From: a virus
Taxonomy: Duplodnaviria; Heunggongvirae; Uroviricota; Caudoviricetes
DNA: 8,264 bases
IMG/VR virus record: IMGVR_UViG_2713896782_000021
Direction: 5' to 3' (one strand)
Shown: one piece after another, positions 1 to 8,264 of the stretch
Numbering within the stretch: the stretch's first letter is position 1
How the letters are laid out: the number at the start of each line of letters is the position of its first letter
Program-made: the position numbers and the translations under genes
Notes under the pieces: generated by a model
Told to the model about the DNA's origin: nothing
What the model saw: only the letters and a program-made list of their open reading frames with translations
Databases searched by the model: none

Positions 1-148
1 CAGGAGAGCGCGCTGGCGTGCTGGGGAATCGACAGATAAGCAGAATATTTTGCTGAAAAATGACGTTGGCCAGCGCGGGCGGATAACACGAAATCCTGCG
101 AACTGGCAAAATGTAAGTGAATAAAGTTAGGCAGATTATTTCACGCAG

Positions 149-180
149 AGGCACCGTAATGGTGCCTTTGTCATTTCTGC
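149..180 (+). terminator. Candidate intrinsic terminator (hairpin plus U-rich tail)
   Basis: Perfect 7-bp stem AGGCACC (149-155), loop GTAAT, GGTGCCT (161-167), followed by TTGTCATTTCTG. The tail is only moderately T-rich, so this could be a tR'-like terminator after an upstream gene or just a stabilising hairpin. Confidence 0.3.
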
Positions 181-312
181 GCTTCGCACAAGCGTAAATA
201 AACCAAAGAACCTTTCAGGATGAGCCCTGGTGGATAACCGGCAGTGGTCTGGTTAACCCTCTTTGGGCTGGTTATTCCTGTGCGCAGGGTTCATCACTAA
301 AAGGAATCAACC

Positions 313-1008
313 ATGAAAGAGATGATTTCTGTCGATCATGAAATATCCATGAGTAGTCTGGATTTTCTGAATAACATTATTAATCCAGCCCGGGCAGAAG
401 CCGGAGAAGTCCCTCATGAACCGCGTAAGTTTCTTGCAAAAATTGAGGATGAGCTAGAGCTTGATGGAACCGGAAAAAAATTCCGGTTAAACAATAACCA
501 GACAAGAACGGCATACTATGATCTGGATTTTGACCAGATGATGCTCGTTGGCATGAGGGAGTCAAAGGCCGTTCGTCGTTCTGTGCTGGCAAGACTCAAA
601 GCGATGCATGGTATTCAGATCCCCCGGACTTTACCTGAGGCGTTGCGATTTGCGGCAAAACTGGCTGAACAGAAAGCAGTGCTGGAAAATCAACTGGCAA
701 TAGCAGCGCCGAAGGCTGAATTTGTTGATAACTATGTTGAAGCATCTGGTCTGATGGGATTCCGGGAAGTTGCTAAGTTACTCGGTATCAAAGAAACCGA
801 TTTCCGGCTGTTTTTGTTGGAGAACGGAATAATGTATCGCCTCGCTGGAAAAATGACGCCTTACTCGCATCACCTGGATGCGGGGCGGTTTAGCGTGAAA
901 ACGGGCGAGGCGGGCAATGGTCATGCTTTTACGCAGGTTAAATTCACCCCAAAAGGTGTTCAGTGGATTGCTGGTCTGCTTGCTGCATGGAGAGCTACCG
1001 CAGCATGA
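313..1008 (+). CDS. Phage antirepressor (AntA-like N-terminal domain + KilA-C / ANT C-terminal domain), 231 aa
   Basis: ATG at 313 with AAGGA 7 nt upstream. The C-terminal half (ALRFAAKLAEQKAVLENQLAIAAPKAEFVDNYVEASGLMGFREVAKLLGI...FTQVKFTPKGVQWIAGLL) matches the KilA-C antirepressor domain pattern as I recall it; the N-terminal half (YYDLDFDQMMLVGMRESKAVRRSVL) resembles AntA-type DNA-binding domains. Family assignment is from memory, not a search. Confidence 0.8.
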   Translation: MKEMISVDHEISMSSLDFLNNIINPARAEAGEVPHEPRKFLAKIEDELELDGTGKKFRLNNNQTRTAYYDLDFDQMMLVGMRESKAVRRSVLARLKAMHGIQIPRTLPEALRFAAKLAEQKAVLENQLAIAAPKAEFVDNYVEASGLMGFREVAKLLGIKETDFRLFLLENGIMYRLAGKMTPYSHHLDAGRFSVKTGEAGNGHAFTQVKFTPKGVQWIAGLLAAWRATAA

Positions 1009-1100
1009 AGATGATAAAAACGGACTGGAAATTTTTGCTGGTCTGGCTGATTCCGTTTTTATGGGTGGTTGCCCGGTTAATTACTGCTATTAAGGGGTAA
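1005..1100 (+). CDS. Hypothetical 31-aa single-helix membrane micropeptide (MKMIKTDWKFLLVWLIPFLWVVARLITAIKG)
   Basis: ATG overlaps the antirepressor stop in an ATGA arrangement (translational coupling), and the stop at 1098-1100 sits 2 nt before the next start. One strongly hydrophobic helix. Below the length cutoff of the ORF track; found by manual translation. No independent SD. Confidence 0.3.
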   Translation: MKMIKTDWKFLLVWLIPFLWVVARLITAIKG

Positions 1101-1102
1101 AG

Positions 1103-1234
1103 ATGTCAGACAAACTCATAATGCTGGCGAAGGGCCTTTGTGTAATCGTCGGTATTTCATTTTCACTAATGCTGGTTGTTCTTTTTCTTTCCATAACCTG
1201 GATGGCGTTGACTTCGGCAGGGCTGGTGGGGTGA
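1103..1234 (+). CDS. Hypothetical 43-aa single-helix membrane micropeptide (MSDKLIMLAKGLCVIVGISFSLMLVVLFLSITWMALTSAGLVG)
   Basis: Strong SD AAGGGG (1092-1097) 5 nt upstream of ATG 1103. One hydrophobic helix. Stop at 1232-1234 lies 11 nt before the Rz start. Found by manual translation. Confidence 0.45.
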   Translation: MSDKLIMLAKGLCVIVGISFSLMLVVLFLSITWMALTSAGLVG

Positions 1235-1245
1235 GCATAAACCGA

Positions 1246-1650
1246 ATGCTTTCCGCGTTNNNNNNNNNNNNNNNNNNNNNNNNNNNNNNNNNNNNNNNNN
1301 NNNNNNNNNCCGTTATTCTGCTGGTGGTCTGTGGTGCGCTTAGTCTGGGGCTGAATCATTACCGCGATAACGTCATCACCTACAAAGCGCAGCGCGATAA
1401 AAAAGCCAGAGAGCTGGAGCTGGCAAACGCAACCATTACTGATATGCAGGTGCGCCAGCGCGATGTTGCTGCGCTCGATGCAAAATACTCGAGGGAATTA
1501 GCCGATGCGAGAGCTGAAAATGAANNNNNNNNNNNNNNNNNNNNNNNNNNNNNNNNNNNNNNNNNNNNNNNNNNNNNNNNNNNNNNNNNNNNNNNNNNNN
1601 NNNNNNNNNNNNNGGCACAGGACTATATCCGCACTCAGTGCCTGAACTAA
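1246..1650 (+). CDS. Rz: Rz-family i-spanin (inner-membrane spanin subunit), about 134 aa; sequence interrupted by two N-masked runs
   Basis: The readable segment ([71 protein letters not shown]) is near-collinear with lambda Rz as I recall it ([57 protein letters not shown]). Start assigned to the in-frame ATG at 1246 just before the first N-run; the exact start is uncertain. C-terminus ...[11 protein letters not shown], stop at 1648-1650. Confidence 0.85.
1260..1309. other. Run of 50 ambiguous bases (N) inside the Rz 5' region
   Basis: Literal n characters in the sequence; the content cannot be known. Hides the Rz N-terminal/TM region. Confidence 1.
1525..1613. other. Run of 89 ambiguous bases (N) inside the Rz 3' region
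   Basis: Literal n characters; hides about 30 codons of Rz and the region where an embedded Rz1 o-spanin would be expected. Confidence 1.
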
Positions 1651-1951
1651 GTTTTGCTGATGCGCCGTATCGTCGCTGTATTCCCTCATTAACAGAGACC
1701 GCAGCCCGACAGGGAGACTCCTCTGCGCGAGTGTGCGGGGAGAATCAAAAACGATACGCACCGGGGTTTACCGCGTTAACGGAGCGCGGCGTTGTCCCCT
1801 CATGGTCGCTGGTTCGGTGCGATGGTGGAAGAAACCGGACGATGTGTTACCTCGCAAGACCTGTTATGTCATGTGTCTGATTTGTGATTTAAGTCGGATA
1901 ATTGTCGTTGCCATTAAGCAGAGGATTGATGGCCGACAGGGTGGCATTGTT

Positions 1952-1968
1952 AGAATAAGACTTATTCT
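1952..1968. promoter_or_regulatory. 17-bp perfect palindrome AGAATAAG-a-CTTATTCT, candidate operator about 15 bp upstream of the lipoprotein gene
   Basis: Reverse complement of 1961-1968 equals 1952-1959. Overlaps a weak candidate promoter (TTGATG 1926-1931, 19-bp spacer, TAGAAT 1951-1956). AT-rich dyad with a Fur-box-like flavour (about 12/19 to the consensus by eye); that resemblance is weak. Confidence 0.3.
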
Positions 1969-1982
1969 TATCTGTGCCGGGA

Positions 1983-2315
1983 ATGAAAATGAAAAGAAAT
2001 CTTCCGTTAATTATTTTGTTGTCTTCTCTGGTTATGGGCTGTACGCAACATAAAACAGATATGCCCCGACAGTTGGTTAAGGCATTACCACAATATCCGG
2101 CCTATGCAGCGGCAAATTATATAAAGGGACGGGTTGATGTGAAGTTTGATATTGGTGCTGATGGTACTGTCACCCGAATTGAGTTTATCCGTTCAGAGCC
2201 GCACCATCTGTTTGATGAGCAGGTTGTAAAGGCGATGGCAAAATGGCGATTTGAGAAGGACAGGCCGCGTAAAGGCGTGAAGAAAACGTTTATCTTTAGT
2301 CCTTCTGCACCCTGA
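1983..2315 (+). CDS. Lipoprotein consisting of a TonB C-terminal domain (TonB_C-like moron protein), about 110 aa
   Basis: Signal peptide MKMKRNLPLIILLSSLVMG followed by Cys (lipobox-like VMGC), with Thr at +2. The mature part aligns with the E. coli TonB C-terminal domain from memory: ours PQYPAYAAANYIKGRVDVKFDIGADGTVTRIEFIRSEPHHLFDEQVVKAMAKWRFE versus TonB [56 protein letters not shown]. No TonB N-terminal TM helix and no Pro-rich spacer. Alternative start ATG 1989 has better SD spacing (GGGA 1979-1982). Confidence 0.8.
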   Translation: MKMKRNLPLIILLSSLVMGCTQHKTDMPRQLVKALPQYPAYAAANYIKGRVDVKFDIGADGTVTRIEFIRSEPHHLFDEQVVKAMAKWRFEKDRPRKGVKKTFIFSPSAP

Positions 2316-2446
2316 TTATTTCATCAGAAATTAATTATCACTCTGTTGTTATTCTGTACATTCCGGCTGGGTAAGTCTTGTTCCGCCGGGTATGAAGATG
2401 AAATATTGTTGGAGGACAGTGGGTACCTGCTCCTGTAACCGAACGT

Positions 2447-2647
2447 TCATTTCTCGTTATTTGTCATGCTGGCCGGACGCAGATGCGTTGCATCTGTTGC
2501 CAGCCTTCTCCTGCAGGCTTCAATAACCCACGCTGAAAAGTTACCGGAACCTTTATGTTCAAGGGCGATATTGATCTGTTCAATCATGTGATTGGGGAAA
2601 CGGATATTGCGGGTTGTGGTTCTGCGGGTCCGGTTTTTCGATGACAT
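2447..2647 (-). CDS. Small basic ribbon-helix-helix-like protein (resembles YlcI / DUF3950-type prophage proteins), 66 aa
   Basis: Start chosen at the internal Met (MSSKNRTRRTTTRNIRFPNHMIEQINIALEHKGSGNFSAWVIEACRRRL...) because the - strand carries AAGGAA 7 nt upstream of that ATG. Basic N-tail, then a beta-strand-like RNIRFP and two helices, suggesting an RHH fold. Similarity to YlcI/DUF3950 is from memory and unverified. Confidence 0.65.
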   Translation of the reverse strand: MSSKNRTRRTTTRNIRFPNHMIEQINIALEHKGSGNFSAWVIEACRRRLATDATHLRPASMTNNEK

Positions 2648-2688
2648 ATTTATTTCCTTTACTGATTGCCATATGACGGGGATTTTAC

Positions 2689-3054
2689 ATGGCTGAGCTT
2701 CGTACACTCCAGAGCAGAATCAAAACACTGAATACCCGACGGGTGAATATTCTGAAGGGTGAACAGCGTCGTGTCAGTGGCAGTGCACGTGTTTCCCTCA
2801 AGCGTCATATCTGGCTCAGGGATGCCGGGCAGTGCTGTCTCTGTGGTCGTGTGGTTGACCTCTGTGACAGTGAACTCGATCACCGAATTGCACTTCAGTT
2901 CGGTGGTGGTAATGAGGAGACGAATCTCTGGACGCTCTGTACCGAATGCCATCGACAAAAGTCTGCTCGTGAAGCGGCGGGTGGTATGCCGGACCCGACG
3001 CTGCCGGAGGTGTCCGGAGGTAGTGGCAGAGCGGACGACATCATCGGACTGTAA
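2689..3054 (+). CDS. HNH endonuclease (terminase-associated), 121 aa
   Basis: SD GGGGA 6 nt upstream of ATG 2689. Motifs CCLCG (CxxC)...ELDHRIALQFGGGNEETNLWTLCTECH give a His-Asn-His core with a second Cys pair (CxxCH), the classic HNH zinc-finger nuclease. It sits immediately upstream of the cos-like region and terS, the usual position in HK97-like cos phages. Confidence 0.85.
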   Translation: MAELRTLQSRIKTLNTRRVNILKGEQRRVSGSARVSLKRHIWLRDAGQCCLCGRVVDLCDSELDHRIALQFGGGNEETNLWTLCTECHRQKSAREAAGGMPDPTLPEVSGGSGRADDIIGL

Positions 3055-3057
3055 CCC

Positions 3058-3116
3058 GAGCGGGGGGGTATCATCCGGCGTAAAAAACGATCGCTCCGGA
3101 CACCGCGCCCCCTCTC
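3058..3116. repeat. Imperfect inverted repeat GAGCGGGGG ... CCCCCTCTC flanking about 41 bp (candidate cosN-type symmetric element)
   Basis: 3058-3066 GAGCGGGGG versus reverse complement of 3108-3116 (GAGAGGGGG), 8/9 match. Located between the HNH stop and terS. Assignment as cosN is inference only. Confidence 0.25.
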
Positions 3117-3144
3117 ACGCAGAGAAAAAATTCCCGTTTCAGGG

Positions 3145-3271
3145 CAGTTAACATGTTAACTGGCTGCCCGGGCATTTTTGCGGTTTTTATCTTTATTATT
3201 CAGTTTGTTGTGCGGAAAAAATGTTAACAGGCTTTTTCAGCAAATGTTAACCAGGCAGCAGTTAACATTTG
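3145..3271. repeat. Cluster of GTTAAC-AT palindromic motifs (candidate cosB / TerS-binding or regulator sites)
   Basis: 18-bp perfect palindrome CAGTTAACATGTTAACTG (3145-3162); ATGTTAAC at 3221-3228; 11-bp inverted arms CAAATGTTAAC (3241-3251) and GTTAACATTTG (3261-3271) separated by 9 bp. Five GTTAAC hexamers in about 125 bp immediately upstream of terS. Confidence 0.6.
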
Positions 3272-3342
3272 CGGCATGAGACGCCGGGAAAAATGGGCTG
3301 AACCATACCCGGCTGAGTGCGTTCTGGACCCGGGAGGAGGCT

Positions 3343-3906
3343 GTGCTGACAACGCAAAAACGAAAATTTGCGCTGGCGCTCATGTCCGGGAAAAACAAAA
3401 CAGCGTCAGCCCTTGCCGCCGGTTATTCGGCGAAGACAGCCAGGGTTAAAGGCTCGCAGCTGGCAAAAGATCCGGAGGTGCTTGCGTTTATAGCCCGTAA
3501 ACAGTGCGAGACGGTGGAGGTGGATGAGGTTCCTGTTTATCGGCAGAAAAAATCAGAGCCGGAGGATAAACCCCGTCGCCGTGAGGCGGCTGCAATACCA
3601 CAGCCGGACGAAACAAATCCGGAGATGCCACCGCCCGTGGTGATATCTCCTGGTATTGAGTATATGGAGGACGGTCTTCCCGATCCGGTGAAAGCGATGG
3701 GGCGTCTTCTGGTGGAGAACATTAATACCGACCCCAGGCTGGCGCTGGATGCGGCTTATAAGCTGGCGCAGTTCACGCACCACAAAAAAGGGGATGCCGG
3801 TAAAAAATCGGCAAAAGGTGACGCGGCGAAAAAAGCGGCTAACCGTTTTGCGGTGCCACCACCACCCCGCCTGGTGGTGAATAATGATAATGAGGGCAAC
3901 GGATGA
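3343..3906 (+). CDS. terS: Terminase small subunit (P27-family-like), 187 aa
   Basis: GTG start with GGGAGGAGG upstream. N-terminus MLTTQKRKFALALMSGKNKTASALAAGYSAKTARVKGSQLAKDPEVLAFIARKQ fits the conserved TerS helix-turn-helix N-terminal pattern (AGYS..tA...gs.L). Lys/Ala-rich C-tail. Stop overlaps the terL ATG (ATGA). Confidence 0.85.
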   Translation: MLTTQKRKFALALMSGKNKTASALAAGYSAKTARVKGSQLAKDPEVLAFIARKQCETVEVDEVPVYRQKKSEPEDKPRRREAAAIPQPDETNPEMPPPVVISPGIEYMEDGLPDPVKAMGRLLVENINTDPRLALDAAYKLAQFTHHKKGDAGKKSAKGDAAKKAANRFAVPPPPRLVVNNDNEGNG

Positions 3907-5564
3907 TACCTGTGTGGAGCACGGCCTGCCCGGACTGGGCAGAGCGCCTGAAAAAGGGGCTGTCGATTATTCCGGCTCCGATTTATCCGGAGCAGGCCGC
4001 ACATGCCCTGGCGATTTTTAAACAACTGCGGATTGTGGATGCACCGGGCAGCCCGACGTTCGGGGAGTCCTGCGCACAGTGGGTGTTTGACCTGGTGGCG
4101 GCCCTGTTTGGCTCCTACGATGCGCAGACCGGTGTACGCCATATCAAGGAAGTTTTTATCCTTATCCCCAAGAAAAACAGCAAGTCCACGCTGGCTGCCG
4201 GGATCATGATGACGGCGCTGTTACTGAACTGGCGGCAGGCGGCGGGCTACACCATTCTGGCCCCGACCGTGGAGGTGGCGGCTAACGCCTTCAACCCTGC
4301 CAGGGATATGGTACGACGGGACGATGATCTGGATGACCTCTGTCAGGTGCAGACACATATCCGGACCATCACCCACAGGGTGACGGACACCACCCTGAAG
4401 GTGGTGGCTGCCGATCCGAATACGGTATCCGGTATCAAGTCCGTGGGGACGCTGATTGATGAACTGTGGTTATTTGGCAAGCAGTACAAAGCGGAGGACA
4501 TGTTACGTGAAGCCATAGGCGGCCTTGCCTCCCGCCCGGAAGGGTTTGTGGTGTATACGACCACCCAGTCGAATGAGCCGCCAGCCGGGGTGTTCAGACA
4601 GAAACTGCAGTACGCCCGGGATGTCCGTGACGGCAAAATTCATGATCCGCACTTTCTGCCGGTGATTTTTGAGCATCCTCCTGAAATGGTGGAAAGCGGG
4701 GCTCACCTGCTGATGGAAAACCTCGCCATGGTTAACCCGAATCTCGGTTATTCGGTGGATGAGGCTTTTCTGTACCGGGAGTACCGTAAAGCCCGGGAGG
4801 CTGGTGAGGAAGCATTTCGTGGCTTCATGTCAAAACATGCCAATGTGGAAATTGGTCTTGCCCTGCGTTCTGACCGCTGGGCGGGTGCGGATTTCTGGGA
4901 GCAGCAGGGCAGGCGCGTCAGCCTGGACGATATCCTGCAGCGCGCTGATGTGGTGACGGTGGGGATTGACGGCGGGGGCCTGGATGATCTGCTGGGAATG
5001 TACGTGATTGGCCGTGACAGGGAAACCCGCGAATGGCTGGGCTGGGGCCATGCCTGGGCGCATGAAACCGCGGTGGTCCGACGGAAGAGCGAGGCGTCCC
5101 GGTTTCAGGATCTTGTTGCCTGTGGAGATATGACCATTGTCCGGCGTGTCGGGGATGACACGGCGGAAGTGGCGGAATATGTGCGTCGCATTCATGAGGC
5201 TGAGTTACTGGACCATATCGGTATTGACCCGTCAGGGGTGGGGCAGATTCTGGATTCACTGGCGGAAGCCGGGATCCCCGACGGAATTGTGGTGGGGATA
5301 AGCCAGGGCTGGAAACTGGGCGGGGCCATTAAAACCACCGAGCGCAAACTGGCTGAAGGGGTGCTGGTGCATGGTGACCAGCCCCTGATGGCCTGGTGTG
5401 TCGGCAATGCCCGGGTGGAGCCTAAAGGTAACGCCATTCTTATCACCAAACAGGCCAGTGGACGGGGAAAAATTGACCCGCTGATGGCGCTGTTCAATGC
5501 GGTCTCCCTGATGTCCCTTAACCCGGAACCGAAAAAGAAAGAATATGCGGTTTTTTTCATATAA
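3903..5564 (+). CDS. terL: Terminase large subunit (HK97-type ATPase plus nuclease), 553 aa
   Basis: Deviant Walker A-like LIPKKNSKSTLAAG; Walker B-like LIDELWLFG; ITTAG-like VVYTTTQSNE; MVNPNLGYSV; C-terminal RNaseH-like nuclease motifs VTVGIDGGGLDDLLG and GRGKIDPLMALFNAV. Translationally coupled to terS. Confidence 0.9.
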   Translation: MIPVWSTACPDWAERLKKGLSIIPAPIYPEQAAHALAIFKQLRIVDAPGSPTFGESCAQWVFDLVAALFGSYDAQTGVRHIKEVFILIPKKNSKSTLAAGIMMTALLLNWRQAAGYTILAPTVEVAANAFNPARDMVRRDDDLDDLCQVQTHIRTITHRVTDTTLKVVAADPNTVSGIKSVGTLIDELWLFGKQYKAEDMLREAIGGLASRPEGFVVYTTTQSNEPPAGVFRQKLQYARDVRDGKIHDPHFLPVIFEHPPEMVESGAHLLMENLAMVNPNLGYSVDEAFLYREYRKAREAGEEAFRGFMSKHANVEIGLALRSDRWAGADFWEQQGRRVSLDDILQRADVVTVGIDGGGLDDLLGMYVIGRDRETREWLGWGHAWAHETAVVRRKSEASRFQDLVACGDMTIVRRVGDDTAEVAEYVRRIHEAELLDHIGIDPSGVGQILDSLAEAGIPDGIVVGISQGWKLGGAIKTTERKLAEGVLVHGDQPLMAWCVGNARVEPKGNAILITKQASGRGKIDPLMALFNAVSLMSLNPEPKKKEYAVFFI

Positions 5565-5589
5565 CCCTGTTCACACTGTAACCATCATG

Positions 5590-5610
5590 AACCGCTGCGG
5601 CGGTTTTTTT
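5590..5610 (+). terminator. Candidate intrinsic terminator or attenuator between terL and the head genes
   Basis: Short GC stem ACCGC (5591-5595), loop TGCG, GCGGT (5600-5604), immediately followed by a T7 run then ATTTT. The stem is short (5-6 bp), so it may be a partial terminator that late antitermination reads through. Confidence 0.4.
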
Positions 5611-5627
5611 ATTTTCAGGAGGCTGAT

Positions 5628-7565
5628 GTGACTCTTAAACGGGCCTGTTCCCTGCTGACGGTGAAATCCTTCAGTGAGGATGAACGGGTGATCACCGGGA
5701 TTGCGTCAACGCCTTCTCCGGATCGGGATGGTGACATCCTGGAGCCGGAGGGCGCGGAGTTTGGCAGTGCGATCCCGTTTCTCTGGCAGCATGACCATTC
5801 CCGCCCGGTGGGGCAGTGTACGGTGCGCCGGGTCAGCGAAGGGCTGGAAATCACGGCAACACTGGTGAAGCCCGTACCGGATATGCCGTCGCAACTGGCT
5901 GCCCGGCTGGATGAGGTCTGGGCGGCCATTAAGACCGGGCTGGTCAGGGGGCTGTCCGTGGGCTTCCGTCCCCATGAATACACCTTTCTGGACGGAGGCG
6001 GACTGCATTTTCTGCGCTGGGAACTGATGGAGGTGTCTGCCGTCACCGTGCCCGCGAATGCGGAATGCACCATCCGGACCATTAAATCTTACGACCGCCC
6101 GTTTTCTGCCGCGTCCGGCAACCGGAAACCGGTGGTGAAAATCGCATCTTCTGCCGGCGCTGCGGCACAGTCAACAACCGTTTTTCATAAGGAAAAGACC
6201 ATAATGAATATTGGCGAACAGATTAAAAGTTTTGAAAACAAGCGTGCAGCGCTGGCAGCCTCCCTTGAGGAGGTCATGACCAAAGCCGCAGAGGAAGGGC
6301 GCACGCTGGATGTGGAGGAGGAAGAGCATTACGACAACACCGCAGCGGAAATCCGTCAGGTGGATGCGCACCTGAAGCGCCTGCGTGAACTGGAAGCCGG
6401 TAAGGCCGCCACGGCGCAGCCGGTGAAACAGGCCGGTAACGGGAATGTGGCCGCGGTGGCTTCTGCGCCGGTGATCCGTGTGGAGCAGAAACTGGATAAG
6501 GGGATTGGCTTCGCCCGCTTTGCCAAATCGCTGGCTGCGGCTAAAGGCGTCCGATCTGAAGCCCTGGAAGTGGCCCGTCGTCAGTATCCGGATGACAGTC
6601 GTCTGCATCATGTCCTGAAATCGGCAGTGGGCGCGGGGACCACCACGGATCCGCAGTGGGCAGGCAGCCTGTCTGAATATCAGGAATACGCACAGGACTT
6701 TATTGATTACCTGCGTCCGCAGACCATTATCGGGCGATTTGGTCAGGGCGGGATCCCTGCACTTCGTCAGGTGCCATTCAATATCCGTGTGCACGCCCAG
6801 GTGTCCGGCGGTGCTGCCGGCTGGGTGGGTGAGGGTAAGGCAAAACCCCTGACGAAGTTTGATTTTGAATCCATCACCTTCAGTCATGCGAAGGTGTCGG
6901 CCATTGCGGTACTGACGGAAGAATTGATCCGTTTTTCCAGTCCGGCTGCTGATGCACTGGTCCGTAATGCGCTGGCGGAAGCGGTGGTGGCGCGTCTGGA
7001 TACAGACTTTGTGGACCCGAAAAAAGCCGCAGTGGCAGATGTCTCCCCGGCGTCCATCACCCATGATGTGAAGGGCACGGCATCAACCGGTAACCCGGAT
7101 GCGGATGCCGAGGCTGCGTTTGGACAGTTTGTGGCAGCAAACCTGCAGCCCACCGGTGCGGTCTGGCTGATGTCCAGCACCAATGCCCTGGCACTGTCCA
7201 TGCGTAAAAATGCGCTGGGTCAGAAGGAATACCCGGACATGACCCTGCTGGGTGGCTCCTTCCAGGGGCTGCCGGTGATTGTCTCCCAGTACGTGGGTGA
7301 CCAGCTGGTGCTGGTGAATGCCCCGGATATTTATCTGGCGGATGACGGCGGCGTGGCAGTGGATATGTCCCGCGAGGCATCACTGGAAATGCAGTCTGAG
7401 CCGGGCGGCGACAGTACCACGCCGTCCCCGGTGGAGCTGGTTTCCATGTTCCAGACAGGCAGCGTGGCCATCCGTGCGGAGCGCTGGATCAACTGGCGTC
7501 GTCGCCGTACTGCGGCGGTGGCGGTGATCACCGGAGTGAACTACGGCAGTGCGTCCGGCGGCTGA
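5628..7565 (+). CDS. Prohead protease (S78/HK97 family) fused in frame to major capsid protein (HK97 fold), 645 aa
   Basis: GTG start with AGGAGG 5 nt upstream. N-terminal about 180 aa carry S78 protease motifs (WQHDHSRPVG, GLSVGFRP, ELMEVSAVTVPANAEC). From about residue 193 the sequence is a typical capsid N-terminal delta/coiled-coil region (MNIGEQIKSFENKRAALAASLEEVMTKAAEEGRTLDVEEEE...) followed by the capsid body. No stop codon between the two domains. Confidence 0.85.
   Translation: MTLKRACSLLTVKSFSEDERVITGIASTPSPDRDGDILEPEGAEFGSAIPFLWQHDHSRPVGQCTVRRVSEGLEITATLVKPVPDMPSQLAARLDEVWAAIKTGLVRGLSVGFRPHEYTFLDGGGLHFLRWELMEVSAVTVPANAECTIRTIKSYDRPFSAASGNRKPVVKIASSAGAAAQSTTVFHKEKTIMNIGEQIKSFENKRAALAASLEEVMTKAAEEGRTLDVEEEEHYDNTAAEIRQVDAHLKRLRELEAGKAATAQPVKQAGNGNVAAVASAPVIRVEQKLDKGIGFARFAKSLAAAKGVRSEALEVARRQYPDDSRLHHVLKSAVGAGTTTDPQWAGSLSEYQEYAQDFIDYLRPQTIIGRFGQGGIPALRQVPFNIRVHAQVSGGAAGWVGEGKAKPLTKFDFESITFSHAKVSAIAVLTEELIRFSSPAADALVRNALAEAVVARLDTDFVDPKKAAVADVSPASITHDVKGTASTGNPDADAEAAFGQFVAANLQPTGAVWLMSSTNALALSMRKNALGQKEYPDMTLLGGSFQGLPVIVSQYVGDQLVLVNAPDIYLADDGGVAVDMSREASLEMQSEPGGDSTTPSPVELVSMFQTGSVAIRAERWINWRRRRTAAVAVITGVNYGSASGG
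6204..7565 (+). CDS. Major capsid protein, possible independent product from internal initiation (453 aa)
   Basis: In-frame ATG 6204 preceded by AAGGAA (6189-6194, 9-nt spacer); the encoded N-terminus MNIGEQIKSFENKRAAL is a canonical HK97-type capsid start. Whether it is actually used is an inference. Confidence 0.45.
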   Translation: MNIGEQIKSFENKRAALAASLEEVMTKAAEEGRTLDVEEEEHYDNTAAEIRQVDAHLKRLRELEAGKAATAQPVKQAGNGNVAAVASAPVIRVEQKLDKGIGFARFAKSLAAAKGVRSEALEVARRQYPDDSRLHHVLKSAVGAGTTTDPQWAGSLSEYQEYAQDFIDYLRPQTIIGRFGQGGIPALRQVPFNIRVHAQVSGGAAGWVGEGKAKPLTKFDFESITFSHAKVSAIAVLTEELIRFSSPAADALVRNALAEAVVARLDTDFVDPKKAAVADVSPASITHDVKGTASTGNPDADAEAAFGQFVAANLQPTGAVWLMSSTNALALSMRKNALGQKEYPDMTLLGGSFQGLPVIVSQYVGDQLVLVNAPDIYLADDGGVAVDMSREASLEMQSEPGGDSTTPSPVELVSMFQTGSVAIRAERWINWRRRRTAAVAVITGVNYGSASGG

Positions 7566-7580
7566 GTCTGATAAGGAGGA

Positions 7581-7600
7581 CGGGAGGCGTGCGCCTCCCG
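7581..7600 (+). other. GC-rich hairpin immediately downstream of the capsid stop
   Basis: CGGGAGGC (7581-7588), loop GTGC, GCCTCCCG (7593-7600). No T-tract follows, so more likely an mRNA-stabilising or translational-spacing element than a terminator. Lies between a strong SD (AAGGAGG 7573-7579) and ATG 7610. Confidence 0.4.
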
Positions 7601-7609
7601 TAACAGGTT

Positions 7610-7831
7610 ATGGCAAAGATCCGATATCTGCAGGGCACGCATGATGCCCGGGCCGGGGATATCCGTGATGTGGCACAGCCGTGTGCGGAGGTGCTGGTTC
7701 GCCTGGGAAAGGCGGAGTACATCACGGTGCGACGTCCGGCAGGTCAGAAAAAGAAACGTGATGCGGAGCATGGCGAATGTGGAACCTTTTACGGCGAACC
7801 CGAAAAAACCAGAAATCAGGACGTGACGTAA
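7610..7831 (+). CDS. Hypothetical 73-aa protein between the capsid and portal genes
   Basis: ORF MAKIRYLQGTHDARAGDIRDVAQPCAEVLVRLGKAEYITVRRPAGQ... with SD-hairpin-ATG arrangement upstream. Overlaps the proposed portal start by 55 nt in another frame. No recognisable motif. Confidence 0.25.
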   Translation: MAKIRYLQGTHDARAGDIRDVAQPCAEVLVRLGKAEYITVRRPAGQKKKRDAEHGECGTFYGEPEKTRNQDVT

Positions 7832-8264
7832 GAGAGGCGGGCTGGACCAGCCTGTTTCAGGCGGTGGCTGAGCCCTTTTCCGGCGCCTGGCAGCAGGGCG
7901 TGAAAGCCGATCCTGAAGCCGTCCTCTCCTTTCATGCGGTGTTTGCATGTATTTCGCTGATATCCCAGGATATCGCCAAAATGCGGCTGCGTCTTATGCA
8001 GACGGATGCGCATGGGATACGCAGGGAAACGCGCCGGGGGGATATTGCCCGCCTCTGTCGTCGTCCCAACGCCCAGCAGAACCGCATCCAGTTTTTTGAA
8101 CTGTGGCTGAACGCCAAACTGCGTCATGGCAATACGGTGGTGCTGAAAATCCGTAATGCCCGGGGGCAGATCAAAGAACTGCGTATTCTGGACTGGAGCC
8201 GGGTTGAACCTCTGGTGGCGGATGACGGCGAGGTGTTCTACCGCATCACGCCGGACCGGAACTG
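7777..8264 (+). CDS. Portal protein (HK97-type), 5' portion; continues beyond the window
   Basis: ATG 7777 with GGAG 8 nt upstream. Translation MWNLLRRTRKNQ...AVLSFHAVFACISLISQDIAKM...RRPNAQQNRIQFFELWLNAKLRHGNTVVLKIRNARGQIKELRILDWSRVEPLVADDGEVFYRIT matches the portal N-terminal pattern (aCv..i..., rPN...f.e....LL.GNay..i.r..G.i.eL.pl.p..v......g...Y). Not in the ORF track because it has no stop in the window. Confidence 0.8.
   Translation, partial: MWNLLRRTRKNQKSGRDVREAGWTSLFQAVAEPFSGAWQQGVKADPEAVLSFHAVFACISLISQDIAKMRLRLMQTDAHGIRRETRRGDIARLCRRPNAQQNRIQFFELWLNAKLRHGNTVVLKIRNARGQIKELRILDWSRVEPLVADDGEVFYRITPDRN

Follow-up and report, generated by a model that had tools for sequence, protein, structure and literature searches.

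The closest described counterparts of the locus analysed here are the lysis cassettes of 933W and other Stx-converting phages, in which, as here, S, R, ant and Rz/Rz1 follow one another, S being of the pinholin type and R of the SAR type (PMC8136144). The phage 21 cassette, which consists of the S21 pinholin/antipinholin, the R21 SAR endolysin and Rz21/Rz1, has the same functional parts and shares with this locus the Pfam families of S (PF04971), Rz and Rz1; however, it contains neither ant nor a micro-ORF and its R and Rz overlap by 4 nt, whereas R in the present locus is of the 177-aa Qin/rrrQ type. Additionally, small membrane proteins are known to tune SAR-endolysin systems, namely LydC/LydD of phage P1 (PMC9025707) and the releasin gp25 of phage Mu, a DUF2730 protein with an N-terminal TMD and a cytoplasmic domain (PMC9239132).

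A homologue of the 43-aa micro-ORF described below, XECs191 of strain Sakai, was predicted to reside in the inner membrane with one TM helix and showed in LB an RNA RPKM of 30.0, a footprint RPKM of 12.6 and an RCV of 0.43 (PMC5597208). Its counterpart EDL933_1392 has been annotated beside Rz (PMC4765031). The RIBOseq signal of XECs191 was low, and its source was an uninduced lysogen. In the main text of a ribosome-profiling preprint on small proteins of E. coli K-12, the Qin small proteins mentioned were all unrelated to the present ones.

Lysis cassette and R-Rz interval

The window, that is, the whole 8,264-nt stretch of Caudoviricetes DNA that was analysed (IMG/VR record IMGVR_UViG_2713896782_000021), opens inside the endolysin gene. 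Reading of the sequence revealed that positions 1-39 on the plus strand form the 3' end of R, a 177-aa SAR-type phage lysozyme, and encode ...QESALACWGIDR followed by the stop codon; this C-terminus is identical to that of the annotated lysozyme in four relatives (L001, L002, L004 and L006). The 177-aa lysozyme was present in every relative, and the full-length homologue matched PF00959 (Phage_lysozyme) and carried an N-terminal SAR-like segment. The upstream S gene of the relatives encodes a P21-type pinholin (PF04971), and complete S (PF04971) and R (PF00959) genes were found in three relatives that are 98-100% identical to the window (L001, L002 and L003). The gene order in the relatives was S, R, ant, micro-ORFs and Rz/Rz1, with YdfR between S and R in some. 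The initial annotation had described a spanin gene without an adjacent holin or endolysin and had suggested that both might lie upstream, with the antirepressor between R and Rz as in some Stx-type phages. That suggestion was borne out by the upstream flanks of the relatives and by the S-R-ant-Rz order of 933W. Although it is also correct that neither a holin nor an endolysin gene separates ant from Rz, the spanin is no orphan, because the first 39 bases of the window are the 3' end of R; it seems to be one only because the window begins where it does and some bases are masked. With a pinholin and a SAR lysozyme upstream and an antirepressor between R and Rz, the layout is of the 933W type, and what the window contains is the distal part, about half, of a late/lysis operon as is usual in Stx-type lambdoid prophages.

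The ant gene (positions 313-1008, plus strand) is a moron between R and Rz that encodes a 231-aa phage antirepressor with a KilAC domain (PF03374, E = 2.7e-28; phrog_63, E = 2.9e-58), in agreement with the antirepressor call of both PGAP and GenBank. In O111 genomes with 100% identity, ant was split by IS1203. Comparison with 933W revealed similar but not identical arrangements. In particular, the ant product of 933W is a 189-aa Bro-N-type protein rather than the KilAC protein found here, and the ant-Rz gap of 933W holds a homologous small ORF in a 48-49 aa version with ~76% nucleotide identity. The present locus has an additional 31-aa ORF between ant and the 43-aa ORF, which in turn uses its own ATG and Shine-Dalgarno (SD) site instead of a start overlapping ant. 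Downstream, 933W-type phages carry bor, whereas the window carries a forward-strand TonB-C-domain lipoprotein gene.

Rz, the i-spanin gene (positions 1246-1650, plus strand; PF03245), contains two N-runs. Its unmasked part (positions 1312-1524) matched PF03245 with an E value of 7e-13, and the full copy in L001, which is identical to the window over the unmasked part of the compared stretch, matched PF03245 at 1.9e-49 and phrog_13 at 1.7e-72. The N-terminal Kyte-Doolittle (KD) window of Rz scored 2.41, so that the i-spanin assignment has both the profile and the N-terminal TM segment. Alignment with L001 and L002 revealed that the N-run at 1260-1309 places 50 N where there are ~2 nt, and that the run at 1525-1613 places 89 N where there are ~191 nt. 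Since the runs do not preserve length, an Rz that appears to have 134 aa has 152 aa in genomes that are otherwise identical. They would also conceal the embedded Rz1 gene for the o-spanin lipoprotein: its putative ATG is visible at position 1520 in the +1 frame of the plus strand, and the remainder of its window span (positions 1520-1613) is masked. The corresponding L001 ORF (6770-6955; MRELKMKLCVLMLPLVVSAC...) encodes 61 aa, carries LVVSAC and matched the Rz1 family PF06085 with an E value of 7.7e-21.

A 4-nt R/Rz overlap without a micro-ORF was found in phage 21, ST64B, HK140, S149, a Klebsiella phage, Stx2 phage 1717 and K-12 Qin. The intervals between R and Rz in the relatives contained two unrelated ant types, DNA methylases, IS elements and several tiny membrane ORFs. 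As judged from these gene arrangements, the 4-nt overlap is probably the ancestral state, and the junction appears to have opened in this lineage into an insertion site for accessory genes. The micro-ORFs themselves are accessory, because they are missing from phage 21, HK140, ST64B and K-12 Qin, in which R overlaps Rz. A tie of the 43-aa ORF to the 177-aa type of R was considered and rejected, as K-12 Qin has an R gene of this type that overlaps a DUF2514 Rz-like gene with no micro-ORF.

Two micro-ORFs between ant and Rz

The first micro-ORF, encoding a 31-aa single-helix peptide (MKMIKTDWKFLLVWLIPFLWVVARLITAIKG; positions 1005-1100, plus strand), begins at an ATG that overlaps the ant stop codon (ATGA). 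The second, a gene for a 43-aa single-pass membrane micropeptide (MSDKLIMLAKGLCVIVGISFSLMLVVLFLSITWMALTSAGLVG; positions 1103-1234, plus strand; phrog_4906, PGAP CDS), begins 2 nt past the stop of the first. The chain described in the initial annotation, with Rz placed 3' of two very hydrophobic micro-ORFs that are linked to the KilAC antirepressor by an ATGA overlap and a 2-nt gap, was therefore seen as reported. Among the 105 six-frame window ORFs of at least 25 aa, these two encode the most hydrophobic products, with best 19-aa KD windows of 2.77 (31 aa) and 2.26 (43 aa), and AlphaFold2 modelled the 43-aa peptide as one helix over residues 2-38 (pLDDT 89). In the 43-aa peptide, K4 and K10 are on the N side of the helix, and there are no charges after residue 10.

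The 43-aa ORF matched phrog_4906 over residues 1-43 (E = 6.6e-24) and belongs to the family that also comprises WP_001280923.1, EDL933_1392 and XECs191, all of which occupy the same place directly upstream of Rz. Compared with XECs191, the window allele lacks an N-terminal extension of 5-6 residues, and about a quarter of the residues differ. PGAP calls the ORF as WP_001280923.1, a hypothetical protein; it is a real gene, already catalogued as an uncharacterised family. The earlier claim that both micro-ORFs fall below gene-caller thresholds and are easily missed is true of the 31-aa ORF and of older records such as 933W, but not of RefSeq/PGAP, in which the 43-aa gene is routinely called.

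Of 5426 complete E. coli genomes, 1698 carried the 43-aa ORF, frequently more than once, and the E. coli copies numbered 4593. All 70 of its homologous clusters came from E. coli. A profile search for distant homologues returned 27 matches from 1.84 billion representatives, all of them the same family or its fragments, and a search of one genome per species gave a single match, a 328-bp contig bearing the label Xanthomonas pisi, probably a contaminant. Each of the 160 R-Rz intervals that we recovered, which comprise 75 distinct sequences of 435-2519 nt, contained the ORF; most of these loci had been chosen by a match to the 31-aa or 43-aa peptide. Its stop codon lies 11 nt from the Rz start, or 7 nt in two loci (L007 and L008); exceptions to this spacing are a methylase gene between the two in L027 and L053 and extra micro-ORFs in L004-type loci. 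Homologues beside Rz in other prophages, which the initial annotation had proposed to look for, do exist, with conserved positions in all loci examined. The ORF is duplicated in L179, where the divergent paralogue has a dN/dS of 0.8-0.9 against the window allele.

All 26 alleles of the 43-aa ORF were intact, with exactly 43 codons plus stop and no indels. The dN/dS ratio was 0.48 in frame, compared with 0.87 and 1.07 in the other sense frames, and the differing residues had a mean BLOSUM62 score of -0.07 in the sense frame versus -1.34 and -0.67 in the others. An antisense frame that shares wobble positions with the ORF was open in all alleles with a dN/dS of 0.55, so dN/dS alone does not fix the strand of the gene. 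The antisense ORF ranged from 56 to 173 codons and lacked a start codon in L004. We rejected the idea of an antisense gene, since the similar ratio derives from the shared wobble positions and neither start nor length is conserved. The sense strand is favoured by the conserved start and stop, the SD site, the hydrophobic helix and strand-specific RIBOseq. Within the 43-aa ORF, nucleotides 46-75 were almost invariant, synonymous sites included, which could reflect either constraint at the nucleotide level or recent spread. The near-invariant protein core (V14, G17, S19, F20, S21, L22, M23, L24 and V25) holds a small-x-small-x-small face, G17-x-S19-x-S21, which may be a helix-packing motif.

Compared with the 43-aa ORF, the 31-aa ORF is less common and has weaker support, with few independent alleles and one truncated lineage. 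Its product gave a weak match to phrog_6632 (1e-4), and a search with the 45-aa upstream-extended frame showed that some NCBI records name it 'membrane protein' (31 aa; P0071). A homologue with another N-terminus occurs in ant-less prophages (L004, L090 and L091); in IMG/VR, this allele was intact in 86 contigs and shortened to 24 aa in 5. The dN/dS ratio was 0.22 in frame versus 0.8 and 1.2 off frame, for one pair (p = 0.05). A weak tblastn match of the peptide in the baseplate region of Salmonella phage SEN34 was dismissed as chance.

Neither peptide matched holin, antiholin, releasin, spanin, toxin or defence families in Pfam, NCBIfam, PADLOC or PHROGs, and their family matches were confined to PHROG families of unknown function. 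In particular, no Pfam or PHROG holin was matched by either peptide at E<=1, and hhalign of the 43-aa family against S gave a probability of 0.1%; each peptide has a single helix and, unlike class II holins, no charged C-terminal tail. There was no DUF2730 match, and neither peptide has an extramembrane domain. As for type I membrane toxins such as Hok, Ldr and TisB, we found no Pfam or NCBIfam match, no Rfam antitoxin RNA and no promoter-like minus-strand site. PADLOC, which covers described systems only, contained no family for either peptide or for ant. We likewise rejected S, Rz and the 31-aa peptide as sources of the 43-aa peptide (hhalign probabilities <=0.2%). We regard both micro-ORFs as real genes; they encode single-helix peptides, predicted to sit in the inner membrane, of catalogued families restricted to E. 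coli, and the peptides are conserved and probably translated.

Ribosome-binding sites and candidate functions

The last codons of the 31-aa ORF (AAG GGG TAA) are the SD site of the 43-aa ORF, which is the strongest in the region (-8.2 kcal/mol). The Rz ATG at position 1246 lies 11 nt past the 43-aa stop, and the only SD-like element for Rz, GGUGGGGUG, sits in the last codons of the 43-aa ORF, 9-12 nt from the Rz start (-6.0 to -6.4 kcal/mol). Start sites of the 43-aa ORF have been solved in three ways: by its own SD site after the 31-aa ORF; by its own SD site AAGGGAGGA (-11.3 kcal/mol) after a 60-aa ORF; and by a TGATG overlap with the Bro-N-type ant, in which the old ATG has become ATA and the ORF is extended by 5-6 codons. 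As in the lambdoid R/Rz ATGA overlap, stops and starts overlap or nearly abut and the downstream SD site lies inside the upstream coding sequence. In contrast to that overlap, the upstream ORFs here encode conserved hydrophobic peptides rather than part of a large enzyme gene, and the coupling is putative. Scans for promoters and terminators in positions 1-2500 gave no excess over shuffles, no promoter-like site was found on the minus strand of positions 1005-1245, and an Rfam search of positions 1-3400 gave no match. We found no significant RNA structure that might occlude the start of the 31-aa ORF, the 43-aa ORF or Rz (z = -0.26 and -0.42).

We lean towards the explanation that the micropeptides are single-pass inner-membrane accessory peptides of the late operon and that the 43-aa ORF additionally feeds ribosomes into Rz. 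In this scheme, Q-antiterminated late transcription would run through R into ant, ribosomes finishing ant would restart at the overlapping ATGA of the 31-aa ORF, and the last codons of that ORF would serve as the strong SD site for the next. From the 11-nt gap and the SD-like element at the end of the 43-aa ORF, we infer that this ORF now delivers ribosomes to Rz in place of the ancestral coupling of R to Rz; since Rz has an SD-like element of its own, coupling may nevertheless not be required. The 43-aa peptide, with K4 and K10 on its N side and no charge further on, would insert N-in/C-out. It would probably be a dispensable modulator, at the level of the membrane, of the pinholin/SAR-endolysin/spanin pathway. 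The constraint on the 43-aa ORF is only moderate (dN/dS ~0.5), which counts against this explanation.

The other alternative of the initial annotation was that the micropeptides are lysis-timing factors. It is somewhat unlikely, if still a serious candidate, that they are dedicated regulators of this kind, namely antiholins or modulators of SAR-endolysin release, with the coupling into Rz being incidental. The helix might, in this tentative scheme, bind the glycine zipper of pinholin TMD2, the Gly/Ala-rich SAR segment of R or the TMD of Rz, so that triggering would be delayed or sharpened. The position inside the lysis cassette and late operon, beside membrane-acting partners, is consistent with such a role, as is the small-x-small-x-small face within the near-invariant core. 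Moreover, the 43-aa family accompanies a P21-type pinholin and a SAR endolysin (PMC8136144), and Mu releasin gp25 (PMC9239132) and P1 LydC/LydD (PMC9025707) are precedents. The micropeptides resemble antiholins, gp25 and LydC/LydD in size, membrane location and genomic context, but have no sequence or profile similarity to these proteins or to the holin, antiholin and releasin families. Releasin is a membrane-tethered cytoplasmic protein, whereas the 43-aa peptide has no cytoplasmic domain. The moderate dN/dS, the relaxed paralogue and the lack of micropeptides both in phage 21, which follows the same pinholin/SAR/spanin logic, and in K-12 Qin, which has the same 177-aa type of R, also argue against dedicated regulators.

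A purely cis-acting role, in which the micro-ORFs are relays that carry ribosomes to Rz after the insertions and their peptides are functionless and hydrophobic by origin, is rather improbable. In favour of such relays are the ancestral 4-nt overlap of R and Rz and the junctions of the chain, where neighbouring ORFs either overlap or are separated by no more than 11 nt and the last codons of one encode the SD site of the next. They would also fit the coincidence of the conserved C-terminal 'GLVG*' of the 43-aa peptide with the SD-like element of Rz, its moderate constraint and the core that is invariant at synonymous sites as well. However, a relay requires neither a fixed length of 43 codons, nor a retained transmembrane helix, nor frame-specific constraint, and the substitutions in the sense frame are conservative. 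The 43-aa ORF was also kept in the two loci with a methylase gene before Rz and was duplicated in L179.

That the micropeptides are morons unrelated to lysis, acting for instance in superinfection exclusion or host membrane physiology late in infection or in the lysogen, is highly improbable. Insertion of morons into the R-Rz interval is demonstrable, as seen from its two ant types, methylases and IS elements, the family is E. coli-restricted and patchy among lambdoid phages, and low-level footprints were reported from an uninduced lysogen; however, that expression is at the level expected from read-through or spontaneous induction. The micro-ORFs are tightly chained to the late genes on the late strand and have no promoter-like site of their own, and PADLOC, for described systems, gave no match. 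Finally, it is extremely improbable that the micro-ORFs are non-genes, either frames left open by chance in an intergenic segment of recent spread or the shadow of an antisense coding strand: many copies are near-identical through recent module spread and the wobble-sharing antisense frame is open, but the sense ORF alone has a conserved start and stop, the strongest local SD site, a transmembrane helix and three independent start solutions, and strand-specific RIBOseq, PGAP and PHROG membership back it.

Implications for Stx phages

As it stands, the main use of the finding is the correction of annotations, because reference phage records such as that of 933W omit the 43-aa gene. Most Stx-converting phages have this gene in their lysis cassette, as do about one-third of complete E. 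coli genomes in their prophages or elsewhere. Besides the 31-aa and 43-aa families of the window, sister prophages carry 28-aa and 60-aa ORFs (phrog_4493/phrog_1115) between R and Rz. An unlikely but broader reading is that these families, at least four in number, unrelated to one another and each with a single helix, represent a new class of membrane-level lysis modulators at the opened R-Rz junction; as TMD decoys, for instance, they could bind to the glycine zipper of the pinholin, to the SAR helix or to the anchor of the i-spanin. Shiga toxin exits through phage-mediated lysis, so its release would be affected by an accessory factor that changed the time of lysis or the expression of the spanin. 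If this reading were true, the micropeptides between R and Rz could tune the lysis timing of Stx phages and hence the release of toxin.

Layout of the lysis region

The window opens with the 3' end of the endolysin gene R (1-39, plus strand, encoding ...QESALACWGIDR*), which is followed on the same strand by the antirepressor gene ant, a 231-aa ORF with a KilAC domain (313-1008); a 31-aa ORF (1005-1100), whose ATG overlaps the preceding stop as ATGA; a 43-aa ORF (1103-1234), which starts 2 nt past the 31-aa stop; and an Rz-like ORF (1246-1650), which starts 11 nt past the 43-aa stop. The ORF list and the sequence confirmed these coordinates and junctions as described in the initial annotation. 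Domain and family matches revealed a TonB-C-domain lipoprotein (1974-2315), an HNH endonuclease (2689-3054), the small and large terminases (3343-3906 and 3903-5564) and a protease-capsid fusion (5628-7565), all on the plus strand, and a DUF3950 gene on the minus strand (2447-2707). The fusion is a single 645-aa ORF joining a prohead protease (Peptidase_S78) to a major capsid domain (Phage_capsid). The 113-aa lipoprotein (PF03544) occupies the bor position of lambda and 933W; phage 21 has a similar gene downstream of its bor.

Within window 1-2400, the unmasked bases matched a prophage found in E. coli O111 and in related STEC genomes at 100% identity, and the region was 98% identical to Stx1a-converting phages and phage Lys8385Vzw. 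The gene order in annotated relatives is class II holin, (YdfR/DUF1327), lysozyme, antirepressor, hypothetical 43-aa protein and 'lysis protein' Rz, followed by a TonB family protein, YlcI/YnfO, HNH and terminase. In these relatives, S belongs to the P21-type pinholins (PF04971), the 177-aa R is a phage lysozyme carrying a hydrophobic SAR-like segment at its N-terminus, and Rz and Rz1 match PF03245 and PF06085, respectively. Because bases 1-39 are the end of R, the spanin gene is not orphaned; its apparent separation from any holin or endolysin is explained by where the window begins and by the masked bases. The first interpretation offered for it, with the holin and endolysin upstream and ant between R and Rz, was correct, as seen in the annotated relatives. 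The same S-R-ant-Rz order is annotated in 933W, and the arrangement is that of the 933W/Stx-phage lysis region rather than a new kind of system. In a published survey, almost all of 279 Stx phages had a SAR endolysin and pinholin, 277 had Rz and 126 had ant (PMC8136144). IS1203 splits ant in the 100%-identical O111 genomes (positions 4313-6321 of the fetched locus L001, equivalent to window 313-1008), while the ant of the window is intact.

Rz is interrupted by two runs of N. Alignment with two relative loci (L001 and L002) revealed that the 50 N at 1260-1309 stand for approximately 2 nt and the 89 N at 1525-1613 for approximately 191 nt, the true lengths being read from the otherwise identical E2855 sequence. 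Both length differences are multiples of three, so the reading frame is kept, and Rz is 152 aa long in identical genomes. The Rz1 lipoprotein gene embedded in Rz lies almost entirely under the second run, and its ATG is visible at 1520. The Rz match in MW057783.1 (Campylobacter phage CJLB-4) was identical in score and position to phage lambda Rz; this record may be mislabelled or contaminated with lambda.

Coding evidence for the two micro-ORFs

The 43-aa ORF is very probably a real gene. It matched phrog_4906 (E 6.6e-24), is annotated by PGAP as WP_001280923.1, and its region was found at 4593 places in 1698 of the 5426 complete E. coli genomes, nearly always as a 'hypothetical protein' beside a 'lysis protein'; 276 phage records, mostly of Stx phages, carry it at approximately 76% nucleotide identity. 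Each of the 26 distinct nucleotide alleles from approximately 180 fetched loci had exactly 43 codons and a stop, with no indels. Pairwise Nei-Gojobori dN/dS was 0.48 in frame versus 0.87 and 1.07 for the two alternative sense frames, falling to 0.24-0.41 among the most divergent allele pairs; of the six frames, this one had the most conservative substitutions. Among the starts of the region, that of the 43-aa ORF had the strongest anti-SD pairing (-8.2 to -11.3 kcal/mol). Three start arrangements, each in a different genomic context, keep it translated: its own SD, embedded where the 31-aa ORF ends; an SD of its own following a 60-aa ORF; or, in the 933W type, a new ATG that overlaps a different ant at its stop (TGATG), the former ATG having become ATA. 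The Sakai homologue, XECs191, was published as a translated novel gene (in LB, RNA RPKM 30.0, footprint RPKM 12.6, RCV 0.43) with a predicted inner membrane location and one TM helix (PMC5597208), and the EDL933 copy beside Rz is EDL933_1392 (PMC4765031). The ORF is thus already in RefSeq, PHROGs, the updated EDL933 annotation and a RIBOseq catalogue.

An antisense frame that shares wobble positions with the 43-aa ORF is open in every allele and has a dN/dS of 0.55; therefore, dN/dS alone does not choose the strand. Its start and length are not conserved (56-173 codons), and it has no start codon in the sister prophage locus L004. With no other support for it, we treated the antisense frame as a by-product of the 43-aa gene. 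Nucleotides 46-75 of the 43-aa ORF (window 1148-1177; GTCGGYATTTCATTTTCACTAATGCTGGTT) form a 30-nt core that is almost invariant, including synonymous sites, between variable flanks. In L179 (a relative locus on the minus strand, R-Rz interval 702 nt), a normal copy is kept and a second, divergent copy (MSRKLIMLGEILWVIVCISFSATLIALLLSMAWMTLNSAGLVG) lies directly upstream of Rz; the latter has a dN/dS of ~0.9 versus the window allele, indicating relaxed constraint. Beyond E. coli and its phages, homology and profile searches did not find the family, save in one 328-bp contig labelled Xanthomonas pisi (L089, NZ_JPLE01000251.1), the sole non-E. coli match among species-representative genomes and most likely assembly contamination.

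The 31-aa ORF is probably a gene as well, with less support than its neighbor. A few NCBI records list it as a 'membrane protein' (31 aa), most genomes leave it unannotated, and its only family match was a weak one to phrog_6632. It occurs with the KilAC ant in 226 genomes and without any ant in approximately 623. In the latter, it starts with seven different residues (MISQLPN...) and is preceded by a GGGAG SD of its own, which places the junction of the ant insertion inside the 5' end of the ORF. The start overlapping the ant stop would have been created or retained upon insertion. Over the 24 shared codons, the two types differ by 13 nt, half of them synonymous, with a dN/dS of 0.22 versus 0.8 and 1.2 off frame (p=0.05, one comparison). 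In IMG/VR, the no-ant allele was intact in 86 contigs, and in 5 others a TTA-to-TGA change shortened it to 24 aa. Part of its conservation may arise because the last codons (AAG GGG TAA) serve the 43-aa ORF as its SD.

The R-Rz interval among relatives

We recovered 160 R-Rz intervals (75 distinct sequences) of 435 to 2519 nt. Besides the window layout (R, KilAC ant, 31 aa, 43 aa, Rz), we found R and Rz separated by the 31- and 43-aa ORFs, by these two and a 28-aa ORF, by a 60-aa phrog_1115 ORF and the 43-aa ORF, or, in the 933W type, by a Bro-N-type ant and a 48/49-aa ORF; rarely, a DNA methylase gene separated the 43-aa ORF from Rz, ant carried IS1203, or an IS66 element was present. The constant element was the 43-aa ORF, which is partly a selection effect, as most loci were retrieved by a match to either peptide. 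The methyltransferase-like genes lie in two IMG/VR contigs (L027, 1376-2143; L053, 3138-4073) and indicate that the 43-aa ORF-Rz junction also accepts morons. The 28- and 60-aa ORFs are further tiny transmembrane ORFs in this interval of sister prophages (L004, 2294-2380; L006, 2304-2486; L090; L091): the 28-aa ORF abuts Rz and is annotated by PGAP as WP_032140280.1, and the 60-aa ORF belongs to phrog_1115/4493/3246.

In contrast, phage 21, ST64B, HK140, S149, a Klebsiella phage and Stx2 phage 1717 have no insert between R and Rz, which share a 4-nt overlap, and R likewise overlaps an Rz-like gene in the K-12 Qin prophage. The opened junction is therefore the derived state, and pinholin/SAR-endolysin/spanin lysis as such does not need the peptides.

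Expression and possible role in lysis

Since all of these genes are on the late strand, ant, both micro-ORFs and Rz should be expressed from the Q-antiterminated late transcript. Scans of the region revealed no excess of promoters or terminators and no Rfam match. The R-ant spacer (40-312) contains a stable 11-bp hairpin at 145-171 (GCAGAGGCACC-GUAAU-GGUGCCUUUGU; -26.1 kcal/mol, z -3.2; 0/200 shuffles fold as well) with a U-rich tract after it; this resembles an intrinsic terminator separating R from ant, but the consensus scan did not flag it. With overlapping or near-abutting stops and starts, and with each ORF end serving as the next SD, the chain from ant through the 31- and 43-aa ORFs to Rz appears to be arranged for coupled translation. 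The sole SD-like element for Rz (GGUGGGGUG, -6.0 to -6.4 kcal/mol) is 9-12 nt from its ATG, within the 'GLVG*' codons of the 43-aa ORF. The 43-aa ORF may thus have taken over the coupling role of R in canonical cassettes; a contribution to Rz translation is possible, at slightly under an even chance.

The micro-ORFs encode the two most hydrophobic products among the 105 six-frame window ORFs that are 25 aa or longer. The 43-aa peptide was modeled as a single helix (residues 2-38, pLDDT 89) by AlphaFold2 with the family alignment. K4 and K10 precede a 30-residue uncharged hydrophobic stretch with no charge thereafter, which predicts a single-pass inner-membrane helix with N-in/C-out topology. 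Its nearly invariant core holds a G-x-S-x-S face, which, by analogy with small-xxx-small motifs, would be compatible with specific packing between helices. Searches of Pfam, PHROGs, NCBIfam and PADLOC with either peptide, and hhalign comparisons of the 43-aa family, yielded no homology supporting a role in lysis. From the genomic context, an accessory modulator of lysis is plausible, with Mu releasin and P1 LydC/LydD as precedent. A role in lysis timing is nevertheless doubtful, and it is less likely still that the peptides make up a group of micropeptides that modulate lysis in Stx phages.

Follow-up and report, generated by a model that had tools for sequence, protein, structure and literature searches.

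In solved complexes, the three-stranded sheet of the TonB C-terminal domain (CTD) is extended by a strand from the TonB box. Uncoupled TonB domains in the periplasm have been produced by engineering: periplasmic TonB fragments are reported to inhibit iron import (Howard, Herrmann, Stratilo & Braun, 2001), and a paper citing Howard et al. (2001) states that an overexpressed periplasmic TonB domain inhibits iron import by TonB-dependent transporters. Small phage lipoproteins aimed at a TonB-dependent receptor are also known. Llp of phage T5 is an outer membrane lipoprotein of the inner leaflet that binds FhuA and excludes superinfection, and Cor of lambdoid phages is likewise aimed at FhuA. Bor/Iss are outer membrane lipoproteins encoded by morons located between the lysis genes and cos. 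Finally, some prophage cargo is regulated by Fur, such as sitABCD and the stx1 genes of Stx1 phages; stx1 is under Fur control.

The DNA analyzed in this study (the window) is 8,264 nt long and represents IMG/VR virus record IMGVR_UViG_2713896782_000021 (Caudoviricetes). It contains a gene for a predicted lipoprotein that carries a TonB CTD. The features of this locus, with the evidence for each, are as follows.

1192–1650, plus strand: Rz i-spanin gene with an embedded Rz1 o-spanin gene (about 1403–1588); related O157:H7 prophage.
1948–1956, plus strand: candidate extended -10 element TGtTAGAAT, with no good -35 element; sequence and homologs.
1952–1972, no strand assigned: candidate operator, consisting of a perfect 8-1-8 palindrome, AGAATAAGaCTTATTCT, at 1952–1968 and an overlapping 19-mer, AATAAGACTTATTCTTATC, at 1954–1972; comparison with the Fur consensus.
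1983–2315, plus strand: coding sequence of the lipoprotein with the TonB CTD; open reading frame list, sequence, RefSeq and dN/dS.
1989–2042, plus strand: predicted signal peptide with the lipobox L-V-M-G-C, whose Cys codon is at 2040–2042 and is followed by Thr at +2; read from the sequence.
2043–2063, plus strand: tether TQHKTDM between the predicted lipid anchor and the folded domain; low pLDDT before residue 28.
2064–2300, plus strand: TonB CTD, residues 28–106 (equivalent to E. coli TonB 153–231), with the YP motif and the beta3 strand; Pfam, TIGRFAM, PDB and AlphaFold/Foldseek.
2447–2647, minus strand: convergent gene of the YlcI/YnfO family (DUF3950); Pfam DUF3950 (E = 6e-20) and RefSeq.
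2689–5564, plus strand: packaging module with an HNH endonuclease gene (2689–3054), terS (3343–3906) and terL (3903–5564); Pfam and RefSeq.

The plus-strand reading frame of 110 amino acid residues with a lipobox, reported in a preliminary description of this DNA, is present from ATG 1983 to the TGA stop codon at 2313–2315. The Shine-Dalgarno sequence GGGA (1979–1982) directly abuts this ATG and lies 6 nt ahead of a second ATG at 1989, which is also the start of RefSeq WP_000828070 ('TonB family protein', 108 aa) and of all homologs. Given this spacing and the starts of the RefSeq entry and the homologs, translation probably begins at ATG 1989 and yields a polypeptide of 108 residues. At its N-terminus, a basic n-region and a hydrophobic core are followed by LVMG-C, in accordance with the PROSITE lipobox rule and with the pattern of outer membrane lipoproteins, [LVI][ASTVIM][GAS]C without Asp at +2. 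All 31 family members share the lipobox Cys, and Asp was absent from +2 in each of the 37 members with a called lipobox; in the window the residue at this position is Thr, as read previously. The spacing between the Cys and the P-x-Y-P motif ranged from 14 to 23 residues in nearly all family members. In the window the tether comprises only seven residues between the putatively lipidated Cys and the domain, and no Pro-rich spacer was found. The lipobox and the residue at +2 point to a lipidated protein that is probably located at the outer membrane.

The preliminary description had aligned the mature protein with the TonB CTD by eye and had proposed a TonB_C profile search and a superposition of the predicted fold on the TonB-box complexes, both of which agreed with the assignment. 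The protein matched Pfam PF03544 (TonB_C) at E = 5.5e-15 (56 bits; cutoff 24.6) and TIGR01352 at 56.5 bits (cutoff 27.1), and TonB_C was matched by all 31 of the 31 family members. TonB_C and TonB_2 were the only Pfam families matched. The E. coli TonB CTD chains 1u07, 2gsk_B and 2grx_C were matched over residues 28–106 with E values of 5e-16 to 2e-15. The identity was 31/79 or 39% (37–39% across the chains), and the shared stretches PQYPA, VKFD, DG, AM and WR were those noted before. The AlphaFold2 model had a mean pLDDT of 85.9, with values above 95 in the domain and low values before residue 28. Its best Foldseek matches were 1u07_A, 2gsk_B (TM 0.94, rmsd 1.1 Å, 81 columns) and 2grx_C (TM 0.92, rmsd 1.1 Å), the last two being TonB from the complexes with BtuB and FhuA, respectively; over the TonB CTD structures (about residues 150–239) the TM scores were 0.88–0.94. 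The top 16 Foldseek matches in the PDB were all CTDs of TonB or TonB homologs, and the structural neighbors were only TonB and TolA domains. A search of the BFVD viral structures gave no significant match. Thus, the product of 1983–2315 carries a complete TonB CTD, with homology far beyond chance. The FhuA complex was crystallized with TonB 158–235, which is about the span of this domain.

Mapping from the PDB alignment showed that the YP motif, the aromatic core and the beta3 edge strand of E. coli TonB are also present in the prophage protein, in which P161, Y163, P164, F180, G186, F202, W213, Y215 (as Phe) and F230 are kept. Different from TonB, the protein ends four residues before the TonB C-terminus, and R166 is replaced by Tyr and Q160 by Leu (Leu35 of the protein). 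Q160L is a known functional TonB allele and a suppressor of TonB-box mutations. The N-terminal transmembrane helix that couples TonB to ExbB/ExbD is absent and a predicted cleavable lipoprotein signal peptide takes its place. NCBIfam TonB equivalog models matched only in their last 80 or so positions, with 50–73 bits against cutoffs of 265–448. The preliminary description was thus correct that the helix and the Pro-rich spacer are missing, and without the helix and the Pro-rich rod the protein has no ExbB/ExbD coupling. Moreover, TonB is anchored at the inner membrane, whereas the prophage protein is predicted to be lipid-anchored from the outer membrane side.

The gene order in the window is Rz, the TonB_C lipoprotein gene, the minus-strand DUF3950 gene, the HNH endonuclease gene, terS and terL, which bears out the position after Rz and before terS given earlier. 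Although the Rz/Rz1 genes are partly masked by runs of N (1260–1309 and 1525–1613), a related O157:H7 prophage (L001), identical to the window from 1850 to 2450, contains an Rz gene annotated as 'lysis protein' and, inside it, a 61-aa Pro-rich lipoprotein reading frame. The slot of the TonB_C lipoprotein gene was always between the lysis and packaging modules in prophages of E. coli, Klebsiella, Salmonella, Serratia and Rahnella, and it was kept across several types of endolysin, lysis module and terminase in these five genera. The preliminary description had equated it with the slot of bor or cor. Its location between lysis and packaging holds, similar to that of Bor/Iss, but bor is not replaced: the unrelated bor/iss adjoins the gene in phage 21, Perceval and the UTI89 prophage, so that the two co-occur and do not alternate. 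Likewise, the GC content of the gene (43.5%) is low relative to the packaging genes (55–60%), as had been stated, but that of the adjacent antirepressor and DUF3950 genes is 46–47%. The gene is therefore AT-rich in comparison with the packaging module only and does not form an isolated island. An Rfam search of 1500–2800 matched nothing, and the RNA folding of the spacer between Rz and the gene was unremarkable (z = -1.4).

The survey of homologs proposed in the preliminary description showed that the gene is common. Of 5426 complete E. coli genomes, 417 contained the window allele and 1225 a second allele, 71% identical and also present in the classical phage 21. The window allele occurs in Stx1a-converting phages; the gene is carried by roughly 23–30% of complete E. 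coli genomes. The phage-21 allele is also carried by Perceval of strain LF82, which harbors sitABCD, a moron for metal uptake, as well. A comparison of the two E. coli alleles gave a dN/dS of 0.12 and a dS of about 1.5. These values mark a genuine gene that evolves under purifying selection. It is not mentioned in the genome announcement of phage 21, and the literature search found no functional study of the gene or of any family member, nor one of a decoy or exclusion role.

Related loci were gathered with sub-family alignments. In Pantoea, Erwinia and Raoultella, chromosomal, non-prophage members stand alone, with no phage genes nearby. In a neighbor-joining tree, which was built from a short alignment with no bootstrap, all lipoproteins fell in a clade apart from the enterobacterial TonB CTDs. 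Recent capture of the 3' end of E. coli tonB was rejected on this separation. The gene belongs instead to an older Enterobacterales lipoprotein family that has chromosomal members as well, a finding new in this study, and it is therefore no recent tonB fragment.

The candidate extended -10 element at 1948–1956 was spotted by eye and by comparison with homologs. TGtTAG(A/T)AT also precedes the Salmonella-type and L059 alleles, whereas phage 21 and Perceval have CAGAAT. A generic promoter and terminator scan around the gene yielded no plus-strand sigma-70 -35/-10 pair and no intrinsic terminator. The Perceval homolog, annotated as 'TonB fragment', was transcribed about 8-fold above the prophage background in the LF82 lysogen. 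A conserved candidate extended -10 element of its own, a slot conserved in five genera and a transcribed homolog support the earlier designation of the gene as a moron, a prophage accessory gene with autonomous transcription.

The promoter region of most family lineages also contains Fur-like sites. Homologs of Salmonella, Serratia, Pantoea, Erwinia and Raoultella possess Fur boxes that match the 19-bp consensus at 14–17 of 19 positions, some of them being perfect TGATAATnATTATCA palindromes, and Fur boxes with two to five mismatches were found in at least 10 lineages. In control windows tiled over the same loci, four or fewer mismatches occurred in 0 of 1416 at chromosomal loci and 2 of 1207 at viral loci. 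The 19-mer of the window, AATAAGACTTATTCTTATC, matches at 13 of 19 positions; because 61 of 2000 shuffled sequences did as well (p about 0.03), this site is weak on its own. Its offset is that of the Fur boxes of several homologs (about -20 to -36 from the start codon). No Fur-like site was found in the phage-21 allele. The palindrome at 1952–1968 was considered as a conserved operator and rejected: its right arm is absent from the phage-21/Perceval allele and it is therefore allele-specific. Near-consensus Fur boxes thus appear to overlie the promoter in most lineages, the second new finding of this study, and the window has only a degenerate, palindromic version. Fur repression is predicted in most lineages, and from these boxes expression is predicted to rise in iron starvation. 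Similar to stx1 and sitABCD, the gene would then be prophage cargo switched on by iron limitation. Different from stx1 and sitABCD, however, its regulation is predicted from operator sequences, which are strong in Salmonella, Serratia, Pantoea and Erwinia and weak in the window.

Our tentative and plausible explanation for the window protein is that it serves as a lipid-anchored decoy for TonB boxes, which would compete with genuine TonB and dampen TonB-dependent entry. The short tether would hold the complete CTD just under the TonB-dependent transporters, where the beta3 edge strand, the YP motif and the aromatic core may allow docking on the TonB boxes of the receptors by beta-strand addition. 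The TonB boxes of incoming group B colicins could be docked in the same manner. Because the domain has neither an ExbB/ExbD-coupled helix nor a rod spanning the periplasm, it could dock but not pull. It would thus compete with the scarce genuine TonB and dampen the TonB-dependent entry of phages (for example T1 and phi80), of group B colicins and of siderophore-microcins, at the price of some siderophore and B12 uptake. With Fur control in most lineages, the protein would be present when the receptors are derepressed; in the window the operator is a diverged palindrome and its regulator is uncertain. We infer TonB-box binding, the inhibitory direction and the exclusion phenotype from these features.

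Several precedents bear on this decoy. The dominant-negative premise of the preliminary description is borne out for iron import, which overexpressed periplasmic TonB inhibits according to the paper cited above; Howard and colleagues reportedly also described effects of periplasmic TonB fragments on phages and colicins. The engineered fragments are uncoupled periplasmic TonB domains like that of the prophage protein. However, they are artificial, soluble and overexpressed and derive from TonB itself, whereas the prophage protein is a natural, diverged paralog with its own promoter and a predicted lipid anchor. Similar to Llp and Cor, the prophage protein is a small phage lipoprotein proposed to act on TonB-dependent receptors, although no homology to Llp or Cor was detected by sequence or fold (Pfam and Foldseek). 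While Llp and Cor each have a single target receptor, a mimic of the TonB domain could act on all proteins bearing a TonB box.

Other observations argue against the decoy. Outside the beta3 strand, the TonB side chains that contact receptors are not conserved in the family: Tyr takes the place of R166 in nearly all members, and the positions of Q160 and R158 are variable. The family has a conserved surface of its own, formed by SEPxHLFDD and KWRFEK, and its target may therefore differ from canonical TonB boxes. The tether is only about seven residues long, and the N-terminus of the CTD points towards the inner membrane in the known complexes, which may hinder a domain anchored at the outer membrane from meeting a TonB box in the orientation needed. 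Since receptors greatly outnumber TonB, blocking them would require high expression. The Fur-like site of the window is weak, the phage-21 allele lacks one, and no PADLOC-DB defense model was matched at E ≤ 0.01. The decoy is also weakened as a constitutive inhibitor, because induction is predicted in iron starvation, when a block of TonB costs most. Expression linked to Fur nevertheless fits a shield scaled to receptor derepression.

For the family as a whole, it is possible, if doubtful, that Fur-controlled outer membrane lipoproteins of this type are natural TonB mimics that occupy TonB boxes, or TonB, without energy transduction and so give pan-receptor protection under iron starvation. 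They would do so as prophage morons in E. coli, Salmonella, Klebsiella, Serratia and Rahnella and as chromosomal genes in Erwiniaceae, and a single 108-aa protein would cover TonB-dependent phages, group B colicins and siderophore-microcins.

The presence of chromosomal members together with Fur-dependent induction suggests a physiological role in iron starvation and speaks against a pure inhibitor. A positive role is nonetheless unlikely. As an outer membrane-anchored paralog of the TonB CTD induced by iron starvation, the protein would be an accessory factor of TonB-dependent uptake that binds transporters to organize, stabilize or pre-position them, or that gates the limiting TonB to loaded receptors, and the prophage copy would serve fitness in iron-poor niches and not exclusion. 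The near-consensus Fur boxes ahead of chromosomal and prophage members, the stand-alone copies in Pantoea, Erwinia and Raoultella, which are not near phage genes, and the joint carriage with sitABCD in Perceval all agree with such a role. However, there is no known way for an uncoupled domain to promote transport, and the sole experimental precedent for an uncoupled TonB domain in the periplasm, as cited above, is inhibition. The contexts of the chromosomal members are variable, which is typical of accessory or defense genes and not of core uptake machinery.

TonB itself could also be the target, which we consider rather improbable. By forming a heterodimer with the TonB CTD, the protein would sequester the small pool of TonB at the outer membrane, a dominant-negative mechanism stoichiometrically cheaper than blocking boxes. 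TonB CTD fragments crystallize as dimers, and entry 1u07 holds two chains of the domain. Changing F202, W213, Y215 and F230 to Cys reportedly led to TonB–TonB disulfides in vivo in work from the Postle laboratory, and these four aromatic positions are conserved in the prophage protein in the PDB alignment. The crystallographic TonB dimers are, however, reported to be absent in vivo (PMC3005593).

The adjoining bor/iss genes in phage 21, Perceval and UTI89 raise the alternative of an envelope-stabilizing or serum-resistance lipoprotein, similar to Pal or Bor/Iss, whose domain would bind peptidoglycan, Lpp or OmpA and not TonB boxes. Association of the TonB CTD with peptidoglycan, Lpp and OmpA has been reported. 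This role is improbable: the predicted Fur regulation links the family to the iron/TonB pathway, and what is conserved is the TonB-specific core and the YP motif, with no known peptidoglycan-binding motif.

A lysis accessory or spanin component was rejected as highly improbable. The protein is encoded directly after Rz and matched phrog_1267, labeled 'Rz-like spanin', at E = 1.9e-42 over its full length. However, the Rz/Rz1 pair is already complete: the i- and o-spanins of phage 21 are annotated, and since Rz with its embedded Pro-rich Rz1 is present in the related O157:H7 prophage, the window phage possesses a complete spanin of its own. With its globular TonB fold, the protein is unlike the Pro-rich peptide Rz1, it lacks the C-terminal transmembrane segment of a unimolecular spanin, and the chromosomal members are remote from lysis genes. 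The label 'Rz-like spanin' most likely reflects a positional mis-annotation. Equally, a decaying, non-functional 'TonB fragment' from illegitimate recombination, as 'partial' or 'fragment' labels in several records and frameshifted C-terminal variants of the phage-21 allele (e.g., a cluster of 130 sequences without beta3) might imply, was rejected as contradicted by the dN/dS of 0.12, the invariant signal peptide and lipobox, the clade distinct from true TonB CTDs, the slot conserved across genera and the transcription of a homolog in a lysogen.

It is chiefly through TonB-dependent transporters that siderophores, vitamin B12, many phages, colicins, microcins and siderophore-antibiotic conjugates enter the cell. 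If the decoy model is correct, a natural and mobile mimic of the TonB tip would be a new single-gene means to tune or block the whole TonB route, and its principle of exclusion would be unlike those of the receptor-specific Cor and Llp. It would bear on the phage and bacteriocin resistance of pathogenic E. coli (STEC, ExPEC and AIEC) and Salmonella, on competition in the iron-poor inflamed gut and on susceptibility to Trojan-horse antibiotics. Moreover, a CTD anchored at the outer membrane would be a natural experiment on the still-debated mechanics between TonB and its transporters.

The TonB-like gene and its convergent downstream neighbor were located as follows.

Features of the gene region
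1983–2315, + strand, TonB-like lipoprotein CDS (ORF list and sequence)
2447–2707, − strand, YlcI/YnfO-family (DUF3950) gene (Pfam E = 6e-20; PHROG 949, function unknown)

The ORF list, the translation and a significant Pfam TonB_C match in the HMM search (E = 5.5e-15; score 56 bits, cutoff 24.6) confirmed the claim of the preliminary description that the 1983–2315 ORF encodes a predicted lipoprotein with a domain like the TonB C-terminal domain (CTD). The product consists of MKMKRNLPLIILLSSLVMG, C, TQHKTDM and then about 80 residues whose alignment with residues 153–231 of E. coli TonB is ungapped. The identity to the E. coli TonB CTD was 39% (31 of 79 aligned positions), so that the earlier estimate by eye of 40–45% was essentially right and slightly generous. 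TIGR01352 also matched (56.5 bits; cutoff 27.1), as did the E. coli TonB CTDs 1u07, 2gsk_B and 2grx_C in the PDB (E 5e-16 to 2e-15). NCBIfam equivalog models of full-length TonB matched only over their last ~80 positions, with scores far under their cutoffs, which states formally that only the C-terminal domain is present. The Shine-Dalgarno sequence GGGA (1979–1982) directly touches ATG 1983 and lies 6 nt from ATG 1989. Since the MKR... methionine is the first residue of RefSeq WP_000828070 ("TonB family protein," 108 aa) and of all homologs, ATG 1989 is probably the true start.

The N-terminus satisfied the PROSITE lipobox rule, and the lipobox Cys was invariant in 31 aligned relatives. Among 45 scanned proteins (family members and related short TonB_C proteins), 37 had a called lipobox, and Asp stood at +2 in none of these 37; in almost all, 14–23 residues separated the Cys from P-x-Y-P. 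Under the +2 rule, the Lol pathway would sort the protein to the outer membrane; its lipidation, sorting and topology are all treated here as predictions. In a few Pantoea members (P0146 and P0203) the lipobox Cys has been lost (ITSY/ITSH); these proteins may be periplasmic and soluble. In two longer proteins, P0152 and P0155 (152 and 156 aa), a lipobox is joined to a longer linker, and the domain of P0152 is more TonB-like, which suggests that the two could be intermediate forms.

An AlphaFold2 model, built on 31 family sequences, had a mean pLDDT of 85.9; the domain exceeded 95, and the signal peptide and tether were disordered. The top 16 Foldseek matches in the PDB were exclusively CTDs of TonB or TonB homologs, and TolA domain III appeared only as a weak, distant match. 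The model superposed on 1u07_A (TM 0.88) and, as the preliminary description had proposed to check, on TonB from the complexes with BtuB (2gsk_B; TM 0.94, rmsd 1.1 Å, 81 columns) and FhuA (2grx_C; TM 0.92, rmsd 1.1 Å). Neither of the computational outcomes that the preliminary description named as refuting, a missing TonB_C match or a fold failing to superpose, was therefore observed. For residue comparison, the PDB alignment was transferred to TonB numbering, which we take to be that of the K-12 sequence and which agrees with a 1u07 chain beginning at residue 150. P161, Y163, P164, G174, F180, G186, F202, W213, P220, and F230 of TonB were all kept, and the position of Y215 was kept as Phe. 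The position of R158 is Lys in the window protein and varies within the family, that of R166 is Tyr in nearly all members, and Leu stands in place of Q160, a change that in TonB itself gives a functional allele (Q160L) able to suppress TonB-box mutations (PMC2533080). In crystal complexes the TonB box forms an extra strand on the three-stranded TonB sheet, and the region near residue 160 touches TonB boxes in vivo (PMC9249621; PMC2533080). Conservation extends to the YP/aromatic pocket and to that part of the interface which is backbone-driven, but not to the peripheral side-chain contacts. Motifs conserved within the lipoprotein family itself were YPYYA, SEPxHLFDD, and KWRFEK.

The gene order of the window is antirepressor, Rz, TonB-like gene, convergent DUF3950 gene, HNH, terS, terL, and capsid. 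Comparison with a related O157:H7 prophage (L001), which has a holin and a lysozyme upstream of the antirepressor, verified this order and with it the position claimed earlier, after Rz and before terS. Late transcription would read the DUF3950 gene, which separates the TonB-like gene from the HNH endonuclease gene, in antisense. The capsid gene (5628–7565) encodes a 645-aa "major capsid protein" that fuses a Peptidase_S78 prohead serine protease domain (residues 48–152) to an HK97-type capsid domain (residues 386–635).

Prophages of O157:H7 and other STEC matched positions 1850–2450 with 100% identity. Of 5426 complete E. coli genomes, 417 carried the window allele, in up to 4 copies each and without exception on the chromosome; the Stx1a-converting phages JLK-2012 and Lys8385Vzw have it too. 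A 71%-identical allele is carried by lambdoid phage 21 (annotated "TonB C-terminal domain protein"), Perceval of AIEC strain LF82 ("TonB fragment"), ev017 and others, and occurred in 1225 of the 5426 genomes, including UTI89. Remoter alleles (33–54% identity) were found in prophages of Klebsiella, Salmonella enterica, Serratia, K. aerogenes, and Rahnella, of which the S. enterica allele was on at least 1000 contigs. In the survey of homologs suggested earlier, the gene was downstream of lysis genes in every prophage locus with sufficient flank, and packaging genes followed it wherever the reference set detected any. The constancy of this slot across at least three endolysin types and across HNH/terS/terL as well as lambda-type Nu1/A packaging modules argues that the gene behaves as a moron. 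Its GC content was 43.5%, against 55–60% for the packaging genes, in line with the AT-richness noted before; that of the adjacent antirepressor and DUF3950 genes was 46–47%. The gene does not take the place of bor, whose slot the preliminary description took this to be: bor/iss lies about 480 bp from it in phage 21, Perceval and UTI89. Other envelope or metal-related morons accompany the phage-21-type allele; a porin gene (nmpC/ompC-like) and bor/iss were present in both prophage loci (Perceval OV696612; UTI89 L016). sitABCD is also listed for Perceval; speculatively, SitABCD, a TonB-independent Mn/Fe uptake system, might offset a TonB block.

The exhaustive HMMER scan yielded 4903 proteins at E ≤ 1e-3, mainly long TonB-like proteins, together with a set of ~110-aa lipobox proteins, and the profile search recovered members from Klebsiella, Raoultella, Pantoea, Erwinia, Rahnella, and Salmonella. 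Several stand-alone chromosomal members in ordinary metabolic neighborhoods were found in Raoultella (adjoining lacIZY), Pantoea agglomerans and Erwinia, with no lysis or packaging homologs within 6 kb. In a neighbor-joining tree of the domain, which is indicative only given its short alignment and lack of bootstrap, all lipoproteins formed one clade apart from enterobacterial TonB CTDs, with the E. coli phage alleles sister to a Klebsiella/Raoultella group. The separate clade and the chromosomal members argue against a recent piece of E. coli tonB and indicate that the phage gene belongs to an older lipoprotein family. A DUF1440 membrane-protein gene lies near the lipoprotein gene in a Klebsiella prophage (L005, 1277–1903, upstream of the holin) and on the Raoultella chromosome (L006, 7731–8294, downstream), which could be coincidence or a trace of shared origin.

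The 130 nt upstream of start codons were scanned against the 19-bp Fur consensus GATAATGATAATCATTATC.

Best Fur matches upstream of family members
Chromosome, Pantoea MAG (L022): TATAATGATAATCTTTATC, 2 mismatches
Chromosome, P. agglomerans (L009): TATAATGATAATGTTTATC, 3 mismatches
Chromosome, Erwinia (L014): TAAAATGATAATCATTCTC, 3 mismatches
Chromosome, Raoultella (L006): GAGAATTATTATCAATATG, 4 mismatches
Chromosome, other Pantoea and Erwinia loci: various, 4–6 mismatches
Prophage, L059: TTGATAATCATTATCAA, 3 mismatches
Prophage, Salmonella type (L065): TTGATAATTATTATCAA, 4 mismatches
Prophage, Serratia type (L076): GTTATTGAAAATCATTATC, 3 mismatches
Prophage, K. aerogenes type (L054): GATAATGTTGATTATCATT, 5 mismatches
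Prophage, window, 1954–1972: AATAAGACTTATTCTTATC, 6 mismatches
Prophage, Klebsiella phage (L005): GATAATGTTGATTTACATT, 7 mismatches
Prophage, Rahnella (L011): none convincing, 8 mismatches
Prophage, phage 21 and Perceval: none, 9 mismatches

In the L059 and Salmonella-type entries the palindromic core is perfect and resembles TGATAATnATTATCA; mismatches there were counted on the 19-mers AGTATTGATAATCATTATC and AGTATTGATAATTATTATC, and the Fur box begins inside the extended −10 TGtTAGTAT. In control windows, sites with at most 4 mismatches were found in 0 of 1416 tiled 135-nt windows of chromosomal loci, 2 of 1207 of viral loci and 0 of 357 AT-rich ones. The family is thus very probably Fur-repressed in most lineages. 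In the window, an extended −10 TGtTAGAAT (1948–1956) is followed by the perfect palindrome AGAATAAGaCTTATTCT (1952–1968), and the best 19-mer matched Fur at 13 of 19 positions, a score equaled in 61 of 2000 shuffles. This operator appears to have diverged, with weak Fur or something else as candidate regulator.

The noncoding stretch between the Rz stop and the gene (1700–1880), compared with 3720–3900 of homologous loci L003/L004, contains long invariant runs. Between window-type and phage-21-type loci it was more conserved (mean column identity 77%, gapped columns included) than the gene itself (72% nt). It contains the start of a short conserved ORF (MVEETG(R/S)C...), annotated in phage 21 as a 45-aa hypothetical protein; an Rfam search of the stretch gave no match, and its RNA fold z-score was −1.4. 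The sole promoter-scan match in 1600–2750, where shuffles average 2, was an antisense sigma-70 promoter inside the gene (2116–2143, − strand; TTCACA-16-TATAAT, 11/12 near-consensus), which may be chance.

The anatomy supports a protein that, placed beneath the outer membrane, could engage TonB-tip partners but would transmit no force. Such a decoy or exclusion mechanism is possible and is put forward tentatively. According to a passage of PMC9841981 that cites Howard et al. (2001), TBDT-mediated iron import is inhibited when the periplasmic TonB domain is overproduced. Llp of phage T5, an inner-leaflet lipoprotein, reaches the periplasmic face of FhuA and excludes phage. The study by Howard and colleagues reportedly described effects on colicin M, phi80 and T1. 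The short tether and the orientation relative to known complexes, however, pose a geometric question for a decoy, and the Fur-box observation cuts partly against its simplest form. Through its predicted Fur control, the family is linked to the iron/TonB pathway; the protein could be a Fur-controlled shield whose level would scale with receptor derepression, and we infer that iron-poor conditions are when the danger from siderophore-microcins and group B colicins is greatest. The predicted induction under iron starvation, together with the chromosomal copies, would also fit an accessory role, in which the protein modulates or assists uptake instead of simply blocking it, and which we consider unlikely. 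Sequestration of TonB itself, an alternative dominant-negative route, is improbable, and an envelope or peptidoglycan role is given a slightly smaller chance; what probability remains beyond these and the two readings below falls to alternatives not named here.

PHROGs assigned the protein to phrog_1267, a "Rz-like spanin" of the lysis category (E = 1.9e-42, full-length match). In phage 21, however, i-spanin and o-spanin are annotated separately from the TonB-like gene, and L001, unmasked at 8343–8801, has a normal Rz in which a Pro-rich lipoprotein Rz1 is embedded; in the window, N runs at 1260–1309 (50 bases) and 1525–1613 (89 bases) mask parts of both. Given these spanins and the globular TonB fold, a spanin is hardly credible and the label therefore appears to be a positional mis-annotation. 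The whole phrog_1267 family corresponds to the lipoprotein TonB_C family, and PHROGs-based pipelines would propagate the label.

A dead remnant has an equally slight chance, considering the dN/dS of 0.12 between the window and phage-21 alleles (dS ~1.5) and the acquired, conserved signal peptide. In RNA-seq of LF82 in LB, Perceval LF82_160 ("TonB fragment") was 8-fold above prophage background, in a list of prophage genes whose transcription exceeded it 5-fold or more (PMC9928086). Perceval has a single homolog, with the same annotation wording, and the identification of LF82_160 with it rests on this match. Because the promoter/terminator scan found no terminator between Rz and the TonB-like gene, the late transcript would also read the latter in the lytic cycle. 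The TonB-like gene is a real, expressed gene. In the phage-21-type clusters P0010, P0012, P0013, P0018, P0019, and P0021, one of which has 130 member sequences, frameshifts just before beta3 replace the C-terminus, so part of the phage-21-type population lacks the presumed binding strand.

The ORF is annotated "TonB family protein" in thousands of records; a full-text literature search found neither functional work on the gene nor the decoy idea, and PADLOC and BFVD gave no match for the protein. The predicted Fur boxes and the chromosomal relatives form a new layer beyond the preliminary description. The decoy idea, its function being read from sequence, is surprising and directly testable. 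Unlike the known phage exclusion lipoproteins Cor and Llp, the TonB-like protein would act by mimicking a domain of the energy transducer and would potentially be pan-receptor.

Follow-up and report, generated by a model that had tools for sequence, protein, structure and literature searches.

The 288-nt gap between the HNH endonuclease gene and terS (3055-3342) is quite probably the DNA-packaging cos site of a long-tailed, Stx-type lambdoid phage: an HNH-assisted site that leaves 3' overhangs and carries a cosB-like array of GTTAAC motifs. The window, by which we mean the whole stretch of 8264 nt analysed here, covers the lysis-to-head junction in the late region of such a phage (2851/BP-4795/1717 group). 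The position and polarity of the virion ends can be placed in it through homology to phages whose ends have been mapped, and the predicted cut lies within a C-rich stretch (3104/3105-3113) that forms the right arm of a GC-rich element, not its centre. The GTTAAC repeats to the right of this cut are most likely a cosB-like binding array for the small terminase subunit, TerS, as suggested by their conservation and distribution among related loci.

The locus itself is a common one. Between positions 2600 and 4000 the window matches 94 phage records at 90-99% identity, among them 2851, BP-4795, 1717, YYZ-2008 and many Stx1a, Stx2a and Stx2c converting phages. The gap sequence is present in 1278 of 5426 complete E. 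coli genomes, in up to seven copies per genome and without annotation; similarly, no cos feature is annotated in the close phage records 2851 and BP-4795, and none of the records inspected annotates the gap. The large terminase, TerL, is 100% identical to that of phage 2851 and shares 69.7% identity with its counterpart in the D3-like Detrevirus IME307, with more distant relatives in the SfII group and among many Staphylococcus, Paenibacillus and actinobacteriophage TerLs. TerL clade membership predicts DNA end type (Casjens & Gilcrease, cited in PMC12315714), and this TerL belongs to the clade of 3'-cos packagers.

The features of the region are collected in Table 1. The HNH gene is predicted to be the last gene at the right end of the virion, and its product is presumed, by analogy, to be a TerL cofactor in cos cleavage. 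The basis of this presumed role is the HNH protein gp74 of HK97, which reportedly acts with TerL in cos cleavage (Kala et al. 2014, cited in PMC9611059). In 65 of 99 diverse related loci, an HNH homologue directly precedes the cos-like element. On the far side of the gap, TerS carries an N-terminal HTH region, corresponding to its PF03592 match, and is the presumed reader of the GTTAA half-sites. A reading of the sequence alone, made before this analysis, had described the interval between the two genes as non-coding, and the gene boundaries agree with it. The one open reading frame that we considered there, of 24 aa (3153-3227), is intact in most copies, but it is frameshifted in 2 of 47 and shows several non-synonymous changes; we rejected it as a real gene and judged it a vestigial terS start.

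Table 1. Positions of genes and sequence features in and around the HNH-terS gap, with the basis for each assignment.
Feature	Position	Strand	Basis or remark
DUF3950 protein gene	2447-2707	minus	
HNH endonuclease gene	2689-3054	+	PF01844, E = 7.5e-7; phrog_589 HNH endonuclease
G-run (G7, then T at 3069)	3062-3068	+	Left arm of GC-rich repeat; conservation
GGACACC heptamer abutting the predicted cut	3098-3104	+	Conservation
Predicted cosN cohesive-end sequence, CGCGCCCCCT	3104-3113	+	Homology to Lys8385Vzw and D3
Left-end proximal block with A-tract, CTCACGCAGAGAAAAAATTCCCG	3114-3136	+	Conservation
Palindrome P1, CAGTTAACATGTTAACTG, made of CAGTTAACA and TGTTAACTG; 18 bp, perfect	3145-3162		Two inverted TGTTAAC half-sites
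T-tract-rich spacer between proximal and distal sites	3163-3220		Sequence; variable among relatives
Single ATGTTAAC site	3221-3228	+	No variation in 47 sequences, whereas adjacent base 3229 is variable
Inverted repeat IR2, GCAAATGTTAAC-N9-GTTAACATTTGC	3240-3272		Two TGTTAAC half-sites
terS ribosome-binding site, GGGAGGAGG	3332-3340	+	Sequence
terS	3343-3906	+	GTG start at 3343; PF03592 at residues 2-57, E = 4.5e-8; phrog_641; aligns with relatives
terL, large terminase (ATPase and nuclease)	3903-5564	+	PF03354 and PF20441
Prohead protease-major capsid protein fusion	5628-7565		PF05065/PF04586 (HK97 type)

The cut is placed by two independent references. The first is the Stx1-converting phage Lys8385Vzw (MT225100; Zhang et al. 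2021, PMC7946995), which shares 96-97% DNA identity with the window over HNH-cos-terS-terL, and whose ends were called by PhageTerm as 3' cohesive with the sequence CGCCCCCCCT. The record of this phage ends in ...GGACACCGCCCCCCCT and starts with CTCACGCAGAG (in a second excerpt, ...GATCGCTCCGGACACCGCCCCCCCT and CTCACGCAGAGAAAAAATTCCCGTTTCAGGGCAGTTAACATGTTAACTGG). Its first 3000 nt correspond to window positions 3114-6113 (96.8% identity) and its last 1452 nt to positions 1663-3113 (96.2% identity). Because the left and right ends of Lys8385Vzw align there, the junction falls between 3113 and 3114, and this is where we predict the top-strand nick. The two phages also share the G-run, GGACAC, the C-rich overhang, the left-end block and all five GTTAAC motifs, with the overhang of the window one base apart from that of Lys8385Vzw (CGCGCCCCCT versus CGCCCCCCCT). 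The published description of Lys8385Vzw gives the 10-mer only, without the G-run or the GTTAAC array (PMC7946995).

Comparison with Pseudomonas phage D3 (Detrevirus) leads to the same cut. PMC12407980, citing Sharp et al. 1990, gives the D3 cos as the 9-nt 5'-gcgccccca-3' (GCGCCCCCA), and also describes a plasmid bearing the D3 cos with putative terminase-binding flanks that was transduced, in contrast to a plasmid without cos. The linear D3 record has the right end ...GGACACCGCGCCCCCA, with its HNH gene ending 177 nt before this end and its terS starting 36 nt after the left end. In fact, window positions 3098-3112 (GGACACCGCGCCCCC) are identical to the D3 terminal sequence at 15 of 15 positions. 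D3 and the window further share the order HNH-cos-terS-terL, the same TerL family, a G-rich block some 30 nt before the cut, and a T-tract followed by CC just inside the left end. Unlike the window, D3 has an unrelated TerS of 126 aa, only 36 nt from cut to terS, no GTTAA, and an overhang of 9 nt. A literature search for GCGCCCCCA by itself returned irrelevant primer matches only.

We therefore find, as the sequence-only reading had proposed from HK97-like phages, that the cos site lies between the HNH gene and terS, and the comparison with known cos sites of HNH-associated phages that it called for gives a match at the cut for both D3 and Lys8385Vzw. The predicted 3' overhang would measure 10 nt (3104-3113) after Lys8385Vzw, or 9 nt (3105-3113) after D3, since the two reference phages differ by this one base in overhang length. 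The overhang occurs naturally in the variants CGCGCCCCCT, CGCCCCCCGT, CGCCCCCCCT and CGCGCCCCGT. The recorded ends of Pseudomonas phage BR322a were rejected as cos ends and excluded from the placement of the cut, because two prophages (L138, L141) show its "partial" record to be about 16 nt short.

The sequences abutting the cut on either side are conserved. The GGACACC heptamer is the same in D3, in 56 of 56 distinct D3-type loci and in most enterobacterial relatives, and shows no variation among 47 E. coli-type sequences. The block at 3114-3136, next to the cut on the left-end side, is nearly invariant in the same 47 sequences, and takes the form CAYGCRCAGA, an A/T-tract and TCCC across Proteobacterial relatives.

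The GC-rich symmetric element that the sequence-only reading had seen at 3058-3116, and had likened to a cosN, calls for a different description. The imperfect inverted repeat is present to within 1 nt, with GAGCGGGGGGG at 3059-3069 matched by eye against GCGCCCCCTCTC at 3105-3116 at 9 of 11 positions; an automated repeat search did not report it, there being no exact 6-nt seed. However, its symmetry is not significant: a single-stranded fold of 3055-3120 reaches only z = -0.6 against shuffles. The dyad symmetry does not go beyond chance, and a cruciform or hairpin at this element was rejected on the same grounds. The significance of the element comes from conservation, not from symmetry. Its right arm holds the predicted cut, with the dyad centre lying about 20 bp to the left; its left arm, on the other hand, is a separately conserved G-run, and the C-rich overhang CGCGCCCCCT is itself asymmetric. 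What had been taken for one symmetric cosN thus resolves into a cut site and a second element.

This second element, the G-run, lies about 35 bp upstream of the cut on the right-end side and is conserved separately from the cut site. D3, IME307, BR322a and Salmonella phage FSL SP-016 all have a G-run some 30-35 nt before the cut, and so do nearly all of about 130 loci related to this one, from Enterobacterales, Pseudomonas, Acinetobacter, Janthinobacterium, Burkholderia and Brucella. Its distance is fixed in almost every relative, including D3 and the Pseudomonas, Acinetobacter and Janthinobacterium prophages, while E. coli-type copies differ in its length (7 to 12 G). The position is cosQ-like, an analogy of position only; speculatively, the G-run may have a role in termination or cutting, as lambda cosQ does.

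To the right of the cut, the GTTAAC motifs noted in the sequence-only reading are all present: the 18-bp palindrome at 3145-3162, which we find to be the core of a longer imperfect dyad (3126-3179); the further copy at 3221-3228 (ATGTTAAC); and the inverted pair, described as 11 bp at 3241-3271 and in fact one base longer per arm (12 nt, 3240-3251 and 3261-3272, 100% complementary). Together they supply five TGTTAAC half-sites between 31 and 155 bp inside the left end (3147-3160, 3222-3228, 3245-3251 and 3261-3267). The window contains eight GTTAAC against 1.08 expected, a number reached in none of 200 shuffles, and five of these are packed into 120 bp. For ATGTTAAC, 0.13 copies are expected and five are present, every one in 3147-3268. 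A GTTAAC also occurs at 252-257, in the context TGGTTAACCC rather than TGTTAAC; the palindrome GGTTAACC at 251-258 was examined as a related site and rejected; given its different flanks, it is best read as coincidence, as had been suspected.

Support for a function of these motifs comes from comparison. For this purpose TerS homologues were gathered from two sources, IMG/VR (80 loci) and a set holding one genome for each GTDB species (76 loci), samples that are phylogenetically non-independent. The five GTTAAC are present in all 48 distinct E. coli-type upstream regions, some of which belong to loci with a TerS of no more than 64-79% identity. Among 47 distinct E. coli-type gap sequences, variation affects 0 of 38 positions within the motifs, versus 57 of the 191 others that lie between the cut and terS (Fisher p = 7.5e-6). 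Over a broader sample of about 80 distinct loci (Enterobacterales, Pseudomonas, Acinetobacter, Burkholderiales and Brucella), the density of GTTAA/TTAAC from the G-run to the terS start is 20-60 per kb, versus 0-3 per kb elsewhere in the locus (with one outlier at 7.2).

Alignment with compact relatives ties the palindrome to the terS start. Salmonella phage FSL SP-016 is the only distant phage record that matches the gap, and the part conserved in it is window 3062-3160 only; its HNH-terS gap measures 106 nt, and its terS start, ATGTTAACA, aligns with the centre of the window palindrome. Similarly, P1 aligns with GTGTAAACATGTTAACAG, which is the terS start in FSL SP-016 and at least 40 compact relatives. 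Because these relatives start terS exactly there, we read the ATG at 3153 as the ancestral terS start, now vestigial, and the first ATGTTAAC as its relic. In compact relatives about 56 nt (CTCACGCASAGAAAAAATYCCCYTYTGGAGGGTRTAAACATGTTAACAG) lead from the cut to terS, and they close with an imperfect form of this palindrome that shares bases with the start codon. In Pseudomonas-type loci GTTAAC is repeated two or three times, spaced by 13 nt, up to a final ATGGCGTTAAC; Burkholderiales-type loci carry GTTAATGGCTTTAAC.

Where the motif overlaps the coding sequence, it leaves a mark on codon choice. In 67 of 72 distinct compact loci (93%), TTA encodes the N-terminal Leu of TerS, whereas it accounts for 5.8% of the remaining Leu codons of these genes; at loci of at least 57% GC, it is TTA in 25 of 27, versus 3.6% of other Leu codons. 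The bias at this one Leu therefore points to a constraint on the DNA and not on the protein, although some of it could stem from the general preference of translation for AT-rich codons near starts. A natural complement is given by lineages in which terS has been displaced, of which only 3-5 are available (the window type, Giesbergeria L128, Comamonas L157, and Cupriavidus L144 and L152): in these the palindrome has kept its place next to cos, extra TGTTAA copies are present, and the Leu codon has become CTG, CTA, CTT or TTG.

The D3-type loci serve as a control. The 56 distinct D3-type TerS loci, which are essentially one lineage, share the G-run and the GGACACCGCGCCCCCA cut site, and none of them has GTTAA or TTAAC between the cut and terS. 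Conversely, loci that combine a D3-type HNH with a PF03592 TerS (L113, L135, L142) carry the motif. The motif thus follows the TerS family, and not TerL, HNH or cosN. Since it tracks the TerS family, it shows the pattern expected of a small-terminase recognition site. Specificity pairs of this kind, between cosB and Nu1, are described for lambda, 21 and N15 in PMC4669245. PDB searches gave non-significant matches of TerS to the DNA-binding domain of SF6 G1P (E = 0.3-0.7), and generic HNH domains only for the HNH protein.

The same body of evidence bears on readings in which the repeats have another role or none. The cut could lie at 3104-3113 as we place it, with the GTTAAC repeats being inert relics, duplications of the ancestral terS 5' end (ATG TTA ACN) that arose as an insertion of about 190 bp displaced terS, and with recognition running only through the 3114-3140 block and the G-run. 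We consider this unlikely. The exact alignment of the first ATGTTAAC with the terS start of compact relatives fits such an origin, as does the actual terS start, GTGCTGACAAC, which resembles a decayed copy, and the block at 3114-3136 is itself highly conserved. Relics, however, should decay, whereas no motif position varies against 30% of the neighbouring ones, and the independent displaced lineages have gained copies instead of losing them. Moreover, Pseudomonas-type loci have non-coding GTTAA upstream of the start codon at the 13-nt spacing, and compact loci keep TTA at a frequency of 93%, versus 3.6-5.8% elsewhere. That the palindrome and the inverted repeat are instead operators or RNA hairpins controlling terS/terL expression, and not packaging signals, we regard as distinctly improbable. 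Both have strong hairpin potential as single strands (z = -3.0 for 3120-3185 and z = -5.2 for 3232-3280), the motif overlaps the terS translation start in compact relatives, and there is one sigma-70-like match, on the minus strand, that is built from the motifs themselves. Nonetheless, the hairpins lack T-runs, including after IR2, a scan for terminator-like sites found none in 2900-3500, and the Rfam scan gave no match at E <= 1, so that neither an intrinsic terminator nor a structured RNA is indicated. When cos and the terS start are separated, the motif stays with cos, and it tracks a TerS family that itself has a DNA-binding HTH. A dual role may apply in compact phages, with TerS autoregulating at its own start.

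Headful packaging, with the repeats marking a pac site, has in its favour that PF03592 TerS proteins include those of the pac phages SPP1 and SF6 (review PMC9611059). Against it stand the defined 3' cohesive ends of a phage 96-97% identical to the window, the D3 cos, which is defined and sufficient for plasmid transduction, the closeness of TerL to the D3-group TerLs, and the adjacent HNH gene. Because the ends of Lys8385Vzw and D3 place the cut, headful packaging is very unlikely, to the point of being hardly credible.

The site can also be compared with known systems. Its HNH-terS-terL synteny, its homology to a mapped cos and the clade of its TerL place it with D3 among the HNH-associated cos sites that have 3' overhangs, and it is by homology essentially the cos of Lys8385Vzw. 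HK97 likewise encodes a small HNH protein immediately before cos and the terminase genes and has an HK97-type capsid and protease, which are fused in the window; unlike the window, it has another TerS family and another cos sequence. The lambda cos has a 12-nt 5' overhang, a symmetric cosN, the winged-helix TerS gpNu1, an IHF site (I1) and no HNH. The window differs in its asymmetric 3' overhang of 9-10 nt, its PF03592 TerS in place of Nu1, its HNH gene, and in the gap having no match to the IHF consensus WATCAANNNNTTR (3055-3342, even with one mismatch allowed). It thus departs from the lambda-type cos sites (lambda, 21, N15, phi80) in overhang type, symmetry, IHF site and TerS family. The layout is lambda-like all the same: an upstream element (the G-run for cosQ), a nick, and repeated candidate small-terminase sites before terS. 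These repeats lie between nick and terS, are over-conserved and co-vary with the TerS family, as would befit a cosB-like array. The parallel with lambda cosN and cosB drawn in the sequence-only reading therefore survives in its tripartite layout and in the comparative support for the repeats, but not in the type of overhang or an IHF site.

These elements can be assembled into a mechanism. TerS proteins are in general oligomers with N-terminal HTH domains (review PMC9611059), and an oligomeric PF03592-type TerS would bind the TGTTAAC half-sites through these domains, positioning TerL and HNH at the cut. The A-tract within the left-end block (3124-3131) may provide an intrinsic bend or a terminase contact, and the T-tracts of the spacer (3175-3205) may also bend the DNA, which is speculative. 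TerL and the HNH protein encoded upstream would then nick the concatemer, cutting its top strand at 3113|3114 and its bottom strand 9-10 nt further left. The staggered nicks would leave the 3' overhang CGCGCCCCCT, with HNH as the last virion gene and terS as the first. From terS, packaging would run to the right as far as the following cos and end there, perhaps with a contribution from the G-run. An insertion of about 190 bp with extra motif copies would have separated the ancestral palindrome from the new GTG start in the E. coli lineage.

More generally, GTTAA/TTAAC may be the recognition half-site of the PF03592-type TerS family in 3'-overhang cos phages of Proteobacteria, a proposal that we make tentatively. 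Ancestrally, the half-site would have lain inside the terS start ATGTTAAC, where the binding of TerS to its own initiation region could couple recognition with autoregulation. Insertion and site multiplication would have split these functions in the E. coli Stx-type lineage, and independently in some Comamonadaceae and in Cupriavidus.

Where cos lies in this phage group was known before, and the site, which is ordinary and very common in E. coli prophages, behaves as a cos site should. We found no description in the searchable literature of the GTTAA array, of its tie to the terS start or of the conserved G-run; nor did this literature link GTTAAC to terminase or treat cosB in HNH phages. The motif inference appears new but modest, and does not amount to a new kind of element.

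In sum, a precise cos settles where the virion DNA truly ends, and in what order it carries its genes, in a very common group of E. coli prophages that includes carriers of Stx1, Stx2a and Stx2c. Co-resident prophages share both the cos and the GTTAAC array and therefore should be packageable by one another's terminases, which matters for how defective Stx and effector-carrying prophages are mobilised. The GTTAA half-site offers a testable hypothesis for DNA recognition by PF03592-type TerS, with natural cases in genomes in which the site has moved and the codon has relaxed. If true, it would amount to a simple, mutable 5-bp code of packaging specificity, and would bear on cross-packaging among the up to seven cos-compatible prophages in single EHEC genomes.

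The cos-containing gap between the HNH gene and terS (3055-3342) is widespread. Of the 5426 complete E. coli genomes compared, 1278 carry it; the copy number per genome has a median of one and reaches seven, and in six places the gap sequence is plasmid-borne. No feature is annotated under the gap sequence in these complete E. coli genomes. Elements located in and around the gap are listed below.

Features of the cos region and of other parts of the window
Feature	Position	Strand	Details
24-codon ORF	3153-3227	+	MLTGCPGIFAVFIFIIQFVVRKKC; from vestigial terS ATG within the palindrome to its end in next ATGTTAAC
terS start	3343		GTG; strong ribosome-binding site GGGAGGAGG in front (3332-3340)
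Inverted repeat	3009-3019 and 3094-3104		GGTGTCCGGAG / CTCCGGACACC; perfect, 11 nt
ISEc20 at cos G-run	~3062-3068; L004 (a related locus): 1546-3004		IS110 family
14-bp palindrome	2581-2594		AATCACATGATT extended to 14 nt; inside minus-strand DUF3950 gene
Protease-capsid ORF	5628-7565		645 aa, single ORF; prohead protease (PF04586, S78) fused to HK97-type major capsid protein (PF05065)

The small ORF in the gap encodes a hydrophobic product and is retained in most of the 47 distinct copies, with a frameshift in two and several amino-acid changes; it is probably not a gene. Annotated terS starts differ among public records, and the start in the Stx1-converting phage Lys8385Vzw lies 45 nt further upstream. 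The first three terS codons of the window, GTG CTG ACA, resemble a decayed copy of ATG TTA ACA.

One arm of the inverted repeat lies within the HNH gene, at its 3′ end, and the other adjoins the cut site. Its GGTGTCC core is found in 49 of the 57 E. coli-type loci, the outer bases show no covariation there, and the core is absent from other lineages. Outside the gap, the palindrome in the DUF3950 gene gave overlapping matches on both strands in the IHF pattern search, and the protease-capsid fusion comes immediately after terL, without an intervening portal gene.

In PPompW prophages and several Stx2a records, ISEc20 is placed exactly at the cos G-run. Similarity to the window begins at ~3065 in these prophages, and to the left of the element tRNA genes and Q are found instead of the lysis genes and HNH. 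The left junction, too, finishes with a G7 run, and the G-run may be the target of the IS. Because the HNH gene and half of the cos region are gone, the ISEc20-bearing prophages are probably packaging-defective.

Among the 47 related sequences, the G-run is polymorphic in length (7-12 G), and the cohesive-end sequence (3104-3113) occurs as four natural variants, distinguished by G or C at position 3107 and by C or G at position 3112. The E. coli population harbours prophages with differing overhangs side by side, and mismatched ends could limit both cross-packaging and circularisation.

Follow-up and report, generated by a model that had tools for sequence, protein, structure and literature searches.

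The window, by which we mean the whole 8,264-nt stretch of DNA analyzed here, very probably holds the block of packaging and head genes from a lambdoid, long-tailed Escherichia coli prophage of the 2851/BP-4795/Sakai Sp6-Sp9-Sp10-Sp12 type, in which the layout of these genes is fixed and ancient. On its + strand, it carries an HNH endonuclease gene, terS, terL, a protease/capsid fusion, a 73-aa ORF, and the portal gene (Table 1). The analysis establishes the gene identities, the fusion, and the order, which is conserved from the Enterobacterales to the Alpha- and Betaproteobacteria as well as in the Pseudomonas phage PAJU2. The sequence-only reading had called this head-gene order noncanonical, with a protease/capsid ORF directly following terL and a portal gene that starts only downstream of the capsid gene. 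The data bear out each of these points: the ORF list places the fusion 63 nt behind terL, the portal ATG at 7777 lies near the end of the 73-aa ORF, and all ORFs that had been described are present where they were placed. The window does not follow the canonical HK97 order of terS-terL-portal-protease-capsid with separate protease and capsid genes; its components are those of an HK97-like module, comprising an HK97-fold capsid, an S78 protease, an HK97-family portal, and a terminase pair accompanied by an HNH gene. Gene order is not a statistical feature, and reproducibility is therefore the relevant test.

Table 1. Features of the packaging and head-gene block, in window coordinates
Feature	Position	Strand	Support or remark
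HNH endonuclease gene, 121 aa	2689..3054	+	PF01844, E 7.5e-7; phrog_589, E 8e-45
Probable cos region, noncoding block of ~95 bp just after the HNH gene	3062..3160	.	cross-genus conservation
Five ATGTTAAC copies (3 forward, 2 reverse) in 122 bp, from the conserved block to terS	3147..3268	.	
terS, small terminase subunit, 187 aa	3343..3906	+	GTG start; PF03592, E 4.5e-8; phrog_641, E 2e-68
terL, large terminase subunit, 553 aa	3903..5564	+	PF03354, PF20441; phrog_9, E 2e-145
Terminator-like hairpin with T-run, within the 63 nt separating terL from the capsid ORF	5589..5616	+	weak evidence
Protease/capsid fusion, single ORF, 645 aa	5628..7565	+	GTG start; AGGAGG 6 nt upstream
Candidate internal RBS AAGGA (6189-6193) and in-frame ATG 6204 (Met193)	6189..6206	+	
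AAGGAGG (7573-7579), then directly a 9-bp GC-rich hairpin (7580-7601)	7573..7601	+	folding
Small conserved ORF, 73 aa	7610..7831	+	phrog_829, E 4e-39
Portal gene of the HK97 family, truncated by the window end after 162 codons	7777..8264	+	ATG start

HNH endonucleases of the packaging-associated type adjoin cos and terS in HK97-like cos phages, and an HNH gene upstream of terS is kept in 20 loci related to the window. The noncoding block between the two genes is conserved in aligned loci from E. coli, Enterobacter, Kluyvera, Atlantibacter, and Citrobacter, far better than the flanking terS protein (~40% identity). The linear record of PAJU2 opens immediately ahead of terS; a putative endonuclease gene and one more small ORF lie close before its end. 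By analogy with these phages, cos probably lies within the conserved block, where the HNH protein and terminase would cut it. All five matches to ATGTTAAC fall between this block and terS, as compared with 0.13 expected, and none of 200 shuffles reached five; these copies are possible binding sites for terS or an accessory protein. The start of terL overlaps the stop of terS, and its product matches PDB entry 6z6d, named "Terminase large subunit" (E 3e-9). A scan for promoters and terminators gave nothing above chance overall: the hairpin in the gap behind terL is the only + strand match of the terminator scan within 2300-8264, where the total site count did not exceed that in shuffles.

The ORF behind terL matches Peptidase_S78 (PF04586) at aa 48-152 with 34.7 bits (cut-off 21) and Phage_capsid (PF05065) at aa 386-635 with an E value of 5e-14. 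It scores 78.3 bits against TIGR01554 (cut-off 27.5) and stays below the cut-off of TIGR01543 (46 against 59). The match to phrog_617 spans the full length (E 3e-261, residues 1-639 on profile positions 7-626), and the ORF has the other traits of that fusion lineage as well, being one full-length ORF directly after terL with the portal downstream past the small ORF(s). From the N terminus, it comprises an S78 prohead protease (~aa 1-157), a variable linker (aa 158-192), a coiled-coil scaffold- or delta-like segment (~aa 193-262), and an HK97-fold major capsid protein extending to aa 645, with the secondary-structure layout taken from a low-confidence AlphaFold2 model (13-sequence alignment, mean pLDDT of 41). 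His55 and Ser110 (H55 and S110) are invariant in the 13 fusion sequences and would correspond to the HK97 catalytic residues. All 120 homologs listed have the fusion as one ORF of ~645 aa (644-650 aa), as do most of the best 150 representatives clustered at 50% identity in having a single ORF. The family contains 1,181 cluster representatives with E <= 1e-30 and is found in phages of Salmonella, Stenotrophomonas, Burkholderia, Ralstonia, and Moraxella too, and the exact fusion protein of the window occurs on at least 1000 contigs. The 645-aa ORF is best named a protease/capsid fusion rather than a plain "major capsid protein."

The fused ORF may also be nested: a second, conserved start inside it, Met193, would yield a 453-aa capsid protein without the protease. 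In the 13-sequence alignment, Met193 is invariant and sits beside the variable, indel-rich linker, and five cluster representatives start at query residues 193-196. An AAGGA- or AGGAGG-like motif precedes the internal Met by ~6-10 nt in 24 of 24 loci, in differing codon registers; in PAJU2, the motif is AGGAGG. The Shine-Dalgarno pairing energy predicted at Met193 is only ≈-5.6 kcal/mol, which ranks at about the 15th percentile among positions in frame, and it is unremarkable within each locus. The argument turns on conservation across loci and codon registers. The predicted strength of the candidate internal RBS is only moderate, and a prohead built of full-length chains alone is a possible alternative.

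The hairpin that follows the capsid gene begins 15 nt past its stop codon and has a folding energy of -22.3 kcal/mol (z -3.2). Single-sequence folds place a hairpin at the equivalent position in 17 of the 18 loci. Its stem occurs in four or more distinct sequences, and a T-run follows it in several loci; the E. coli hairpin has no T-run. Single-sequence folds were used because MAFFT misregistered the divergent stems, and RNAalifold run on the alignment containing these misaligned stems gave four invariant pairs and no compensatory changes. The 73-aa ORF behind the hairpin overlaps the portal start by 55 nt. It is conserved at the protein level and in equivalent position across the Enterobacterales, its exact sequence is present on at least 1000 contigs, and searches of Pfam and NCBIfam with it returned no match.

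The portal assignment, which in the sequence-only reading was based on an N-terminal fragment, stands. The fragment matches Phage_portal (PF04860) with an E value of 1.4e-22 and 80.7 bits (cut-off 39.1), portal_HK97 (TIGR01537) with 112.5 bits against a cut-off of 112.05, and phrog_2271 with an E value of 3e-110, so that the homology search did not turn up the other outcome considered beforehand, namely a terminal ORF that is not a portal. In relatives with 99.3% identity, the gene is full length; one such full-length portal scores 272.6 bits and matches the solved portal-protein chains 9lbn and 8cez. With the 162-aa fragment as query, the only homologs retrieved were partial proteins at the ends of contigs, and full-length portals were judged from a cluster look-up and from the loci rather than from that search.

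Beyond the window, nearly all related loci carry a fiber-like gene behind the portal, followed by a gp6-like adaptor. An additional G joins the fiber-like gene in frame to the portal in the 2851 lineage; which allele, fused or separate, accompanies the window is not readable from it, as it ends at portal codon 162. Phase variation at this G-run was considered and rejected, since the G6 allele resides mostly on a haplotype group of its own, separated from the G5 alleles by at least 27 differences per 800 nt, with one exceptional G5 allele on a G6 haplotype. The protein model of the post-portal gene has a pLDDT of 60, and its weak fold matches (TM <= 0.17) are enriched for proteins with chitin-binding modules and for collagen-like or tail-fiber proteins, an enrichment that is suggestive only. 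The stable in-frame fusion in the 2851 lineage suggests that the fiber-like and portal proteins may touch in the virion. Public records name the post-portal gene inconsistently, as "portal protein" or "gp6-like head-tail connector," for which the fused allele is the probable cause.

Identity of the region is 99.3% to Stx2c phage 2851 and 97.2% to BP-4795. It is matched by 94 phage records, and 2,092 of the 5,426 complete E. coli genomes contain a match, at a median of two and up to 13 places per genome. Outside this species, we compared 28 loci that range from the Enterobacterales to the Alpha- and Betaproteobacteria and include Rhizobium, Methylobacterium, Haematobacter, Brucella, and Diaphorobacter. 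All 28 share terL, the protease/capsid fusion, small ORF(s), and the portal, and across three proteobacterial classes and protein identities of 47-80%, the order and the small intergenic gaps are alike. This synteny comparison, together with PAJU2, where the order is also kept, settles in favor of a "distinct lineage," one of the options that had been raised for the unusual order. Judged from sequence comparison, placing the capsid before the portal is the standard and has long been conserved in a very common family of E. coli prophages and in related phages.

Within that standard layout, the copy in the window could still derive from a defective prophage that makes no particles of its own and depends on co-resident prophages. 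We consider this unlikely, and it would qualify our main reading rather than contradict it. Such dependence would be in keeping with O157-type genomes, which carry several near-identical copies of the module, and with the finding that most Sakai lambdoid prophages are flawed in some way and complemented by others (PMC2669165). Some relatives have a terL disrupted by IS629 or a pseudogene portal, and the window itself ends inside the portal gene. However, every head and packaging ORF within the window is intact, with completeness readable up to portal codon 162, and no exact alleles are commoner than those of its capsid-fusion and small-ORF proteins. The late regions of the nearest relatives are complete, containing a full-length portal, an Ad1 adaptor, head closure, gp10-like, and tail terminator genes, as well as tail tube, chaperone, tape measure, and tip (J) genes.

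The sequence-only reading had also entertained a module rearrangement or mosaic, in which recent recombination inserted the capsid genes between terL and the portal. Lambdoid phages are indeed mosaics, and in the relatives, lambda-like tail genes accompany HK97-like head genes, but a recent junction of this kind is ruled out for practical purposes by the synteny kept throughout the 28 loci and PAJU2, and the compositional break looked for at the junctions was not found; we give this explanation very little credence. An equally improbable proposal is that the window belongs to a capsid-forming phage satellite (cf-PICI-like) that has its own packaging and head genes and borrows tails. The cf-PICI satellites carry an HNH-terS-terL-protease-capsid-portal-adaptors gene set, to which the HNH-to-portal block would correspond. 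A satellite would be small and would encode heads and packaging but neither tails nor lysis; against it stand the lambdoid late genes found upstream in the window (an antirepressor, an Rz-like spanin, and a YlcI/YnfO-family gene) and the tail genes downstream in relatives: one relative matching 98% of the window at 99.3% identity runs on into a complete lambda-like tail module, and the records of the phage relatives, 48-94 kb in length, include Q, stx, lysis, and tail genes. Finally, an assembly artifact joining nonadjacent segments has next to no probability, for although the module is multicopy and hard to assemble, because many drafts break inside the portal gene and leave partial portals at contig ends, the terL-capsid-portal adjacency is found in 372 complete E. 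coli genomes and 91 phage records covering at least 80% of the query, and thousands of independent assemblies, complete genomes among them, exclude a misassembly.

For the prophage head module that we favor, the features described above suggest how the order might work. The fused ORF would yield a full-length protease-scaffold-capsid chain, to which initiation at Met193 would probably add a protease-free capsid chain, and both chains would co-assemble on the portal dodecamer. The protease would thereby enter the prohead covalently rather than via a targeting tail and would then remove itself and the coiled-coil segment. By analogy with HK97, this N-terminal coiled-coil segment of the capsid part presumably plays the scaffold (delta-domain) role. 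The hairpin behind the capsid gene may stabilize the capsid message or partly end it, and damping of this kind would suit the portal because it is needed in far fewer copies. We tentatively combine these elements into a joint reading, as a possibility rather than an expectation: the gene order would set expression ratios, through the nested pair at Met193 and a hairpin by which expression of the portal and later genes is lowered or set apart, and, separately, the post-portal gene would encode a portal-associated, fiber-like protein with a chitin-binding-type end domain that touches the portal.

Taken by itself, the noncanonical order matters little, as this is how head genes are normally arranged in one of the commonest prophage types of pathogenic E. 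coli. For annotation, the lesson is that rearrangement, a satellite, or misassembly should not be called from gene order alone. The nested start, the post-capsid hairpin, and the one-G portal-fiber fusion, in the roles that we infer for them, could interest researchers working on capsid assembly.

The arrangement is already known, being annotated in BP-4795, 2851, and PAJU2. Phages 2851 (Pankowvirus) and BP-4795 (Marienburgvirus) and the Sakai Sp6/Sp9/Sp10/Sp12-type prophages are 95-99% identical to the window at the nucleotide level over 2600-8264. The genes and their order are alike in 2851 and BP-4795, where the products are annotated as "major head protein/prohead protease" and "portal protein." Compared with 2851, nothing of substance differs in the head genes inside the window, whereas the upstream accessory genes do differ, with an antirepressor and a TonB_C gene in the window where 2851 has KilA. 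A deviating organization of the head region has been noted for the O157 Sakai prophages Sp6, Sp9, Sp10, and Sp12 (PMC2669165). According to that study, Sp10 is one of the three Sakai prophages that conserve every morphogenetic gene, and long-tailed particles whose heads are elongated are reported there. In other literature, nothing specific on the gene order turned up.

PAJU2 (Detrevirus) has terS, terL, the fusion, small ORFs, the portal, a homolog of the post-portal gene (with an ATGA overlap), and the adaptor in common with this family. Its fusion protein shows 48% identity over the full length and is annotated as "structural protein; prohead protease fused capsid protein." PAJU2 differs in host and immunity region, and two small ORFs separate its capsid and portal genes as opposed to one here. 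A similar architecture is already a curated category in NCBIfam, NF045541 ("prohead protease/major capsid protein fusion protein"), but the ORF in the window is not a member, scoring 54 bits against a cut-off of 525 and matching only model positions 50-294.

In lambda, C (protease) and Nu3 (scaffold) are nested, in-frame head genes. If Met193 is used, the fusion would likewise give two in-frame products with a common C terminus, one with and one without the protease. Unlike in C/Nu3, what the two products share would be the capsid protein itself rather than a separate scaffold, and internal initiation is here a predicted event.

With HK97, the window shares the protein families of terL, protease, capsid protein, and portal, as well as an HNH gene adjoining terS, at low sequence identity to the HK97 proteins. 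The PDB entries matched by terL (6z6d) and by the portal of a relative (8cez) are ones that we take to be HK97 entries, the search output naming the molecules only. In HK97, the portal gene precedes separate protease and capsid genes, whereas here the two are fused and the portal comes after them, with a small ORF added in the window and a fiber-like gene added in its relatives.

The sequence-only reading had placed a protease/capsid ORF directly after terL, with a small ORF and then the portal gene downstream, and this order proved correct by ORF listing and family scans, which also showed that the plus-strand gene block is continuous across the window. The large terminase subunit matches a solved chain (6z6d) deposited as 'Terminase large subunit'. 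The same reading had flagged its portal call as based on a fragment, and the call is now confirmed by PF04860 (E 1.4e-22), TIGR01537 (112.5 bits against a cut-off of 112.05), and phrog_2271 (E 3e-110). By these family matches the terminal ORF is recognisable as an HK97-family portal even from the fragment, and a relative's portal matches the solved portal-protein chains 8cez and 9lbn. In public collections, contig ends have yielded many incomplete portal proteins of roughly the fragment's 162 codons, consistent with assemblies breaking inside a multi-copy prophage module.

Features of the window and the gene following the portal in three related loci
Feature	Coordinates	Strand	Remarks
Antirepressor gene	313-1008		ORF listing and family scans
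Rz-like spanin ORF	1138-1650		split by masked N-runs at 1260-1309 and 1525-1613
TonB_C-domain lipoprotein-like gene, 113 aa	1974-2315		PF03544 at E 6e-15
YlcI/YnfO-family gene	2447-2707	-	
HNH endonuclease	2689-3054	+	
terS	3343-3906	+	
terL	3903-5564	+	
645-aa fusion ORF	5628-7565	+	Peptidase_S78 aa 48-152, Phage_capsid aa 386-635
73-aa ORF	7610-7831	+	
Portal ORF	ATG 7777 to window end	+	runs off end at 8264, codon 162
Post-portal gene, BP-4795 (L002)	15540-16925		
Post-portal gene, related locus L005	6264-7307		
Post-portal gene, related locus L156	6054-7058		

The TonB_C gene, possibly a moron, lies between the lysis and packaging genes, and its PHROGs family label, 'Rz-like spanin', misfits the Pfam domain. 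A terminator-like hairpin with a T-run (5589-5616), the sole plus-strand match of the scanned region, lies within the 63 nt that separate terL from the capsid ORF; in that scan, the total count of promoter- and terminator-type sites was no higher than chance.

Over positions 2600-8264 the window shares 99.3% identity with Stx2c phage 2851 and 97.2% with Stx1 phage BP-4795. There are matches in 94 phage records, almost all of which are Stx-converting phages or others derived from E. coli prophages. Matches occur in 2,092 of 5,426 complete E. coli genomes, at a median of 2 and a maximum of 13 places per matching genome, and at least 80% of the whole window is covered in 372 of the 5,426. The exact 645-aa and 73-aa proteins are each present on at least 1000 contigs. 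In 2851, BP-4795, and the NCCP 13946 chromosome, the block goes on with a full-length portal, then gp6-like adaptor, head-closure, gp10-like, and tail terminator genes, and further on a major tail protein, chaperones, and tape measure; the NCCP 13946 chromosome, the stretch reaching furthest, continues to lambda-like tip genes, up to J. This continuation is the complete late region of a lambdoid siphophage.

It is possible, though less likely than not, that the window's copy belongs to a defective prophage; the window does end inside the portal gene, and O157 genomes carry several copies that are in part defective and complement one another (PMC2669165), but every ORF inside the window is intact. 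Sp10 is one of three Sakai prophages with all morphogenetic genes conserved, and long-tailed particles with elongated heads have been shown (PMC2669165). Two observations contradict another option that had been raised, a satellite with its own capsid genes: lysis-region genes lie upstream in the window, and a near-identical relative has a tail module.

Using an alignment of the fusion protein, we fetched 28 loci from one-genome-per-species contigs and mapped the proteins of the window and of phage 2851 onto all of them. The fusion ORF is followed by the portal gene in 28 of 28, and terL lies immediately 5' of the fusion in every locus that reaches far enough upstream and has a recognisable homologue. 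The set includes members at 47-57% identity from Proteus, Arsenophonus, Phlomobacter, Rhizobium, Methylobacterium, Haematobacter, Brucella, Dichotomicrobium, and Diaphorobacter. A library-wide HMMER search returned 1,181 cluster representatives at E <= 1e-30, the best 150 of which are mostly 630-680-aa chains aligned end to end, and the phage collection holds the same fusion protein in Salmonella phage FSL SP-016, Pseudomonas phage PAJU2, and phages of Stenotrophomonas, Burkholderia, Ralstonia, and Moraxella. With the order kept in the 28 loci and in PAJU2, and the fusion protein itself widespread, the layout is an old, stable property of a large lineage. Of the options raised, only that of a distinct lineage holds; a recent module rearrangement or mosaic junction is excluded by the conserved synteny. 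Misassembly is excluded by complete genomes with the same adjacency.

Beyond the window, the portal of nearly all related loci is 441-479 aa long, and a separate gene of ≈190-560 aa comes next, overlapping the portal gene at ATGA. In the product of this second gene an N-terminal helix is invariant, repeats of ≈27 aa (IPxPxDGKD) vary in number, and a C-terminal beta domain of ≈140 aa is conserved; the beta domain gives sub-threshold CBM_5_12 matches in 6 of 6 divergent homologues and has two chitin-binding-type motifs. Collagen repeats and resemblance to tail fibres are further features of the Diaphorobacter homologue, and structure searches gave weak matches in the same direction. Public names conflict ('portal protein', 'gp6-like head-tail connector', 'FIVAR', 'Carbohydrate binding domain'); we regard the protein as probably fibre-like. 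Lengthening of a G-run by one G, 22 nt upstream of its ATG (TTCAGGGGGAT to TTCAGGGGGGAT; ≈15540-15550 in the 2851 locus versus ≈15520-15543 in that of BP-4795) joins it to the portal, giving the 859-aa 'portal' of 2851 and NCCP 13946; BP-4795 and other genera have two genes with the ATGA overlap. The fused form has 6,387 members and the separate form 2,223 by cluster look-up, the IMG/VR loci comprise 41 fused and 83 separate alleles, and both are common in E. coli. The fused allele is largely confined to a haplotype group of its own and is therefore a lineage, not a switch.

At the packaging end, the HNH gene stands next to terS, an adjacency also found in HK97. A non-coding block of ≈95 bp (3062-3160) directly after the HNH gene is kept across E. 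coli, Enterobacter, Kluyvera, Atlantibacter, and Citrobacter far better than terS itself. The linear PAJU2 record opens shortly upstream of terS and closes with two ORFs, namely a putative endonuclease gene and a further small ORF. HNH beside terS is the arrangement of HNH-dependent cos phages, as described in PMC3592412. This adjacency, the conservation, and the PAJU2 record ends indicate that cos probably lies within the block. In other genera terS begins right after the block, and the E. coli lineage has ≈185 extra bases there; five copies of ATGTTAAC follow the block within 122 bp (3147-3268), with 0.13 expected.

A 9-bp GC hairpin (7580-7601; -22.3 kcal/mol, z -3.2) lies fifteen nt past the capsid stop, and 17 of 18 loci have a hairpin at the equivalent site; the stems show at least four different sequences, and several carry a T-run. 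A role in stabilising the capsid message, or in partly terminating it, is possible and would agree with the much lower copy number at which the portal is needed. AAGGAGG (7573-7579) abuts the stem on its 5' side, 30 nt away from the ATG of the small ORF, and the hairpin, if formed, would draw this site nearer that start codon. The small ORF has a conserved 44-aa core and a basic tail, and Pfam and NCBIfam scans found no known family for it; in other genera it is 51-58 aa long and ends at the portal start, and the 73-aa E. coli form reaches 55 nt into the portal gene.

Three parts can be recognised in the fusion ORF: the protease domain, in which H55 and S110 are invariant; a variable linker (aa 158-192) with many indels; and Met193, likewise invariant, together with the long helical hairpin predicted after it (aa 195-261), which in a low-confidence model resembles the scaffold-like N-terminal segment of HK97-type capsid proteins. 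A Shine-Dalgarno-like motif (AAGGA, AAGGAGG, or AGGAGG) lies ≈6-10 nt before the Met193 codon in 24 of 24 loci (6189-6206 in the window), falling in different codon registers and encoding different amino acids across them. Its predicted pairing energy is only moderate. Because of this motif, a complete AGGAGG upstream of the PAJU2 counterpart, and five cluster representatives that begin at query residues 193-196, Met193 is a possible internal start, from which a capsid chain without the protease would be made as a gene nested within the fusion; alternatively, heads could arise from full-length chains alone. These side inferences are modest leads for capsid-assembly work.

Nested initiation at Met193 would follow the two-product logic of lambda C/Nu3, and the head and packaging proteins belong to the families of HK97. 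The arrangement itself is ordinary and already described. PMC2669165 remarks on the deviating head region in Sakai prophages Sp6, Sp9, Sp10, and Sp12. NCBIfam has a curated protease/capsid-fusion category, although the 645-aa protein, at 54 bits against a cut-off of 525, is a non-member of that model, and the public records of BP-4795, 2851, and PAJU2 annotate fusion and portal in the same order. PAJU2 runs terS, terL, 'structural protein; prohead protease fused capsid protein', two small ORFs, and portal, followed by a 334-aa ORF and then adaptor-like genes.

Follow-up and report, generated by a model that had tools for sequence, protein, structure and literature searches.

A conserved candidate internal start within the protease–capsid fusion gene of Shiga toxin-converting phages

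The fusion gene and its flanking elements

The window, an 8,264-nt stretch of viral DNA (IMG/VR record IMGVR_UViG_2713896782_000021), covers late genes of lambdoid, Stx-converting phages with long tails and matches phage 2851 at 100% and BP-4795 at 98%. Downstream of terL it harbors a single unbroken ORF of 645 codons, which begins with GTG and encodes a predicted 69.0-kDa protein with the order protease, linker, scaffold (delta) domain and HK97-fold capsid (Table 1). The original prediction that an S78 protease and an HK97-fold capsid share one frame was borne out by the ORF listing and by Pfam.

The hairpin preceding the gene folds at -10.7 kcal/mol (z -3.25), and the same GC stem and T run are found directly 5' of the upstream SD in many relatives. 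The duplex of the upstream SD with the anti-SD was calculated at -10.3 kcal/mol. The hairpin following the gene folds at -19.5 kcal/mol (z -2.98). This organization resembles that of HK97 genes 4 and 5, which likewise code for members of these two protein families, protease first, with hairpins or putative terminators on both sides: in the HK97 record one putative terminator is annotated before gene 4, at a place equivalent to the first hairpin, and another immediately after gene 5, comparable to the second. Unlike in HK97, where the portal gene lies upstream of the capsid gene, it is located downstream in this phage. A pattern scan of positions 5400-8264 detected no sigma-70-like promoter; hence, any shorter product of the gene would need to be translated from the same mRNA.

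Table 1. Coordinates of the features in and around the fusion gene
Feature	Position	Strand	Basis and remarks
Terminator-like hairpin followed by T run	5589..5606	+	Pattern scan; between terL (stop 5564) and the fusion gene
Upstream SD AGGAGG	5617..5622	+	Read from the sequence; 5 nt ahead of GTG 5628
Full ORF	5628..7565	+	ORF listing, Pfam; single CDS in public records
S78 (HK97 gp4-like) prohead protease domain, aa 1-152	5628..6083	+	PF04586, BLASTP, AlphaFold2
Predicted catalytic residues	His55 5790-5792; Ser110 5955-5957; Glu135 6030-6032	+	Alignment, comparison with gp4
Disordered, hypervariable, A-rich linker, aa 153-192	6084..6203	+	AlphaFold2, alignment; 3' end holds the putative internal RBS
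Putative internal SD TAAGGAA	6188..6194	+	SD-like motif at the same place in all fused relatives examined
Nested in-frame ORF for capsid precursor, 453 codons, predicted 48.2 kDa	6204..7565	+	Sequence, relatives, TIGR01554
Predicted scaffolding (delta-like) region, aa 193-330	6204..6617	+	AlphaFold2; 3' boundary approximate
HK97-fold capsid shell, aa about 331-645	6618..7562	+	PF05065, Foldseek
GC-rich 9-bp hairpin without T run	7580..7601	+	Just 3' of the fusion gene

Occurrence of the fusion

The gene is present as one CDS in public records, under the name 'major head protein/prohead protease', in use since the BP-4795 record, or 'phage major capsid protein'. The 1938-nt ORF was found to be intact in 92 phage records, including those of inducible plaque-forming Stx phages. 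Among 5426 complete E. coli genomes it was detected in 1252 to 1255 (1252 with at least 80% of the query covered), about one quarter, at 2977 places and with up to seven copies per genome. The protein cluster at 90% identity comprises 9916 members. Its carriers are Shiga-toxin phages with long tails and prophages related to them. With thousands of independent sequences carrying the frame intact, the re-sequencing proposed earlier as a check for a missed stop or frameshift has in effect been answered.

Relatives were gathered by a scan of one genome per species and by a scan seeded with distant homologues; these replaced a first scan of viral contigs, which had yielded mainly near-identical E. 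coli copies. Fused orthologues occur across Enterobacterales and beyond, with relatives throughout Proteobacteria, and of 116 related loci, 107 carried a single fused ORF. In a library of 50%-identity representatives, most of the best 150 matches were 630-690 aa long and aligned over nearly the entire query. Judged from these sequences, the protease–capsid fusion is ancient and widespread. The fusion in Stx phages is genuine and was known already. The earlier remark that natural fusions of this kind exist is correct, as phage records, actinophage annotations and a curated NCBIfam model attest.

Protease domain

Peptidase_S78 (PF04586) was recognized at aa 48-152 with 34.7 bits (Pfam cut-off 21). 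The equivalog model TIGR01543 scored 49.5 bits, under its cut-off of 59, which marks the domain as a divergent S78 member. In a BLASTP alignment with HK97 gp4 (29% identity, E 4e-9), Ser110 falls opposite gp4 Ser114, and His55 is offset by one residue from gp4 His65 within an ungapped stretch; His65 and Ser114 are the catalytic residues of gp4. His55, Ser110 and Glu135 were invariant in an alignment of 105 sequences. AlphaFold2 modeled aa 21-150 with a pLDDT of about 90. A Foldseek search with the whole model returned capsid proteins only among the top 50 matches, with no structural match to the protease fold, and a sequence search of the PDB gave only weak capsid matches. The sequence comparisons identify the domain as a divergent member of Peptidase S78, for which proteolytic activity is predicted.

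Capsid part

Phage_capsid (PF05065) was detected at aa 386-635 with 52.7 bits (Pfam cut-off 24.2), and the HK97 capsid model TIGR01554 with 79.8 bits (cut-off 27.5). Foldseek gave the capsid proteins of Bxb1, HK97 and D3 as best matches (E 1e-14 to 1e-10), with T5 also among the top matches. In the AlphaFold2 model, the scaffold region consists of two long helices (195-223 and 229-262, pLDDT about 95) and a small helical module (293-331). The C-terminal part is, by these models, an HK97-fold capsid protein with a predicted helical, coiled-coil-like N-terminal scaffold domain. This is in agreement with the HK97-type arrangement, in which the capsid protein carries the scaffold as its N-terminal domain (PMC10275583).

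Candidate internal start site in this phage

The ATG at 6204-6206 is codon 193 of the gene, in frame with the entire ORF. The motif AAGGAA (6189-6194), which the original prediction had placed 9 nt ahead of this ATG as an SD, is present in the raw sequence as described. The best match to the anti-SD is TAAGGA (6188-6193), with 6 bp, -6.2 kcal/mol and an aligned spacing of 7 nt. Taken alone, the site of this window ranks sixth among 51 in-frame start-capable codons; the internal SD of the E. coli lineage is only moderate, with a spacing towards the long end. The 60 nt around ATG 6204 form the least structured window of the ORF (-5.8 kcal/mol vs a mean of -19.1, sd 4.6; GC 33% vs 60%), and the last 30 nt of the linker next to it also have a GC content of 33% vs 60% for the ORF. 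Met217 was considered as an alternative start and rejected: it is preceded by GAGGAGG (-8.1 kcal/mol), but at a spacing of 2 nt and with a motif that is not conserved.

The linker showed a pLDDT below 50 over aa 153-190 and was variable and rich in indels in the alignment of homologues. AlphaFold2 placed Met193 exactly between this disordered segment and the first scaffold helix. Position 3 of TIGR01554 aligned with residue 12 of the putative internal product. The claim that ATG 6204 lies at the N-terminus of the capsid protein is supported by the start of the TIGR01554 match and the AlphaFold2 boundary, as well as by the starts of split and stand-alone capsid proteins described below.

Conservation of the junction among relatives

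The junction was analyzed in 66 non-redundant fused relatives of 32-78% identity, 64 of which were scored automatically. The automatic scan identified a start codon at the junction in these 64 (57 ATG and 7 GTG); the other two were misaligned, and the Met was located by eye. The mean anti-SD energy at the junction was -7.97 kcal/mol, compared with -2.35 kcal/mol over the remaining in-frame start-capable codons (n = 2282; Mann-Whitney p 5e-34, a value that overstates independence as the sequences are related). Energies of -9 kcal/mol or lower, from motifs such as AAGGAGG, GAGGAGG and CAGGAGG, were found at 39% of junctions vs 1% of the background. In 30 of the 64 ORFs the junction ranked first among internal sites and in 44 within the top three, with an aligned SD-start spacing of 3-8 nt in 63. 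Its SD matched the true upstream start in strength (-7.9 vs -7.1), and it coincided with a minimum of predicted mRNA structure in all 64 ORFs (mean z +1.97). Within this set of relatives, the junction signal is far beyond chance.

The residues encoded by the motif vary (KE, KG, KEG, QEG, EEG, LEG, KEA, TEA and REDG), with GGAG or AGGA kept at the nucleotide level, and the codon phase of its GG differs among lineages. The persistence of initiation hallmarks in a variable linker protein supports selection at the junction on RNA rather than on protein, although an N-terminal Met ahead of a helix could owe part of its conservation to protein reasons. Five relatives are split. In these the capsid gene begins at the same codon, in one case as TAA-ATG in the same frame, and the same purine-rich motif is the SD of the separate capsid gene; stand-alone capsid proteins and HK97 gene 5 start there too. 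The conserved putative internal RBS and start codon indicate, at the level of sequence, that the gene probably also makes the capsid protein alone.

Codon use

In 15 of the 16 enterobacterial orthologues, optimal codons made up a larger fraction of the capsid part than of the protease part (0.569 vs 0.472), a result that is supportive only. The protease part of the window, with 0.456, is similar to terL (0.488) and terS (0.415). The rise takes the form of a gradient with no sharp step, and the linker is rich in AAA, which is scored as optimal. Greater abundance of the capsid precursor over the fusion is suggested only indirectly by this downstream use of optimal codons.

A probable nested pair of products

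The gene is probably, and with good confidence, a nested in-frame pair that gives rise to abundant capsid precursor of 48 kDa and to smaller amounts of a 69-kDa protease–capsid fusion. Ribosomes starting at GTG 5628 would produce the polyprotein of S78 protease, flexible linker, scaffold and capsid, and those starting at the internal SD/ATG (6188-6206) would produce the scaffold–capsid precursor alone. The short form would constitute the bulk of the prohead shell and the long form a minority of its subunits. As the N-terminal protease of the long form would be covalently tethered to the inward-pointing scaffold domain, it would come to lie inside the prohead, and after assembly it would cut off the scaffold domains and itself. 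We infer that both proteins are made with the short form predominant, and that the protease is delivered by co-assembly and then cleaves.

Gene 4 of HK97 ends GGT AAA TAA, followed by TT and the ATG of gene 5, which puts the capsid SD within the 3' coding end of the protease gene, as here; in HK97 the two genes are separated by a stop codon and lie in different frames, whereas here there is one frame. HK97 gp4 (225 aa, alignment ending at 162) carries about 60 additional C-terminal residues past the aligned domain, and this phage has a 40-residue disordered linker to the capsid in place of that tail. In work of 2013 by Duda et al., the C-terminal residues of gp4 were reportedly found to target the protease non-covalently into the prohead. 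The covalent tether would stand in for this targeting of a separate gp4.

A layout like the one proposed here is known from lambda, where C (4418-5737) and nu3 (5132-5737) are in frame and share a stop, with nu3 beginning at an internal start. In such pairs the protease sits on the long form, and the short form acts as the assembly protein; the ratio of initiation sets the dose of protease, and the common C-terminal part brings it into the prohead. Mu I/Z and herpesvirus UL26/UL26.5 likewise pair a nested in-frame protease–scaffold fusion with abundant scaffold. The gene studied here differs from the lambda C/nu3 class in its protease (S78 instead of S49/ClpP-like or assemblin) and in its nested product, which is a capsid protein with a built-in scaffold domain instead of a separate scaffold.

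Alternative explanations

The gene could instead make the full-length fusion only, each subunit bringing its own protease to be trimmed later, with the internal SD/ATG as an inactive relic of two genes. The upstream start has the strong SD described above, and public annotation gives one CDS. That protease–scaffold fusions of the P2 gpO type reportedly need no additional gene for a scaffold also favors this explanation. By a rough volume estimate, 415 protease domains would occupy about 40% of the interior of a T=7 prohead, so that a 1:1 protease load, and hence an all-fusion shell, is not sterically excluded. A relic would decay, however, whereas relatives as distant as 32-40% identity retain the start codon, the SD, its spacing and the unstructured context within a hypervariable linker, even though the SD sequence itself changes and ATG alternates with GTG. 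The unequal codon optimality of the protease and capsid parts also argues against it, and overall this explanation appears improbable.

Still less probable is a role of the motif and the Met in the protein or in elongation, as a cleavage or recognition site or as an SD-like pause for separate folding of the domains. Although the motif does lie at a domain boundary within a disordered linker, and a K/E-G dipeptide is repeatedly seen 3-4 residues ahead of the Met, the encoded residues change (K, Q, E, L, T or R; G, A or E) where the GGAG/AGGA nucleotides stay, and the phase of GG shifts. A pause site would need neither a start codon at a fixed aligned spacing of 3-8 nt nor a switch from ATG to GTG, and in split relatives the motif serves a separate capsid gene as its SD. 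The idea of an artefactual single frame or a pseudogene, created by a missed stop or frameshift between two normal genes, has practically no chance of being correct: HK97 and a few relatives do carry two separate genes and masked N runs occur elsewhere in the window (1260-1309 and 1525-1613), but this reading is refuted by the independent sequences, with the identical ORF intact in the phage records and E. coli genomes counted above and fused orthologues across Enterobacterales and beyond. Genuine decay appears otherwise (the Arsenophonus copy is in four pieces), and one systematic error common to all records is not credible.

Implications and other protease–capsid fusions

In all examined records the gene product is listed as one "major capsid protein" of 645 aa. 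Should the internal start of the nested pair be used, the main structural product would be a 453-aa protein present in no examined record, with a bearing on proteomics searches, structure modeling and the prediction of capsid size. The nested pair would offer a simple answer to how a protease without a targeting tail enters the prohead in a controlled dose, and would carry the principle of lambda C/nu3 and herpesvirus UL26/UL26.5 to phages with the scaffold inside the capsid protein. Dual initiation would be an extension of a known phage strategy and no surprise to specialists. What is new here is the comparative support for it, the fusion itself having been known before.

A search of the searchable full-text literature found no experiments that address this gene or internal initiation within S78–capsid fusions, and no published account of universal nested starts in the S78 or Gifsy-2 fusion families. 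A CBASS preprint concerns a protease–scaffold fusion different from this gene, and the Sf101 paper contains no statement on head genes. In actinobacteriophages (Arthrobacter clusters AM, AU and AN, and Rhodococcus RRH1), a 'major capsid and protease fusion' in one gene has been described as an unusual feature, and the accessible portion of that article makes no mention of internal initiation (PMC5513430). NCBIfam NF045541 is a curated model named 'prohead protease/major capsid protein fusion protein'; the present protein scored 46 bits against a cut-off of 525, in the protease region only, and is not a member. The actinobacteriophage and NF045541 fusions are sequence families different from this gene.

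A broader generalization, for which the case stands evenly balanced, is that the internal start is a universal selected feature of S78 protease–capsid fusions and possibly of the unrelated Gifsy-2 ClpP–capsid fusion. Such fusions would then be nested pairs whose two starts, by their ratio, set the number of proteases per prohead, the covalent tether would have replaced the non-covalent targeting of HK97, and fused and split forms would interconvert via one stop codon. Salmonella phage Gifsy-2 is said, in an account of 2010 attributed to Effantin et al. (Virology 402:355), to possess a 'tripartite capsid gene'. Its 696-aa ORF has the same architecture, with an N-terminal protease and a C-terminal capsid domain, but the families differ (ClpP-type PF00574 and a PF25209/Mu gpT-like capsid, vs S78 and PF05065 here), and no sequence similarity of its capsid domain to this gene was detected. 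Just past the Gifsy-2 protease domain, a candidate internal start was observed at ATG codon 221, with GAGGAG at 9 nt and a local minimum of structure.

Organization and Occurrence of the Fusion Gene

The ORF listing established a single uninterrupted S78–HK97 frame with a GTG start, as the original prediction had it, and Pfam search of the product located Peptidase_S78 (aa 48–152) and Phage_capsid (aa 386–635), both above their gathering scores. The AAGGAA motif and in-frame ATG claimed at the domain junction were present in the raw sequence exactly as described. A missed stop codon or frameshift between the domains, which had been proposed for checking, was excluded as the source of the single frame, the gene being one CDS in all E. 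coli records sampled. By prediction, the full product weighs 69.0 kDa and a product starting at M193 would weigh 48.2 kDa.

Coordinates of the protease-capsid gene, its translation signals and the regions of its product (aa, residues of the full product)
Feature	Position	Strand	Source or remark
Protease-capsid ORF	5628–7565	+	uninterrupted, 645 codons, GTG start; ORF listing
Upstream SD, AGGAGG	5 nt before GTG 5628	+	raw sequence
Putative internal start, ATG (codon 193)	6204–6206	+	raw sequence
AAGGAA motif	6189–6194	+	raw sequence
TAAGGA, best 16S 3′-end pairing	6188–6193	+	6 bp, −6.2 kcal/mol, aligned spacing 7 nt
Protease domain	~aa 17–152		AlphaFold2, confident
Disordered linker	aa 153–190		AlphaFold2
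Two long helices	aa 195–223, 229–262		AlphaFold2, pLDDT ~95
Small helical module	aa 293–331		AlphaFold2
Shell domain	aa 345–635		AlphaFold2

The upstream start is GTG in the window lineage as against ATG in 58 of 63 relatives, and it is overlapped by a mini-ORF (ATG-TGA, 5626–5631) lying downstream of the same AGGAGG. Speculatively, the GTG start and the mini-ORF may lower synthesis of the long form further. A second in-frame ATG, M217 (6276), is an unlikely start: its GAGGAGG (−8.1 kcal/mol) lies a mere 2 nt upstream, too close for initiation, and relatives do not conserve the Glu-Glu codons.

Stable hairpins flank the gene. The 5′ hairpin (5589–5606) carries a T run and is terminator-like (−10.7 kcal/mol, z −3.25), and the element recurs directly upstream of the SD in many relatives; the 3′ hairpin (7580–7601; −19.5 kcal/mol, z −2.98) lacks a T run and consists of a 9-bp GC stem. 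Similarly, the HK97 record has putative terminators annotated at the two equivalent places around genes 4–5. Possible roles include mRNA stabilization or processing, or a block to read-through in lysogens.

The fusion gene is 100% identical to that of phage 2851 (Stx2c) and 98% identical to that of BP-4795, and 93 phage records match it, mostly Stx1a-, Stx2a- and Stx2c-converting long-tailed lambdoid phages. Among 5426 complete E. coli genomes, 1255 carry the gene, at 2977 sites in total and with a maximum of seven in one genome. Its existing annotation is "putative major head protein/prohead protease" in BP-4795 (ORF56), YYZ-2008 and WGPS6, and "phage major capsid protein" in other public records. 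The gene order is antirepressor, Rz-like spanin, TonB_C-domain ORF, HNH endonuclease, TerS, TerL, fusion gene, small ORF, portal and head-tail adaptors, so that the portal comes after the capsid gene (window region from ~7777 to the end). In phage 2851 the portal annotation spans 859 aa (L001, 11150–13729), versus two ORFs of 454 and 461 aa in BP-4795; the unusually large portal may be another fusion. The TonB-domain ORF (1974–2315, +; 113 aa, PF03544, 55.9 bits) has a lipoprotein-like signal peptide (…LVMGC); placed after the lysis genes and before the HNH endonuclease, it looks like a moron. Two N runs in the Rz-like spanin region, at 1260–1309 (50 bases) and 1525–1613 (89 bases), are masked or unresolved.

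Conservation of the Putative Internal Start

An internal start that is used should bear the marks of an initiation region, preserved by selection on RNA and not on protein. Every in-frame start-capable codon was scored in 66 non-redundant fused ORFs. The automatic criterion found a junction start codon in 64 of them (57 ATG, 7 GTG), and a Met was seen by eye in the other two. The mean anti-SD energy was −7.97 kcal/mol at the junction against −2.35 kcal/mol at 2282 other in-frame start-capable codons; 97% of junctions versus 15% of the others reached −5 kcal/mol or lower, and 39% versus 1% reached −9 kcal/mol or lower, the p-values of these SD comparisons not accounting for common ancestry of the sequences. 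The junction was the best internal SD site in 30 of 64 ORFs and among the top three in 44, with an aligned spacing of 3–8 nt in 63. Its SD was as strong as that at the real gene start (average −7.9 vs −7.1).

The alignment showed the linker to be hypervariable, with many indels. The residues encoded by the SD vary by lineage (KE, KG, KEG, QEG, EEG, LEG, KEA, TEA, REDG, QE), as does the codon phase of its GG, and GGAG or AGGA is retained. The junction motif thus appears to be under selection at the level of RNA, not protein. In all 64 ORFs, folding of the 60 nt at the junction is weaker than average for the ORF (mean z +1.97, median 2nd percentile); in the window they are the weakest-folding 60 nt of the ORF (−5.8 vs −19.1 kcal/mol, sd 4.6), with a GC content of 33% versus 60%. 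As linker and SD sequence turn over and ATG and GTG exchange, the comparison shows repeated and independent maintenance of the putative internal start despite kinship.

Optimal (E. coli-type) codons made up a larger fraction of the capsid part than of the protease part (0.569 vs 0.472), and this held in 15 of 16 non-redundant enterobacterial orthologues. In the window, the protease part (0.456) is similar to terL (0.488) and terS (0.415), and the value for the capsid part is 0.566. Codon use is supportive only, since the rise along the ORF is gradual and the optimal codons were assigned without a reference table.

Domain Architecture of the Fusion Protein

The full product was modeled with AlphaFold2 using 105 homologues as input (mean pLDDT 84). 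The original prediction had placed the capsid N-terminus at ATG 6204, and M193 indeed falls at the exact boundary between linker and scaffold helix; the alignment to TIGR01554, the HK97 capsid profile, begins at profile position 3 and at residue 12 of the putative internal product. In structure, the shell domain best matches the Bxb1, HK97 and D3 capsid proteins, and membership of the HK97 capsid family is clear. The protease domain shares 29% identity with HK97 gp4 (E 4e-9), with Ser110 aligned to gp4 Ser114 and His55 one residue off gp4 His65; H55, S110 and E135 are invariant in the 105 homologues. The protein passes the Pfam S78 threshold, scores below the TIGR01543 equivalog cut-off and is a divergent S78 family member. 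It falls outside the Gifsy-2 family and NF045541, a separate NCBI-curated fusion family.

Fused and Split Relatives

A word-indexed protein search gave 2494 matches, the best 120 of which are nearly all 644–650 aa with both domains (Salmonella, Enterobacter, Klebsiella, Serratia, Pantoea and others). An exhaustive search against 50%-identity representatives yielded 12,515; the best 150 are mostly 630–690 aa and align over nearly the whole query, with a handful of stand-alone capsid proteins starting at the M193 equivalent. Among 116 loci with DNA (32–100% identity; Enterobacterales to Reyranella, Burkholderiaceae and metagenomic phages), 107 carry a single fused ORF, five are split with the capsid gene beginning at the same codon, one (Arsenophonus endosymbiont) has decayed into four pieces, and in three the ORF ends early at a contig end. 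By these sequence comparisons, fusion is evidently the old and usual state in the clade. The split relative L133 differs solely by a TAA directly before the ATG, the frame being unchanged, and the nested-start reading suggests a route for interconversion of the fused and split states.

Larger composites were also observed. P0123 and P0132, from two distinct 50%-identity clusters, are ~1090 aa long and carry an AAA ATPase domain (PF00004) N-terminal to the protease-capsid unit, with a Met at both domain junctions; one such gene (L194, 3047–6331) lies in an ordinary head module (TerL, gene, small ORF, portal). P0001 (1079 aa; a single E. coli contig), annotated as major capsid protein, also has a TerL ATPase domain (PF03354) on its upstream side, and this fusion is probably an artefact of frameshift or assembly.

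Probable Nested Initiation and Comparison With Known Systems

On strong comparative evidence, it is quite probable that the frame holds two nested genes read by dual initiation. No promoter-like site was found inside the gene by pattern scan, so both products would be translated from one late mRNA. The short product from M193 would be the ordinary capsid precursor, and in the long product the protease would be joined to the N-terminal end of the scaffold domain; in HK97, that domain faces the prohead interior (PMC10275583). If a few long subunits co-assembled with the short ones, each prohead would receive protease internally, and the relative rates of initiation at the two starts would fix the dose. 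The main alternative, synthesis of the fusion alone with the internal site a relic, is improbable: an all-fusion shell is sterically possible, 415 protease-plus-scaffold moieties filling ~40% of the T=7 prohead interior by our rough estimate, but a relic is hard to square with junction conservation down to 32–40% identity.

In HK97, gene 4 ends …TTA GGT AAA TAA, followed by TT and the gene 5 ATG; the capsid-gene SD thus lies within the last protease codons, as at the window junction. HK97 gp4 extends ~60 residues past the aligned domain, whereas the window protease enters the linker directly. Nested in-frame initiation is a classical device by which one frame gives a long form bearing the protease and an abundant, shorter assembly protein. 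Lambda C (4418–5737) and nu3 (5132–5737) have frame and stop codon in common, and Mu I/Z and herpesvirus UL26/UL26.5 have the same arrangement; in the window gene, the product of the nested start would be the capsid protein itself. The searchable literature yielded no description of nested initiation in S78-capsid fusions. Natural protease-capsid fusions were already known, as had been claimed, and are documented in Arthrobacter clusters AM, AU and AN and in Rhodococcus RRH1 (PMC5513430). Dual initiation would extend a known strategy to a new, very abundant family and amend what a very common gene is taken to encode; to a specialist it is sensible rather than surprising, and it is cleanly testable.

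The ClpP-capsid composite gene of Gifsy-2 (L192, 22471–24561), unrelated to the window gene, has GAGGAG, 9 nt and an ATG at codon 221 directly after the ClpP domain (aa 28–202), with an SD of −8.8 kcal/mol and a local minimum of mRNA structure (z +1.8). This ATG may represent the same nested-start device in another family.
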